Of a stretch of 64,000 nucleotides of DNA, positions 1 through 64,000 are shown piece by piece. The position numbers and the translations under genes were made by a program. The stretch spans positions 1,696,001-1,760,000 of the forward strand of contig OY969706.1 in the NCBI GenBank assembly GCA_963702095.1, read 5' to 3'. This stretch comes from Candidatus Bathyarchaeota archaeon. Lineage in GTDB: Archaea > Thermoproteota > Bathyarchaeia > Bathyarchaeales > Bathycorpusculaceae. The notes below the pieces were generated by a model. That model worked only from the letters and a program-made list of their open reading frames with translations, ran no database searches and was not told the origin of the DNA. The number at the start of each line of letters is the position of its first letter. Position 1 is the stretch's first letter.

Positions 1-825
1 GACCAGATGGATTATTTCCCCTGCAGCTGCCCCAAATGTGCATCTGAAACACCCGAAGGATTGCGGCTGAAACCTGCTAAGGAACGGGAAGTTTTTCTTG
101 CCGAACACAACCTGCACGTGTGCTTTGCCGAGCTAAGGCGCATAAAGCAGGCTATACGCGACGGCAGACTCTGGGAGCACACTGAAATGCGTCTGCACGC
201 CCACCCCGCCCTGCTCTCAGCCCTCAAACGCGTCCGCACCCACGAAGACTTCCTCGAAAAGTACAGTCCAACCGCCAAAAGCAGCGGCTTCTTCTACTTC
301 GACGCCGTGGGACTGGCAAGACCAGAAATCGTGCATTACCGCAAACGCCTAACCCAACGCTACACGCCGCCGCCAGAAGCGAAAGTGCTGTTTTTGGTTC
401 CGCAGACCCGCAATAAACCGTTTCATAAGGCGCCTGAATTCAAAAAAATCCGCCAACTCATGCGCAAACTCGGCGAGGCTGAGGCACAGGTGCATGTTTG
501 TGTTTACGCTGCTCCCTTCGGCGTTGTCCCGTTGGAGCTAGATGAGGTTTACCCGCTTTCCCAGCATGAAGCAGCCTTGCCGCTGGACCAAGAAACAATC
601 AACTACGTTGCAGCCCAAACAGCAGAATACATTGGGCGCAATGGCTATGTTGGGGTTGTGTTGCTTAACGACAGAAAACTCTGGAGAGACACCGTTAAAA
701 CGCAAGTCACGGTTGCATGTGAATCGAAGAAAATTGCGTTTGCCTCTTTTGACGCCAATGTTGAGGGTACAAAGGAGATGCTGGGGCACCTAGAAGCTGC
801 TTTGCGCAGGCAGTTGGGGCGGTAG
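1..825 (+). CDS. tgtA: 7-cyano-7-deazaguanine tRNA-ribosyltransferase (archaeosine TGT), 5'-truncated by window edge
   Basis: Zn site PCSCPKC...HN, IKQAIRDGRLWE, HPALL and PFGVVPLELDEVYPLSQ motifs typical of archaeal TGT; ends without a PUA domain. Confidence 0.88.
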   Translation, partial: DQMDYFPCSCPKCASETPEGLRLKPAKEREVFLAEHNLHVCFAELRRIKQAIRDGRLWEHTEMRLHAHPALLSALKRVRTHEDFLEKYSPTAKSSGFFYFDAVGLARPEIVHYRKRLTQRYTPPPEAKVLFLVPQTRNKPFHKAPEFKKIRQLMRKLGEAEAQVHVCVYAAPFGVVPLELDEVYPLSQHEAALPLDQETINYVAAQTAEYIGRNGYVGVVLLNDRKLWRDTVKTQVTVACESKKIAFASFDANVEGTKEMLGHLEAALRRQLGR

Positions 826-1083
826 GAAAAAGAGTGGGTGTGCAGTTAGAGGGGTAGGTTGAAGCCAAGGTTTTTTTCGGCTGCTTTTACTTTTTCGGTT
901 TGGGTGTTATTCTTCTAGGTCTGTTTTTACTGGTTGGAAGTTGTTTTCCTCTTGTTGTTCTAGCGTGTTTTTATTCCTCTCGATTTGAGTAGGATTTTAT
1001 ACGCTTTTTTCACACTTGGAAATATATAAGCTATAAGAATAATCTCAAGTGGGATTAACCCTTATAATTCAAAAACTGTAGAT

Positions 1084-1269
1084 ATGTACAACATGCGCTC
1101 CAAAAAAACCAAAATATCCATTTCACTTGATGAAGCCCTCGTCGAATGGATAGACAAAAAAATCGACGACTTCACCTTCCAAAACCGCAGCGATGGACTC
1201 GAAAAAGCAGTATACAAACTAAAAATAGAAACAGAAAAAACCAACAATAACACCATCAACCACCCGTAA
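1084..1269 (+). CDS. CopG/ribbon-helix-helix DNA-binding protein
   Basis: KISISLDEALVEWID...NRSDGLEKAV RHH pattern; TATA-like sequence upstream. Confidence 0.75.
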   Translation: MYNMRSKKTKISISLDEALVEWIDKKIDDFTFQNRSDGLEKAVYKLKIETEKTNNNTINHP

Positions 1270-1369
1270 AATTATCGCTTTCCCAACTCATCCATCCAAA
1301 CAACAGTAAGCAGGCAGCCGCTCTGCAGCTGCAAGAACCTTTTTTACCCCCGCAACCATAAGCCCACAC

Positions 1370-1990
1370 ATGACCCCAAGGCCACAGTTCCTCTTTGCTG
1401 ACCTCCACATCCACACAGTCTACTCCCCTGACTCAATGGTCCAACCCAAAACCCTCGTTGACATGCTAGCCGCCCACAGCTACATCAAAGCCGCAGCCGT
1501 CACCGACCACGACAGCACAAGAGGATGCAAAGCCACTGAGGAATTAGCCAAAGCCTACCCCGACATCTTAATCATCCCCGGCGTAGAAATCAGCACAACC
1601 CACGGCGACATGATTGTGTTGGGCACTTACGAGTTGCCGCCCAAGCCTTGGACGCCACAGTCAGTGGCGGACTATGCAGGGTCAATCGGCGGGGTCTCGA
1701 TTGTAGCGCATCCTTTCCGTACCTACGGCATGGGCGAACACGCTCGGGGTGTTAAAATGGATGCGATAGAAGTGTTAAACGGCGGTTCAAGCAAAGAAGC
1801 CAATGCACAGGCAAAGGAATTTGCTCAAGAATCGGGGTTGCCCGGAACCGCTGGTAGCGACGCGCATCAGGTCTCGGAGCTTTTCAGCGTATGCAACCAG
1901 ATTGAGGCGTCGCTGGATGTGGATTCGGTTTTAGCTGCGATCAGGAAGGGCAAGGTATCCGCACAGCTACCCAGAGGGCACAAAGCATAG
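1370..1990 (+). CDS. PHP-domain metal-dependent phosphoesterase
   Basis: DLHIHT, VTDHD, GVEIS, AHP and GSDAH motifs. Confidence 0.9.
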   Translation: MTPRPQFLFADLHIHTVYSPDSMVQPKTLVDMLAAHSYIKAAAVTDHDSTRGCKATEELAKAYPDILIIPGVEISTTHGDMIVLGTYELPPKPWTPQSVADYAGSIGGVSIVAHPFRTYGMGEHARGVKMDAIEVLNGGSSKEANAQAKEFAQESGLPGTAGSDAHQVSELFSVCNQIEASLDVDSVLAAIRKGKVSAQLPRGHKA

Positions 1991-2106
1991 CACCAAAATA
2001 ACGGACGCCAACTCTATGGTCCTAACTTTGCATGTTAAGCCGTTGGAGACCGAAAAAAGCATATATCACAAAGCGCCGTTGATTTCTAAAGCATAAGTGA
2101 AGTTGC

Positions 2107-3246
2107 ATGGCTTCGGCTGAAGAAAACAGAGACGAAATGGTAGTTACACCCTGGGAAGTTAAAGGCAAAGTAGACTATCAACGCCTCATAAAAGAATTCG
2201 GCACCCAACCCCTAACGCCTGAGTTGCTAACACGAGTCCAGAAACACACCGACAAACTCCACCTGCAACTCGAACGCCAAATCTTTTTCAGCCACCGCGA
2301 CCTCGACACCGTCTTGGACCTCTATGACAAAGGCGTAAAATTCGTGCTCTACACTGGCAGAGGACCAAGCGGACCAGTGCACATTGGGCATTTGGTGCCG
2401 TGGATTTTCACCCTTGACATACAACAGAAATTCAAAACGCGGCTGTACTTCCAGATGACTGACGACGAAAAATACCTTGTCGGCGACGACCGCGACCTCA
2501 AAGAAACCGCGCATTGGGCATACGAAAACGCGCTTGATCTCATCGCGTTGGGTTACAAGCCTGAGGACACCTTCATCATCTACGACACCCAAGACATCGA
2601 TTTACTCTACGACATCACCTTAGAAGTCGCCAAACGAATAACGTATAGCACTGCACGGAGCAGCTTCGGGTTCCAAGACAGCACCAACATCGGCTGGGTT
2701 TACTGGCCAGCAGTCCAAGCCGCACCCTGCTTCATCCACAAAAAACTCACCGGCGAAAACGTCCCCGCGTTGATCCCAGCAGCCATCGACCAAGACCCCT
2801 ACTGGCGAGTCACCCGCGACGTCGCCCAAAAACTCGGCTACTACAAACCCGCCCAAATCCACTGCCGCTTCCTCCCGGGACTGGGGGCAGGCGGAAAAAT
2901 GTCTGCTTCGATGCCTGAAACCAGCATATTCACCATGGATTCACCTGAAGTGGTGAAAAAGAAGCTCTGGAACGCTTTTACAGGCGGCAAAGGCACAGCG
3001 GCAGAGCAACGCAAAACAGGCGCTGACCCAACGGTTTGCAGCATTTTCCAGTATTACTTTTTCCTCTTTGAAGAAGACAGCGGCAAATTGGCGGAGCGGG
3101 AACGTAGGTGCCGAGGCGGAGAGATGCTCTGCGGTGAATGCAAAAAAGACATCGCTGAAAAACTCAACCATTTCCTCGAGCAGCATCGTGAGCGCCGAGA
3201 AAAAGCCAAAGACACCATCGAGCAGTACCATATCAAACGCAAGTAG
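2107..3246 (+). CDS. trpS: Tryptophanyl-tRNA synthetase (archaeal type)
   Basis: VTPWEV, YTGRGPSG, HIGH, AIDQDPY, KMSAS and CGECK motifs. Confidence 0.97.
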   Translation: MASAEENRDEMVVTPWEVKGKVDYQRLIKEFGTQPLTPELLTRVQKHTDKLHLQLERQIFFSHRDLDTVLDLYDKGVKFVLYTGRGPSGPVHIGHLVPWIFTLDIQQKFKTRLYFQMTDDEKYLVGDDRDLKETAHWAYENALDLIALGYKPEDTFIIYDTQDIDLLYDITLEVAKRITYSTARSSFGFQDSTNIGWVYWPAVQAAPCFIHKKLTGENVPALIPAAIDQDPYWRVTRDVAQKLGYYKPAQIHCRFLPGLGAGGKMSASMPETSIFTMDSPEVVKKKLWNAFTGGKGTAAEQRKTGADPTVCSIFQYYFFLFEEDSGKLAERERRCRGGEMLCGECKKDIAEKLNHFLEQHRERREKAKDTIEQYHIKRK

Positions 3247-3322
3247 GCGTTCTCCTTCTAATCGGTGCCTCCTAAGAAACTTGATAAAGCCCAACAGCCC
3301 TATTTTTTGTTGGTTTGGGTGA

Positions 3323-3781
3323 TTGTTTTTGTCAGGAAACGTTTTGGTAAGAGATATTATGAGTAAACCAGTAAAAGTTGTTCGAGAAGACACCACTCTT
3401 CACGAGGTTATTGCGACTTTTAGCAGTTTTGACATTGACTCCATAATTGTTGTACAGGGTGAACGTCCTGTGGGAATAATAACTTCAAAAGACGCTTTAA
3501 CACGGGGTTTTGAGCATTTTGAGCATGGATTGCCCGCTAGTGCCATAAAAGCGGAATTGGTGGCTTCAAGTCCATTAACCACGATTGATGCAGAGGCAAG
3601 CGTGGAAGAAGCCGCCGAATTGATGCGGCGTCAAAGAATAAAGCATTTGCCCGTTGTCCGCGACGACCACCTCGTCGGAATAGTCACTGATACAGACATC
3701 ATTTTCGCATTGCCATCCATGTTGGCGAGGATGGAGGAAGTCTGTCGACCCGAAAGGGAGCCAACAACAGTTACGCATTAA
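3323..3781 (+). CDS. CBS-pair domain protein
   Basis: VRDIMS, VGIITSKD, IKHLPVV and VGIVTDTDI motifs. Confidence 0.9.
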   Translation: MFLSGNVLVRDIMSKPVKVVREDTTLHEVIATFSSFDIDSIIVVQGERPVGIITSKDALTRGFEHFEHGLPASAIKAELVASSPLTTIDAEASVEEAAELMRRQRIKHLPVVRDDHLVGIVTDTDIIFALPSMLARMEEVCRPEREPTTVTH

Positions 3782-3797
3782 ACAAGAAGTGAGATGA

Positions 3798-3935
3798 ATG
3801 CAGGAATACGAACCCAATTCTCAATTGGAGGAGCCTTCTCCGTATCCAGAGCCGCCCAATCCTGAGCCTGAACCGGAACCTGAACCCCACCCGTCTCCGC
3901 AGCCAGAGGGAACCAGCAAAAATTGGTATATCTAA
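3798..3935 (+). CDS. Putative small Pro/Glu-rich protein (45 aa), below ORF-track cutoff
   Basis: ATG 3798 to TAA 3935 reads MQEYEPNSQLEEPSPYPEPPNPEPEPEPEPHPSPQPEGTSKNWYI, 16 nt after the CBS gene; PE repeat uses varied codons. Confidence 0.45.
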   Translation: MQEYEPNSQLEEPSPYPEPPNPEPEPEPEPHPSPQPEGTSKNWYI

Positions 3936-4128
3936 ATAATTTTACTGCCCATTTACATGGCGATGGCTACACGTCATTTTAGGCGGCTCCCTGCAGTATC
4001 AACCGATAGAAACCAAAAGAATCGCTTTGCCACGTTCATAGGGCGTGTGCTTGAGGCTATACGTTTTGCAGTTGGTGTAGTTCAAAGCTTAAATGGCACA
4101 ACCCCATCTTGATTTTCGAGAGAACAAA

Positions 4129-5004
4129 ATGACCAATCAAAAAATCGCCGACGGCGAGACCGTACTAATCTACCTTGACTCACGCCGAACCTACATGATT
4201 AAGGTGCAGTCGGGACAAACCTTCCATACCCACAAAGGCTACCTCAAACTCGACGATTTAGTGGGCAAAGAATACGGTGAACCCATCAGAAGCAGCCTCG
4301 GAGTCACCTTCACCACGCTAAAACCCATCCTCACAGATTACATGATGAAGTCTGGGCGCAACACACAGATCATATACCCCAAAGATGCCTCGCTCATTGT
4401 GATGTTTAGCGGCATCGGACCCGGCAGCCGAGTGTTCGAATCCGGCACAGGCACAGGCGCATTAACAACTGCACTGGCGCATTACGTCGGCGACACAGGC
4501 AAAGTCTACACCTACGAGCTCAGAGCGGAATTCCAGAAAAACGCCGCCAAAAACATCCAACGCGCCAAACTCGACGGCAACGTGGAGATGAAAAGCGGCG
4601 ACGTAACAATGGGTATAGCTGAACGCGACCTCGACGCCGCCATCCTCGACCTCGCCGTCCCCTGGCTCGTCGTACCCCACGCATATGAGGCTCTTAAGCC
4701 ATCGGGCGTGTTGGTTTCTTTTAGCCCCACCATCGACCAAGTTGTCCGCACCACCGAAGCCCTCCGCGACATCGGCTTTGTCTTCATAGAAACAGTCGAA
4801 TGCCTCATGCGCACCATGCAAGTAGAACGGGGAAAAACACGACCCAACACCATGATGACAGGGCACACTGGCTACATTACACATGCACGGAAAATCATAA
4901 AGCCGCCAACCCCTCAAGTGCCGCCACAGGCAGCCATCGAAGACCAAATTTTAGAGGAACAAGAAGAAACATTGGAAGAGTCGGCGGAAGAAGAAACTAC
5001 CTAA
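4129..5004 (+). CDS. trmI: tRNA (adenine-N1)-methyltransferase (m1A57/58)
   Basis: FHTHKG, TQIIYPKD, ESGTGTGALT, ILDL and TRP...GHTGY motifs; acidic tail. Start may be 4093. Confidence 0.93.
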   Translation: MTNQKIADGETVLIYLDSRRTYMIKVQSGQTFHTHKGYLKLDDLVGKEYGEPIRSSLGVTFTTLKPILTDYMMKSGRNTQIIYPKDASLIVMFSGIGPGSRVFESGTGTGALTTALAHYVGDTGKVYTYELRAEFQKNAAKNIQRAKLDGNVEMKSGDVTMGIAERDLDAAILDLAVPWLVVPHAYEALKPSGVLVSFSPTIDQVVRTTEALRDIGFVFIETVECLMRTMQVERGKTRPNTMMTGHTGYITHARKIIKPPTPQVPPQAAIEDQILEEQEETLEESAEEETT

Positions 5005-6678
5005 GCCTTTCCGTTTACTTTTCCTTTTACTCTTCTACCGTTATCGGGCAAAGGTAGGCTCAACTGGTAAACGGCCTGCTTAAACTGTTCTCCGCTGGCG
5101 CCGCGTGTTAAGCCGTAGTAGGCACCCAAGATTTTGCCGAAGTATGGAATAATGAATTTATCGAAGGTGTTGTAGAGCATCGGGTTTGGCAGGCGGTTTT
5201 CGAGGAAAGTGGGTTTCCAGATTTTAATGTTGTATTCCCAGCATTTGATAAAGAAGTCCCAACGCGCCTTGCTCAGTGAGTCTATTTCAGCGCCCTTCTG
5301 CTTCATCAAAACACAGTTTTCCAAGGGCACAAAGAAAAGCGGCACGTAGAAGGCGTTGTAGTCTTTGAGTTTATCCATCAACTCCAATGTCTGGAGCATG
5401 TCTTCTTCTTTTTCATCGGGCAAACCAATAATGAGCGTTGCCAGCGGGTACCAGTCGTTGTCGTTTAAGATGCCGAACGCGTTGGTGACGACGTCTTGCC
5501 ACTGCTCAGGCTGAAAAGGCAACATTTTACCAGCCATGTATTTCCTCATTAAGCGTGGGCTGCCTGTTTCAACGCCTGTTTCAGCGGTGATAATTGGTTT
5601 TTTACCGAAAGAATACCATGATTTCTCGATAAGAATCTCCGCGAGTTCCCTGATCATTTGAGGGTCATGCCAAATAGGTGCCAGCGACATGTGTGCTGCC
5701 TGAATGCTTTTTACGCCAGGGTAATCCGCAACTGTCCTGAAAAGTTTAACAACCGCTTCACGGTTGGGCACAAACCGCGGGTCTTTTGCGCCATAGAGAA
5801 ACATGTCTTCAGTGATTAAGGTTATGTGGTCGCTGCCCTGCGCTACGCTTAAAGCGACTTCCTCCATGATTTTATCCATAGGCACATCTATCTTATGCTG
5901 CATGGTGGGAGTGCAAAACTGGCAGTTTCTGCCACAGCCCTTGCTGATTTCAACTGCCCCGTGGACAGAGACGTTTTTGGTTATGGGCATTTCTTGGTTG
6001 TAATTCCAGTTGTCCAGCGACTCGTCAGCTTTTGCAAGGCGTGGAAGCGGTTCACCGTTAACTGCTTTCTTGAATAGTTCAACGATTGGTCCAGGTCTCC
6101 CCCCCATCAAAACACAGTCGACGCCGTAACTCTGTGAAACACGTTGACGTTCAAGCTGCCATGAGCCATATCCGCCTACGATGACTTTGAGGGTATCCTT
6201 GTATTTTTTGATGGCAGGGTGAGTGACGAGTTTACGGAATTCAATTCGGTTCATGGGTTCGCCGCCGCCTACGATGGAACTGTAGGTTTTGCTGACATAC
6301 CCCATGCCTGTGGGGTCCATGCTCGATATGCCGACGACTCTGGTGTCTGGACCGATGAACTTGTCTAAGTCTTCAGGATAAGCCACTGCAATGTCGTTTG
6401 GTGAGAATCCGCCTTCAAGGAGGATGGATTCGACTTTACGTAGTCCATAGGGTACGTAACTGGCTTGTCCATCTGCTAGCGGCGAACGGTGGGGGTATAG
6501 GGTTTTCCGCACATAAGAGAGGGGAATGGGGCGCTTTGCCGAAACCTCCAGAAAAAGCAATGAAGGGATTATTGAGAAAGTCACTCATCTCGGTGGCTGA
6601 TGCCGTGAGAACAATTTTTTTGCCTCTAACAGTTTCCAACCTTTCTCTTCCTCGATAGGAGTTAATCATTATGTCCAT
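5001..6678 (-). CDS. B12-binding radical SAM protein; one frameshift near 6535
   Basis: EISKGCGRNCQFC (CxxxCxxC), PYGLRKVE and GVETGS; the N-terminus (KKIVLTASATEMSDF) is in another frame (6436-6708 ORF). Confidence 0.85.
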
Positions 6679-6882
6679 ACGCCTTTTAAAAATTGCTATC
6701 GCTCCCACGCCAATGGCGGAGGCGGTAGTGCCGTAGACAAGCGGTAGAGCACTATGCAGGTTTTGCTTTGGCTGGTGCTACATCATGTTTCAACACATCT
6801 TTAATAAGCCCTAACAGAAAACTGAATTGTTTTTCCAAGAGTAGAAAACGCCTTTAGCGCATTTTTTAGTGAGGGTTAAATT

Positions 6883-8742
6883 TTGCAGGATACACTACAA
6901 AAAGAAAAACAGCCGCCCAAAAAAGAAACCGCCCCAACCAGAACCGGCGGCGAATTATTCCTTCGACTCCTCCAGCAGCAGGATATCCCATTTGTTTTCG
7001 GCACAACAGGCGCGGGGATGGCCGAAATACAAGACGCCATGGTCGTGGTTAAACCGCCAAAGTGGATTCAAGGACTCCACGAATTCCCAACAGTCAACGC
7101 AGCAGCCGGATACGCTCTTGCATCCGAGTCCCTTGGCATAGCCCTGATTGACCGAAACGTAGGCACCCAAAACGCCGCCGGAGCCTTCTACTGTGCATTC
7201 ATGAACATGGCGCCAATCATAGTTTTTGCATCCAAAAACGTAGCTGGAGTACCAACGCCTGACGCACAAATCCAATATCACTACATGAATTATGAGGGAA
7301 CACTTGTTGCGCCGTGGCTTAAATGGAGTACACAAAACGAATCCCTTGATACTATCCAAGAAGACCTTGCCAAAGCAATGTACCTGTCGATGTCTGAGCC
7401 GTGGGGAACAACATATCTCACCTTGCGACAGGATTTGATGGCACGGAGGCTGCCGGGAGGCTTTGGCGAACAAAAACTTCTATGTCTGCGGCAAATCCAT
7501 CAGCCTTTTGAGTCGCCTCGGCTTCCAGATGCTACAACCATCCAGCGAATCTACGAGGAACTCATGAATTATAGCCAACCGGAAATCTTTGTTTCGCACT
7601 TAGGCAGAAGAAAATCCGCTTACACATCCTTGTTAAACTTCGCCCACACATTCGGCATAGCAGTTAACGATTACCGATCATTCCTAAACTACCCCATCAC
7701 CGACCCGTTGCATGTCGGATTCGCAAAATTGACTTATCCCCCGAGACTGATGCAGGGAATCGACCTTGCTGTTGCCTTAGAAGTAGGGTTGCTTCCCCAC
7801 CAAAGGTTCGGCGAAGTTGACGCGATCGATTTGACAAGCGACTTGCTGCATCGCCAGGATGTTCCAGGCGGAGGAGAATATGGTTCCACACTGTTTCCAG
7901 CGGTTGTCCGAGCCGAATGCGATGTTGGACCTACCTTGGATATGATTTGCAGAGTTGCCAATGAAAAAATGACTTCTAAGGAAAAAGAGGTGGTGCAGCA
8001 GAGAACAGAAACCGCTGCAAGAGAACATCATAGGCTGTTCGATGAAGCCAAAGAGAAGGCTCAACATAGCTATGACTCGGGGAAACTGGATGCTTCATCA
8101 GTTGGGTACATACTAAACAAGAAATGGCCTCAAAACGGCATTTGGGTTGACGGCTCAATAACGCCAAGGAATACCCTGCTGGAGTTGGTGGAGCTTAACC
8201 AGGCCGGAACCTACTTTTCCAACCCCAGCTTCCACCTAGGAGCCGTAGTGGGAATGTCTTATGGTGTCGCTTTAGCCAAAAGAAAATACATCAACGTAGA
8301 AGACCATGGCACCTACGAAGTGGGCACAATCAGTGACCAAGAAAAAGCTCCAAACATAACCATCTGCACAACCGGCGATGGAGACGCAGTTTTCGGCAAT
8401 TTGCCCTCGGCGCTTTGGACCTGCTGCCATTACGGTTTAGGCGTGCTCTACGTGATTCTCAACAACGCCTGCTGGGCTATCGAGTGGCCTCCAATTGAAA
8501 AAGCCACCGAACACTGGGCTAAAACTGCTGGAGACTACGAGTTTCTCGATTTAGAAAACCCACGCATTGACTACACGCATATGGCTGCGGCTTTTTCGGT
8601 TCCCTCCAAAAGGGTTGAAACCCCACAGCAATTCGAAGAAGCACTAATAGCGGGAATTGCGTTGGCGTCAGAGAATAAGCCGATGGTTATCGATGTTATT
8701 TTGGAGAAGTATACGGGGCAGAAACCGTCAGTGGTTCCATAG
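6883..8742 (+). CDS. Thiamine pyrophosphate-dependent enzyme (acetolactate synthase/decarboxylase superfamily)
   Basis: TGGELF...FG, HE catalytic motif, TGDGD...ILNN TPP motif and C-terminal PMVIDV. Confidence 0.85.
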   Translation: MQDTLQKEKQPPKKETAPTRTGGELFLRLLQQQDIPFVFGTTGAGMAEIQDAMVVVKPPKWIQGLHEFPTVNAAAGYALASESLGIALIDRNVGTQNAAGAFYCAFMNMAPIIVFASKNVAGVPTPDAQIQYHYMNYEGTLVAPWLKWSTQNESLDTIQEDLAKAMYLSMSEPWGTTYLTLRQDLMARRLPGGFGEQKLLCLRQIHQPFESPRLPDATTIQRIYEELMNYSQPEIFVSHLGRRKSAYTSLLNFAHTFGIAVNDYRSFLNYPITDPLHVGFAKLTYPPRLMQGIDLAVALEVGLLPHQRFGEVDAIDLTSDLLHRQDVPGGGEYGSTLFPAVVRAECDVGPTLDMICRVANEKMTSKEKEVVQQRTETAAREHHRLFDEAKEKAQHSYDSGKLDASSVGYILNKKWPQNGIWVDGSITPRNTLLELVELNQAGTYFSNPSFHLGAVVGMSYGVALAKRKYINVEDHGTYEVGTISDQEKAPNITICTTGDGDAVFGNLPSALWTCCHYGLGVLYVILNNACWAIEWPPIEKATEHWAKTAGDYEFLDLENPRIDYTHMAAAFSVPSKRVETPQQFEEALIAGIALASENKPMVIDVILEKYTGQKPSVVP

Positions 8743-8781
8743 AGCCACATTCGGATTAAGCATAAATAGCTAAAGCAACAG

Positions 8782-10113
8782 ATGCCAGAAGCATCCGGTG
8801 CCAAAATGAAAAATCCAAAGCTCACACTGTTTGTAGTATGCCTTCTATGTCTCCTAACAATCTCCGCTTTCTCTCTAATGGGCCGTTCAGGCTCAACCAC
8901 ACAAGAGACCTGGCCCATGTTCCGTCATGACCCCCAACACAGCGGCTACTCAAATGCAAACCAGCGGGTCGGCAACACAACGCTCTGGACCTTTTCGACC
9001 AACGGACAAGTTTGGTCTTCCCCCGCAGTCGCAGAGGGCATAGTTTACGTGGGTTCTTTTGACCAAAACCTCTATGCCTTAAACGCTTCAACGGGAACCC
9101 AAATCTGGAGCTACTCAACGGAAGGCGCAATCTATTCTTCTCCAGCAGTCGCCGACGGCATCGTGTACGTGGGTTCAATCGACCAGAACCTGTATGCGTT
9201 AAACGCTACAACTGGAACAAAAATATGGAATTTTATCACGGGTGGACCAGTTTTTTCTTCGCCAACAATTGAAGATGGCAAAGTGTATTTTGGGTCAGAC
9301 GACAACTCAGTTTACGCTTTAAACGCCCAAGACGGTAGAATGTTGTGGCGTTTTGAAACGGGGGACAGAGTGCAAGCGTCTCCTGCTGCCTGGGACGACA
9401 AAGTCTACATCGGTTCAAACGACACTAAACTTTACGCCCTGGATGCTTCAAACGGCAAGGAGGTTTGGGCTTACAAAACAGGCAGTTATGTGGTGGGCAG
9501 TTCCCCCATGGTTGCAGGTAACGTAGTATATGTTGGCTCCTATGATAACAACACCTATGCCATAGACGCCACCACAGGAATGCAAATTTGGAATGCAACC
9601 ACGGGCTATGACATATGCATGCAGGGGTCACTGGCATACAAGAACGGAGTATTATACATAGGTTCGTCTCATCTATTGTCTGCAACTTCTTCAGGTTACA
9701 CTTTTACTAATTTTACAGCAGTCACGGACCATGTTTACGCTTTGAATGCTGCCACAGGAGCAACCATTTGGAGTTACCCAATCGATAGCGGCATCTGGTC
9801 TTCTCCAGTTGTAACCGACGCCCTGGTAATTGCGGGCTCAGGCAACAACAAACTCTACGCTTTAAACGTAGAAGACGGCAGTCTTGTTTGGAACCACCAA
9901 ACTGAAGGCGCAATATATTCTTCGCCCGCTGTTGTGGATGGCACAATCTATGTTGGTTCATATGACCATAACGTCTACGCCATTGGCTCACCCAATTCGA
10001 GTAATTCAAGCGGAGTAAATCTCTGGATGACCACTTTAATTGTGGTTATAATTGTTTTGACGGTGGCGGTTACTGCCCTGGCGCTTTGGCGGCGGCTAAA
10101 ACAGAAGCGGTAG
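8782..10113 (+). CDS. Secreted PQQ-like beta-propeller (BamB-like repeats) with C-terminal membrane anchor
   Basis: Signal peptide, WPMFRHD, repeated SSPAVxxGxVYVGSxDxxLYAL-W units, TM helix plus RRLKQKR. Confidence 0.9.
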   Translation: MPEASGAKMKNPKLTLFVVCLLCLLTISAFSLMGRSGSTTQETWPMFRHDPQHSGYSNANQRVGNTTLWTFSTNGQVWSSPAVAEGIVYVGSFDQNLYALNASTGTQIWSYSTEGAIYSSPAVADGIVYVGSIDQNLYALNATTGTKIWNFITGGPVFSSPTIEDGKVYFGSDDNSVYALNAQDGRMLWRFETGDRVQASPAAWDDKVYIGSNDTKLYALDASNGKEVWAYKTGSYVVGSSPMVAGNVVYVGSYDNNTYAIDATTGMQIWNATTGYDICMQGSLAYKNGVLYIGSSHLLSATSSGYTFTNFTAVTDHVYALNAATGATIWSYPIDSGIWSSPVVTDALVIAGSGNNKLYALNVEDGSLVWNHQTEGAIYSSPAVVDGTIYVGSYDHNVYAIGSPNSSNSSGVNLWMTTLIVVIIVLTVAVTALALWRRLKQKR

Positions 10114-10252
10114 CCCCTTTTTTTAAGCGGCCAAGCACTTAGCAACAGAACTCTGCTCGGCAAGCTTAGGTAGCAATTGCAAGACCACTACCACATACGT
10201 TTATAAAATGCAACATTCAAAAGGTTTTTAGCAGATAATGCGTTGAAGCGGC

Positions 10253-12142
10253 ATGGGCAGAAGTAGAGAAATAGCTTCGCTTTTTTTCATCGGCGTCTTT
10301 GTGGTGATCATTGCTATCCCTACCGCCATAGCAAGTGTTCCAAGCGTTTCAGCGCTACCTAATTCCACATACACTGAGCAATTCACCGTTTTAGGACACA
10401 GATTGTATCTTTCAGTTGAGCCTTCACTTATTAGCTACTACGGTAACCTCAGTGACGCGTTGAGTTCTGACAGGGACTGGGCAAAATTGGTAACTCCTAA
10501 CGCAGTGCAACCGATCGCTGACAGCATATTAAAAATCACACATGACTTGTCAAACAGCGATGAACAATTCGCTGACGCTGTGTTATCGATGGTTCATCAA
10601 ATCCCCTATAACATAACAGGAGCAAAATACCCTGTTGAAACCTTAGTGGATAATAACGGCGACTGCGGTGCCCTCTCACTGCTTGCGGCATCTATCCTTA
10701 AAGCGGGAGGATTAGACGTTATCTTGATCAAGTATACAGGGATAGACCCCGGACACATGAACGTCGGTGTCTACTTGCAACATTCACCGGTTTACCATAG
10801 TTTCTTTATGAGCACCAACAGTTTTGAATGCGACAACAAAACCTACTGGACGGCAGAAGCTACAAATGCCCAAGACTGGAAAGTCGGAGACCAATCCGAT
10901 ATCCTGTCAGTGGCACAGCATATTTGTATTCCACTAAATAATTCAGCGCAATCATCGCCTGGACAGGTATGCGTAAGTATGGATAAACCGCCAAATGCTT
11001 CTTCGATAACAGTGAATGTATCCACGCAATCTATTAGCGCACGGCAAAACAGGTCACTTGTAATCTATGGCGAAATCCCGCTTTCAAACGCCACTAACAA
11101 CATAAGCTTATATGTTAACAGAAACGGATCTTGCGCAAACTACTTTTCAGCTTTCACGGATACAAATGGCAGCTACCGCTTCGTATGGAATTTCTCTTCG
11201 GATGGCACCTATTATATTACTGCAAGCTGGAGCGGCAACGGAACAGTTAGAGGGGCAGACAGCGAAACTCTTGTGGCTTTTGTTGGACCGCAATCGTTAT
11301 TGCAGTTTTCCTCCGACGCTTATAACTACATCATTGCTCGGGGAATGGGCAATCCAACTAAGCCTAACATTGGAATTAACAAGTTCCTCAGCATCCCACT
11401 TCAAACAAACATTTCCTTAAGCTACGATTTTATTGTCCTCAACACGGGCAGCGGAGCATCAGGGATTCCAACTCAAACCTTTACTCTACCAGCCGAACAA
11501 CAACAAGTCATACGAATCATGAACAGGCAAACTGTCCAAGTTATTCCCAAGCCTGCTCGAACCATAGTGGTGCCAACTGAAGTACCCACAGGTATGGAGG
11601 TGCTGCGGTTACCTGATGATTTTAACCGAACTATAAACAGTAACTTTGCACTTATTCTACAGAAATCCAATAGCAGCTACATTTTAGACATTAAAGGATT
11701 AAATGACTATGACCTTTCAGATTTAAAAGGAAGCCAAAGTAACGCTACAGTCCTAAACGCAACCCAGAATGTACTACAGGGTACCTGGTATAGAGTTGTA
11801 AATACAATCTTGGATGATGGTGTAACCACCGATCTTCAAGCAAAGAACGACACCTCGCTTCTAAATTATTCGTCTACAGAAAAGCTCGATGACGCCAAAC
11901 AGCTTGCACTGCTCATCGCAAACAGCGTGGATAGCGCCATTGTTATGAAAAACATTAAAATCGAACAAATTACCACACCTCAACCAACCCAATCCGCTAA
12001 CGCCGATTCTAAACTCCCAGCCTCATTCTTGCTCTACCTTTTCGGTTTAATGGCGTTAGTAATTGCGATCTTTGTAGCCCCAATAATTTATGTTGTAGCC
12101 AAAAAACAAAGGTATACTAAAGCGAAATCAGCAGTGGTTTAG
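10253..12142 (+). CDS. Membrane-anchored transglutaminase-like (Cys-His) surface protein
   Basis: QIPY...KYPVETL...GDC, GHMNVGV and AEAT motifs; Ig-like segment; N- and C-terminal TM helices. Confidence 0.7.
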   Translation: MGRSREIASLFFIGVFVVIIAIPTAIASVPSVSALPNSTYTEQFTVLGHRLYLSVEPSLISYYGNLSDALSSDRDWAKLVTPNAVQPIADSILKITHDLSNSDEQFADAVLSMVHQIPYNITGAKYPVETLVDNNGDCGALSLLAASILKAGGLDVILIKYTGIDPGHMNVGVYLQHSPVYHSFFMSTNSFECDNKTYWTAEATNAQDWKVGDQSDILSVAQHICIPLNNSAQSSPGQVCVSMDKPPNASSITVNVSTQSISARQNRSLVIYGEIPLSNATNNISLYVNRNGSCANYFSAFTDTNGSYRFVWNFSSDGTYYITASWSGNGTVRGADSETLVAFVGPQSLLQFSSDAYNYIIARGMGNPTKPNIGINKFLSIPLQTNISLSYDFIVLNTGSGASGIPTQTFTLPAEQQQVIRIMNRQTVQVIPKPARTIVVPTEVPTGMEVLRLPDDFNRTINSNFALILQKSNSSYILDIKGLNDYDLSDLKGSQSNATVLNATQNVLQGTWYRVVNTILDDGVTTDLQAKNDTSLLNYSSTEKLDDAKQLALLIANSVDSAIVMKNIKIEQITTPQPTQSANADSKLPASFLLYLFGLMALVIAIFVAPIIYVVAKKQRYTKAKSAVV

Positions 12143-12321
12143 CTGCCGTTTGAGTAATCCTCCTTCAAAATCTGAGTAACTACAGAGCTGCAAAATCACC
12201 TAGTTTGCGGGACGCTGCTTTAACAGGGGATAGATGATGTCGCCGTCCCAGCCTCAGGGCAAGTAATTTACACTCTGGTTGATTTATAATACCACAAAGA
12301 AAAGCATGGTATACCCGCATG

Positions 12322-12705
12322 CTATCTTGTTAACCAGCTATTTTTTTTGAAGCTTCGAATTGCAGGAAACAGTACCCATGGCAATACAAAAGCGGACATT
12401 AAATTCATCACTGGTTTATACTTCCATTGCTTGGCTGTTGGATCCCTAAATTTGTAGTCTAAACCCATAACTATTCCAATCATCAACTGTCCAGCCAAGT
12501 ATGTAACAGGGTACAAGTATGAGTGAAGAAAAATTGGACCATAAATGAATATGGAAATGATTATAGCTGGAGAGATAAAGGCTGACATGAACTCCAAATA
12601 GAACATCACAGCCATTATCGGGCCGAAAAAAAGGGGGCTTATCATAGCGAAACCCCCAGTGAGCACCAAAACTGTTACGATTGTTGCGACAACCCGCAGC
12701 CTCAA
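12322..12705 (-). pseudogene. Membrane protein fragment, probably the C-terminal TM part of a GT2 glycosyltransferase
   Basis: Three TM segments ending SWLTR, as in membrane GT2 C-termini; no catalytic N-terminus; lies directly after a sugar-dehydrogenase remnant. Confidence 0.45.
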
Positions 12706-12789
12706 ATCCTGGACTGCTCCTTTTTGGTTTGTGAAGATTGTATCGTAATTTCGCTGGGCAAAACAACCGTCATTTCAAGTTTGCTTTGG

Positions 12790-13015
12790 TCTTTATATAT
12801 CTCGTTGGAATGGAGTGCAGCGGATATGATGGATGAGGCAATAGGTGTTTGGATAGTTCATAATACATTCTTGTATCTTTAGGTAGGCAGTGTCCGCCTA
12901 TGCCTTGTCTAGCTTCTAGAATGTTTTCGTTCCATTTTGTATTAACTGAGGCTCGGAGTTTCCTGAAAGTTAAGGCCTTGGTCGTCGCAGAACATTTTTA
13001 GTTCTTCTGCTCTGA
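12790..13015 (-). pseudogene. Remnant of UDP-glucose/GDP-mannose (nucleotide-sugar) dehydrogenase
   Basis: Manual minus-strand translation gives AEELKMFCDDQGLNF / ELRASVNTKWNENILEARQGIGGHCLPKDTRMY; catalytic GGHCLPKD at 12875-12898; frameshifted, no Rossmann N-terminus. Confidence 0.75.
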
Positions 13016-13422
13016 AATACTGTAAAATGGGGAGCAGGAGTATCTTCAGAAGGGCAAGCCCTCAATTGATTCTTTTGTCTCTGTTTCTTAAGAACGCGTA
13101 CGCCCGGGAGCGCCTTGTAATCTCTCAAAGTCCATTAGCATTTTTGACCGCACTTCTTTTGCTCAACAGACCGCTCTAGCATATTTTCGCATGTTTAACG
13201 CCTAGAAACTTTAACGCTTACGCGTCAACATAGTTTCCCAGACGTTGCCGTCCGTGTAACTCTGAGTTTTCATCCCGTTAAGTCAACTTAATGCCTTCTC
13301 ATCATCCGGCAAACACATTAATGAAGCCGAAAATAAAAGCCTTTAACCATCAAGTGTAGAATACTTATGGGATTACACTTTTATTGGTGTTCAAGTAAGC
13401 ATTTGGTAAGGAGTAGTATACC

Positions 13423-13995
13423 GTGGATTTTATTGGAAGCCAAACCGAAAAGAACCTCTTAACAGCTTTCGCAGGGGAATCCCAAGCGCGAAACCGATAC
13501 ACGTTTTTTGCAAGCGTAGCCAAAAAAGAAGGCTATGAACAGATAGCAGCCATCTTTGAAGAGACAGCGGCAAACGAAAAAGAACACGCTGAACTATTCT
13601 TCAAACACCTAAAAGGCGGCATGGTTGAAATCACCGCTTCGTACCCGGCAGGCGTCATTGCATCAACCGCAGATAACCTCAAAGCAGCGGCGGAAGGCGA
13701 AAAACTCGAGTGGGGAACGCTCTACCCAGGCTTTGCAGAAATCGCCCAAAAAGAGGGGTTCATGGATGTTGCAACAACGTTCCGTATGGTTGCCCAAGTG
13801 GAAACTTACCATGAACGCCGATACAACAAGCTACTGGAAAATGTTCAAACAGGCAAAGTCTTCAAGAAAGACACCAAAATCAAATGGAAATGCAGAAACT
13901 GCGGCTTGGTCATCGAAGGCCCCGAAGCCCCAGACAAATGCCCAACCTGTGCCCATCCGAAAGCTTACTTTGAAATATTCGCAGAAAACTACTAA
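13423..13995 (+). CDS. rbr: Rubrerythrin
   Basis: AFAGESQARNRY, NEKEHA, GEKLE and E..HE diiron ligands; C-terminal CRNC...CPTC. Confidence 0.96.
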   Translation: MDFIGSQTEKNLLTAFAGESQARNRYTFFASVAKKEGYEQIAAIFEETAANEKEHAELFFKHLKGGMVEITASYPAGVIASTADNLKAAAEGEKLEWGTLYPGFAEIAQKEGFMDVATTFRMVAQVETYHERRYNKLLENVQTGKVFKKDTKIKWKCRNCGLVIEGPEAPDKCPTCAHPKAYFEIFAENY

Positions 13996-14056
13996 CCACT
14001 TTTTTCTTTTATGATCCGTTAACTGGCTCTTTGAATAAGGAATTTAACGCTTTCTT

Positions 14057-14285
14057 GTTCTTTATGTGGGTGTGGCGGTTTATGGAGCACCACAAGACTG
14101 CAACTGGACGCGGTTGCTTTTTGGGGCTGCAATGGTTTTTGGCGTCTGTTACGGTGTAGGAATGGCATTTTCTTCCACACGCGGTACATGGCTCCATGCA
14201 GGCGCCGACGCGATGTGTGTGTGAAAGCATGTATCATTTGCTTTCTTAGCGAGACAGCGAACAGCAACGACAGCACAATACAGCG
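14057..14285 (+). repeat. Dispersed intergenic repeat, copy A
   Basis: CTTTATGTGGGTGTGGCGG...CCACAAGACTGCAA...CATGGCTCCATG...GCATGTATC, shared with copies at 28145, 42595 (reverse) and 48498. Confidence 0.85.
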
Positions 14286-14294
14286 GGCACTAGC

Positions 14295-14486
14295 ATGGCT
14301 TCCTTAAATCCCTTATTAGACAAGCTTGCTGGCACTAATTCCAAGATAATAATCACATTCCAAGATATCACATTGGACACAGAAACAGTAAAAGCAAAAA
14401 TAAGCGGTTCAATAGCCTTAAATGCTGAATACATAAAGCCACTACAAACCAAACGCTGGCAGAATAGAAAAACGAGTCCTAGTTAA
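14295..14486 (+). CDS. Small hypothetical protein, paralog of 14631-14879
   Basis: LLDKLAGTNSKIIITFQDITLD...KAKISGSIAL matches the downstream gene. Confidence 0.6.
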   Translation: MASLNPLLDKLAGTNSKIIITFQDITLDTETVKAKISGSIALNAEYIKPLQTKRWQNRKTSPS

Positions 14487-14630
14487 GCCTAAAGTATGTG
14501 TGAGCTTAGGCTTTTTCCTACAAGTCCTCTTCCGCCTGATGAAAAACGCTTTCTTAAACAAGTGTTGCTACAATCTTGCAATCACATGGATATTTATTGT
14601 TTTTTTAACCATAGAAAAATGGTGTTTTAA

Positions 14631-14879
14631 ATGCAAAATAATAAAGCAAACATGTCAGAGGCAATGGATAAAGGCTCACAAGCCCTGCAACAAACCGCTG
14701 AAACTGTTGGCGACACTATAGTAGAAGTTTTGGATAAACTTGCTGGAACAAAATCAGACCTGAAACTAACATTCGAAGACTTAACACTCGACGCCCAATA
14801 CTTCAAGGCAAGAGTAAACGGCGCAATAGTGCTTGATGTCACACTGGCAAAAGAAGCTAAAACCTCTGCAAATTACTAG
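14631..14879 (+). CDS. Small hypothetical protein, paralog of 14295-14486
   Basis: VLDKLAGTKSDLKLTFEDLTLD...KARVNGAIVL. Confidence 0.7.
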   Translation: MQNNKANMSEAMDKGSQALQQTAETVGDTIVEVLDKLAGTKSDLKLTFEDLTLDAQYFKARVNGAIVLDVTLAKEAKTSANY

Positions 14880-15185
14880 CTCTTGGGCAAGCAAAACTAC
14901 TTCCCAGTTTTTTTAATTAATTATTATGATTATGACTGTTTTTTAGTGAAAAAGAAAATCGATGAAAACAAAATCGATGGACAGAAGCAGTGCAAAGAAA
15001 TCGCAAAATATCCTCGAGTTAGCGCCATAACAGTATTTGCAAACTTTTAGGTATAAATTAATTTACGCCTTCCTACAGGGATGGATATTAAGGTTCAAGA
15101 GGCGTTAGCAGATTTAGAAATCCCTGATATATTAGGGGGAAAATCTATCTACGATAAAACCCAACTGTATTCATTGTGAACAGTC

Positions 15186-16802
15186 ATGAGTCAAAACCAA
15201 ATGTTCTGCTACCAATGCGAACAAACAGCCAAAGGAGTGGGCTGCACCATTGCAGGAGTCTGCGGCAAAACAGCAGAAGTCGCAAACCTCCAAGACCTAC
15301 TTGTTTACAAACTCAGAGAACTCAGCCAACTCGCAATCCTCGCGAATAACAATGGCTTGCGGGATGAAAAAACTGATGCCTTCACAGCAGAGGCACTATT
15401 CGCCACGTTGACCAACGTAAACTTTGACCCCCAAGCCATCGTAGCTTACCTACGGAAAATCGAGCAACTCCAACTGGAAGTGCAAAAGAAACTCTACAAC
15501 AAAAACCCCTACCTACAACTTGAAAGCACCACTGAGGGCTTAGTTGCACAGGCCAAAGAACACGGCATAAACTCTGAGCCCAACCTCAACGCCGACTTGC
15601 ACTCATTGCAGTGGCTCTTAACTTTTGGCTTAAAAGGCGTCACCGCCTACACCTACCACGCATACCTGCTGGGCAAAAAAGACCCCAAAGTCTTCGACTT
15701 CATCTATGAAGCATTAGCCGCGCCACTAAACAAAGCCTTGGGCGTCAACGAGTTCGTCGCTTTGGTATTCAAATGCGGAGAAATCAACATCCGAGCCATG
15801 GAACTCCTCGACGCCGGCAACACTGAGCACTACGGCAACCCAACCCCCACCAAAGTGCCTCTGGGACACAAAAAGGGCAAAGCCATCCTTGTCTCAGGCC
15901 ACGACCTAATCGACCTCGAAGAAATCCTCAAGCAAACACAGGGCACAGCCATCACAGTCTACACCCACGGCGAAATGCTCCCCACCCACGGCTACCCCGA
16001 GCTAAAAAAGTACCCCAACTTCTACGGCCACTACGGCACCGCATGGCAAAACCAACAGAGGGAATTCGCAGCTTTCCCCGGCGCCATCTTGATGACCACC
16101 AACTGCATTCAGCGCCCCATGGACAGCTACAGCAAAAACACCTTCACCACAGGACCCGTCGGCTACCCCGGCGTCACCCACTTGAGTGGACCAGACTTTA
16201 GCGCCGTCGTCAACAAAGCCCAAAAACTCCCAGGTTTCCAAGACGACGCCGAAGGCAAAACCGTGCTGGTCGGCTTCGGACACAACGCAGTGCTAAGCGT
16301 CGCAGACAAAGTCATCCAATCCGTCAAAGACGGTCATATCAAACGCTTCATACTAGTCGGCGGATGCGACGGCGCCAAACCAGGACGCAGCTACTACACC
16401 GAATTCGTAGAGAAAGCACCCAAAAACACCATCATCTTGACGTTGGCATGCGGCAAATTCCGCTTCTTCGACAAGGAACTGGGCACCATCGACGAAATCC
16501 CGCGGCTCCTCGACATTGGACAATGCAACGACGCCTACAGCGCAGTCAAAATCGCCAATGCATTAGCCGACGCATTCCATGGGGGAGTCAACGATTTGCC
16601 ACTATCGATAGTGCTGTCTTGGTATGAACAGAAAGCCGTAGCCATACTGCTCTCACTGCTCTACTTGGGCATAAAAGACATCCGCATCGGACCCAGCCTC
16701 CCCGCATTCATAACGCCAGGCATCCTCAAGGTTTTGGTTGAGAAATTCAACATCATGCCTATCAAGACGGCGGATGAAGACCTCAAAGCCATCATGAAGT
16801 AA
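15186..16802 (+). CDS. hcp: Hybrid cluster protein (hydroxylamine/NO reductase)
   Basis: MFCYQCEQTA..GC...GVCGK, SGHDL, YTHGEM, TTNC, GGCDG, GQCND and SWYEQKAV motifs. Confidence 0.97.
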   Translation: MSQNQMFCYQCEQTAKGVGCTIAGVCGKTAEVANLQDLLVYKLRELSQLAILANNNGLRDEKTDAFTAEALFATLTNVNFDPQAIVAYLRKIEQLQLEVQKKLYNKNPYLQLESTTEGLVAQAKEHGINSEPNLNADLHSLQWLLTFGLKGVTAYTYHAYLLGKKDPKVFDFIYEALAAPLNKALGVNEFVALVFKCGEINIRAMELLDAGNTEHYGNPTPTKVPLGHKKGKAILVSGHDLIDLEEILKQTQGTAITVYTHGEMLPTHGYPELKKYPNFYGHYGTAWQNQQREFAAFPGAILMTTNCIQRPMDSYSKNTFTTGPVGYPGVTHLSGPDFSAVVNKAQKLPGFQDDAEGKTVLVGFGHNAVLSVADKVIQSVKDGHIKRFILVGGCDGAKPGRSYYTEFVEKAPKNTIILTLACGKFRFFDKELGTIDEIPRLLDIGQCNDAYSAVKIANALADAFHGGVNDLPLSIVLSWYEQKAVAILLSLLYLGIKDIRIGPSLPAFITPGILKVLVEKFNIMPIKTADEDLKAIMK

Positions 16803-16835
16803 AAAGGGCTTCACCCCCTTGCCCATTTTTCTTTT

Positions 16836-17120
16836 TCAATATTCTACAAAACTAGGTATAGATTCACGGCGTTCTCTGAGGTATTTATCAATAATCTTTT
16901 GTGCTTTAGAAGGCACCTTACAGCTGTTTTTGGATAAAACCGAGTAGGTAAATGCTTGGGTGTCGGAGTTGGAGTTGTAGGAAGTCACTGAAAAAACCAC
17001 GTCGAGTTTTTTAGCTTGCAACGCCAAGTTGATTTCCTTTTCCATAGTCTTTAAATCTTGGGGTAAGTCCAAAAAGTCACCAATACAAGGTTGACGGGCG
17101 AGAATATAAGTCCGTAGCAT
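16836..17120 (-). CDS. Hypothetical protein
   Basis: 94-aa ORF filling the intergenic gap, convergent on hcp with a shared T/A-tract. Confidence 0.5.
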   Translation of the reverse strand: MLRTYILARQPCIGDFLDLPQDLKTMEKEINLALQAKKLDVVFSVTSYNSNSDTQAFTYSVLSKNSCKVPSKAQKIIDKYLRERRESIPSFVEY

Positions 17121-17201
17121 TGTATCTCTATAGCCTTAGGAATGTTTTATTAAATTAGACGGCGTATCAGAACAGCAAAATTAAAGGGGGAAAAGGATAA
17201 A

Positions 17202-18116
17202 ATGCCGAAGGCGCCGATGAACACTAAAGTTAAAGCTGTCTTTTTAACCATACTTGCCGGCGCCCTCTGGGGCACTTCGTTCCCAATTATCAAGATCGGT
17301 TTAGGAACCATCGACCCCTACACATTCGTTTTCTGGCGCTTCCTAGTTTCCGCAGTTACGCTCCTTGCGGTTATGCTTGCTCTGGGAAAATTCAAATTCG
17401 GCGTACCTAACAAAAAACTGATTCTTTTTTTGGGCATCATGAACGCCGCGGGTTACCTGCTCCAATACGTTGCTATGCCATATACAACAGCCGCTAAAGC
17501 AGCGTTATTCATTAACCTCAGCGCCATGTGGGTTGCCATAATGAGCCCCAGACTTCTAGGAGAAAGCTTCACACCGAAAAAGATCGCGGGCATCGTCGTC
17601 GGCTTATTGGGCGTTGTTTTAGTCAGCACAAACCTCGATTTCGGCGCGCTTGTCGAGGGCCAGTTGATAGGCGATTTGGTGCTGATTGTTTCGGGCGTAA
17701 CTTGGGCAGTGTTTATGGTTTACAACAAAAAAATGGTAATGAACTCCACCACTGAAACCTTTCAATCTATGACGTGGGTGCTGCTGTTTACTTTTCTCTC
17801 GATTGTGCCTTTCACGATTCTGGCTGGCCCGGGCTTCTTTACGCTTTCCAGTTGGGCATGGTTGGGCATCATATGGACAGCCATTGTATGCTGGGTGATA
17901 CCCTATTACCTGTGGTTGGAGGGGCTGAAGTACCTTTCAGCTTCGGTCTCCACCGTGTTGCTGCTCTCGGAAATCGTTATAGCCGTGATACTTTCGATTG
18001 TCGTTTTAAAGGAGCCTATCACCGTCTTCTCTACAGTAGGCGCCCTCCTCATCGTTATCGCTATAGCGTTTGTTTCTGTGCAGGACAAAAAAACCAGCGC
18101 AGCAAAAACCGCCTAA
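17202..18116 (+). CDS. DMT/EamA family transporter
   Basis: About 10 TM helices in two EamA repeats; LWGTSF, LLGESF and VLKEP motifs. Confidence 0.92.
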   Translation: MPKAPMNTKVKAVFLTILAGALWGTSFPIIKIGLGTIDPYTFVFWRFLVSAVTLLAVMLALGKFKFGVPNKKLILFLGIMNAAGYLLQYVAMPYTTAAKAALFINLSAMWVAIMSPRLLGESFTPKKIAGIVVGLLGVVLVSTNLDFGALVEGQLIGDLVLIVSGVTWAVFMVYNKKMVMNSTTETFQSMTWVLLFTFLSIVPFTILAGPGFFTLSSWAWLGIIWTAIVCWVIPYYLWLEGLKYLSASVSTVLLLSEIVIAVILSIVVLKEPITVFSTVGALLIVIAIAFVSVQDKKTSAAKTA

Positions 18117-18185
18117 GTGTTCACTTGCATAGTCCTTAAGCTTATATACGTAAAGCAGCGATTATGGGGAACAGGGAGAAGTAAA

Positions 18186-19034
18186 ATGGCAAAAGTATTA
18201 ACTGTAGCTTTAGTTGTGATAATGCTCGTTGTTGGCTTTGGCATCGGCTTAATTTCCAGTCCATTTCTAATGGCGCAAAATTCCGGCACTACAGATACTG
18301 TTTGGGAACACATCAAGAATACAGGTGTCATCAGAGTTGGTACAGACCCAACTTGGCCACCATACCAACTGACAGATTCAAAAGACACCAGCAAAATAAT
18401 CGGCTTCGAAGTTGACTTAGCAAATGCGGCTGCCGCAAAACTTGGCGTAAGAATCGAATGGGTATCCTCAAACTTCGGTGACATCATTACCTCAGTGCAG
18501 AACGGACAACTCGATATGGGTGTCAGCGGCTTCTCAATTACAACGGAAAGACTTGCTCAAGTTGACTTCACAATACCTCACAGCGTTTCACAATCACAGA
18601 TAATCATGCTGAAAAGCACCATGGACAAGTATCACTTAACAAACACAAGCATAACTTCTCTTTCACAGCTCAATGACTTAGGCATAATTGTTGGAACACA
18701 AAGCGGCGAAGTTGAAGAGCAAGAACTAAATGATGCACACGTACAGAACCACGCATGGACAGATTCGACATCAGCCCCCATGGACATGATTAGCACGAAC
18801 CCAAGTGTAGAAGCAGTATATGCAGAAACTCCAGTTACCAACGCATGGATCGACCAGTACGCACTAGAAGGCAAAGATATACGCGTCGTCTACAGTCACC
18901 CATACTATCCAGTAGCGTTCGTTGTTGCTAAAAATTCACATACATTTCTGGACCAGATAAACGGTGCTATAACCGAATTGATCGCCGATGGAACAGTTGA
19001 TCAACTGAAAGCACAGTGGCATGCAGAAACGTGA
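18186..19034 (+). CDS. Polar amino-acid ABC transporter substrate-binding protein
   Basis: N-terminal TM, IRVGTDPTWPPY, GFEVDL and SITTER motifs (SBP family 3). Confidence 0.9.
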   Translation: MAKVLTVALVVIMLVVGFGIGLISSPFLMAQNSGTTDTVWEHIKNTGVIRVGTDPTWPPYQLTDSKDTSKIIGFEVDLANAAAAKLGVRIEWVSSNFGDIITSVQNGQLDMGVSGFSITTERLAQVDFTIPHSVSQSQIIMLKSTMDKYHLTNTSITSLSQLNDLGIIVGTQSGEVEEQELNDAHVQNHAWTDSTSAPMDMISTNPSVEAVYAETPVTNAWIDQYALEGKDIRVVYSHPYYPVAFVVAKNSHTFLDQINGAITELIADGTVDQLKAQWHAET

Positions 19035-19040
19035 TAAGTA

Positions 19041-19687
19041 GTGGTTGCTGAGCAACAATTAATCTACCTATTGGAAGGAGTCCCACTAACTCTTTCCATT
19101 TCTCTCATTTCTTTTCTAATCGGGATAGCGGTTGGTATACCGTTAGCGTTTATCAGGGTTTACGAAAGAGAAATTAGTTTTGTCGTCGATGCTTACGAAA
19201 AAGTTTTCCGAGGTCTTCCAGAAATCGTTCTTATGCTCCTATTATATTTAGGCCTGCCACCTTCTTCCCAGTATTTAGCAACCCATTCTTGGTGGCGTGC
19301 TTTGTGTTGGGTTTAAGAAGCGGCGCCAATCAATCGCAAATATTTAGAGGTGCAATCAGAGGGGTTGGCGACGAACAGTTGATTGCCGGAGTATCTATTG
19401 GCCTCTCTAAATGGAGGGCTATTTGGGAGATCATGGTTCCACAAGTTTTTACCTTCTCAACTCCAGGTTTAGCAAGCGAGTATGCACTGCTGGTAAAGGA
19501 CTCCTCATACGTCTTTGTCCTCGCATTGCTGGATTTGACAAGGCGGGCAGATGTACTGAGAATAAACACGAATAACTACATAACATGGTATGTACTCGCA
19601 GCGTTACTCTATGTTGCCTTAACTTTCCCAGTTGCGTTCTATTTGGACAGATGGGGAAATAAACGGAAGAAAAAAATAGGGTTGTAA
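19041..19687 (+). CDS. Amino-acid ABC permease; frameshift near 19260-19290
   Basis: HisM-type FRGLPEIV in ORF 19041-19316 and SQIFRGAI...LVKDSS in ORF 19289-19687. Confidence 0.85.
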
Positions 19688-19692
19688 AGCAA

Positions 19693-20472
19693 ATGACAGA
19701 ATTTGTGATGGAAGCAAAACATGTCTTCAAGAATTACACAATCAAGGGTCAGAAAAAGGAAGACACAAAAATAGTTCAGGCAGTCAAAGATGTCTCTCTA
19801 CAAATTCGCAAGGGAGACATTAAACTCATCTTTGGTCCAAGCGGTTCTGGAAAAAGCACGTTTCTTCGTTGCATGGATATGCTTGACATCCCCGACCAAG
19901 GCGAGATATACCTTGGCGACATGTGTTTAACAGCAAAAAACGTTGACTTAAACAAGGCTCGTGCAAGAATAGGCTTTGTTTTTCAGCATATCTACCTATT
20001 TAGGCATCTCACGGTTTTAGGCAACGTTGAGTTGGCTTTGCGGCAAGTTCTTAAACTGTCCAAAGATGAAGCCCGTAAACGTGCAATGGCTGCCTTGACA
20101 GAGGTCAAAGTCACTGACTGCGTTAACAAGTACCCAGCGCAGCTTTCAGGCGGGCAGGCGCAGAGAGTAGGCATAGCCAGAGCCATAGCGCGTCAACCAG
20201 ACATTATACTGCTCGATGAACCAACATCAGCCCTGGACCCTGAACTTACCGGTGAAGTCATCGATACATTGCGCGACTTAGCTCACGAAGGCACAACTAT
20301 GCTTATAGTAAGCCACGAAATGCCGTTTGCAAAAGAAGTTGCGGAAGAAATGATATTCTATGATGAGGGGCACATCATCGAAACTGGGCCGCCTTCTCTT
20401 TTCTTTAACGCTCCAAACACTGACCGTGCAAAACAATTCATGGATAGAATAATTAATCGAACAACAAGGTAA
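19693..20472 (+). CDS. Amino-acid ABC transporter ATPase (GlnQ-like)
   Basis: GPSGSGKS, LSGGQAQR, LLDEPTSALDPE and SHEM motifs. Confidence 0.95.
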   Translation: MTEFVMEAKHVFKNYTIKGQKKEDTKIVQAVKDVSLQIRKGDIKLIFGPSGSGKSTFLRCMDMLDIPDQGEIYLGDMCLTAKNVDLNKARARIGFVFQHIYLFRHLTVLGNVELALRQVLKLSKDEARKRAMAALTEVKVTDCVNKYPAQLSGGQAQRVGIARAIARQPDIILLDEPTSALDPELTGEVIDTLRDLAHEGTTMLIVSHEMPFAKEVAEEMIFYDEGHIIETGPPSLFFNAPNTDRAKQFMDRIINRTTR

Positions 20473-20479
20473 TAACCGC

Positions 20480-21159
20480 ATGTTTGAATGGCTAGCAAAC
20501 CCCTACTACGTGTCCCAGATCCTTCAAGGTCTGGCTTTAACCATAGAGATAACCCTTTTTGGCGTTGCTCTGGGGTTAATATTGGGAACACTCGCTAGCC
20601 ATCGGAGACCTCTACGGCGGAAAAGCGCCCAAAGGCGCAATTGCGGTTTACGTCGAATTCTTCAGGGGAAGCCCGCTCTTCATACAAATATTCATAGCCG
20701 TTTACACCGTACCTGCCCTGCTTGGCCTGCAGATTGATCATCTGTTCATGGCCATTCCTGGTTTTTGGATTAAACAGCGCTGCATATCAGAAAGGGTACA
20801 TGAAAGGAGCTATGCAAACCATACTTGACGACCAAATGGCTGCGGGTTTATCCGTGGGCATGTCTAAATGGCAGACTCTTCGCTTTGTAATTTTACCACA
20901 AGCTTACCGCATAGTTATCCCATCTTGGACAAACGAGTTCTGTTCATTAACAAAAAGCTCCGCGGTCCTAGGCGTTATTGGGTTCTATGATTTAATGTCT
21001 GTGGGCACAAGCATTTCACATAGGACTATGGAGATTCTTGCCACTTGGATAGTGATAGGCCTCATTTATTTGGCATGGATTACTGCTTTCGCAAAAGTAA
21101 TGGACGTCATTTACGAGAAAAAGAAGATTCCGGGAATACAGTTGGAAATGCAGTCTTAG
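20480..21159 (+). CDS. Second amino-acid ABC permease; frameshifts near 20600 and 20735
   Basis: GLALTIEIT N-terminus; YVEFFRGSP in an alternative frame; NSAAYQ...VILPQA...NEFCSLTKSS C-terminus. Confidence 0.82.
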
Positions 21160-21360
21160 GCTTTCAGTTTTGAGTAGCCACACCATGTTTTTGCCTAAAG
21201 TCTCCATCGTCGCCAACCCTTCCTCATCCTTCTCGACGTCGCCTGCAGCTCTGCCTACGCTGACGTTCCAGTATATGGAGCCCGAAATAATTATTTCGCT
21301 AATGAGGAAGAAGCGGGTGATGGCATCAAATGTTGGGACTGCTCAAGCTCCGCGTACCAT
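21156..21360 (-). pseudogene. C-terminal remnant of a flavodoxin-like iron-sulfur flavoprotein (NADPH-dependent FMN reductase family)
   Basis: Manual translation VRGA*AVPTFDAITRFFLISEIIISGSIYWNVSVGRAAGDVEKDEEGLATMETLGKNMVWLLK; in-frame stop and no N-terminal half. Confidence 0.7.
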
Positions 21361-21555
21361 ATGCGCTTGCACTGTTTGGTACCACCTACCTATACCCGCC
21401 TATGGGCGATATTTAAGGTTGAGGCAATGAAGGATTTTTCGTTTAGGTTCCTTGACTAGCGATTAGTCGCCAATTTTGTGAGCTATCAAGCTGTTGATTA
21501 GAATTAGCAAAAAAAAGGAAAAAGGGAAAGGATTTTTGGTTTTGTTTTTTACCGC

Positions 21556-24210
21556 TTATTTCTTCCGAAGGATAAGTAAACCGACGATGACTACCACGAT
21601 GATGATAGCTATTACGCCAGCCGCCATGTAGGTTAACAAATCAGCAGTTGTAGCTAAGCCAGTTTGCGGTTGCTGAGTTGGTTGTGGAGTTGCTGCTTCG
21701 CCTGCATAGAAGTAAGTCGTTGCAGACGATGGATAGTACGAGTTGGAACCGTCAAAGCTTGCGATCACTTGGAAAGTGCCTGAGATGTCAGGAGTCCAGA
21801 CGAATGCGTAAGTGCCATCAACAGTCTTTGTTGAACCGATCTGGCGGTAGTTGCCGTTAGAGTCGACTACGCTGATTGTCACTGAAACACCGGTGGTATC
21901 CATTGGGATTGGCTGTTGCTGGTAGACATGTTCCATGAATTTGCTTTGGCTTTCGTCAGATACGCATGGTACGCCGTTGGGGAAGTTAGCTGCAACTGCA
22001 TGTTGCTTTGAACCTTCAGCAATGTCGGTTACTCTGCCAGTGATGGTAATCGGGGAAGCTGTTGAAACGCCGACTTGTGGAGCAGATATAGTGGTTTGGC
22101 TTGGACCTTTACCGAAAGCATAGAGTTGACTGTCATACATGTTCAAAGAGAACAAGATGCCATAGGCGATTGATGAAGAGCGAGTGAAAGTTCCAAGTTC
22201 AGTCCATACAGGTGATCCATCGGTCAAGTTGAGAGCTATCATTTGTGCGCCGTGGAATAGCGGTGGGTTGTATTCGTGTCCTACTGGTAAGTATGCGACG
22301 TCGCTTGAGAAGCATGCGCAGTTAAAGACCCAGAAAGGCCAGATACCGTAAGGTGTCTCAATGCCCGGGTCGCCCAGTATCTTTGTTGTGTTTGTGTACC
22401 ACAGCAGTGCACCTGACTTTGCGTCATGGCACCAGACGTCTCCTCCGAGACCCTCAGTGATTAGTTTGCCGTTTGCAACGTAGGGTTTGAGGCTGAAGAG
22501 GTCGTAGTAGTTTGGTTCTGCACCGTTATCGCCTGCAAGGGTTGCTGTCCAAACCTTGGTTCCTGAGCGTGCATCGATTGCATCGACGACGTAGTTGACG
22601 TCGTTCATGTTGAAGATGATGCCTTCACCGTATACCTGAGAAGTTCTTGTGTAGGGCAGGAATGATTGGAAGCCACCATCGTAGGTAAAGTTCTTGCACC
22701 ATAGTTGAGAGCCTGAGTCTGCATCGAAGCTTGCTGCTACTAGCCAACCTGCTGATTCACCACCGACACCCTGGCCGTGGACGAAGCCGCCTGTCATAAC
22801 GACTGCATTGCCAGTAATGGAGCTAACTGCCATAGCGGGGTTTATAGCTGCACCTGAGATGTCTGTTGGTACTGCAACTGACCACATGTAACCTGTCTTC
22901 ATTTCGCGGACTGTATTTCGCGCTGGTTGCCATGAACCACCGGTTTGACCGATAGCCATAGTCATGTTCACACAGGTTAAGTGTGGACCAGTACCGTTGA
23001 CAACTTTACTTGTGCCCACAACTGGGTAGACGGTTTCAGTCCATGCGCCTACAGTATTGTTTAGGAAGTAGCCGATCAAGTTACCGTTCGCATCAGGTCT
23101 AAGGGTTAGAGCTGAGCCGTTAACGATACTTAGGACGTACTCTCCGTTCAGTGCATCATACATGTTCCATTGGGTAGTGCCTGATTGCTGTTTAAACGTA
23201 GTTCCTCCAGTGTCACTTGCTGGGAGCGTACCTGTTGTCCAGATGAATGGACCGATAGTGCCGTACTGGTTGATTTGGCCATATCTAGTAGTCATGCCGC
23301 ATCTCAAAGTGTTAGTAGTGTTAATCGTGTACATTGTTTCGCCAGTGTAGATGTTAACTGCCTGAATACCGTGACCCTGGTTTGTGCCCATAGTTATGTC
23401 AAAAGTCTGCGAGTACAAGATGCCGTTAATGATAACTGGAGCGTATTGTGGCTGGTATTGTCTAGTGGACCAGTAGTGACCTGTGTCTTCAGTGCCGCCT
23501 GCATCGCCGCCGACTACACCGCCGTTCGCCCAGACCTTAGTCCAGAGAACGTCGCCAGAAGTAACGGATGGTGTGTAGGGGTTACAGAAGCTGCTAGCAT
23601 TGTAGGAGCCAGTTGTTGCGAAGGTTACGGAGCCAAAGCCTAGCCATGGTCCGCAAATCTTGTACCATTCTTGAACGTTTTCAGCATTTACTGGAGTCTC
23701 CCACCAAGCTGTTGGCAACGGAGTAATCGGGTATGAACTTCGAGAGATAGCTTCCTCTTGAACAACGAGTGTAACTTTTTCGCTTTGACTGGGTGCATTG
23801 GTTAAGTTTGCCCATCGGCTGGTTCCTGTGAGTACTTGTCCACCATAGAAGAACTGGAACGTCCAGTTACCCACATGGTCAGGGACAAATGTAGTGTATG
23901 AGCCGCCAGTGGTATCGCCAATAAACGGACCCAACGTCTTGGTTGTGCCATCAGGATTCGTCTGAACAACCGTCATGTTGACGGGCCTTTCACTAGTTTC
24001 CATAGGTGTTGCTAAGAAGAAGTTGACGGTAACAGTTTGACCGACGCCTGCGGGATTTGGAGCAACGTTTAGGTAAGCATAAGTCGGAATTTCGGTGCCT
24101 GCTGGTGGATAGACTTGCGCTGCGTTTGGAGCCATAAGAACTGAAGCTGCCATTGATAGGATTAGAATTGTCGAAATTAAAATCGCGGATTTATTTCTAA
24201 GGGTTTGCAT
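21556..24210 (-). CDS. Large secreted PQQ-like beta-propeller / Ig-fold cell-surface protein with C-terminal anchor
   Basis: Signal peptide, VAPNPAGVGQ Ig-like start, propeller repeats, Pro/Thr linker, TM plus RKK. Confidence 0.8.
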   Translation of the reverse strand: MQTLRNKSAILISTILILSMAASVLMAPNAAQVYPPAGTEIPTYAYLNVAPNPAGVGQTVTVNFFLATPMETSERPVNMTVVQTNPDGTTKTLGPFIGDTTGGSYTTFVPDHVGNWTFQFFYGGQVLTGTSRWANLTNAPSQSEKVTLVVQEEAISRSSYPITPLPTAWWETPVNAENVQEWYKICGPWLGFGSVTFATTGSYNASSFCNPYTPSVTSGDVLWTKVWANGGVVGGDAGGTEDTGHYWSTRQYQPQYAPVIINGILYSQTFDITMGTNQGHGIQAVNIYTGETMYTINTTNTLRCGMTTRYGQINQYGTIGPFIWTTGTLPASDTGGTTFKQQSGTTQWNMYDALNGEYVLSIVNGSALTLRPDANGNLIGYFLNNTVGAWTETVYPVVGTSKVVNGTGPHLTCVNMTMAIGQTGGSWQPARNTVREMKTGYMWSVAVPTDISGAAINPAMAVSSITGNAVVMTGGFVHGQGVGGESAGWLVAASFDADSGSQLWCKNFTYDGGFQSFLPYTRTSQVYGEGIIFNMNDVNYVVDAIDARSGTKVWTATLAGDNGAEPNYYDLFSLKPYVANGKLITEGLGGDVWCHDAKSGALLWYTNTTKILGDPGIETPYGIWPFWVFNCACFSSDVAYLPVGHEYNPPLFHGAQMIALNLTDGSPVWTELGTFTRSSSIAYGILFSLNMYDSQLYAFGKGPSQTTISAPQVGVSTASPITITGRVTDIAEGSKQHAVAANFPNGVPCVSDESQSKFMEHVYQQQPIPMDTTGVSVTISVVDSNGNYRQIGSTKTVDGTYAFVWTPDISGTFQVIASFDGSNSYYPSSATTYFYAGEAATPQPTQQPQTGLATTADLLTYMAAGVIAIIIVVVIVGLLILRKK

Positions 24211-24239
24211 TTTTTTCTTTTCTTCCTTTTGTATTTTGG

Positions 24240-24303
24240 GAACGAGTCAAGGGTTGATACTTGCTCGTTCTTCCCACCTTATCAGCGGCCCTAGTATTTA
24301 TAA
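24240..24303 (-). promoter_or_regulatory. TATA box and 5'-leader hairpin of the surface-protein gene
   Basis: TTATAAATA (minus strand) at 24295-24303; inverted repeat GAACGAG(T)CAAG/CTTGCTCGTTC at 24240-24270. Confidence 0.45.
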
Positions 24304-24542
24304 CTTAGCAATTCATGGGGGTTGGCTTCGCAAAATTGTTATTTTCATAAGATAGCTTTGGATGCGATACATTTTTTTAGCCCATAATTTGTATTTTTAT
24401 TAGGAAATAATGTTTCAGAAAATTAGATTTCATCTAGTAAAGGACAAGAAACTGCACCATTTTTAGTAAACAAAATGGATATTTAAGAAAAGGCTAACCT
24501 TTAAGGATCCAAAAGGAAAAGAAAATCCCCAAAGAGAAAAGG

Positions 24543-25830
24543 TTAGCTGTACGCTTCTTCGCCATGTTGGCTTAAATCCAAGCCTTCATCCTCTTCTTTT
24601 GGACTAACCCTCAGAGGCGAAAACAAATCCACCAACCGCAAAAGCAAATATGAACCCGCAAACGCGAAAGCCCCAACAACCACCACAGCTAAGACCTGAA
24701 TACCCAGTTGAGCAGGATTACCATAGAACAAACCGCTCACGGCAGGATTAACGGCTGCTGTTGCAAACAAACCCACCGAGACCGCACCGATTATACCGCC
24801 TATGCCGTGACAGGCAAAAACGTCGAGTGTATCATCGATTCTTGACCTGCCCGCACGCCAGTTAGCAACCAAATTAGAAATTATACCCGCTGCTAAACCA
24901 ATGATGACTGCAGACGTTAAATCAATGTATCCTGCCGCCGCCGTGACAGCTGCCATACCGCACACTGCCCCCACTGAGATGCCGATTGCAGAAGGCTTGC
25001 CTTTAATGACCCAGTCGAGAAGCATCCAGCTTACCGCAGCCGCTGCCGCAGCCAAATTGGTGGCGACGACCGCTGAAACCGCGATGCCGTCTGCCGCCAA
25101 CGCGCTGCCGCCGTTAAATCCGAACCAGCCAAACCACAATAATCCAGCGCCCAAGATGACGTAGGGTATGTTTGTAGGTTTGAATTCCGTTGCCAAAGAT
25201 TGGGCGGCACCTGCCGTTTTTTTATCAAGTGCTTTGAGTTGGTCTTTCCAGTACACGCAACCCTGTCTTCTGCCGACAATCAGTGCTGCAGCCAACGCTG
25301 AAACACCTGCAGTAACGTGGACGACGATGCCTCCAGCGAAGTCCCATGCGCCCAGGAGGTGTAGCCAGCCGCTGGCGTTCCATATCCAATGCGCGATTGG
25401 AGAGTAGATCAGGGTGGACCAGAGCACGACGAAAATAAGGAGGGATTTGAAGCGGATGCGTTCAGCGCAGGCGCCTATGATGAGTGCCGGGGTGATTGCG
25501 GCGAATTTAAGCTGGAAGGCAAAGAACAGAAATTCTGGGATGCCTGCTGCGTAGGTGGGGTTGGTTTTGGTTATTGTGATGCCGTGTAAACCTACAAGGG
25601 ACAGGTTGCCGATGACGCCGCCGACGCTTGGAGCGAAAACCAGGCTGTAGCCCCAGAAGAACCATACTAGGCTGACGACGGCGAAGATGGCGATGCATTG
25701 TACGAGGGTGGAGACAAGGTTTTTTCTGCGGACTAATCCGCCGTAGAAGAAGGCGAGGGCTGGTGTCATAAGCATGACGAGTGCTGTTGACATGAGTACC
25801 CATGCCTAGGTCTGCTGCGTTGATAGCCAT
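24543..25830 (-). CDS. amt: Ammonium transporter; frameshift near 25808
   Basis: LMTPALAFFYGG, FQLKFA, DFAGGIVVH, WFGWFGFNGGS, DDTLDVFACHG and GLDLSQHGE; true N-terminus MAINAAD-AWVLMST is split by one extra base. Confidence 0.95.
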
Positions 25831-26334
25831 CTGTTTCCCTGTTTTTGCTCTTGTTTGTTCATCAAGTGTGGTAAAACTGGTATTTAAACTATGCATCCGC
25901 ATTGATTAAAAGCTGAAAAAACGACAATTGTCAAAGAATAAGTTTCTATGCCCCAAATTTAATCAACACTCCTGCATGTCCGCACCATTTAATCGCAAAA
26001 ATGTCCAAAAAACCGCTCCCACTACTCAAAATGTCAAACAGAAAAAATGGCAGTAAGGATTAAACGAAAACATCTATCAAAGGGCAACAGTCTTGAGTGC
26101 TCTGCCTGTGAAAGCTGCATAACCGGCCAGCAACCCAACGGCATTACGGAAACAAAAAAGCAGTAGCGGGCACAAACCGCGTGTTGTGGTTGTGTGTAGG
26201 AGAATCCCCAGCAACATCAAATAAAAAAGTTTTACCTACTGCAAAAGCAAACGCTAAACCTCTACAACCGCCGATTGGTTAAGCATATTAGCACCAGCTT
26301 GCATTGGCTGTTTAATGTAATTTAACTAAAAAAA

Positions 26335-26375
26335 CAGTCGATGCATGCTTCCACATCCACATAAAGAGAGAAAAC
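26335..26375 (-). repeat. Collapsed copy (E) of the dispersed repeat: left end fused to right end
   Basis: Reverse complement TTTTCTCTCTTTATGTGGATGTGGAAGCATGCATCG equals element start joined to element end. Confidence 0.6.
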
Positions 26376-26417
26376 CGATGAAATTATACCTAACCCCGCC
26401 CTAATATTTGGGCAACC

Positions 26418-27125
26418 ATGAACCCCACCGAAAAGGTCGCGTCAGCAACCGCAATTGTTGCACTTATCCTAGTTCTAATGTTATCCAACAGCTCTGTCTA
26501 TGCCACAGCAGAGGAGCCAACCCAATTCACATCCGCCACCAAATTCGCCATCCCACTCCAGAACAGCACCATCACGTTTGCCCTCAACGGCACCTACACC
26601 TCGGCGACGCTTGACAAGGACACATGGGTCTTTAAAGGACTGCGGTTTGACGACCCACAAATCCCATATTTTGACTTAAGCGGGGTGCAAAGCGTTGGCG
26701 ACTTACACATTTCAGCGCAGAACTGTAATTTGACAGTGTGGATTTACTTAAACCTCAACTTCTCCTTGCCAATAAGCATGCTCAACTATTACGTGGAGGG
26801 CGACGGCGTTCAAACCGTCAACTTGGGCTTAAACACCACTAGCCCAACCCACCCCAGCGAATGGGGAGTGATAGCCGGGGACGACTTGTTTTTGTCGCAA
26901 GGGCAAAGTTGGGCACTTCAACCCGACAACACCATAACTGTCCACCCGCCAAACCCAGGCAATGTTACCGTCATGCACTATGACTTCAACAACTCCGAGT
27001 TTCAGGAATCGCTGCCTTTTTGGCTACAGCACTATGTAGCTTTGCTTACCGTTGCAGTGGTGGCTGCGGTGGTTGCTGTGACAGTTGTAATCAGGTTGAG
27101 AAAACGCAAAGCAGGTTCAAAGTAG
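26418..27125 (+). CDS. Secreted membrane-anchored hypothetical protein
   Basis: Signal peptide, beta-rich body, C-terminal TM plus RLRKRK. Confidence 0.75.
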   Translation: MNPTEKVASATAIVALILVLMLSNSSVYATAEEPTQFTSATKFAIPLQNSTITFALNGTYTSATLDKDTWVFKGLRFDDPQIPYFDLSGVQSVGDLHISAQNCNLTVWIYLNLNFSLPISMLNYYVEGDGVQTVNLGLNTTSPTHPSEWGVIAGDDLFLSQGQSWALQPDNTITVHPPNPGNVTVMHYDFNNSEFQESLPFWLQHYVALLTVAVVAAVVAVTVVIRLRKRKAGSK

Positions 27126-27127
27126 CG

Positions 27128-27904
27128 TTAAGGCGGGGGTTCCTTGCACTCCCTGTCTTTTTCCCTGTTGGGTTTGTACGGTATAGTTAAGACGTCTTTG
27201 ACGCGGTTAGTAATCACTGGACCCAACCCATGCACCGCCTTCTCCCAATCATCCACATTAATCAACGCGTTCATCGGCGTCTGATAAGAATCCAAAATCG
27301 CCGTCGCCTTCTCACGTCCAATACTTGGCAGACTCGCCACAAAATACACTTGCGCGTCCGAGAGGGTCTCGCATTTTTTGAATGCATGCACCACTGCACT
27401 GCGTTTCTCCACGACCTGTTCTTGGCGGGCGGCGGTGTAGAGGAAGTCGATGGTTTCTTTTTGACTGGCGGTGTTGACGATGGCGATGCCGTTTTTGGCG
27501 AGGTTAAACATGGCGCCCCAGATTGAGGCGGGAGATATGCTGCTGTACTTGTAGATGATGGGCAAGTAACCTTCGAGAACTATGAGTGATTTGGGGTAAA
27601 CGTCTTTTAAGCGGAAAAGCTGCTCAAAAAGATAGCGGCGGGTGAGAGTGTATACGAAGTCGTTGACGGTTTTGCGTTCCACCGCACATTGGTCAGAGAG
27701 GATGTAGTCGCCTTTTTCAAGCATCTGCGTTTTCACGGTGGCGCCTTTTTCGGTTAAGCCTTGGGCGATTTTTTTGGCGCTGCTGGCTTCGCGGCTATCC
27801 ATGATGATGGTTGGTTCTTCACTGGGCTTCTTTTTTTCGTTGATAAATGGCACGAGCGTTTCGGATCCTGACATTTTGGTGCAACTCTTGTTTAGGATAC
27901 CCAT
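27128..27904 (-). CDS. ERCC4/XPF structure-specific nuclease with HhH motifs (short form, no helicase)
   Basis: MDSRE, GDYIL...VERKT.ND, LPSIG and VHGLG motifs. Confidence 0.9.
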   Translation of the reverse strand: MGILNKSCTKMSGSETLVPFINEKKKPSEEPTIIMDSREASSAKKIAQGLTEKGATVKTQMLEKGDYILSDQCAVERKTVNDFVYTLTRRYLFEQLFRLKDVYPKSLIVLEGYLPIIYKYSSISPASIWGAMFNLAKNGIAIVNTASQKETIDFLYTAARQEQVVEKRSAVVHAFKKCETLSDAQVYFVASLPSIGREKATAILDSYQTPMNALINVDDWEKAVHGLGPVITNRVKDVLTIPYKPNREKDRECKEPPP

Positions 27905-28144
27905 GTGGGGGGTTTATGTTTTTATCGCTTTGAAGGTGTGTTTTGTGTTAGTAGTTGTTGGTGAAGAGTGCCTATACACAACAACAACCAGCGGGCTGTG
28001 TCGGTGGCTGCTTTTTTGTGTCTGTGTTGGTTTTGGGTTGCTTGTTGGTTGTGGCATTTTCCTCAAGTAGTTCGTTTCTGCAGGGATTAGATGCCTTGCT
28101 TTTGGGGTCTTGCTTCTTCTTGATTGGGCAAATTGGTTTTTTGA

Positions 28145-28320
28145 CTTTATGTGGGTGTGGCGGTTTGTGGGGTGCCACAGACTGCAACTGGAGGCACTGC
28201 TTTTGGGGGTTGCAATGTTTTTCTTGTCTGTCGGGGTGTGGCAACGGCGTTTTCCTCCACACGGGATACATGGTTCCATGCAGAAGCGGTCGGGATGTGT
28301 TGTGAATCCATGCACCGTCT
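28145..28320 (+). repeat. Dispersed intergenic repeat, copy B
   Basis: CTTTATGTGGGTGTGGCGGTTTGTGGGGTGCCACAGACTGCAAC...CATGGTTCCATG. Confidence 0.85.
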
Positions 28321-28628
28321 GGAAATAATTCCACACCTCAGCAAAGAAAAAGAGTTCAAACGGCAAAGCAATTTTTGACCACTGATAAAGGCGGTATATC
28401 GCAGGTTCTGTTGCTTTCCAATCTGTCCCCTTTCCTTATGGATAGAAGACTGTTTTAACCACTTAAACCTCAAAGGGTAAATATGCATCGTTAACCAATT
28501 GCACTAAATTCGTCCAATAACACGTGTGCTGAAATGCACTAATGAACCTGGAGATAGCATTCTACTTAAATTGCTGATATGAACTAAGAAAATAGTTAAT
28601 AACTTAAAGAGAAATAATCCACCATAAA

Positions 28629-31600
28629 GTGGCAGTGGAAATTTTGGAAAAGAAAGAAGCTAAAGATGACAAAAAAACAGTGGATTTTCCAGTTGTCGGC
28701 GTCGGCGCTTCCGCAGGCGGATTAGACTCCTTTAGGGGTTTACTTGAAAGTTTACCAGCCGACACAGGGTTATCGCTTGTTATTATACAACATTTGGCAG
28801 CTGGCCAAGAAAGCATGCTTGCCGAAATTCTTTCAAGATACACCAAAATGCCCGTCCAAGTTATCCAAAACGGAATGAAAGTAAAACCGAACCATGTTTT
28901 TGTGATTCCGCCTGGAGCAACTGTGACAATTGAAAATAAAGCTCTCAAACTCAGTGAAAAAGAAAAGTCTCTGAAGCCGAGACCTATAGATGATTTTTTT
29001 AAGTCACTGGCAACTGATTTGAAATCTAAAAGTATAGGGATTGTGTTTTCAGGCACTGGTTCGGATGGAACTGAAGGCTTAAAAGCAATCAGAAGCCAGG
29101 GCGGAATCACTTTTGCGCAGACGCCCAAATCCGCTCAATATCAAGATATGCCACAAAGCGCAATCTCCGCTGGCGTAGCAGATTTCGTTTTATCACCCTC
29201 TGAAATTGCTAAAGAACTGGAAAAAGTAGCGAGCAACCCTCAATTAGCTCATGCTGGGATTGGGGCAAAAGAAGAGCGAAGGGGTGCTGAAACAAAACCA
29301 AGGAAGGAAAATGCTTTAAACGCTATATTTACAATATTAAAATCCAAGTACAATGTTGATTTTTCCCACTACAAAGAAACAGTGGTTAACCGACGCATTT
29401 CACGTAGAATGGTAATAAATCATGTGGAAAAATGGCTAATTACAAAGAATACCTCAATACACATCCAAACGAGCAAGAAGCATTATTCAATGACATGCTA
29501 ATTGGGGTTACAAACTTCTTTAGGGAACCTGAAACTTTTGTTGCCCTAAAAGAGGCTGCATTTCCAGACATAGTGGCGAAGCATTCGCCGAAGGAACCCA
29601 TTAGGATTTGGGTTCCAGGTTGCTCAACAGGGGAAGAAGCCTATTCATTTGCAATAGCCATCACAGAGTTCCTCGAGGAAAAATCAATAACTGATCTTCA
29701 AATTTCAATTTTCGGAACCGACATAAACGAGAAAAATATAGAAAAAGCAAGACTGGGGATTTACCCAAAAAGCATCGAAGAGGATGTTTCTGAAGCCCGC
29801 CTAAAACGTTTCTTCACAAACATAAACGGCAGCTATCAAATAAGCAAAATTATTCGGGACCAATGCGTTTTTGCACAGCAAGACCTAACCGCTGACCCCC
29901 CATTCTCAAAGATCGATATTATTAGCTGCCGCAACATGCTCATTTACTTTGACGAATACCTCCATGGAAGAGTATTGCCAACAATGCATTACGCATTGAA
30001 GGAGAACGGTTTTCTTGTTCTCGGACAGTCCGAAAGTATAGGGAAATTCACGGGTTTATTCGAACAAATTAAGAAGACATCAATTTATGTAAAAAAGCGA
30101 ACCCAACCCAGCATTACCTTTGGATTAAAGATTTCTCCTTCCCCCCAACAGAAACTAAAGGGAGTCAATGTTGGAATAAAAAAAGATGCACTTTCCATTT
30201 TGAAAGATGAAATTGACCAATTATTAATAACCGAGTATGTCCCCGCTGCTATGCTCGCTAACACAAATTCTGAAATTCTGCTTTTCCGTGGGAACATTGC
30301 CCCTTACGTATTACCTGAATCTGGGCTTGCGAGTTTCAATGTGGGCAAGATTCTTCGCAAAGAATTAAAGTCTCAAGTCCAAACGATGATTTTCAGGGCT
30401 AAAAAAGAAAATAGGCCCATAAAGGAAAATGCAATTCGCATAGATTTTTCTAAAGAACAAAGAACGATCAATATTCAAGTAATCCCGTTGCGTTTTGAAC
30501 AGTTTGAGGAGCCTTTTTTCCTAATCATGTTTGAGGACATTAGTTCCGCAGCGGCGCTGCTTCGACAAACTTTAGAGTTAGCGTCCACTCCTCAGTGGCG
30601 AAGAGGGTGCAAAAGACCGACAGATTAAGGAACTCAGAGAGGAATTAGATTCCTCTAAGCTATCTTTGCAGAAAATTATTGAAACGCAGGAAGCCACCAA
30701 CGAAGAGTTAAGAACCACTATGGAAGAGGCGCAGTCTAGCAATGAGGAGCTACAAAGCACCAATGAAGAGTTGGAAACAGCTAAAGAAGAGCTTCAATCG
30801 AGCAACGAAGAATTAAAAACGTTGAATGACGAAGTTAAGAATCGAAATCAACAACTATCACAGTTAAACGACGACTTAGTTAACATTAATAGAAACATAG
30901 GTCCTGCAATCGTTATATTGGATAAAAGTCTCAGGGTCAGGTTGTTTTCGCCTTCATCACAGAAAATTCTAGACCTGTTGCCCTCTTCAATTGGGCTACC
31001 AATAACTGGTATTAAGCTAAATATTGACTTGGAGGATATAGCCGCTAAAATTTCTGAAGTGATTTCAAAACTTACTGGTCTTACCCAAGAGGTGAAGGAC
31101 GAGAAGGGTCAATATTATGAAATGCAGATTAAACCCTACATAACACTAGACGATAAGATAGACGGCGTTGTCTTATCGTTTATAGATATTGGGGATAGAA
31201 AAGAACTTGAAAGAGCACAACGACTTGCCGCCATAGGAGAAACCGCGGGCATGGTTGGTCATGACATTCGCAACCCACTGCAAGCGATAATCGGCGATAC
31301 TTATTTGCTTAAGGACTATTTTGCTAGAATGCCTGAAGGGCCACTTAGGGAAGATGTAGCTGAAAGTTTAGGTGGCATGGAGAAAAATGTTGAGTACATT
31401 AACAAGATTGTTGCTGATTTGCAAGACTATGCAAAAGCGGTCCAACCAATTGCTCAAGAGACAGACCTTGAAGCTTTGTGTAGAGAATTACTTCAGGGAA
31501 AAAATATCCCTGAAAATATTAGTGCTGAATGTAAAGTCGAGAGTACAGCTAAAAAACTCTTGGTTGACGGTAATATACTAAAGCGCATTCTTGAGAATCT

Positions 31601-31907
31601 AGTCACTAACGCAATCCAAGCTATGCCAAACGGGGGAAAACTAACCATGAGCGCACATCGAGAAGTAGTCGATACAGTTATCCTTGTAGAGGATACGGGT
31701 TTAGGTATTCCTGACAAAGTTAAAAGTCAGCTTTTCACTCCCTTCTACACGACCAAGTCTAAAGGGCAAGGCTTGGGCTTAGCCGTGGTCAAACGTATGG
31801 CTGAAGCACTACATGGAAAAGTAACCTTTGAAAGCATAGAGGGCAACGGAACAACATTTATCCTACGATTACCCAAGCAAAAACCAGTTGACAGAAACTC
31901 GAATTAG
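28629..31907 (+). CDS. CheB-CheR-coiled coil-PAS-histidine kinase fusion; frameshifts near 29430 and 30600
   Basis: CheB GASAGG/QHL/GTGSDG; CheR WVPGCSTGEE and CRNMLIYF; EELQSxNEEL repeats; HDIRNPL and N/G1/F/G2 boxes; spread over three consecutive ORFs. Confidence 0.9.
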
Positions 31908-32000
31908 ACAGTTATGCAGTTTTTGCTGAAAAAATAGCTAGAGGATAAGTACTTTCAGAGTGCAATGAAAGGATGGAGAAGCAGCTTCCTGAAAGCTCGC

Positions 32001-32981
32001 TTAGTATGTGGGGCGGTCCTCTTTTAGGATGGCGGCAACAGTAGCGGCGGTTCTGCGCCTACGCTTAACAACCACCACAACAGCCACAACCACGACTAGT
32101 ACGACAATCACCGCGATGGCTGCAATGGCTGTCCAAGGCGTCGAATCCGACGTCAACGCCTGCCCAAACGGAATCTGCAAGACAAAAGCGTGTTCGCTCT
32201 GAGTGTACACGAGGGATATAACCCAAACGCCGTCTTGGTCTTCACTGGAAAACGCGATTGGCTGCTCATCCATTTTCACCTGCAACGCCGAAACGTCGCT
32301 TACAAGGGCTTTTGGAAGGGAAGCGTAGAGGTATCCTGTTGTGGCTGAGGTGCCGTTTGTGGTAAAACTGAGTATTTGAGTTGTGGAGTCGTAGTTTAAG
32401 TCGGATAGGGTCGAGTTTGACGCAACCGAATACAGGTTACCCGACGCATCAAGCGTTAACGTGAGGTTTACTTTTGCATCCAGCCAATGCAGCGTGTCAT
32501 TCCCGCTCCAATGTGCATCCAACACGTAGTTGCCTGTTGCGTTAGGAGCAAACCACACCGCGGCAAAAGTGCCGTCACTACGAGTTGGCACCAACGTGGT
32601 GTTTTCCCAGTTGCCCCCAAAGTCAGCGCTAAAGCCAATGTAAATTGGGGCATTTGGAATGCCTGTTTTGTTGTAGCTCAACGTGCCTGAGACTTGGACT
32701 TTGGGGTTGCTTGAGTCTGCGCCAGTTGTGCATCTCAGGTCCAATGTGGGCCAAACGGTGGGTTCGGGTTTAGGCGTTGGAGTGGGTGTAGGTTCGGGAG
32801 GGACGGTGGGTGTGGGCGTGGGGGTTTCAAATGGAAAAGGGGAATCGTTGGCTAACGGCGTGTATAAAGCGCTCCCAGCACTTGCCAAGGGAAATGCAAA
32901 GGATATAGAGACACAGCTTGAAAGTAGAAAAACTATCGCAAGAGAAGTGAGGAGTTTTGTTTTGATCATGGTAACACCCAA
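32001..32981 (-). CDS. Secreted Ig-like surface protein with Pro/Thr linker and C-terminal TM
   Basis: Signal peptide, PTPTPTP linker, TM plus KRRRR. Confidence 0.8.
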   Translation of the reverse strand: MGVTMIKTKLLTSLAIVFLLSSCVSISFAFPLASAGSALYTPLANDSPFPFETPTPTPTVPPEPTPTPTPKPEPTVWPTLDLRCTTGADSSNPKVQVSGTLSYNKTGIPNAPIYIGFSADFGGNWENTTLVPTRSDGTFAAVWFAPNATGNYVLDAHWSGNDTLHWLDAKVNLTLTLDASGNLYSVASNSTLSDLNYDSTTQILSFTTNGTSATTGYLYASLPKALVSDVSALQVKMDEQPIAFSSEDQDGVWVISLVYTQSEHAFVLQIPFGQALTSDSTPWTAIAAIAVIVVLVVVVAVVVVVKRRRRTAATVAAILKEDRPTY

Positions 32982-33068
32982 GTTATTGCTTGTTCTATCG
33001 TAACTATATGGTGATCGATGGTATGCTTTTAAGTTTTTGAAAAATGGAGGGAAAGGAAAAGTGTCTAA

Positions 33069-33300
33069 TTAATGGACACTACGTCGTCTGAGAGCAACCA
33101 CTGCCACGACTGCAACAATGACTGCGATGGGCACTATGTAGATGAGGTATTGCATTATGTCTGAGGTGCCAGTTGGGATTGGCTGTAATGCGTTATCGCC
33201 GAGTTCCAGGGTAATGTGGTGTTGGCTATGCGAGTATGAGAACATTATCAGCCATGAATCTGCCAGGGATTGACTGTTAAAGGTCACTTGATTGTTGTCG
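33069..33300 (-). pseudogene. Probable C-terminal fragment of a related surface protein
   Basis: SWLIMFSYSHSQHHITL resembles VWVISLVYTQSEHAFVL of the neighbour; TM plus RRR; no N-terminus. Confidence 0.55.
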
Positions 33301-33673
33301 ATATAGGCTGATCAACAAACAAAAAACATGTGGACACTTGTTTACTACTGGAACGAAACATAGCTTTCTCTTATTCGTACCGGGTTAGGAAGAGGGGTTT
33401 TTCGGCTTCTTGCCGCCTAACGTCGAGAGGCACATCTTTGAGGGAGACGGGATCGTTTTTGAGGTGGGCTCTTTTTTGGGATAAGCCAGATTTTGCGGTT
33501 GAGTAATCCATTATGCCACCCTTTAGATAGCACTTTGCAATCAACGGATATATGGACTTGTGACTGTAAACGCACAACAACAATCAAAAAGAAAAAGGCG
33601 AAGACGAACCTATCCAAAAAAACACAATTTCTATAAACAGAACTTAACGACAAAAAATAAAATGGAAGGGTGT

Positions 33674-34981
33674 TTATGGACCCTTTTTGGTGACTTCTTT
33701 AATCGCGCCTGCCGCGACGGTGGTACCCATGTCTCGGATTGCGAATCTGCCGAGTTCAGGGAAGTCAATGAATGCTTCAACTGCGATTGGATGCAATGGT
33801 TCCATGCGTACCCAAGCTGCGTCTCCTGTCTTTAGGAAACTTGGGTGCTCTTCTGACACTTGTCCTGTGCGCGGGTCGATTTTCTTGATGAGTTCAACAA
33901 AGCGGACTGCGATTTGACCTGTGTGGTAGTGGAGAACTGGGGTGTATCCTGCTGCGATTGCGGTCGGGTGGTAGATAACGATGATTTGTCCGATGAATTC
34001 TTTTGCGACTGTCGGGGGGTTGTCTGCTGGGCCTGCTACGTCTCCGCGGTGGACATCGTTCTTGGCGATGCCTCTGACGTTCATGCCGATGTTGTCGCCG
34101 GGTTCTGCCACTGGAATTGATGTGTGGTGCATTTCGATGGATTTGACTTCAGCGGTTTTGTTGGATGGCATGAAGACCAAGGTTTGACCTGGTTTGAGGA
34201 TGCCTGTTTCTACTCTGCCGACTGGGACAGTGCCGATGCCTGTGATGGTGTATACGTCTTGAATTGGAACACGGAGTGGTTTGTTGGTTGGTTTTGCTGG
34301 GAGCTCTAATAGGTCGAAGGCTTCCATTAGGGTTGGACCAGTATACCAGGGCATCTTCTCGCTCTTCTTGAGCAAGTTGTCGCCTGTCCAGCCTGAAACT
34401 GGGACGAAGTTAATTTTCTCGATCTTGTAGCCGACCATTTTGAGCATTCTTGTAATTTCGTTCTTCATTTCATCGTAGCGTTCTTTGCTCCAGTTAACTG
34501 AGGCGTCGTCCATCTTGTTGATGGCAACGATCAGTTGGCGTATGCCCAAAGTGAAGGCTAAGAATGCGTGTTCACGTGTTTGACCGCCTGCGCCGATGCC
34601 TGCTTCGAACTCGCCTTTCTTGGCTGAGCTGAAGAGGACTGCAGCGTCGGCTTGGCTTGCTCCGGTAATCATGTTTTTAATGAAGTCTCTGTGGCCTGGT
34701 GCGTCGATGACGGTCATGTTGTATTTCTTGGTTGGGAACTGGAGGAATCGAAGGTCAATGGTGACACCGCGTTCACGTTCTTCTTTGAGGTTGTCTAGAA
34801 CCCATGCGAAATGGAAAGTTGATTTGCCCATTTGTTCGGCTTCTGCTTTGTAGGCATCGATTGTTCTCTGGTCGATTACGCCTGCTAGGTATAGTAAGTG
34901 TCCTGTGGTGGTTGATTTGCCGTTGTCAACGTGCCCCATGATGATGATGTTTAGGTGGGGTTTTCCTTCTTGTTTGCTCAT
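33674..34981 (-). CDS. tuf: Translation elongation factor EF-1 alpha
   Basis: GHVDNGKST, ERERGVTI, DAPGHRDF, NKMD and GRFAIRDMG; start MSKQEGK preceded by GAGGA. Confidence 0.98.
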   Translation of the reverse strand: MSKQEGKPHLNIIIMGHVDNGKSTTTGHLLYLAGVIDQRTIDAYKAEAEQMGKSTFHFAWVLDNLKEERERGVTIDLRFLQFPTKKYNMTVIDAPGHRDFIKNMITGASQADAAVLFSSAKKGEFEAGIGAGGQTREHAFLAFTLGIRQLIVAINKMDDASVNWSKERYDEMKNEITRMLKMVGYKIEKINFVPVSGWTGDNLLKKSEKMPWYTGPTLMEAFDLLELPAKPTNKPLRVPIQDVYTITGIGTVPVGRVETGILKPGQTLVFMPSNKTAEVKSIEMHHTSIPVAEPGDNIGMNVRGIAKNDVHRGDVAGPADNPPTVAKEFIGQIIVIYHPTAIAAGYTPVLHYHTGQIAVRFVELIKKIDPRTGQVSEEHPSFLKTGDAAWVRMEPLHPIAVEAFIDFPELGRFAIRDMGTTVAAGAIKEVTKKGP

Positions 34982-35170
34982 ATTCTTATCCTCTATTAAT
35001 CTAACCTGATTTTGTGAAATCGTTAACACATCAGTTCTTCCGATTATTTTAGGTTTATGGTAACCGTTAAGCGTGAAATATGACCTACAAAAGGGTGACC
35101 CCCCAAGAAAACCGCGGCAATCATCTCTTAGGCGATAGGACTTTTAAGCCCTGACCATTAATAGCCAACT

Positions 35171-35830
35171 ATGAGCAGCATCAGCGAACCGCAGGGCATA
35201 TCGGTAGTTACAACAACATGGAATGAAGCAGAAAATATTGAAGAGCTGCTACGCCGTATCAAAACCACGCTTAAAGCGACATTACATGAAATTATTGTGA
35301 TCGATGACAGCTCAACAGACGGAACCCTAGATCTGGCTAAACCGTTGGCGGATGTTGCGTTGCCGAAGCTCAGGGAGGGACAAACCACGGGGCTGCTGTT
35401 CGGAGCTAAACTCGCCAAGTTCCCCGTCATAGTTACCATAGATTCCGATTTGGAGAACAACCCCGAACTGATACCTGCCCTAGTCGAGAAATTGGATAGC
35501 TATGATTTGGTGGTGGCTTCTCGGAGGAATCTGCCAAGGTTGTCTGAGCGTTGGGCAGCTAAAACCTTGGGTAAAACCGTGGGCGTCTCGGATTTTTACT
35601 CGAACTTTCGAGCCTACAAAAAAGTAACCATTGGGGAGGTTGAATTGACTGGAGGGGAAACCTTTGGCGGCGAGTTACTGGTCAGGGCTAAAAAGCGTGG
35701 CTTTAGGATCGGCGAGTTACTGTATGATGCACCGGCTAGGCGCAGGCAACCCCGAATCGGCGGCTCATTTAGGGCGAACATGCGGATAACGTTTGCATCT
35801 ATAAAATGCTGGTTCATACTTCATTTTTGA
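35171..35830 (+). CDS. GT2 glycosyltransferase (dolichol-phosphate mannosyltransferase-like)
   Basis: ISVV..TWNE, IDDSSTDGT, DSD and VVASR motifs. Confidence 0.88.
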   Translation: MSSISEPQGISVVTTTWNEAENIEELLRRIKTTLKATLHEIIVIDDSSTDGTLDLAKPLADVALPKLREGQTTGLLFGAKLAKFPVIVTIDSDLENNPELIPALVEKLDSYDLVVASRRNLPRLSERWAAKTLGKTVGVSDFYSNFRAYKKVTIGEVELTGGETFGGELLVRAKKRGFRIGELLYDAPARRRQPRIGGSFRANMRITFASIKCWFILHF

Positions 35831-35949
35831 TTACAAACAAATTAGCGGTAAATTGGCATCATCTAATAACTATTTGGAAATATTTTCGCATTCTATGGTT
35901 AAGATTATTAGTTGCGGCATTTATGGAATGACAAGGGAAAATAACACCC

Positions 35950-38458
35950 ATGCTTAAAGAGGTAATCTTAGGCGGTCTGTGGAGATTCAAAGGCTTCCGC
36001 GGATGCGACGGAGAAGAACAAGGAGCCTACCGAACAGACATCAACATCGACGATTGGTTGCTGGCAGAGGCACCCCTGACTGCCCACACCAATTTGTTAG
36101 CTAACAAGATTATCCCCGACCCGTTCATGGGCGTCAACGAGCGCGATGTGCAGTGGGTTAACGAGAGCGAGTGGTGGTACCGCAAAGAAGTAGAGTTGAC
36201 CCCCGAATTAATCGGCAAAGACATTGTAGAGTTGGCTTTTGAAAGCTTAGACACCTTCGCAACCATCTGGGTAAACGATGTCAAAGTGGGCGAAGCAAAC
36301 AACATGTTCACGCCCTGGCGTTTTAGCATAAAACAAGCCGTTAAAACAGGAAAAAACCTCATCGTAATCCGATTCAAACCCATCAACAAAGTCGCCGCTG
36401 AACTCGAAAAGCAGCACCAGCACAAATACGTGAGTTTGAGCGCAGACAACTTTTCTGCCCGACCCTACGTGCGGAAGGCTCAGTACTCGTTTGGCTGGGA
36501 TTGGGGGCCAACGTTGCCGACAGCTGGGATTTGGCGGAAAGCCAAAGTCGTCGCATATGACACTGCAAGGATAGGGTATTTGGCTGGGTTGCCTGAGGAA
36601 GTATCCAGTGATAGGGCAAAGGTGAAGCTAAGCGTGGAAGTTTATGCTGCAAAAGATGTCGTGCTCCAAGTAAAGTTTGTGCTTGCTGGGTTTGGGCAGA
36701 AAAGTGAACAGGATATGGAACTCGAAAACCAGGGTTGGCAGAAACTTTGCTGACTGCACCCTAGAAGTTGAGAGTCCAAGGCTTTGGTGGCCCCAAGGAT
36801 ACGGCGAACCCAACTTATACATGGCAACCGTCCAAGTGCTCGACAAAGAAGAACTGCTCGATGAATCCACAGTTAAAGTCGGCGTAAGAAGCATCCGTCT
36901 TGTACAGGAGCCCGACGAAGAAGGAAAAACCTTTATCTTCCAAATCAACGATCAAAACGTCTTCTGCAGGGGCGCAAACTGGATACCCGCCGATTCGTTT
37001 CTGCCCAAAGTCAACTATGAACGCTACGCTAAACTCCTCGATTACGCGGCAGAAGCCAACTTTAACATGCTCCGTGTCTGGGGCGGAGGAGTATACGAAG
37101 CCGACGAATTCTACGACCTCTGTGACGTATTGGGAATTATGGTTTGGCAGGATTTCATGTATGTCTGCGCAGGCTACCCTGAAGAGGAATGGTTCCTAAA
37201 AGAAGCAGAACGGGAAGCCATGGAAGCCGTGCTGCGGTTGCGGGGGCACCCCTCCATTGTGTTGTGGTGTGGCAACAACGAGAACCAATGGTTACACTCT
37301 GTACTATGGCGGGTACGCGACAAAGTCGAGCGCCTGTATGGCTCACAAATCTATGAGTCGCTGCTGCTTAGGGTCTGCCAGTTTCTGGACCCCACCAGAC
37401 CTTACAGGCCAAGCACACCCTTTGGGGGAGAAGACGCCAGTGGGCGACATGAAGGCGACAGGCATAACTGGGAGGTTTGGAGCCAAGGCATCGATTACCC
37501 CGCTTACTTGGAGGATAATGGGCGGTTCATTTCAGAGTTCGGTTGGCAAGCTCCGCCTACGATGAAGCTGCTGCGCTCTTACATTGAAAAGCAGGATTTG
37601 AACCCTGATTCCTTTGCGTTTCGGGCACATGAAAAACAAGTTGGCGGCTTAGAACTGCTAAAGGCTCTGTTATCGATACATTACCCTGTTCCTCCGGATA
37701 TGGAGCGGTTTGTGCTCTACAGTCAACTTAACCAAGCTGAAGCCCTAAAAACAGGAGTAACCCACTGGCGCAGCCGCATGTTCAAAACCAGCGGATGCCT
37801 CATTTGGCAACTTAACGATTGCTGGCCAGTTATCAGCTGGAGCCTCATCGACTACGGTTTAAACCCTAAACCAGCCTACTATGCTGTTAAACGGGCATAC
37901 CAACCCGTTATTGCACCGTTTATTGTTAAGGGCGACAGTTTGGAATGCTACATCATAAACGAGACAACCGCAGAATTAGATACAAAGTTAAGGTTTGAAG
38001 TGATGAGTTTTAGCGGAGAGGCACTGTTTAACCAGGTAATTGAGAACACCGTGCCGTCGTTCTCCTCAAAACTTGCGCTGGAAAAACCGTTGGGTGGTCT
38101 GCCAGCCAGAGACGATTGCATTTTGGTGGCGATGTTGGAAAGCGCCGGCAAAGAAATCGCCGTAGACACCAAAACCATAGCTGAACCCAAAAACCTAAAA
38201 CTCCCCGCCGCACCAATCCACGTCACTCCAAAAAAAGTAGGCTCCAAAACCTTTGAAGTCACCCTTCAATCATCCGTCTACGCCAAAGCCGTTGCGTTGG
38301 ATACAAGCGATTTAGGCTGCAAGTTCAGCGACAACTTTTTTGACTTAGTCCCGAACAGACCAAAAAACGTTCTGTGCCATCTAGAAAAAGAGTTAAGCCC
38401 AGAACAATTTAACAACGCATTAAGCTGCCAATCATATCCTTATCGTCAACAGACCTAA
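35950..38458 (+). CDS. GH2 beta-mannosidase; frameshift near 36720
   Basis: RKAQYSFGWDWGP, GANWIP, RVWGGG, WQDF, WCGNNE, SEFG and WQLNDCWP motifs across two ORFs. Confidence 0.92.
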
Positions 38459-38462
38459 AGGC

Positions 38463-39554
38463 TTAATTTTTTAATTCAGTAGGCAGGATCGGTACTGGGG
38501 CTTTTATAATGACTGGGGGTTTTATGCCGCCTTTTAGCAATGATTTGATACCCATCCACTCGATTATGGGGTAACCGACGATTATTTGGCACCAGTAAGT
38601 CAACAATCTAACGATGGTGGTAGCGGCGCCTGCTACAGCCAACGGAACACCGTAGAGCGCAAACATGTTAACCATCGTCACCTCCACGGCGCCCACAGGG
38701 ATACCTGCAGTCACGGTTTCCACGGTTGTGACTATGCAGTAAACAGTTGCTAAGTCAAGCAGGGAGATAGAGGTAAAGTTGAGGGCATAGAAAATCAGCA
38801 GGTACACTATGAGACTAAACATCCAAGCTGCGACTGCGAAGAGGGCTGGTTTTATGAGTTTGCGGGGTTGATTTTTGAGGGTTTTGAAGACTTCGACAAA
38901 GGACAGTAAGCCATCATGGATTCTTTGTATGTAGGAAACCTGTTTTTCAGGGTTTCTTATTACGTGCTTGATGACTTTGGCTATGAGCCGAGTGATTGTA
39001 TCGACTGCGCCTGCTTTAAAGGCAATTACAAATATACCCGTTAGAACGGTTGCGGTTCCCAGAACCACCAGTATAACGGGGGTTACGAGGAAAACAGGTA
39101 GTTGATGAGTGCACAGAAGCAACGCAAAAGCCACCAGTAACCCGCCCGAATACACAAAAGTGCTGATGATGCGTGAACCGATAACTGTTGCGGCTGCGAT
39201 GCCTGTGTCATGGTTAGTTTCTTTCTGCGCTAGGGCTATGCGCACGACTTCGCCGCCGACTGTGGCGCTGGGAATGATTAATTCAATAAAGTTTCCGATC
39301 CAGTTGTAGAGGATTAGCTTGCGGAGTTTAACTTTAACTGACAGTGAATCTAGGAGGCTATGCCAGATTAGAGAGTCAAAAATGACGGAGACAACAAATG
39401 CGCCGATCGCTAAAGCCAGAAACAGGGAGTACTGGTACATGTTGAGTCTACTTAGCAGGGTGAAGAGACCGTCGAAGCCGACGAAAAACCACAAGTATAG
39501 AATAAAAGCTACTAAACCCAAAGCCATAAACGCAAAGGTTTTTCGGTCACCCAA
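38463..39554 (-). CDS. Lysylphosphatidylglycerol-synthase-TM / flippase-like membrane protein (UPF0104)
   Basis: PSATVGGEVVR, GAVE and RLLTYW motifs; multiple TM helices. Confidence 0.85.
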   Translation of the reverse strand: MGDRKTFAFMALGLVAFILYLWFFVGFDGLFTLLSRLNMYQYSLFLALAIGAFVVSVIFDSLIWHSLLDSLSVKVKLRKLILYNWIGNFIELIIPSATVGGEVVRIALAQKETNHDTGIAAATVIGSRIISTFVYSGGLLVAFALLLCTHQLPVFLVTPVILVVLGTATVLTGIFVIAFKAGAVDTITRLIAKVIKHVIRNPEKQVSYIQRIHDGLLSFVEVFKTLKNQPRKLIKPALFAVAAWMFSLIVYLLIFYALNFTSISLLDLATVYCIVTTVETVTAGIPVGAVEVTMVNMFALYGVPLAVAGAATTIVRLLTYWCQIIVGYPIIEWMGIKSLLKGGIKPPVIIKAPVPILPTELKN

Positions 39555-39827
39555 ACCCAGTTCAAACTCTCTCCTATTGATTCATCTGATATTCGCCGTA
39601 GGCCTCAGCGTGCACTGCCCGATGCGTTTGCTGAGCTTTTCGACTCGGGCTAAAAGGTATTGCTACCCTAGTTTGCCATTCAGTTTACACCCAAAAAGGG
39701 TTTTTAACATATATTAATCAAATGGCGAGTTAACAGCATTTTCTCCAAGCATCATAACAAGCAGAAAAGCAATAACTCAAACAAACGTTCAATCGAAAGG
39801 TGGACGGTTGAAAGAAAAATTGGGCGG

Positions 39828-40283
39828 TTACGCCCGTTTTATGGGTGCAAATGTTATTTCGATTTCGCCCCATCCTGATGCCGCAGTGGATTCCGCTGTT
39901 TCTGCGCTGGTTGATTGTTTTGCAGTTGCCTCCTCCTGTGGGTTGAAAGCTACTCGTACCTTGCTGTAGACGCTGAAGTTCTTGGGTAAATCACGTTCAA
40001 TGACAAAGCCCACACGTGTAATAAGCGCTTGACGTATCTGATCGGTTGTCAACGGCGTTGTTGGTAGAGGTTGAAGCTTCTTTTTGCCTGCTTCAATACT
40101 GATTTTTATTGGCAATTTAACCCTGAGATTCTGGATACTTAGCAACGCACTGCTTTTACCTAAGTCTGTCCCCTCCGTGTCTGCAACTGTGCTGATATAG
40201 TCAAGGGCGCTTTGGACTTCATTGTGGATGGCAAGTATCGCTTCTGTCAGGTAGGATGCGTTTTTTTCAGTTGCTTGTGTCAT
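39828..40283 (-). CDS. Hypothetical protein, third gene of the tripartite operon (Trypco2-like layout)
   Basis: Start overlaps the upstream stop (ATGA); helix LTEAILAIHNEVQSA, strand LSIQNLRVKLPIKI, final strand GEIEITFAP. Confidence 0.75.
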   Translation of the reverse strand: MTQATEKNASYLTEAILAIHNEVQSALDYISTVADTEGTDLGKSSALLSIQNLRVKLPIKISIEAGKKKLQPLPTTPLTTDQIRQALITRVGFVIERDLPKNFSVYSKVRVAFNPQEEATAKQSTSAETAESTAASGWGEIEITFAPIKRA

Positions 40284-40984
40284 AGAACCACCGTTTTAAA
40301 GGTTATTTGTACTTCACTTAGTACGTCGGCTTTGAGGGACAGGAATTCTGGGCGGTTAGTGTTTACTGGTTGGGCAACGATTTTGCGGATACCTATACCC
40401 GCGATTTTTGAACCAGTCGTGGAAGTAGACGACGCAGTTGAGTCCACTTCAAACCTCAAGGTAAGTTTTGAAGTTATTTGCCCATTATCCACGTAAACTC
40501 GGGGGATGCCACGTGAAACGACTGTTCGGATGACGGCTAAATGCTGCATAGCCAAAGCCAAGCGTGCCGCAGCTAAAATGTTGTTATAGCCAGCGGTGCT
40601 GATTACGGTTTTTCCTCGGTTTACGCGATCTACAGTTAAGTCGCTTTTTGTTATCTTGTAGCCGGTTTTGCTATAGATTGGGGGTGATTCGCCTGTTTCC
40701 TTGTTGCTTGTGTATGGTTCGCCTGCATCTGCCGCGCTTTTGTCTGGGGTGCCTGTGCTCGAGGGAAAAAGCCTTAGAATTTCCGCTCGGAGTATGTCGT
40801 CGGTTAGGTTTTCTTTGGCATACTCCTCCGCTGAAAGTTGAGCTTGCTGTGCTAGCTGTGCAACCTGTTTTTCCTGTGTCAGTATTGAGGTAACTACTGC
40901 GTTGAGGGTTTCGGAAATAAGTGTGGAGGCGAACTCAGCAAAGCCCATCTCTGCCGATTTCGCTGTGCTGACTGCCATATTCAT
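40280..40984 (-). CDS. Hypothetical protein, second gene of the tripartite operon; paralog of 40989-41774
   Basis: FAEFASTLISETLNAVV, GIPRVYVDNGQITSKLTL and SEVQITFKT align with the first gene. Confidence 0.8.
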   Translation of the reverse strand: MNMAVSTAKSAEMGFAEFASTLISETLNAVVTSILTQEKQVAQLAQQAQLSAEEYAKENLTDDILRAEILRLFPSSTGTPDKSAADAGEPYTSNKETGESPPIYSKTGYKITKSDLTVDRVNRGKTVISTAGYNNILAAARLALAMQHLAVIRTVVSRGIPRVYVDNGQITSKLTLRFEVDSTASSTSTTGSKIAGIGIRKIVAQPVNTNRPEFLSLKADVLSEVQITFKTVVL

Positions 40985-40988
40985 GCAT

Positions 40989-41774
40989 CTAGGTGGTCAT
41001 GGGTTGATAGTCAGTCTTGAAGTCGATTTGAACGCGTCCGTAGATTTGCACTTGGCTGCCTGAGATGTCGCGGTTGGTTTCTCTGGCGGTTGAGATGTTT
41101 AGGGTGTTGAAGCTTGTGGAGGCTGAGGCTTTTACCCAGAGGCTGGTTAATCCTCCGGTGCCTGCGGATGCCCGTGCAGAGAAAGACGAGGTGTTGTAGT
41201 TGTTTTTTGTGTTTTCGTAGAAGGTGTTGGCGTAAGTGTTGAAAGTTAGGCGTGTTTCTATGACTCCGTGTTCAACGACTAATCTGAGTACGCCCATCTT
41301 TACCATTTCCTTTAGCAAGGTGTATTTGTCTGCAGCGATTCTTTTGGCGACTGCTTCAAGTATCGCATCTAAGGCGGTTTGGTTGGCTATCGATGTTGCT
41401 GTAATTCCGGGGTTATCCTGTACATCGGGAACTACAAGGGCGCTGTTTAATCTGTCTGCATCCGCGGTTGTTAAGGTTGCGCCCACTCGGATCTTGGTGC
41501 CGCTTGTATCTGAGGTGTCTGGAAGGAGCCGAGCCAAAAACTGCAGGATCATTTCGCCGCTGATGTCATCTTTGGTGTCGTTGATGTAGGTAACTAAGGA
41601 TTTGGATACTGCCTGCATAAGGTCGACGTATGCCTCGGTCTGGCGGATGTTCGCAGAAATCAAGGCGTCGAAGACGTCGGTTATGAGTTTAGCTGTGAAC
41701 TCGGGGAAACGGATTTCTCCCAGAGGCGATTGAGCGCCTGCTGCCGAAAGTTTCTGTGCGGCAACTAGGGACAA
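40989..41774 (-). CDS. Hypothetical protein with Ser/Thr-rich amphipathic beta-hairpin, first gene of the tripartite operon
   Basis: GGAGG 9 nt upstream of the TTG start; FPEFTAKLITDVFDALI, GVLRLVVEHGVIETRLTF and GRVQIDFKTDY. Confidence 0.8.
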   Translation of the reverse strand: MSLVAAQKLSAAGAQSPLGEIRFPEFTAKLITDVFDALISANIRQTEAYVDLMQAVSKSLVTYINDTKDDISGEMILQFLARLLPDTSDTSGTKIRVGATLTTADADRLNSALVVPDVQDNPGITATSIANQTALDAILEAVAKRIAADKYTLLKEMVKMGVLRLVVEHGVIETRLTFNTYANTFYENTKNNYNTSSFSARASAGTGGLTSLWVKASASTSFNTLNISTARETNRDISGSQVQIYGRVQIDFKTDYQPMTT

Positions 41775-42014
41775 ATTAGTTCGCCTCCAGTTGACCGAAC
41801 ACTATTGTGTGGGGATTGGTTTGTTCCTTGTTGGGGGTTGCTTGTTTTTGCATATGGGTCACAAGCGGTCACTAGCCTGCTTTCATTAATAAGACTTGCT
41901 AAAGAATTTGTGTCTAAACTTTCTGTTGCACAAGTAAGAAAGCCCAAGGATATAGACAGGATTATCAAAAAACTCTTATGTACTTGAATGGGACATACAG
42001 AGAAGCGATGCAGC

Positions 42015-42398
42015 ATGCAAACTGATACAGAAGCAAAAATAAAAGCGGACCTCCTAGCAGAAACCCAAACCCTTGAACAGAACTACAAAATCTTAGCTGG
42101 ATTCACTTCAGGAAAAGATTACGACCCCGCAACCGTGGGCAACAGCATCCAAGCCTTCAAAGACAGCCTCAGCCGCGCCAGCGCCTACGTATTAGCCCTC
42201 TACAACCTCAAGGGCCAACGGGTCAACATCCCCTGGGAACAACTCTTTACAAGCCTCGATTACGCGTTGGCGACGCTTTCAACTTCTGCTTCCACCAAGG
42301 GCAGGGATGCGGTTAGGGCGGTTTTGGCTATGTCGCAGGAGCAGATGGGGCAGGTCATGTCCTATTTTGCTGCGCTCAAAGAATCACTTACCCAGTGA
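42015..42398 (+). CDS. Hypothetical all-helical protein, divergent from the tripartite operon
   Basis: 127-aa ORF with amphipathic helical pattern. Confidence 0.7.
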   Translation: MQTDTEAKIKADLLAETQTLEQNYKILAGFTSGKDYDPATVGNSIQAFKDSLSRASAYVLALYNLKGQRVNIPWEQLFTSLDYALATLSTSASTKGRDAVRAVLAMSQEQMGQVMSYFAALKESLTQ

Positions 42399-42594
42399 AC
42401 CCATGCCAAGTGAAGGCTGCTATTTAGGCAGAGCATCTCCTTTGGGCAGCGGACGCCTCTATGTTGCCATGTAATTTGGCGCTGGCTCAACGATTTTCAG
42501 CAGATCGGATTGTTTGTTTGGTTTGATGGTGTTAAGCCTGTTTTTTGGGTTGCTAGAGGCGGATTGATGTGCCTTTTTTGCTATTCAATGGTTT

Positions 42595-42795
42595 TTATGG
42601 AGAAAAGCATTCGATACATGCACCCCATCCACACCCTGGCCCATCCAACATGCTCCATGCAACGCATGTGGAGGAAAATACGTATGCCACACTCTAACAG
42701 GCGTTGAAAACCATTACAACCGCAAAACGCAACACAATCCTCAAGCAGTCTTGTGGCACCCCACAAACCGCCACACCCACATAAAGAGAGAAAAC
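42595..42795 (-). repeat. Dispersed intergenic repeat, copy D (inverted)
   Basis: Plus strand GCAGTCTTGTGGCACCCCACAAACCGCCACACCCACATAAAG is the reverse complement of the element start. Confidence 0.85.
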
Positions 42796-42870
42796 TAATC
42801 AGTAAAACCTCGACTTACTGACAAAACAATACTATTCGTTTCCAAAGGCTTTTAGGCGTTCACACCCATA

Positions 42871-43791
42871 ATGCACAACGGTGCCCTCTTGGATAAGACA
42901 GACATTATCCTCTGCCAACTTCTCCTAGGCAACTCAAGGATTTCCTACCGTGAACTGGGACAAAAACTGGACCTCTCCGTAACCGCAGTGCATAACCGCA
43001 TTCAAACCCTAATAGAATTAGGCATAATACGCAAGTTTAACACAAGCCTAAGTGTTTTCGCCCAAAACGCCATACACGTGTTGATGTTTGGGCTTTCAAA
43101 AGCCACCTCTGTCTTAGATGTGAAAAACCGCGTTGAGAATCAAGGGTCGATTTACTGGTTGGCAGCCGGCGGCGGAAACATACTATATTTAGGCGCGTAT
43201 TTGAGAAACATCGGGGATTTGGAATTGCTGGTTCGCTTTGTAAAAGAAAAAGCCGAGATCCCCGAGTTAACTGTGGGTTTAATGGGTTCACCTATGCCGC
43301 CCATTCTAAGAAACATTAACTTCAAAAAAATCGATACCAAACTCTGCGACTTAGACTACAAAATCATTCGAGCCCTAAAAGATAACTCACGTAAACCCAC
43401 CTCCGAGATAGCTGAGGAAATCGGTGTATCCACAAAAACCGTTAGACGCCGCCTCGGCATGATGGAGAAGAATTTTCTGGTTCAGTTCTCCATAGAATGG
43501 TACCCGGATGCCTCTAACGATTTACTGAGTGTATTCCACGTTAACATAAAAGACGACGCTAACCCCAATGTTGTAAACGCCATTTTGCAGCAACATTACC
43601 CCAACACATTATTCTACTGGAGCTTCAGCAATATACCGGACAGCTACATCTTTATGATTTGGACGCCGACCAGTAAAGAAGTCCGTGAAGTCCGAGAAGA
43701 CATTGAAAGGAACCCTGCCGTCAAATCAGTCGCCCCCAACGTCATATACACAGGCTACATTTTTTCAACTTGGCGCGACCAAACCCCCTAG
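42871..43791 (+). CDS. Lrp/AsnC family regulator with two tandem HTH units
   Basis: LDKTDIIL...NSRISYRELG...VHNRI and LDYKII..LKDNSRKP..EIA...TVRRRL. Confidence 0.88.
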   Translation: MHNGALLDKTDIILCQLLLGNSRISYRELGQKLDLSVTAVHNRIQTLIELGIIRKFNTSLSVFAQNAIHVLMFGLSKATSVLDVKNRVENQGSIYWLAAGGGNILYLGAYLRNIGDLELLVRFVKEKAEIPELTVGLMGSPMPPILRNINFKKIDTKLCDLDYKIIRALKDNSRKPTSEIAEEIGVSTKTVRRRLGMMEKNFLVQFSIEWYPDASNDLLSVFHVNIKDDANPNVVNAILQQHYPNTLFYWSFSNIPDSYIFMIWTPTSKEVREVREDIERNPAVKSVAPNVIYTGYIFSTWRDQTP

Positions 43792-43810
43792 CTCTTAACG
43801 CCAGATGCAA

Positions 43811-44548
43811 CTATGGGGTTGAGTATTCTATTGCAATGTTGCCGTTGCCAGAGTTAAGCGACAAACTGAGGTTTCCCTCCCCACCCGAAGTAGCGCCCTT
43901 AAGACGGGTTGCCGAATCAGGGCTTGCATCCAAAGTGATTCCCTGATGGGTTATCTTGCCGTTTCCAACGCTGGCGGCAACTTGAAAGAGCGTACCTTGC
44001 GTTAAATCGATTTTGACGTTGCCATTCACTGACATGGCGTCGATTTCGGTGGCGCCGCCGTCTTTGAGGTCTATGTTGCCGTTGCTGGTGGTAGCCACTA
44101 CTTTGGTGTCGTTTAGTTGGGGTTTGATTATGTTGCCGTTTGCGGTGTTTAGGGTCAAGTTGTATGAGCTGGTATTGGGCAAATTGAGGATAAGGTCTGC
44201 CTTATAGTTGCTGGCTTGGTTAATCTGGAGATTGGCGCTGGTTGTTATGGTCGTTGTATTGTCGGTTTTGGTTTCGTTTGTGTATGTCTGTATGTCATTT
44301 AGGTACCCTTCCTGTGCTGTTACGTTGTAGATGACTTCGATTTGGCTGCCGGTTGTCGATTGGATCACTATGTCGCCGTTGAATGTTCCAGCTTGAATTA
44401 CAACGTTTGGCTTGGGCGTGTACTGTGTTTTGTCTTGTCTCTGCGCCAACGGAGCCGTAGCGTGGTATAAAACTGCATAGACACAGACTGACAGAATGGC
44501 GGCTATCACGATGACTGCAAATATGATGCTTCGGGTGGATCGCTTCAC
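43811..44548 (-). CDS. DUF4097-like (adhesin beta-repeat) membrane-anchored protein
   Basis: N-terminal TM; repeated TxNGNI units. Confidence 0.8.
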   Translation of the reverse strand: MKRSTRSIIFAVIVIAAILSVCVYAVLYHATAPLAQRQDKTQYTPKPNVVIQAGTFNGDIVIQSTTGSQIEVIYNVTAQEGYLNDIQTYTNETKTDNTTTITTSANLQINQASNYKADLILNLPNTSSYNLTLNTANGNIIKPQLNDTKVVATTSNGNIDLKDGGATEIDAMSVNGNVKIDLTQGTLFQVAASVGNGKITHQGITLDASPDSATRLKGATSGGEGNLSLSLNSGNGNIAIEYSTP

Positions 44549-44823
44549 TGTTTTTCTATCCAGGAGGTTCTGTTTAGGTCTCTGAACGACTCCGCGGTTT
44601 TAAACCTTCTCCCATAACCGCCCGCATATGTCCCGTTTATTAATCTGGTGTAGGTGAAAGGGGAACTTTTCGGTCTTCACAGTGCACTTTTGTTAACTGA
44701 ACCGTAAACATGAAACTAAATTCCCAAACGACCACTACCAGTTCAGGTACGTAACTATGTTTCGTGGTTACTTAAATCTAAAATCAACCCTAACTAAAAT
44801 CCAGCAAACAAGGAGAACCAAAC

Positions 44824-45570
44824 ATGAATGAATCAGCAATAACAATCAGCAACCTAACCAAAAAATATGAAGACAAAACAGCCCTTGAAAACCTAACCCT
44901 TGAAATCCAAAAAGGCGAACTCTTCGGATTACTTGGACCCAACGGCGCAGGCAAAACCACCGCAATCAGCGTCCTCTGCGGACTTATTAAACCAACCAGC
45001 GGCACAGCGAAAATCTGCGGCTACGACATAGAGAAAGACACCCGGAAAATCAAGGAATTACTCGGCGTCTGCATACAGGAAACCGCCATCTACCCCTATT
45101 TAAGCGGCAAAGAAAACCTTGAACTCTTTGGCAACCTCTACAACATGGACAAAAAAAGCATCCGTGAAAGAAGCAAACTCCTTCTAAACAAAGTCGGCTT
45201 AAGCGAAGATGCCAAACGGGTAACAGCCAAGTACAGCGGCGGCATGAAACGACGCCTAAGCCTTGCACTCGCCCTAATCCATGACCCTGAAATCGCTTTT
45301 CTCGATGAACCCACCGTTGCCATGGACCCGCAGTCTCGGCATGCAGTCTGGGACTTCATAAAAGAACAGAAAGCCAAAGGCAAAACCATCATCTTAACCA
45401 CCCACTACATGGAAGAAGCCGAAGAACTCTGCGACCGCGTGGGCATCATCGACCATGGCAAACTCATCGCCTTGGGTACCCCCAAAGAACTCGTCGCTAA
45501 AGGCAGCGTCAAAAACCTCGAAGACCTCTTCATACAGTTAACGGGCAGAGACATCCGGGGGGACGTGTAA
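44824..45570 (+). CDS. ABC-2 (DrrA-like) exporter ATPase
   Basis: GPNGAGKTT, YSGGMKRR, LDEPT and TTHYMEEAE motifs. Confidence 0.95.
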   Translation: MNESAITISNLTKKYEDKTALENLTLEIQKGELFGLLGPNGAGKTTAISVLCGLIKPTSGTAKICGYDIEKDTRKIKELLGVCIQETAIYPYLSGKENLELFGNLYNMDKKSIRERSKLLLNKVGLSEDAKRVTAKYSGGMKRRLSLALALIHDPEIAFLDEPTVAMDPQSRHAVWDFIKEQKAKGKTIILTTHYMEEAEELCDRVGIIDHGKLIALGTPKELVAKGSVKNLEDLFIQLTGRDIRGDV

Positions 45571-46725
45571 ATGAAGGTTCAACGTGTCTTAGCCATGAGT
45601 AAGAAGGAACTCAAAAAAACCATCCGTGAACCCGCTGTCCTATTCATGATCTTTCTGTTCCCAGTCATCTTCGTCTTCGCTTTCGGCGCATCGTTTGGCG
45701 GCTTCGGAGGGAGCACATCTACAACTTACCAAGTGGGTGTGGTGAATTTTGACCCCAGCGGCCACCAGTCGCAGGTGTTCATCAATGACTTGTTAGCTAC
45801 AAAAATCGTTAACGTCAACGTTTACAGCGACAACACAACGGCTCAGACGGATTTGAGCCAAGGAAAAATGCAGGCTTTAATCCTAATTCCCAGCAGCTTC
45901 ACAAGCAGCATCGACACCTACAACGTTGCCCCCAAAGATGGCAGCCAATGGACCAACACCACTGTCTCGCTGTATCTCGATAAGGGCTCTCTGGTGGCTA
46001 CACAGGCGATTCCACCCATCATCGGGCAAGTAATGAGCGCCATGGTCAACCAGAACCAGCCCTCTCCACAAAGCCCCATCCAACTCCAAACCGCGTCGCT
46101 AATCGAAGTCAAACAAACCTCCGCATTGGACTTCATTGCGCCAGGCATGTTCACGTTCGCCTCAATATTCCTCATCATGATGGTCGCCCAATCCTTCACA
46201 CAAGACCGCGAGAACGGCATGATGAAACGCATACGCATCTCCCCCATCACATCCACCGAATTCATGGGTAGCCTAGTCCTCTCCTACATGGTCATCGCAC
46301 TAATACAGGCAGCAATCCTGTTCGGCATCACCTATGCCTTGGGCTTCCGACCCACAGTTGACACCGCGGTATACGCATTCACCTTCGTTATGGTGCTGAT
46401 ATTTAGCGTCTCAAACATCGGGTTTGGCTTAATCACCGCCACCATCGCAAAATCCTCCAGCGCAGCCACAGGACTAAGCTTCCTCTTTGTGCTACCCCAG
46501 CTGTTCCTTGGCACGTTTGTGAGTGCATCGCTCTCAGGCGGAGCCCAAGTCGCAAGCAACATCGTCCCCAGCCACTACGTCACCGACGCGTTGACATCCC
46601 TGTTCCTCCGAGGTGCAAGCATCGCCAGTCCCAGTGTGCTCCTTGACTTCACAGTCGTCACTGCTTCATGCATAGGCATCCTCGCAGTTGGCATAGTGCT
46701 CTACTCAAAATATTACAAAATCTAA
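45571..46725 (+). CDS. ABC-2 type exporter permease
   Basis: N-terminal TM, extracellular loop, DRENG motif, five further TM helices; abuts the ATPase. Confidence 0.9.
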   Translation: MKVQRVLAMSKKELKKTIREPAVLFMIFLFPVIFVFAFGASFGGFGGSTSTTYQVGVVNFDPSGHQSQVFINDLLATKIVNVNVYSDNTTAQTDLSQGKMQALILIPSSFTSSIDTYNVAPKDGSQWTNTTVSLYLDKGSLVATQAIPPIIGQVMSAMVNQNQPSPQSPIQLQTASLIEVKQTSALDFIAPGMFTFASIFLIMMVAQSFTQDRENGMMKRIRISPITSTEFMGSLVLSYMVIALIQAAILFGITYALGFRPTVDTAVYAFTFVMVLIFSVSNIGFGLITATIAKSSSAATGLSFLFVLPQLFLGTFVSASLSGGAQVASNIVPSHYVTDALTSLFLRGASIASPSVLLDFTVVTASCIGILAVGIVLYSKYYKI

Positions 46726-46849
46726 AACACCCTCTTCTTTTTTGTTACTCTGTTGACGACAAAACTGCTTTTCAGAAGTGAGCAGTGGTTTTCATCCTGT
46801 TTTTGGGTACCTTTAAAGCCTCCTTCTTAACCTTTAGTATTGACTGTTT

Positions 46850-47527
46850 ATGGAGAGGCTTAAACGATACAAGATGGCCATTGTTGCTCTTCTTATTCTC
46901 TTAGCTTTAATGGCAATTTTTTTAGTAGCCCTCAACTACCTTGAGAACCCGCCCAAAGCACCCCAAAACCTCTACCCCGGCGAAGTCCAAAACTACGAAG
47001 GAGAAAACCTCGCTTCCATAGGCGATGTCTATGAAAACGCCGTAAAAGGCACCCAGTACCTCAACAACTCCGACTACCGCCTAACCATCACTGGGTTAGT
47101 TAACCAGAACCTTTCCTTAACCTATGACGAGGTAGTCAATGGCTCGCAGAGTTACCAAAAAGTAGTCAACCTCTACTGCGTAGAAGGCTGGAACGCGACA
47201 ATTCTCTGGGAAGGAGTTCTCGTCGATGACCTGCTTAACGAGGCAGGTGTGAACCCCAGCGCGGTAGCTGTCATCTTTTATGCTTCCGACGGCTACTCTA
47301 CCTCGCTGCCGCTGGACTACATCAGAAACAACCACATACTCCTAGCTTACAAAATGAACGGACTTACGATTCCCCCTGAACGGGGCTACCCCTTCCAGTT
47401 GGTCGCGGAAAGCCAATACGGCTACAAATGGATAAAATGGGTAACCCACATCGAAGTAACCGCTAATCCTGACTACCGGGGTTACTGGGAAAGCCGCGGC
47501 TACCCCAACAACGCCACCCTCCGCTAG
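46850..47527 (+). CDS. Membrane-anchored molybdopterin oxidoreductase (sulfite oxidase/MsrP-like)
   Basis: LYCVEGW Mo-ligand Cys, DGYSTSLPL, GYP, YGYKWIKW and GYWE.RGY motifs. Confidence 0.9.
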   Translation: MERLKRYKMAIVALLILLALMAIFLVALNYLENPPKAPQNLYPGEVQNYEGENLASIGDVYENAVKGTQYLNNSDYRLTITGLVNQNLSLTYDEVVNGSQSYQKVVNLYCVEGWNATILWEGVLVDDLLNEAGVNPSAVAVIFYASDGYSTSLPLDYIRNNHILLAYKMNGLTIPPERGYPFQLVAESQYGYKWIKWVTHIEVTANPDYRGYWESRGYPNNATLR

Positions 47528-47931
47528 CAGGGGGATCCAAGAACTTTTTCCTAACGCCTGATTGCAAAAGGTACCCGACAACTATTGCACTGTAAATTAT
47601 CTCTGCTGGCGCTGCAGACTTTGGGATACCTGGTACGCTGGTTAACTCTAGAAGTGTCAGCGAATCAGTGGCGATAACGAAAAAAGATACAGCCACGGTG
47701 CCAACCCAACCTGTCCTCTTACCCTGCCAAAGATAAACTGCAAACACCAAAGTTAACACCCCATAAGCCACAGTGTAAACATCGTAGATAGCGGTTGTGG
47801 GAAGAAACGCAAAGTTCTCGTATGCAAGCAATAGGGCTCCGAAAAAGGCGTGGATTACGCCGATCAGCAACTAAGATGGCTACGTCGATGCTTCTGTCCC
47901 GAATCGTTGCTGGCGGTCCTTTAACGCTCAC
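47463..47931 (-). CDS. Small 4-TM membrane protein, frameshifted near 47870; true 3' end uncertain
   Basis: N-terminus MSVKGPPATIRDRSIDVAILV continues as LIGVIHAFFG in another frame. Confidence 0.55.
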
Positions 47932-48022
47932 TTACACCACGCTCTTAGCTATTGTAGCCGAAAGCAAAATAGCTTCGCAAATACGACCAAGCGAATCATA
48001 TCAAGCATTTGCCAGTGTCAGC

Positions 48023-48403
48023 TTAGACTTTCCGGTTGCCCTTTTTAGAGGCTGGTTTCATCTCGATTATTTTAGATAAAATGTCGATGAAAAGTTCAAT
48101 ACGGTCTCTTGTCCGCCCCAAATCCGCCATAGCCGTGATGGTTGTTACAGGCGTTTCCCCTTTTATCATCATGCGGCTGGTTTTTGGGTCCTCTACTTTA
48201 ACCTCGACAAGGAGCGTGGAGCCGTAAGATAGGAAGCCTCCTTTGGTTTTGATTTTTAGCGTGTGTGCCTCTTCATTTTTCTCCTCGATTTTCCACTTTA
48301 GAGCCTCAGTTGCTGTGGGGATGGCTGCCCAAACCTTTTCTATGGGATAGTCGATTTCGAATTTTTCGTTTTCTTCACGCAGGTAAGCCATGGTCGTCAC
48401 CAT
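48023..48403 (-). CDS. Hypothetical protein
   Basis: 126-aa ORF with alpha/beta pattern. Confidence 0.7.
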   Translation of the reverse strand: MVTTMAYLREENEKFEIDYPIEKVWAAIPTATEALKWKIEEKNEEAHTLKIKTKGGFLSYGSTLLVEVKVEDPKTSRMMIKGETPVTTITAMADLGRTRDRIELFIDILSKIIEMKPASKKGNRKV

Positions 48404-48497
48404 TACTGTTTAGTGTACATGCAGTGCCCCTAATTAAATATCAAAATTGCGTTTAGAACAAAGTTGGGTCGATTTGTTTTGCAGGGTTTTTGTTTTT

Positions 48498-48725
48498 TCT
48501 CTTTATGTGGGTGTGGCGTTTTATGGGATGCCACAAGACTGCAAGTGTGGGCGGCTGCTTTTTTGGGTTGCAACGTTTTTCTATGCCTGTTTCGGTGTGG
48601 GATACTTGTTTTTCTTCACATGTGTTGCATGGTTCCATATAAAGCCGCAACGGTGTGGATGTGAATGCATGTATCGTTTGTTTTTTAGGCGTAAGTCAGC
48701 GAACAGCAATGGGCAGTAGCATACC
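48498..48725 (+). repeat. Dispersed intergenic repeat, copy C
   Basis: CTTTATGTGGGTGTGGCG...CCACAAGACTGCAA...GCATGTATCGTTTG...CAGCGAACAGCAA; the 3' extension is shared with copy A. Confidence 0.85.
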
Positions 48726-48874
48726 GGCAATAACCGCACAAAAAAAACCCGCCACCCACTTCCATGCTTGCCTATCCCCACTTTTGCCACTGTTTTCTTA
48801 ACCGCTAAAGTTAAAGCCAACCCAACAAATAACATAGAACGCACCCAAGCCGAAAAATAGAAAATTGGCGTAGT

Positions 48875-48952
48875 GGGGCCCTCGGCTAGCTTGGTTCAGG
48901 CTTGTAGCCTCGGGCGCTATAGACCCCGGTTCAAATCCGGGGGGCCCCACCA
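48875..48952 (+). tRNA. tRNA-Pro(CGG), intronless, CCA encoded
   Basis: Acceptor GGGGCCC/GGGCCCC-A-CCA, anticodon arm GTAGC-CTCGGGC-GCTAT, T arm CCCGG-TTCAAAT-CCGGG. Confidence 0.93.
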
Positions 48953-49038
48953 TTTGGTTCTTGATTTCCTGCGAAACATGCTCTGACGACGGTTTTCGTC
49001 AAAAAAACCTAAATCTAAAGATTACTAAGACTTCCCTT

Positions 49039-49779
49039 ATGAGCGCAGGCATCGAAGCTCTCTCTAAAATCTTAAAGGACCAAACCAGAAGACAAGCCAT
49101 TACTCTGCTCAAAGAACACGGAGGCTTAACATACACTGACATGATGGATGCCCTCAACATAGTCAGCACGGGAACACTGAATTATCACCTAAAAGTGTTA
49201 GGCGATTTACTAACAAAAAATGACAGCGGACGGTACATGCTCTCAGAGAAGGGGGAGCTTGCCTTCAGAATGATGCAGTTGTTTCCGGCTGAAAACGATG
49301 TCCAACTTAGAAAAAGAAGGCAAAAGCAGTTCTGGGCCGCTGCGGCAGTCAGTCAAGTCATCTATTTTGTCAGCGTCTTAGCTCTCTACACACGGGGATA
49401 TTTCGATGTTGGCAATTTGGTTATGTATACTGTGTGGTTTTTCGGCGGTCTGGTTTTAGCTTATTTAGGTTTCCGAATGCAGGATAAGCCGCTTGTACTT
49501 GGCTCGGAAGAAGAGAGAAGGCGATTTAGGATTGTTTATCCCATGGCTGGTGCCACAGCGGGTTTAATAGTGGGTTTCCTTGGACCGGTCGTCGTAAGCG
49601 TCATTTCGTTCAGTACAGGTGGACCCAACCTTATAGCAAATGCAGATACTGAAGACGCCCTTTTAATCATTACAGTGGCAGTGGCTTTGGGAGTTGTTTT
49701 AGGGTATTGGCTGGGTAAAAGAAAAGATTTTCGAAAGCCAAAATGGATGATAAAGAGCGATGAGAAATTTGGGTTTTAG
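49039..49779 (+). CDS. Winged-helix (ArsR-like) regulator with C-terminal TM helices
   Basis: ILKDQTRRQAI...LTYTD...STGTLNYHLKVL...YMLSEKG followed by four TM segments. Confidence 0.82.
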   Translation: MSAGIEALSKILKDQTRRQAITLLKEHGGLTYTDMMDALNIVSTGTLNYHLKVLGDLLTKNDSGRYMLSEKGELAFRMMQLFPAENDVQLRKRRQKQFWAAAAVSQVIYFVSVLALYTRGYFDVGNLVMYTVWFFGGLVLAYLGFRMQDKPLVLGSEEERRRFRIVYPMAGATAGLIVGFLGPVVVSVISFSTGGPNLIANADTEDALLIITVAVALGVVLGYWLGKRKDFRKPKWMIKSDEKFGF

Positions 49780-49908
49780 GTCGTGCTCCTCACAAAGTCT
49801 CTGATGAGTCAATTTAACGTGTTTTCTTTGAAAAAGCCTTTGCATTTTTATTCTGTTCACATTTGGAGAGCACCTGCATGAATTAGACGTTTTTTTGTGA
49901 CCTGACCC

Positions 49909-49941
49909 ATAGACCCCGGTTCAAATCCGGGAAGCCCGCCA
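49909..49941 (+). repeat. Duplicate of the tRNA-Pro 3' end (att-like)
   Basis: ATAGACCCCGGTTCAAATCCGGG identical to the tRNA, followed by degenerate AAGCCCGCCA. Confidence 0.85.
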
Positions 49942-50011
49942 TGCATTTTCTAGTTTTTTTAAGCGGCAACCCTTAAGTATTCATTTGCTTCATTTTAATA
50001 TAGTGAAGATA

Positions 50012-50830
50012 TTGCCCACAACCTTAACAACCAGAGTCGAAGATGATCTCGCCAAACTCATCGACAAGGTTTCCGAAGAGGAAGGAATGGACAGGTCAAC
50101 CGTTATACGAAGGTTTCTTATGAAAGCAGCCAAGGACTGGCTGATCGAAAAGAGCTTGGATGAATACGAAGAAGGCAGAATAACGCTGTGGCAGGCAGCT
50201 AGAAAATGTGGCTTGTCGGTTTGGGAAATGATGGATGAGGCAAAAAGAAGAGAAGTGCATGTTCCTTATACTCTGGCTGAACTTAGGGAAGATTTGAAAG
50301 GCTTACAGAACGGCCGCCTAGTGCCAAGTGTCGTCTCAAACTCAACGCCTCTTATTTATTTAGCTAAAATAGGCAAACTTGATCTTCTAAGAGTACTTTT
50401 CGGAGAAATCCTTATCCCAAAAGAAGTATGGATTGAGGTAGTGGAAAAGGGGAAATCGCTTGGACGAAAAGACGCTTATGCCGTGGAAAACGCGGTAGCG
50501 CAAGGCTGGATAAAAGTTGCAGACGCTGACCCCATTGAGATGCCGATAGAGTTAGATAAGGGCGAAGAAGAGGCACTCTCCCTTGCAAAGCAGTTGAGTT
50601 TGGAGACGGTACTAATCGATGAGGTGTCGGCTCGTTCTGCCGCACGATTGCTGGGTTTAACGCCTCGGGGAACTGTTTTCGTTTTGCTTATGGCTCTTAA
50701 GGAGAGAAAAATCGTGTTTGATGAGTTTCTGCAAGCGCTTGATCGGTTGATAGATGAAGGCTTTAGGCTCAAAGAAGAAGTGTACGTTCAAGCAATCAGA
50801 GAAGCAACAAAATTAACGAAGGAAAAATAG
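50012..50830 (+). CDS. Toxin-antitoxin module: RHH/UPF0175-like antitoxin plus DUF3368-like PIN toxin, in one frame as assembled
   Basis: DRSTVIR and ITLWQAARKCGLS (antitoxin); VSNSTPLI, LDKGEEEAL and LIDE..AR (PIN); toxin GTG at 50321. Confidence 0.85.
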   Translation: MPTTLTTRVEDDLAKLIDKVSEEEGMDRSTVIRRFLMKAAKDWLIEKSLDEYEEGRITLWQAARKCGLSVWEMMDEAKRREVHVPYTLAELREDLKGLQNGRLVPSVVSNSTPLIYLAKIGKLDLLRVLFGEILIPKEVWIEVVEKGKSLGRKDAYAVENAVAQGWIKVADADPIEMPIELDKGEEEALSLAKQLSLETVLIDEVSARSAARLLGLTPRGTVFVLLMALKERKIVFDEFLQALDRLIDEGFRLKEEVYVQAIREATKLTKEK

Positions 50831-50936
50831 CCTAACCTTTCCTTAGCGCTTAATTTTTTCTTACCTCTTTCCAACTGCTTAGACAAATGTAGATCCGAAA
50901 ATTTACGCATTTCTATCAATTGATGATGTCTTGATT

Positions 50937-50988
50937 AGGCTTGTAGCCTGTCGCCATGGCACTGATTCAAATCCGGGAAGCCCCACCA
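50937..50988 (+). repeat. Second, more decayed copy of the tRNA-Pro 3' two-thirds
   Basis: AGGCTTGTAGCCT...TTCAAATCCGGGAAGCCCCACCA. Confidence 0.75.
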
Positions 50989-51244
50989 ATTGCCTTGGCA
51001 TTAGCTTTAAGGTTTAAGCGTTTTTTTAGAATACATCGTATAGGCTACGGAGTGGTAAGTGTTGTTTCTTTCGGTAGCCAAGCTCAGTTCAAAGCAGAGT
51101 TTGTGAAAAGCAGAAGCGTTCCTTTAGAATACAGGCGGTAAGCAACATTAAGTAATAGCGTGCCGTTTATAGTAGATATAGACGAAAGTTTCCTTGCCAT
51201 AGCGTAAAGGCGGGCAGCATCTATTTCCGATTAAGGGGATTAAC

Positions 51245-51727
51245 TTGAAAACAGACGACATTTTACTTGAACTCAACAGAGCAGCCGCCGATTATATGCG
51301 GCATATTCCTCCATTCAAGTATAGGAACAAATCGTACCATTTACTTGACAATTACGTCGCAACACCCCCAATGAAGTGCGATTTATGCGGTAACTATCCA
51401 GAATTAGAGATTTCAATCATCGAAAGCCATAATGGCCATACCCTACACTTAGGGAACGCTTGCATTGATCGTTTGACGGGACAGAACGTTTCAGAATGGA
51501 TGAGCAATTTTAGGAAAAAACGAGAAAACATTATGGCAAACAGAAAATGCATCGAGCGATTAACAACAATTTTAGAGGCGAGCACCAGAAATTCTCAAAT
51601 GCAAATAACTAAGGAAGATTCTAAAAGAATCCAATTACTCCTTGAACAGATGACTAAAGGTGAAAATCTCACGGTGAACCAGCAGGAAACAGCAGACGCC
51701 TATTTGACCCTAACAGTCACGGCATAG
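51245..51727 (+). CDS. Hypothetical protein with putative Zn site
   Basis: CDLCG...HLGNAC followed by a helical C-terminus. Confidence 0.65.
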   Translation: MKTDDILLELNRAAADYMRHIPPFKYRNKSYHLLDNYVATPPMKCDLCGNYPELEISIIESHNGHTLHLGNACIDRLTGQNVSEWMSNFRKKRENIMANRKCIERLTTILEASTRNSQMQITKEDSKRIQLLLEQMTKGENLTVNQQETADAYLTLTVTA

Positions 51728-51746
51728 AGCGCTTGGAATTTAAGGT

Positions 51747-52711
51747 TTAAATGTTGACGTGAAATGCCCAATGTATGTATGAGGTTATGTCTCTTGAAAG
51801 CACCAGAGAAGGTTCAACGTAGCAGTGCAGGCTGCATTTTTGGCAGTTTTCTATTTTTTTCCAGTCAAACCCCGAAAGTGCACTTTTAATTTCGCTCTCA
51901 AAAACAGATAAGCTACTCGCATAGTCATTGTGGACATAACAAGGCAAAACCAGGTTTCCATGGGGGTCAATGTTTATCATAGTCCAGGGTTTGCATTGCC
52001 AGTTTTTCTCTTTAGCATCACTTTGAGGTAACCACTCAAGTTGGCAAGGGGGTAACCGCGCCGTTTCATTTCAACGAGACGATGCGCGACTTTCGGTATT
52101 TTACCGTTAACATCAGAGGAGGTGCTTGCATTACAGGATTCATGGGCTACCGCGACGGATATTTTTGTTCCCAACTCTTTAGCCAACTCAACTAAGCTTT
52201 CGATTTCGTCAACGTTTTCAGCCATCACCGTTGTGTTAATTGTTACAGGAACTCTTTTTTTCGCCGCACATATGCACTCTACTGCTTTCCTAAAGCTTCC
52301 CCCGACCCCCCGAATGTAATCATGTGTTTTTTCTAACCCATCCAACGAAACGTAAACCACACCATTAATGTAGGGAGCTATCTCGTCTATTCTGGATTTA
52401 AGCAGAGTACCATTTGTTATTAGGCTGGTATGCAGGGGCAGAGAACGGGAAAAAGCAAGAATATCTGCTAAGTCTTTTCTGAGTAGCGGTTCACCCCCTT
52501 CAAAGGCGACTCCGCAAGCCCCAGAATTGTAGATCTGCTTTAGAATTGCTTTTTCCTGCTCTAAACTGGAATCGGGGCTGGGGCGCTTCCAAAAGGGACA
52601 CATTTTACATTTTAAATTACAGTTGTAAGTTAATTTATGCCCACAGAAAAATGGGGCTCTAACCCCGCAAAAGTTCGAGATTAATGCACAGTAAATTCTT
52701 AACCCTAACAA
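51747..52711 (-). CDS. Radical SAM/SPASM-twitch protein (PTO1314-like); frameshift near 52000
   Basis: CNLKCKMC, GGEPLLR, TNG and VSLDG; the C-terminal G.LVLPC...CQKCSLHC is in the next frame. Confidence 0.85.
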
Positions 52712-52840
52712 AACAGGCGATATGTACTGGCGAAAAGTTTTTCTTTATGGATTTCAGGCATGTAACAATGTTTTTCCTTGAATGATTACTATAAAACACT
52801 TCATGGGAAATCTTGGAATTTCGGCCTTTTTTAGGCTTTT

Positions 52841-53149
52841 TCAAGGCTTTAATTCGCGGTCTTCACTGTAGTCTCTATCCTCATGGACTTCTTCTTCGAC
52901 TTCATCTTGCCGTGCTTCTTCACGCAAGCTTGCGGCTTCACCTTTAGCTCTGGCTCTATCTTCAGCTTGCCCTTTCAACGGATAAACTGTACCCAACCAA
53001 ACTTCAAATTGCCTCTTGTATTGAGGGCTAGAAAAAACCCAATCGCATAATCCACCAATGACCATACTAACGTCAACATCATGATCATTAGCTAGATCTT
53101 TCAGAAAATCAATCCATTTTGAGGGTAAAGACACCAAAGAACTGCTCAT
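52841..53149 (-). CDS. Hypothetical protein with acidic tail (possible RHH-like N-terminus)
   Basis: VSLPSKWIDFLKDLA...VSMVI; GGAG upstream of ATG. Confidence 0.6.
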   Translation of the reverse strand: MSSSLVSLPSKWIDFLKDLANDHDVDVSMVIGGLCDWVFSSPQYKRQFEVWLGTVYPLKGQAEDRARAKGEAASLREEARQDEVEEEVHEDRDYSEDRELKP

Positions 53150-53299
53150 AACTAAGTCTCCACTAACATGGTTACTGTAACGGCGTATTTAAGCTTCTTT
53201 GGCGCAAGCAAAAAAAGAGACTTTTTTCTTGGCTTTTCAATTGTAGACGCGTGGGTAAATACACGCACTAAATCTACGCGGAAGGTGGTTTAGGCGGTA

Positions 53300-54475
53300 T
53301 TATGTCAACGGGAATCTCCGCCTCAAATAGCCCTTTAGAAATTCGTGGTCATTTGCTAATTCAGTGCTTTTTACGATTTGACCCTCAAGCCTATCTAATG
53401 CAATCTTAAACGTCTGTTCAACCCCATAGCCTTCGCCTGAACTGAAAAACGCACCCTTCTTTGTTCTAAATTGCAGTCGGCAGTGAATTAACTGGTCGCC
53501 CTTGAAGTTTGTGCCATGCGTTTTCATGTAGACAAATAATGTGCCAGCCTCTAGGGTTCCTCCGTATCTGTGGGTGAAAGATTCGAAGTCGTCCATAACT
53601 GCGCCTCGTTGGATTTCGTCAAATTCCACGTCTTTTACTGAAAACTGCACGGTAAGTCTTTCCATTGGTTTTTCCATTTGCGCTAGAGGTTCAAGAAAAT
53701 CTCGCTTAGTTATGATGCCGACAGGTCTTCCTTTGTCAACGATTACCAAAGAGGAAATGTTGAATTTGTGCATTTGCTCTTCAGCATCTCGCAATTTGGA
53801 TTTAGGCAAAATAGTAATCACAGGCTGAACCATGATTCCCTTTGCTGGAATACTGAGCAGAGAGACTTTCTGGCCTACCCTTTCGCCAAACCTTTGTACA
53901 TGTTTAGGCTGAAAGATATTATCAATAATGTCGGAAATGCCTACCATCCCAACGAGTTTTCCATCTTTGACTATGGGAACATGCGAGATTCCTTCGTTTC
54001 TTAACAGGCTTAGCACCGCCCCCAGTGATTCGTCTTCTTCGATGACAAATGGCTTCTTGGTCATTATTTCTTCAACAGGTGTGTTACCCCATTGCTCCAT
54101 TATAGCGCCATGGATAACATCCTCATCTGTTACAAAGCCTAAGAGGTCATTTTCACTGTAGACGGGAAGTTGCCTGATTTCGCTTTCAATCATTAATTTA
54201 GCGACTTTGCTGAGCGTATCCTGCAAGGTAACGGCGGGGGCTGGCTGAGTTAAAGTTTTAACTTTGCTTCCAGATGCATCAAAACTGGACCGCTTTATTG
54301 ATTTTCGGGAAATAACCCCTTTGTAACTACCTTTGCTGTCAAAGACCGCTAAAACAGGCGGCATACCTTCTTTGAAACGTGATAGACAAGAAGAAACAGT
54401 GTCATTCTCCTGTACTTCTATAAAACCCTTTGAAAAAACATCTTTTACAATTTTAACCGTGAAAAACACATCCAT
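53300..54475 (-). CDS. Four-CBS-domain protein with C-terminal HPF/RaiA-like domain (candidate ribosome hibernation factor)
   Basis: Four CBS repeats, then a beta-alpha-beta-beta-beta-alpha domain ending GYGVEQTFKIALDRLEGQI. Confidence 0.8.
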   Translation of the reverse strand: MDVFFTVKIVKDVFSKGFIEVQENDTVSSCLSRFKEGMPPVLAVFDSKGSYKGVISRKSIKRSSFDASGSKVKTLTQPAPAVTLQDTLSKVAKLMIESEIRQLPVYSENDLLGFVTDEDVIHGAIMEQWGNTPVEEIMTKKPFVIEEDESLGAVLSLLRNEGISHVPIVKDGKLVGMVGISDIIDNIFQPKHVQRFGERVGQKVSLLSIPAKGIMVQPVITILPKSKLRDAEEQMHKFNISSLVIVDKGRPVGIITKRDFLEPLAQMEKPMERLTVQFSVKDVEFDEIQRGAVMDDFESFTHRYGGTLEAGTLFVYMKTHGTNFKGDQLIHCRLQFRTKKGAFFSSGEGYGVEQTFKIALDRLEGQIVKSTELANDHEFLKGYLRRRFPLT

Positions 54476-54696
54476 GTACTATCTATTGCTTCTTGATTGA
54501 TTTAAGCCTTGGTGTGCCCTACCAACTGGGCGCATAGTACGTTGCGCTTCTTTAATATTAGTCTCATCTCGGATGCTTAAGAATTGATTCGCATTTTTGC
54601 ACGATCTATTTACCGGAGTATTATTTGGGCGTTCCTTTTTTCTTATAACTCAAACCTTTAATACCATCAGCGCCTATCCTTATAGGGGGCAACCAG

Positions 54697-55047
54697 TTGC
54701 TATTTAGGCGTAAAAACGAAAATGAACCCCGAAACAAGCTCCAAGTTGACCTCGGGGACTTACAAACCGAAAAAGAAAACCTCACAAAATATCTTGAATC
54801 AAGACTCAAAGTTGAGGTTTTCGAAGTAAAAGACAAGTTGGCTGTTGATTCAGAAAAAGTAACGATTTCGGGGCTGCATCAAGCAGTGAAAAAGTTTCTC
54901 TACAGTCGAGGCCGCAACATGACTCACTGGATATCGCTTGAGGGTTCAACCGTTAAAATCAACCGGTTTGGGACTCATAATAAGAAAAAAGAGAAGCATG
55001 AAAAGCAGTCATCGCACCAAACGGTTGCACAGAGCTGGGGGCTTTAG
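54697..55047 (+). CDS. Ribosomal protein eL22-like protein
   Basis: LTKYLESRLKV...LHQAVKKFLYSRG..HW resembles the eL22 pattern (FLxxRIKV...LKYLTKKYLKK..L..W). Confidence 0.55.
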   Translation: MLFRRKNENEPRNKLQVDLGDLQTEKENLTKYLESRLKVEVFEVKDKLAVDSEKVTISGLHQAVKKFLYSRGRNMTHWISLEGSTVKINRFGTHNKKKEKHEKQSSHQTVAQSWGL

Positions 55048-55173
55048 CGGTCTTCTCTCCGGTTGGCTTGGCTCAGATAAGCAACCTTCTCTTTTTTCGT
55101 GTAGTTTGTGTACATATCACGGGTACCCAACGCTTAAAAGAACTCTTTCCTTGAAGCTTAAACGACACTCGGC

Positions 55174-55731
55174 ATGAACAAATCCAAGATAATCAAGATA
55201 GCGTTGAGCGCCCTAACTATTGTTCTCACAGTTGGCCCATTGCTCGGCGTTGTTTGCCTCTACCGAGATAATCTTCTGGGATTAGTGCTTCCATCCCAAA
55301 CCACAGGCGAAAGCAGCGTAACCAACAGTGACATCAGCAACTTAGATTTCACAGCGTTAGAATCAATGCAACCAATCAAACCATTAGGGGAGCCAACTTA
55401 CAATCAATCCACAGGCGACTTCTCGTACCCGCTCAACTTTACCAATCCGCTGCCACAGGAGCTCTCACTTGACAACCTGTCCGCAGACATAAAAGCGGGT
55501 AACGGAGAACTGTTGGGAACCATAAGCATCCCAGATGCAATACATGTTAGCCCTGGTCAATCAGCTGTTATCGACTTAAACGGTAACATCAATCAAGCGG
55601 CTTTAGATGCCTATAAGGCGCACTTCGGTGAAAACGCATATGTTTCTGTAGAAAATCTAGTCGTCACCGTTGGAGGCATCAGTTTGCATTTGGATGAAAT
55701 ACCTGGTGTGGGGTCAATTCAGTTAGGGTGA
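55174..55731 (+). CDS. Membrane-anchored LEA_2/WHy-like protein
   Basis: N-terminal TM; NFTNP...LSLDNLSADI...LG...V.PG pattern. Confidence 0.65.
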   Translation: MNKSKIIKIALSALTIVLTVGPLLGVVCLYRDNLLGLVLPSQTTGESSVTNSDISNLDFTALESMQPIKPLGEPTYNQSTGDFSYPLNFTNPLPQELSLDNLSADIKAGNGELLGTISIPDAIHVSPGQSAVIDLNGNINQAALDAYKAHFGENAYVSVENLVVTVGGISLHLDEIPGVGSIQLG

Positions 55732-55737
55732 GAATGT

Positions 55738-56337
55738 TTGGAGCGAACGATTAGCTGGTTTGGTTTAGCTGCTGGGATAGTAACGCTTGTGCTGGTATTA
55801 GTATCGGTGTTTGTGCCTTGGTGGCAGCTTACAGTCGGCAACAACTTTGTTAGCGTCTATGCTTCGCCTATTGTTACAAACTTTGGGTTCTACGGCGCCC
55901 AGTTTACCCTTCCTCTGCTTTGGGCATGGAACCTCTCAAACATCCTCCTGTTCACTGCCGGTGGCATAATCATGCTCATCTATTCAGTGTTTCCCACAAA
56001 GTCCTACTCTAAAGACCTACTCTGCTTCTCCTACAAAAAGCCGCTATACGGATTGATTAGTTTCGTGGTGGGCTTGGCTGTAGTCGTTTTAGGTGCAGGC
56101 TTCTTTGACCTGGGCATTCCACTGGTGGGTTCGGCAAACGTAGATTTCTCTTTACCCTCATTCATACCTTTGAGCGCCAGCATTAGCTCTACGGTAACTG
56201 CGATGTTTCTGTTTCCTTTCTACCTTGCAATAGCGGCTGTGGCGCTGTGTATAGCTGCACGGGTTTACCATGGACGGTTAACAAACGCTGTCCAACCAAC
56301 GCAGACCTCATCGCCAACTAACCCTGTGATGCAGTAA
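55738..56337 (+). CDS. Four-TM membrane protein
   Basis: SVFVPWW motif and four hydrophobic segments; 6 nt after the preceding gene. Confidence 0.75.
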   Translation: MERTISWFGLAAGIVTLVLVLVSVFVPWWQLTVGNNFVSVYASPIVTNFGFYGAQFTLPLLWAWNLSNILLFTAGGIIMLIYSVFPTKSYSKDLLCFSYKKPLYGLISFVVGLAVVVLGAGFFDLGIPLVGSANVDFSLPSFIPLSASISSTVTAMFLFPFYLAIAAVALCIAARVYHGRLTNAVQPTQTSSPTNPVMQ

Positions 56338-57682
56338 CGATGATATCGAAGCTGTAGGTGAACCCAAACGTCGGTGTACCGCTGGGAACATTGGTGGATT
56401 GTGCTATAACCAAAGTTAACCCCAGCCACATGCACTGCCCCGGCGCAACTGTGTTGCCTGTTGCCAAGTTGTCGTATCCCATCCATTGCGTGCCAATAGG
56501 CGCCCATGAAGAACCCAGCGTTTCTTTATGCATCGAAATCTCGATGTTTGCGGGGTTGTTTACGTTTTCCAGTGCGGTGTTGACTGTTATGGGTGTGTTG
56601 CCGTCGTTGCGGAGCACTATGAGGTTGGTTTCAGGCATAAATTGGCTGCCGTAAGCGCTGGGTGACACCATGATGCCGCCGATGTTTAGTTGTGGGTTTC
56701 CATATTGGAAGGTGCCGCTGTTTATGGTGAGAGGGAAAGCTGTGCCGTTAACAAACCACAAAGAATAGCTAACCGGTTGGGAACTTGGCTGTTGAGCCTC
56801 CGCTGGCAGAGTGATTGATAGGTTAACGAACAACGCCGCCAAAACCAATGCCAATACCAAAGCAGCCGCAACTACCCTAGACGCCCCCGCCTTTGATTTC
56901 GCGTATCTTCTAAGCATTATTGCAGTTGCGGGTAGAAAAATAAGCAACGCCAAAACGACTGCTACCCAGCTGAATTCGGGGATTGTCCCTGTGTCTGATG
57001 GCGAGGGAGATGCGGATGAGTTAGCTGTTGGCGAATCGGTTGGGTTAGTTGTAGGTATGGGTGAGGTGTTGGGTCTGGTGGTTGGGGTTGCGGTTGCTTG
57101 CGGCGTAGACGTTGGAGAAGATGTGGGTGAAGGCGCCGTGGGATACTGGGCAACTCCGTAAACGCCAAAGATGCTGCCGAAACTGCTTGCGTTGGATTCT
57201 ACTGTGACTTGAATAGCATAGTTGAAACTGGCGCCCGAAGTGTATTGGCCATTGGTGTGGAAGTCCCCGCTTAACTGAAGTGTTTGTCTGCCTCCTGCTG
57301 CGATGGTGGTGGAGGTTTGGTTGTTGGCTGTTTTGCATGTGAAGGTGGAGGCTATGTTTTGGGGTAACTCAACCGTGTTGGTTGTGGTTGCTGTGATGGT
57401 TATTGGGGTGTTTTGGTCGTTTGTTACTATGAAGCTAAAGGTCCACTGCGTCGGGGTTGCGCTGTCGCTTACGGGGATTTGGAACCCGTTTATGTGGTTA
57501 GATAGGATTGTGCCGTTGGTGAACCAGAGCGTGAAGCCTCTGTTGGGTGAATAAGTGAAGGCTCCGTTTACATGGATGCGTTCATCGCCCGATGCAGCAG
57601 CGGCTATGGTGGGGACAGAAATCAGTATAATCAAAGTAAGGGCTAAAAGCAAAAGCTTCTCTCGCATACGATTCACCCACAA
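56318..57682 (-). CDS. Surface protein with two paralogous Ig-like domains and an internal PEF-TM motif
   Basis: Signal peptide; duplicated LWFxNGT and NDxNTPIT motifs; IPEF-TM-RR, then a second hydrophobic segment. Confidence 0.75.
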   Translation of the reverse strand: MWVNRMREKLLLLALTLIILISVPTIAAAASGDERIHVNGAFTYSPNRGFTLWFTNGTILSNHINGFQIPVSDSATPTQWTFSFIVTNDQNTPITITATTTNTVELPQNIASTFTCKTANNQTSTTIAAGGRQTLQLSGDFHTNGQYTSGASFNYAIQVTVESNASSFGSIFGVYGVAQYPTAPSPTSSPTSTPQATATPTTRPNTSPIPTTNPTDSPTANSSASPSPSDTGTIPEFSWVAVVLALLIFLPATAIMLRRYAKSKAGASRVVAAALVLALVLAALFVNLSITLPAEAQQPSSQPVSYSLWFVNGTAFPLTINSGTFQYGNPQLNIGGIMVSPSAYGSQFMPETNLIVLRNDGNTPITVNTALENVNNPANIEISMHKETLGSSWAPIGTQWMGYDNLATGNTVAPGQCMWLGLTLVIAQSTNVPSGTPTFGFTYSFDIIVTASQG

Positions 57683-57771
57683 AAATATGCAACAAAGTAG
57701 AAGTCGGCAAGGAATTTAAGGCAAATGTCAAGCTGCCTTTTGTCTCATCTCAGCCCCAAACCCATGACTGA

Positions 57772-58161
57772 TTAAGCGTCAGCTTTATCCAAGGTCGGGG
57801 GCGCTCGCCTAGCATCCCACGCGTGATGCAACGCTAAACCCGGGTGATACAGGAGCAGTCGGGGACCAGAATACCGCATAACCTGCCTAACTTGCTCTTT
57901 CATGTCGGGTTTGTAACAGTGGATTTTGCATTTGCCGCAGGTGCTTTTTTTCTCTTGGAAGGGGCATTTGCTTAACCGCAGAAAAGCGTATTCTTTGAAT
58001 TGGCTGCATTGGGGGCATAATTCGCCGTGGGTTCCATGGTGTCCTCTGCAGTAGATGTCAACCATGTATTCTATGGTTTTTCTTTCCCTCTTCATTCTTT
58101 TGTGTTCTGGGTTTGGTGGTTGAGGTTTCATATTCGTCGGCTTAATGGAGAAGGCGGTCAT
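57772..58161 (-). CDS. YgbA / nitrous-oxide-stimulated-promoter family Cys-rich protein
   Basis: REKKTI-like start, IYCRGHH, CPQC, CPF..KSTCGKCKIHCY and VMRYSGPRLL motifs. Confidence 0.88.
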   Translation of the reverse strand: MTAFSIKPTNMKPQPPNPEHKRMKRERKTIEYMVDIYCRGHHGTHGELCPQCSQFKEYAFLRLSKCPFQEKKSTCGKCKIHCYKPDMKEQVRQVMRYSGPRLLLYHPGLALHHAWDARRAPPTLDKADA

Positions 58162-58343
58162 TTCACATAAGGTTTTACCCTTACAATTAAGGGAATTTTG
58201 CAGAACGCTTTAGGCAATCGATGCCTTCTGCTTTCTATCCCACCAAAAATTTGTAGAGTTACCGACCTTGAACGGCACAGACAAAAAACAGAAAACAGGC
58301 TATCCTGAACTAATAACTAATCTCCCAGAAGCACACCACAGAG

Positions 58344-58682
58344 TTAGAAGACACCAAGCAGCTTTGCCAATGTAATACCGATGGAGATTGCTGCAACCAA
58401 AAATATGATTTTCCCCTTCGATAAACCGCCTTTGGAGGAACTTTCACCTTCTTGGAACTCGTACTCCCGTATCTCCTTGGTTTTAGAGTTAATCTGCACT
58501 TTAGCATTTAACTTCTGAAACATCATTTCCACAATGTAGAGTTCCCCATCCATTGAGACTTTCATAGGTAACCAGCTTCCCTTGTAGCCTAGACGCTTCA
58601 GAAAGTCCGCTGTCAAAGCGGTTGCGTTTTCGGCGTCAAACCTTGAAATCTCCGGTGAAATTTCGGGGGTACCTGTAGACAT
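58344..58682 (-). CDS. Hypothetical protein, PepSY-like domain plus C-terminal TM
   Basis: Helix A..L..DFL, strands YIVEM and VQINSKTKEI; TM tail. Confidence 0.6.
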   Translation of the reverse strand: MSTGTPEISPEISRFDAENATALTADFLKRLGYKGSWLPMKVSMDGELYIVEMMFQKLNAKVQINSKTKEIREYEFQEGESSSKGGLSKGKIIFLVAAISIGITLAKLLGVF

Positions 58683-58795
58683 TAATCCTCAACCAGAAAA
58701 GGATAATTAAAACCTTATAGGGCTTATGAATCCGAGAACTGAATTACCAATCAACATGCCCAGCTAAGCATAAACAATTGGAAAACATGTCCAGA

Positions 58796-59044
58796 TTACG
58801 GCACTGGTGTAGGCGTCGCCATAGGCAATTCGGGCATTGTGCCGTTGAAAGGGGATGTCTGGTTTAGGAGGCTGTTCTGTATTTGGTTCATCAACTGCAT
58901 CTGAGGGCTTGTTTCACTGAAAGATTGCTGCAGCATGTCCACGGCGTAAACCACCACTATGCAGGATAAAACCACGGTTGAAGTAACTAAAAGTAGCGCA
59001 GCTACTGTTGACTCCAAATCTTCTCCTCCTTCTCCGTTCTCCAA
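58796..59044 (-). CDS. Small pilin/archaellin-like membrane protein
   Basis: LESTVAALLLVTSTVVLSCIVVVY resembles an archaeal type IV pilin N-terminal helix; no basic KG cleavage site. Confidence 0.5.
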   Translation of the reverse strand: MENGEGGEDLESTVAALLLVTSTVVLSCIVVVYAVDMLQQSFSETSPQMQLMNQIQNSLLNQTSPFNGTMPELPMATPTPVP

Positions 59045-59135
59045 GCATCCAATACGTTGAAAAATATATTATAGGTTAATTCCAATGGACAAAATATGTC
59101 GATTTTAGGAATATGTCCTGGAAAATACTGCTTAT

Positions 59136-59700
59136 TTACGGTTTCTTTTCAGGTTCTGGCTGTGTCTGAGCCGCGGCAGGAGCGCTTGATGCAGCAGGAG
59201 TTTCTTCTGATGCAGGCGATGCCTCGGTTTTTTCGGATGCTGCTTGGCTCTGTGGTGGTGTGCTGGGGAGAATCTGTATTTTTTCAGCCATCGGATGCAG
59301 TAGGTCCGGCGGCGGATAGGGCGTGTTGAGGTTGCTGGAGAGTATGTAGATGGAGTTGAAAACATGCTGGTAGATGGTGAAGAGAATCTGGGGAATCCGG
59401 GTTTTGGGGTTGACTTCCAACTTCTTTTTTATGTCCTCGGCTTTTCCCGTCAACGTCACCGTTCCCGCAGTTGCATATTTAACAACGTTTGGTTTTGTGG
59501 AGATTGACAGTTGAAAACCTAAGGTCACTTGGTTGTTTTCTTTTTTTTGCTCTTCAATCTTGGCGTTCACGTCAAAAAACAGTTCTTCCGCCCCAGAATA
59601 GACGCCGCTTCGTTCAGCCTGTAAACTACTTAGACTTATCGAAACGGTGACTCCAGAGACAGAATACTGTGGGTTTACGGTTGATTCCTCTCTACTTCAT
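59136..59700 (-). CDS. Hypothetical protein, possible SecB-like fold; start apparently frameshifted near 59695
   Basis: Frame stays open upstream of 59570 to EESTVNPQ; ATGAAGTAGAGAG would read MSRE after removing one A; C-terminal helix plus PYPPP. Confidence 0.55.
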
Positions 59701-59771
59701 TGCTTGCTCTTTCATATTTAACTTTTATACTCTTCAGATAAGTGATTCCCCTGTAAGGCGTCGTAGGGGTT

Positions 59772-60341
59772 CTATGGCGGCGGGGTTTCTGTGAGGCTGT
59801 AGTATGCAGGCACCATCAGTTCAGTGTCGAATTTAAACAAGTCGTCTCCTTTAGCGGTAGCTTTCTGTTTTAGCACTATTTTTTTAGGCATGTCTTCTTC
59901 GAGGTAAACGATGTAGTTAACGGTTTGACCCAGCCCCAAGCGGGTAAGCTGCTGTATGGTGCCCTTGAACTTTTCGTACTCCTGTATTTTCACTGAGATT
60001 TTCTCGATTGCTTCAAAGAGCAGTTCTGATTGACCCTGCTCAGTAAACGCGATTGATATATCGCCAGTTTGAATCCAAGGCGACTCTTCTTCTTTACCTT
60101 TGACGCCTTTTTTTGATTTGTCGGGTTCCGGAGGCTTCTTTGCTTGGGATTTTAGGGTTTTTTGTAGAGCAGTGGATTTTTGGAACCATTCCTCGCTTTT
60201 ATGCTTGCCTTCTGCATCCCTCAACACGGTGCCGAGCCATTGGCTGTAGTCTTCAAACAACGCTTTGTACTGGCTTGTTTGGTTAGCTACGTACTCTGAG
60301 ATGTCTTTGAGCGAGGTAAACGTGCGTAATTCAACTCCCAA
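59772..60341 (-). CDS. Hypothetical protein
   Basis: 189-aa ORF, GGTGGAG upstream of the TTG start, coiled-coil character. Confidence 0.75.
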   Translation of the reverse strand: MGVELRTFTSLKDISEYVANQTSQYKALFEDYSQWLGTVLRDAEGKHKSEEWFQKSTALQKTLKSQAKKPPEPDKSKKGVKGKEEESPWIQTGDISIAFTEQGQSELLFEAIEKISVKIQEYEKFKGTIQQLTRLGLGQTVNYIVYLEEDMPKKIVLKQKATAKGDDLFKFDTELMVPAYYSLTETPPP

Positions 60342-60465
60342 TTTTCACTCCACCAGTAACTTGTCAATGGTTCAATTATTAGTGTGAACGATACTGAATG
60401 CTGGTTTATGGCATAATAGGATTTGTCTATTTCAGAAGTGACATACCTTTTGTTTGATACAGTGT

Positions 60466-61536
60466 TTAGCGGTTCTTGGCTTTTTCATAGGAGTTTGAGA
60501 TGGCTTCGCTTGTTAAGACGCCGACGACTTTGGTTGGCGTTTGCTTATCCACCACAGGAATTAAATCGATTTTCTCTCGAATCATAATTTTGTTTGCTTC
60601 AAGTATCGATTCATCCTCATGCACTGAAATGTTCTGAGTCGGCATCTGCCCAACCCTCAAAGTTTCTCTCTGGTCAGCATTGACTTTCATAAGCTCCATC
60701 CAAGTGACAACCCCCAATAAAACGCCGTCTTTTTCAACCAAAGCGTCGTGGTAACGGTTCTTAAACATGACTTCAAGGGCTTCAGTTAGGGTTTGATCAG
60801 GGTTTACGCTGCCTATCTCTGACTGCATAACGTCTCTGACGCGAACGTCTGCAAGTTTGGTTGAGACGATGGTTTGTTCGCCTTCTTCGCTGGCGCCGAT
60901 GTAAACGAACAATCCCACCAAGATCAGCAGGAAATATTCGGGGAAAATGAAACCGACGATAACCATAGCAATGCCCAGGATTTTGCCGACTAAAACGGCG
61001 TATTTGGTGGCATCAGAGTATTTCATGCGTTCGGCTAAAAGCGCCCTAAAGACTCTGCCGCCGTCCATGGGGAAAGCTGGGATCAAATTGAATATGCCTA
61101 GGAAAATGTTGAGGATTGCAAGGTCAAAGATGAGGTTGCCTGTTGTGGTGAAAGTTAGGATTTTCGGTGCAAGTTGGGGCGAGAGGGCGAGGCTGACGGC
61201 TAAAAGCGCAAGACCCAACAGTAGGCTTGTGAGGGGACCCGCGAAAGCCATGCGCCATTCCTGTGAGGGATTGTCTGGGATTTCTTCGATTTCTGAGACG
61301 CCGCCGATGGGGTATAGCACGATTTTGCGCACTGTAATGCCGTAGCGGCGAGCGACTACGGAGTGTGCAAGCTCATGGAAAACCACGAATACAAACAGGA
61401 ACAACACAATCAAGAAGGTGTAGAACTGCATCCCCAGTACAGACAAAATCAAAACGGCTATGATTAGAAGGATGAATGTGAAGTGCAACTCAATTGGGAT
61501 GCCCCACGCGGAGCCTATTTTCAGAGAAGACTTCAT
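60466..61536 (-). CDS. Site-2 (M50) metalloprotease with CBS pair
   Basis: HELAH, AGP and NLIPAFPMDGGR motifs; C-terminal CBS pair. Confidence 0.95.
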   Translation of the reverse strand: MKSSLKIGSAWGIPIELHFTFILLIIAVLILSVLGMQFYTFLIVLFLFVFVVFHELAHSVVARRYGITVRKIVLYPIGGVSEIEEIPDNPSQEWRMAFAGPLTSLLLGLALLAVSLALSPQLAPKILTFTTTGNLIFDLAILNIFLGIFNLIPAFPMDGGRVFRALLAERMKYSDATKYAVLVGKILGIAMVIVGFIFPEYFLLILVGLFVYIGASEEGEQTIVSTKLADVRVRDVMQSEIGSVNPDQTLTEALEVMFKNRYHDALVEKDGVLLGVVTWMELMKVNADQRETLRVGQMPTQNISVHEDESILEANKIMIREKIDLIPVVDKQTPTKVVGVLTSEAISNSYEKAKNR

Positions 61537-61636
61537 AGGTTAAGATGCCTGATTAGGGGCTTTTTAAATTTTCGATAGCCACGATTTCGCCTCGGATCTA
61601 TGTTGGCTAAAGTTTTTTATAATTGCCAGTGGTAGA

Positions 61637-62035
61637 GTGTTTGAGGCATGTTTCTTGTCGGAAAATGTTTGGAAGAAACCTGTAATCTGCATCTTCAAAG
61701 AACGATCAGCGGGTAACTGGCAATCTGACCCCTTTGTCGTGATCAAAGCTAAACAGGTAACCCTCAATGACACTGGAGAAGACCCCAAGTATACAGGAAA
61801 GCTTGAGGATTTCTTTACGCTGATGGGTGATACCGATTATCTGTCTTCAGCTGAAGGCAAAGCTGACCACTATGTAATGTGCTGGTTTGACGACGCTGAA
61901 CCTGATGAAACCAAGGATCTTCGGCGCCTGCGAGGCGTGCGGATAACAGGCGAGGTTTTCTGCAGTTTAAACGAGAAAACCCACAAAAGAACATACAATG
62001 CGTCTTTCTCTGCTGATCAAGCAAAAATAGAATAG
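61637..62035 (+). CDS. Hypothetical protein
   Basis: 132-aa ORF following a TTTTTATAA box. Confidence 0.65.
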   Translation: MFEACFLSENVWKKPVICIFKERSAGNWQSDPFVVIKAKQVTLNDTGEDPKYTGKLEDFFTLMGDTDYLSSAEGKADHYVMCWFDDAEPDETKDLRRLRGVRITGEVFCSLNEKTHKRTYNASFSADQAKIE

Positions 62036-62080
62036 GAAAACTTTTCAAGAGACATTGCGGAAACTTTTTATCACAAACGA

Positions 62081-63231
62081 TTGCTAAACGTAATTATGGG
62101 AAATGTCCGTAAGACTTTTGTTTATTTTCTCGCGATTTTCTTCTTGACTTCTCAATTTATAATACCCACCGTATTCGCGAAAGGGCAAACCATTGAAGGT
62201 GCTATCGTTATTAATGCCGATGGCTCAATAAGTCCCAACAATAATTCTATTCCCATCGAGAAGGTTAACAATACTTACTTATTTACGGGTGATATTTATG
62301 GCTCAATAGGCGTAGAATGCAATAATGTAGTGATTGATGGGAATGGATTTAGTATTAATCTTGAAACATCTACTTTAACAGATCAATTGAACTGGAGGTG
62401 GAATGGGTCAATTGGCTTGCATTTATGTCATGTCAATAATGTAACAATTACTAATTTAGTTATAAAAAATTTTCATGATGTCCCTTATGATGGTCTTGGG
62501 TTTGAAGGATATGGTATCTTTCTTGATAGCTCTACAAACGTAAGTATTTACGATAATACCATAACTGGTAATGACATAGGTGTTAAGATTAGGGGATCAA
62601 ACAACAACAATATTTACTGCAATTGTATTTCCAACAATTCGGGGATTAAAGGCGCGGGAATTTGGATAGGGGATTCGAGCAATTCCAATAGTGTTTTCAA
62701 TAATAGTTTATCTTCGAATGAAAATGGCGTTTTCATCATTAATTCAAACAATAACATCGTTTACTTTGATGACATAAGAAGCAATACACAAGTTGGTATT
62801 TGGGCCAATTCTGATGCAGAGCACAACATTTTTTACCTCAATAATTTTATGGGAAATTTGAAAAGTGCGCTAGTTTTAGGAACTACCGCTAATTCTTGGG
62901 ATAACGGTACGTTTGGCAATTACTGGAGTGATTATCAAATAAAATACCCTAAGGCCTGTCAAGCGACGGAAATGGAATAGCAGACATTCCTTATGAGATA
63001 GCGCTTGATGACATGGAACGTTCTCATGCAATAGCAAACTATAATGTCGACCATTACCCTTTGGCACAATCGATTAATATTAGCACTTCACCAATCACTA
63101 TTCCTGAGTTTCCAATACTGGCAATTCCGTTATTGCTTTTAGTTTTGTTACTCACCGGTATTGCGTTTAAGCATCGAATTTACGAGAAAAATAAAAGCAA
63201 GAAGCATCGTGAAAACTTTGATGCGTTTTAA
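62081..63231 (+). CDS. NosD-like right-handed beta-helix surface protein with PEF-CTERM-like tail; disrupted near 62960-63010
   Basis: GIxLxxSxNxxI repeats, WDNG..GNYWSDY, then DHYPL...IPEF-TM-basic tail in the next ORF. Confidence 0.8.
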
Positions 63232-63301
63232 TCGGAAGAAGAAAAAAGTGAATTTTTGAATGCCCTCGGAAAAGATTACTTCATAAAGAAAAAAGGGGGT
63301 G

Positions 63302-64000
63302 TTAATGTTTTCTTTTTTTAAGCGTAATCGTTAATCCTGCTAAAACTGCTGATGTTATGGTTATTCCTATGACGACTAGCGCAAGGTTTGCGTTTATTAC
63401 TTGAGGCTCTTGGTGCGGTAGTGATAGATTTGAAACTGCACTTGGTTGAATAGTTGTATTGGGCAGAATTTGTCCACTAGGTGTTTGACCAACGAAATTC
63501 CAGTAAGCAACTTGGCCGTTGTCTGCCCAGACGCCGATTTCAATGCCATCTGTGGAGTAGTATTCTTTGTCTGTTAGAAACTTTATATCATAAAGTGCAT
63601 AAGCTGTCATGTTGCCCCTTACCGAACCGATCAGAGTAACTAAAGGGTACTTCATGAATTGAATAGCAACATTTCCAACGCCTACTATCGATACAGAGGT
63701 TATATTCGTTGCTTGATTCCAAGCAGTATTTATTGCTTCATCTTTGTTGACCTTAAGTCTTGTATCGCCAACTTTGTAAAGGTTCGAGGTGTCTGAGAAA
63801 GCAGCCAAATCACCCGCTTTGTTAAACGAGATTATTAATCGATTGGGGTAATCAACACCGTTATAACTTGGTATAAAGAAAACATCTGTAGTCGGGTTGT
63901 TAATCTGAAGGTCTATTTTTAAGTTGTTTTTAGTGACTGAGAGTGAATTAGTGCCATTGTTATAGCTATTTACAGTATCTAACATTTCGTCCAATGAGGA
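63302..64000 (-). CDS. Secreted membrane-anchored protein, 5' end outside the window
   Basis: Open frame to the window edge; PepSY-like segment; TM plus KKRKH. Confidence 0.7.
   Translation of the reverse strand, partial: SSLDEMLDTVNSYNNGTNSLSVTKNNLKIDLQINNPTTDVFFIPSYNGVDYPNRLIISFNKAGDLAAFSDTSNLYKVGDTRLKVNKDEAINTAWNQATNITSVSIVGVGNVAIQFMKYPLVTLIGSVRGNMTAYALYDIKFLTDKEYYSTDGIEIGVWADNGQVAYWNFVGQTPSGQILPNTTIQPSAVSNLSLPHQEPQVINANLALVVIGITITSAVLAGLTITLKKRKH

Follow-up and report, generated by a model that had tools for sequence, protein, structure and literature searches.

Introduction

Tripartite and binary pore-forming toxins (PFTs) are built from several paralogous subunits per operon, with long helices and a β-tongue or hairpin. 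Polymers made of a pair of paralogues are represented by the gas-vesicle proteins GvpA/J, the R-body proteins RebA/B, and BtubA/B. Helices and β-strands are also combined in Pepco (Trypco1/2), a name whose definition includes a neighbouring serine or cysteine protease (eLife 2020;9:e52696). According to a further report, Pepco (PF19493/PF19631) is the protease-activated β-barrel pore of anti-phage systems and forms pre-assembled 9–10-mer pores (10.1101/2025.11.14.688446). The proteases associated with Pepco are described there as fused to sensors, including peptidoglycan-binding domains (10.1101/2025.11.14.688446). Pepco has about 117 aa, and its charged, Pro-rich C-terminal tail is removed after a conserved Ile.

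In this study, an operon of three genes (g1, g2 and g3, in the following the trio) was analysed, which lies in a stretch of 64,000 nucleotides of archaeal DNA (the window). The trio probably builds a multi-subunit assembly and is possibly a cell-killing pore that acts in microbial conflict.

The operon and its boundaries

A first-pass annotation had described three tightly coupled minus-strand genes of 261, 234 and 151 aa, and these were confirmed at exactly the positions given below; every peptide motif quoted there was also present. The start codon of g1 is TTG (41774–41772), 9 nt downstream of GGAGG (41788–41784). The stop codon of g1 is separated from the ATG of g2 by 4 nt (TAG ATGC ATG), and the start of g3 overlaps the stop of g2 as ATGA. 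The features of the locus are as follows.

39812–39835, minus strand: terminator-like GC-rich hairpin across the g3 stop, followed by a T-run (stem 39835–39822, tail AATTTTTCTT)
39828–40283, minus strand: g3, 151 aa, small accessory protein (ORF, ATGA overlap)
39837–39971, minus strand: g3 residues 105–149, the terminal two strands, sole part aligning to g1/g2 (hhalign)
40280–40984, minus strand: g2, 234 aa, divergent g1 paralogue (hhalign against g1)
40328–40447, minus strand: g2 residues 180–219, variable loop from the long strand to the closing hairpin (varying length and composition)
40989–41774, minus strand: g1, 261 aa, TTG start, helical hairpin and β-sheet, strongly conserved (ORF)
41088–41183, minus strand: g1 residues 198–229, conserved Ser/Thr/Ala-rich amphipathic β-hairpin (per-column conservation and hydropathy)
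41775–41987, no strand: intergenic region of 213 bp from g1 to the divergent gene at 41988, with the g1 ribosome-binding site GGAGG at 41784–41788 on the minus strand (read from the sequence)
41988–42398, plus strand: divergent gene for a 136-aa helical protein, lineage-specific neighbour

The intergenic region is presumed to be the promoter region of the operon. A scan for sigma-70 promoters, which is not applicable to archaea, remained at chance level, and a search of positions 38000–44000 against Rfam yielded zero families at E ≤ 0.1. Judged from its sequence, the terminator-like hairpin with its T-run appears to mark the end of the operon; the terminator scan was near chance overall (5 found vs 3.2 expected), and this hairpin is notable by its position. 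Homologues of the divergent gene accompanied the cassette, at variable distance, in 8 of 27 loci, each of the Bathyarchaeia type. Its product showed no Pfam match and one weak row in PADLOC (RT_UG22, E 0.0039), and the gene is probably not part of the core system.

As annotated before, none of the three proteins possesses a signal-peptide-like N-terminus or a TM-grade segment (maximum Kyte-Doolittle means over 19 residues of 0.92 for g1, 1.31 for g2 and 0.84 for g3). No family was found for g1–g3 in Pfam, NCBIfam, PHROG or PADLOC; PADLOC-DB 2.0 gave 0 families at E ≤ 1 for all three proteins, the best PHROG match had an E value of 0.079, and neither a DNA-binding nor a catalytic family matched. 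The trio matched none of 50,697 phage records, and 0 of 81 candidate stretches in IMG/VR were confirmed. Including the PDB and BFVD searches given below, none of these comparisons matched the proteins to a known enzyme, phage structural or defence family.

g1 and g2 belong to one fold family

By comparison of their sequence profiles, g1 and g2 are ancient paralogues of one fold family. The relationship, which had been called clear, is real, but direct comparison of the two sequences did not reveal it clearly (BLASTP E 0.30, 20% identity). It emerged from profiles (hhalign, probability 99.8%, E 6.9e-28, 217 columns) and from intermediates, as in 7 of 27 loci the g1 query also matched the gene at the g2 position, with E values down to 3e-15. 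In the tree, 100/100 branches separate the g1 clade from the g2 clade, and the duplication therefore predates all sampled spread. At E ≤ 1e-3, 442 relatives of g1 and 258 of g2 were detected.

In the models, a helix of 44 residues at the N-terminus is followed by a small α/β insertion, a second long helix and three long strands that form a sheet. For g2 the AF2 model is confident (pLDDT 88.8, pTM 0.74); for g1 (pLDDT 65) helices 23–160 are confident and the β part is low. Foldseek against PDB gave a best E value of 0.23 for the g2 model, VIA-align against 48,161 chains a best Z of 4.7 with none at Z ≥ 5, and BFVD a best E value of 0.15. As far as the confident g2 model goes, which has no PDB or viral counterpart, the g1/g2 fold is previously undescribed, and hundreds of relatives have neither a family name nor a solved or recognisable fold nor a paper.

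The Ser/Thr-rich insert reported for g1 exists and alternates as described, but it is not a loose insert: residues 211–220 are conserved more strongly than any other block of the protein (0.86). The hairpin follows the pattern F-x-F-R-A-K-A-x-T-G-G ... S-L-W-x-K-A-S-A-S-T, in which G207, A218 and T229 are invariant and W213, A216, S217, S219 and T220 nearly invariant. Apolar and polar residues alternate in residues 198–206 and 209–222, the apolar face consists mostly of Ala, and the hairpin has low confidence in the monomer model. g2 does not possess a hairpin of this type; its counterpart is shorter, as had been noted, and also variable and of lower model confidence (mean pLDDT 58–61 for residues 181–200). 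At the position of this g2 loop, 5 of 10 long relatives carry a sub-threshold PA14-like domain (at about residues 200–300) and keep the closing strand, which shows that the sheet-tip loop of the fold accepts insertions.

The third gene

g3 (138 relatives at E ≤ 1e-3) begins with an amphipathic helix, which is followed by a β-hairpin, a linker of low complexity and, as closing strand, GEIEITF-x-P-x-x-R. It had been regarded as a miniature repeat of the g1/g2 skeleton, which is borne out in part, for its last two strands: a deeper g3 profile aligned with the g1 and g2 superfamily profile over 39 columns (hhalign, E 1.3e-4, probability 54%), and a first profile aligned with g2 over 14 C-terminal columns (E 1.2e-3, probability 19%). 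The remainder does not align, and BLASTP of g3 against g1/g2 gave nothing. No Pfam domain was present in the 120 listed of the 138 relatives. Of 40 aligned members of the family, 39 end 1–4 residues past the conserved F-x-P-[ILMV]-x-R, and the remaining one has a longer tail of up to about 20 residues.

In at least 7 further loci another gene occupies the place of g3, which shows that different lineages can use different third genes. The products of these genes keep an N-terminal helix similar to that of g3; in Bacteroidales and Actinomycetota the third gene has a putative helix-hairpin-helix (HhH) form, and here a β-hairpin form. Sub-threshold HhH-type matches were found in 3 of 7 alternative third genes and are absent from g3.

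Distribution and gene neighbourhood

In 26 of 27 loci g1 and g2 lie side by side; the loci come from Bathyarchaeia, Methanocella and seven phyla of bacteria (Bacillota, Bacteroidota, Acidobacteriota, Actinomycetota, Planctomycetota, Pseudomonadota and Cyanobacteriota), and g3 was detected in 15 of 27. The trio is thus a conserved and co-transcribed unit, as had been expected; it is not the archaeal system for which it had been taken. The nine closest archaeal loci share 74–92% identity with the window copy of g1 and 66–85% with that of g2; the two Bathycorpusculum loci give 51–57% and 46–50%. For bacterial copies the values were 48–63% for g1 and 26–38% for g2, an asymmetry that typifies a core subunit having many interfaces, paired with a divergent partner; g1 is the core subunit, with a constraint far above that on g2.

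The distribution is patchy. g1 was carried by 3 of 201 sampled genomes of the class, and the cassette was present in 2 of 11 other genomes of the genus and in 0 of 400 other sampled Pseudomonadota. Both g1 and g2 of Methanocella nest within the Bathyarchaeia clade, and the hosts are free-living anaerobic archaea and soil bacteria. These results show that the cassette moves between archaea and bacteria without fixed neighbours.

The neighbours of the trio in the window and in four bacterial loci are housekeeping genes throughout. The link to a protease or a defence island, which the first-pass annotation had suggested looking for, was not found there: no protease, sensor, immunity or defence genes adjoin the trio (10 neighbours in the four bacterial loci), and secretion, integrase and phage genes were likewise absent from the neighbours in these loci. 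Distant g1/g2 relatives (23–32% identity, hmmsearch E 1e-26 to 3e-31), four of them on plasmids, carry N-terminal extensions of 90–140 aa that the trio does not have. In their operons, which are larger, they are accompanied by genes for an S8 peptidase, an α/β-hydrolase, a PG_binding_1 protein and a nucleotide cyclase, and by a Trypco2-like partner. The gene of this partner, whose sole Pfam match is Trypco2 (E 0.0098, below cut-off), lies directly upstream of the S8 peptidase gene and overlaps it.

Possible function of the trio

That the trio forms an assembly is supported by the coupled and conserved operon, the paralogy of g1 and g2 and their asymmetry in identity, the soluble and non-catalytic proteins, the confident model without a match, the insertion-tolerant tip and the exchangeable third gene. 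The operon, self-contained and horizontally mobile, would encode a cytoplasmic, non-enzymatic multi-subunit assembly of an undescribed fold family, in which g1 and g2 might join edge strand to edge strand in a ring or other oligomer. The invariant Ser/Thr/Ala hairpin of g1 may be the subunit interface, and g3 may dock via the g1/g2-like hairpin at its end, serving as cap, adaptor or inhibitor. Such an assembly could perturb a membrane as a defence or stress-death effector, by analogy with the Pepco barrel, which a protease activates, but with no protease linked to the trio.

We tentatively propose that the trio is a conflict effector of a new fold, self-contained and hetero-oligomeric and possibly active at membranes. 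The role in conflict is supported by the patchy accessory distribution and by the peptidase, cyclase and Trypco2-like company of distant relatives, and the pore in particular by the reported findings on Pepco pores and by leads from the Atlas. Against a conflict effector speak the housekeeping neighbours, the absence of protease, sensor, immunity and defence genes beside the trio, the null result with PADLOC, profile tests that did not demonstrate homology to Pepco/Trypco or DUF2589, and the fact that the peptidase link comes from distant relatives with long extensions. Furthermore, the cross-domain identity of g1 is higher than expected for a fast-evolving conflict effector. An unregulated cytoplasmic pore would also be lethal, and no regulator is evident. 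A wider version of this proposal is possible, if rather doubtful: g1/g2 may be a hetero-oligomeric machine of a new fold, a protease-independent, three-component relative of death-effector pores in logic and not in sequence, and the trio the minimal form of a larger peptidase/cyclase-linked plasmid system of archaea and at least seven bacterial phyla.

The main rival is a cytoplasmic structural polymer or scaffold, in which a filament, sheet or shell is built jointly from g1 and g2, as from the paralogue pairs of some other prokaryotic ultrastructures, with the third gene product as a lineage-specific tether or cap and without any killing. The very strong constraint on g1 and the divergent partner g2 would fit this, as would the small residues of the Ala/Ser-rich hairpin, which suit tight sheet packing, and the exposed tip that tolerates insertions. 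The housekeeping neighbourhoods without a regulator and the lack of signal peptides and TM segments also agree with it, and the HhH-type matches of some alternative third genes would suit tethering. However, no similarity to cytoskeletal or shell proteins appeared in the fold searches, the very patchy distribution fits a dispensable accessory role, and the distant relatives keep the company of conflict systems, so that a polymer seems somewhat unlikely.

Relation to DUF2589 and Trypco proteins

The likeness to DUF2589 and Trypco domains that had been noted is fair with respect to the DUF2589 layout, but homology to DUF2589 failed the profile tests, and homology to the Trypco families was not supported beyond a marginal match of g3 to Trypco2. 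DUF2589 heads a three-gene co-directional cassette in 3 of 3 full-length loci, which is a likeness in layout and not a Pfam criterion. In these cassettes of Bacteroidota and Pseudomonadota, the coupled genes encode proteins of 200–289, 234–272 and 183–194 aa, sizes like those of the trio. The first protein resembles g1 in having a helix, a long strand, a Ser/Thr-rich segment (FKASASY) and a closing strand, and it changes little between phyla (identity of 67% or more in the best 120 matches). Both cassettes are rare, with DUF2589 in 5 of 121 Bacteroidota genomes. Unlike g1 and g2, the first two DUF2589 cassette genes are not evident paralogues, and DUF2589 has a C-terminal helix past the sheet and lacks the second long helix of g1/g2.

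For g1–g3, PF11655 (DUF2589, cut-off 23 bits), PF19631 (Trypco2, cut-off 24.2 bits) and PF19493 (Trypco1) gave no rows at E ≤ 1, whereas true DUF2589 members score 104–118 bits on PF11655. This model was also absent at E ≤ 0.01 from the whole genome, and from five cassette-carrying bacterial genomes. None of 40 g3 relatives matched the DUF2589 or the Trypco2 model at E ≤ 10, in a HMMER search whose filters drop many weak matches. With hhalign against 22 DUF2589 sequences, a shallow set (Neff about 2) with which very remote kinship is compatible, E values were 0.14 for g1, 0.45 for g2, and 0.46 and 0.19 for g3; the second gene of the DUF2589 cassettes gave 0.25–0.59. Against 11 Trypco1 sequences, g3, the one protein compared, reached E 0.24. 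Homology to Trypco2 is at best marginal and concerns the helix of g3: against six Trypco2 sequences, E values were 5.6e-4 (probability 30%, 17 columns) and 1.4e-3 (probability 17%, 18 columns), and 7e-4 for the N-terminal part of g3, with 0.058 for g2, 0.83 for g1 and 0.1 for the superfamily profile. Of the clusters with a name, those of DUF2589 and Trypco2 were some of the closest to g1 and g3 in the Atlas (scores 0.79–0.85); these are leads only.

It is unlikely that g1–g3 are very divergent true members of DUF2589/Trypco2 (Pepco), which work exactly as Pepco does, with a pre-assembled β-barrel activated by a protease encoded elsewhere in the genome. The common layout (an amphipathic helix, then two strands and a closing strand), the DUF2589-headed cassette, the matches of the g3 helix, the Atlas leads and the Trypco2-like partner in the extended systems point in this direction. 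The Pfam null results, the hhalign values for DUF2589 and Trypco1 and those of g1/g2 for Trypco2, and the absence of an adjacent protease point away from it; moreover, g3 ends so soon after [ILMV]-x-R (1–4 residues, once about 20) that there is no tail to cleave.

Equally improbable is a regulatory or storage complex that associates with nucleic acids or a ligand and has no role at membranes or in conflict. HhH-like motifs in the alternative third gene, the housekeeping contexts and the long coiled helices, a kind common in adaptor proteins, would suit such a complex. The HhH matches, however, are below cut-off, absent from g3 and restricted to 3 of 7 proteins, no DNA-binding family was found for g1, g2 or g3, and a core regulator would not be distributed so patchily.

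The g1 hairpin is amphipathic, Ser/Thr-rich and, with residues 198–206 and 209–222, long enough to span a membrane, and it had been compared to the stem of aerolysin-type toxins. This analogy rests on hydrophobic alternation, which is seen in all other g1 strands too, and nothing supported an aerolysin-type stem; hyper-conservation and an Ala-rich apolar face are unlike the lipid-facing stems of pores. Neither a β-PFT nor a ClyA-type chain was above chance in Foldseek or VIA-align with the g2 model (best VIA Z 4.7), and an aerolysin-like chain ranked 47th in Foldseek against PDB (E 2.4, not above chance). An export signal or secretion route, as in ETX-MTX2/aerolysin proteins, was not found in the proteins (signal peptide, TM segment) or among the neighbours (secretion genes). 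A secreted aerolysin-type or tripartite toxin against competitors or hosts is therefore very unlikely, even though one operon encodes three related components and some relatives carry a PA14-like glycan-binding insertion; g2 lacks the hairpin, and the hosts are free-living. The cross-domain transfer, the patchiness and the four plasmid-borne relatives could point to a module for structure or lysis that belongs to a phage or another mobile element. This reading is largely refuted by the PHROG, phage-record, IMG/VR and BFVD searches and by neighbours free of integrase and phage genes, and is extremely improbable.

If the trio is a pore or death effector, as tentatively proposed, it would extend the logic of protease-gated pores (Pepco, EACC1, gasdermin) to a multi-subunit, protease-unlinked form and into archaea; a structural polymer would be a new prokaryotic ultrastructure. 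In either case, a 260-aa protein with hundreds of relatives, about 50–60% identical between archaea and distant bacterial phyla, belongs to an unnamed family. The trio is a good target for structure determination, and its compact form offers a small, tractable way into the larger uncharacterised peptidase/cyclase-linked system.

Comparison with known systems

Like the trio proteins, Pepco is small and cytoplasmic, is not an enzyme, has β-strands after an amphipathic helix at its N-terminus and shows a patchy distribution; strand-mediated oligomerisation is the presumed mode of action of both. Pepco has a single kind of subunit and the trio has three, and both a protease beside the genes and a C-terminal tail that could be cleaved are missing from the trio; g3 comprises 151 aa, and g1 and g2 are twice the size of Pepco, with two long helices and an extra α/β insertion. 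Sequence and profile matches between Pepco and g1–g3 were not significant, that of g3 being marginal. A Pepco-like context, with a Trypco2-like gene overlapping an S8 peptidase gene and a PG-binding protein, occurs in the extended g1/g2 relatives only.

As in tripartite and binary PFTs (the α-PFTs ClyA/Hbl/Nhe/AhlABC and aerolysin-type β-PFTs), a single operon encodes several paralogous subunits, long helices occur together with a β-tongue or hairpin, and the hairpin shows alternation. The trio differs from them in its smaller proteins, the missing secretion signal, the hyper-conserved hairpin and its occurrence also in archaea. No similarity in sequence or fold to GvpA/J, RebA/B or BtubA/B was found for the trio; it resembles these polymers in consisting of a conserved major subunit and a divergent paralogue, and in its sporadic, horizontal spread through bacteria and archaea.

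Organisation of the operon

The three coupled genes, termed g1, g2 and g3 (together the trio or cassette), were found on the minus strand exactly at the positions reported in the first-pass annotation.

Features of the cassette region in the window
41788-41784, minus strand: GGAGG of g1, 9 nt before the TTG
40989-41774, minus strand: g1, ORF of 261 aa, TTG start
40280-40984, minus strand: g2, ORF of 234 aa
39828-40283, minus strand: g3, ORF of 151 aa
39835-39812, minus strand: GC-rich hairpin and T-run on the g3 stop
41988-42398, plus strand: divergent gene for a 136-aa helical protein, its conservation beside the cassette being limited to Bathyarchaeia-type loci (8 of 27)

All elements of the tight coupling claimed there are present, namely the GGAGG with the TTG start, a spacing of 4 nt between the g1 stop and the g2 ATG, and an ATGA in which the g2 stop overlaps the g3 start. 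As had also been stated, none of the three proteins possesses a hydrophobic segment of transmembrane grade or a signal-peptide-like N-terminus (maximum 19-residue Kyte-Doolittle mean 0.92 for g1, 1.31 for g2 and 0.84 for g3). The 213-bp region upstream of g1 is common to the divergent gene. For eight loci, Rfam searches of the region preceding the cassette yielded no match, and there was none within window positions 38000-44000 at E ≤ 0.1. Among public sequencing runs, two DNA runs of one study contained a small share (0.05-0.07) of the sampled words, and no RNA run was listed.

Relatedness of the three proteins

The paralogy of g1 and g2, initially read from matching motifs, is not apparent from pairwise BLAST (g1-g2 E 0.30; g1-g3 E 2.2; no match for g2-g3) but is clear from profiles, which align both proteins end to end over 217 columns (hhalign probability 99.8%, E 6.9e-28). 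Furthermore, a g1 query also matched the gene in the g2 position in 7 of 27 cassette loci (E 0.004 to 3e-15). In a tree of 20 g1 and 18 g2 sequences, branches with 100/100 support separate g1 from g2; thus, the duplication predates all sampled spread. Cut, fragmented or ambiguous ORFs were omitted from this tree (L009, L010, L017, L020, L022, L024, L025 and L027 for g1; the same eight loci plus L019 and L023 for g2).

The smallest protein, g3, had been regarded as the same skeleton in miniature. With a first g3 profile, only the closing strand of 14 residues was common to g2 (E 1.2e-3, probability 19%). A deeper profile of 40 g3 sequences aligned over 39 columns, comprising the last two strands, with the superfamily profile built from the combined g1 and g2 alignment (E 1.3e-4, probability 54%), so g3 bears a g1/g2-like terminal β-hairpin. 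This part of the claim stands, but the rest of g3 gave no such alignment, and its status as a miniature copy is not shown.

Family searches and predicted fold

No credible match for the trio was obtained in Pfam, NCBIfam, PHROGs or PADLOC (best rows DUF6323, E 0.044, and one PHROG, E 0.079), and a sequence search of the PDB with g1 revealed no relative (best E 0.7). Relatives of the trio were likewise absent from 50,697 phage records and from IMG/VR. Apart from supplementary tables, no paper on the family was found in the literature on DUF2589, Trypco2, Pepco and pore formation in Bathyarchaeia, and none linking Bathyarchaeia with pore-forming. No family name was found for the three proteins.

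The g2 model, calculated from a superfamily alignment of 123 sequences, is confident (pLDDT 88.8, pTM 0.74). It comprises an N-terminal helix of 44 residues, two short helices, a small insertion of four strands and one helix (residues 92-128), a second long helix (130-158) and a sheet of long strands (167-179, 201-206 and 220-230), whose tip is a loop modelled at low confidence. For g1, the alignment was shallow and the model (pLDDT 65) is confident in the helical part only, with residues 178-241 below 50. Comparisons of the g2 model gave a best E of 0.23 with Foldseek against the PDB, a best E of 0.15 against BFVD, and a best Z of 4.7 with VIA-align against 48,161 chains, where no hit reached Z ≥ 5 and most were single helices or helical hairpins; the values for g1 were similarly weak (Foldseek E 0.089, VIA-align Z 4.4). 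Such scores alone neither exclude any family nor prove a new fold, and no recognisable structure emerged from the predicted models.

The Ser/Thr-rich segment of g1 had been described as a long insert resembling the stem of aerolysin-type toxins. This view had to be revised, as the segment is an amphipathic hairpin with its arms at residues 198-206 and 209-222 around the invariant G207, and conservation within g1 peaks (0.86) in block 211-220 (S-L-W-x-K-A-S-A-S-T). The hairpin does alternate as proposed, but every g1 strand shows the same alternation, and Ala makes up most of the apolar face of the hairpin. These features are at least as compatible with a tightly packed protein interface as with a stem that faces lipid. 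In aerolysin-type toxins, the stems generally belong to the least conserved parts.

The equivalent region of g2 is indeed shorter, as noted previously, and variable. In relatives of 343-390 aa, a PA14-like domain replaces this region while the closing strand is kept (5 of 10 long forms); all these matches (16.8-22.2 bits) lie below the Pfam cut-off of 24 and are a consistent lead below a domain call. The variability of the region and its replacement indicate that the tip of the sheet is an exposed site tolerating insertions.

Distribution and horizontal transfer

At E ≤ 1e-3, 442 relatives of g1 were found among 1,693 candidates, and 258 relatives of g2 among 1.84 billion cluster representatives; g3 has 138. 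A scan of one genome per species yielded 27 cassette loci. The archaeal carriers are Bathyarchaeia or other Thermoproteota and Methanocella; the bacterial ones belong to Planctomycetota, Bacillota (Acetivibrio), Bacteroidota, Acidobacteriota, Actinomycetota and Pseudomonadota. Cultured carriers include Acetivibrio cellulolyticus, Nostocoides sp. Soil756 and Desulfolithobacter dissulfuricans. The order g1-g2 occurs in 26 loci and g3 was detected in 15, i.e. in every archaeal locus and in Blastopirellula, Acetivibrio and Rubrivivax. In at least seven loci of Bacteroidales and Actinomycetota, g3 is replaced by a different, longer gene (200-243 aa) with a similar N-terminal helix, which showed sub-threshold matches of the helix-hairpin-helix type in three of seven cases.

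Identity to the window copies
Nine closest archaeal loci (L001-L009): g1 74-92%; g2 66-85%; g3 56-92%
Bathycorpusculum loci L016 and L018: g1 51-57%; g2 46-50%; g3 about 43-44%
Bacterial loci: g1 48-63%; g2 26-38%; g3 37-43% where present

By this pattern, g1 is the strongly constrained core, which is confirmed by g1 branches much shorter than those of g2 in the tree.

The source genome holds a single copy of the cassette. Even so, the cassette is rare: of the 201 genomes sampled from the class, 3 have it, all of one genus, in which 2 of 11 other genomes carry it; a count of lower sensitivity (up to 6 candidates scored per genome) gave 0 of 400 among other sampled Pseudomonadota. Both g1 and g2 of Methanocella nest within the Bathyarchaeia clade, and the archaeal clade of the g2 subtree (98/97) lies inside a set with Acetivibrio and Actinomycetota (95/91). 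The cassette is an accessory module which moves horizontally, also between archaea and bacteria. No donor or direction is claimed, since the g1 subtree is unresolved and long branches meet.

Group II intron sequences or broken frames were seen at three loci. In Thermoanaerobaculaceae (L013, 10020-13194), a group II intron (RF02005, RF02012 and RF00029) that encloses an ORF of 607 aa follows g2 at a distance of about 0.6 kb, at the expected position of the third gene, and no g3-like gene was found at this locus. A match to a group II intron domain (RF00029, 42.4 bits) is located about 1.7 kb downstream of the Bathycorpusculum cassette L018 (11813-11889, minus strand). In one Bathyarchaeota locus (L017, 8001-9910) the frames are broken, with g1 in two pieces and g2 and g3 in three each; this is either a decaying copy or the result of indel errors in the assembly.

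Genes in the neighbourhood

The trio has ordinary neighbours. In the window these are an ABC transporter, a DUF4097 protein, a regulator with a double AsnC-type unit and a membrane protein of the LPG-synthase type; the products encoded next to the trio in four bacterial loci include a GH9 cellulase, a TonB receptor, a phosphate-binding protein, an acyltransferase and an amidohydrolase. Beyond the trio, no gene recurs across phyla in the loci compared. The divergent 136-aa gene was rejected as a fourth component because it is present in just those eight loci and at variable distance; its sole library match is a weak PADLOC row for the defence reverse transcriptase model RT_UG22 (E 0.0039).

Further observations in the window
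42871-43791, plus strand: 306-aa protein with two tandem AsnC-type HTH domains
43811-44548, minus strand: DUF4097 'toastrack' protein with hydrophobic N-terminus, beside the tandem-HTH protein
35950-38458, plus strand: ORFs of 267 aa and 593 aa, overlapping at 36677-36753
28001-32000 and 62001-64000: G+C of 0.41-0.42 and 0.36, versus about 0.47 elsewhere

The overlapping ORFs read like halves of one large glycoside hydrolase, which suggests a frameshift or a sequencing error. The stretches of low G+C may be islands.

A tblastn search of plasmids revealed four records with distant relatives. On two of these plasmids, g1-like genes lie in long co-directional operons, which share genes with a third locus.

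Larger gene sets with g1-like genes
L035, 1325-12543: Tolypothrix plasmid
L036, 1060-14828: Burkholderia pyrrocinia megaplasmid
L027, 4920-14153: Thermoleophilaceae

The plasmid g1-like proteins (373-484 aa; hmmsearch E 1e-25 to 3e-31) carry N-terminal extensions of 90-140 aa, and the Burkholderia operon encodes three g1-like paralogues. Both plasmid operons contain an S8 peptidase; that of Tolypothrix adds an α/β-hydrolase and a PG_binding_1 protein, that of Burkholderia a nucleotide cyclase. Unannotated proteins of 600-900 aa, 87-122 aa and 225-273 aa are common to all three sets, and one of about 720 aa occurs in two. Most components, including all g1-like and PG-binding proteins, lack transmembrane-grade segments and signal-peptide-like N-termini; 24 system proteins were scanned, and in 5, among them the Burkholderia S8 peptidase, a single internal stretch reaches or barely exceeds the threshold of 1.6. 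This larger conserved set, almost all of it unannotated, resembles a separate, undescribed conflict system, and it is the only informative gene context for the trio.

Possible function and comparison with known systems

The trio might represent the minimal form of an assembly system. In such a system, the long strands would join g1 and g2 in a hetero-oligomer, with the invariant g1 hairpin as one subunit interface, and a helix-strand module or a terminal hairpin would serve for docking of g3 or of the proteins that take its place in other lineages. The likeliest role, though proposed tentatively, is that of an effector of conflict or stress death that acts on the membrane, possibly by pore formation. 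The main rival, a harmless structural polymer, is somewhat less likely; the extreme conservation of g1, the housekeeping gene contexts and the lack of a regulator speak for it. That the trio represents a new fold and a new kind of machine is possible but less likely than not. The analysis establishes the operon, the paralogy of g1 and g2, a fold without recognisable match, the distribution and the gene contexts; assembly, pore formation and the role of g3 are inferred.

The first-pass annotation also compared the layout with DUF2589 (PF11655) and the Trypco families (Trypco1, PF19493; Trypco2, PF19631). DUF2589 genes head three-gene cassettes of similar sizes, and by eye the two look alike. 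True members were found in 5 of 121 Bacteroidota genomes; three of their loci (L028, 1303-3429; L029, 183-2364; L030, 1453-3375) are coupled three-gene cassettes in which Pfam has no family for the second and third genes, and the 120 best matches of the DUF2589 protein, spread over Bacteroidota and Gammaproteobacteria, show identities of at least 67%. Short DUF2589-related genes of Archaeoglobus (AF0414-AF0417) are described as induced on lactate (PMC3949148). Homology did not hold in hhalign, neither between DUF2589 and g1, g2 or g3 (E 0.14-0.46) nor between the second gene of the DUF2589 cassette and the trio (E 0.25-0.59). With small alignments, DUF2589 and Trypco2 also did not match each other significantly (E 0.27), so the reach of these family tests is limited.

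For Trypco1 and likewise for Trypco2, members were found in 5 of 201 actinomycete genomes. Kinship of g3 with Trypco1 did not hold in hhalign, g1 and g2 gave no alignment with Trypco2, and the Pfam Trypco2 model matched none of 40 g3 relatives. The N-terminal helix of g3 aligned with Trypco2 over 17-18 columns (E 5.6e-4 to 1.4e-3, probability 17-30%). Among the nearest named neighbours in the ESM Atlas were DUF2589 clusters (0.85 for g1, 0.82 for g3) and Trypco2 clusters (0.79 for g3), all scores being under the level for more than a lead. Membership in these families is thus not supported, and the resemblance appears to be one of layout.

The definition of both Trypco families goes back to their position next to trypsin-like peptidases (eLife 2020;9:e52696). 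According to a preprint (10.1101/2025.11.14.688446), these proteins of 117 aa, there named Pepco and composed of an amphipathic helix and β-strands, pre-assemble as β-barrels of 9-10 subunits and become toxic once a neighbouring protease removes the C-terminal tail. In the larger operons, the 225-273-aa protein is Trypco2-like/TIG: its N-terminus aligns with Trypco2 over 53 of 78 columns (E 1.5e-3), and the only Pfam match of the Burkholderia protein is Trypco2 (E 0.0098, 16.6 bits, below the cut-off), its gene overlapping the start of the peptidase gene. Conflict systems and Pepco-protease modules are described with gene company of the kind seen in these operons.
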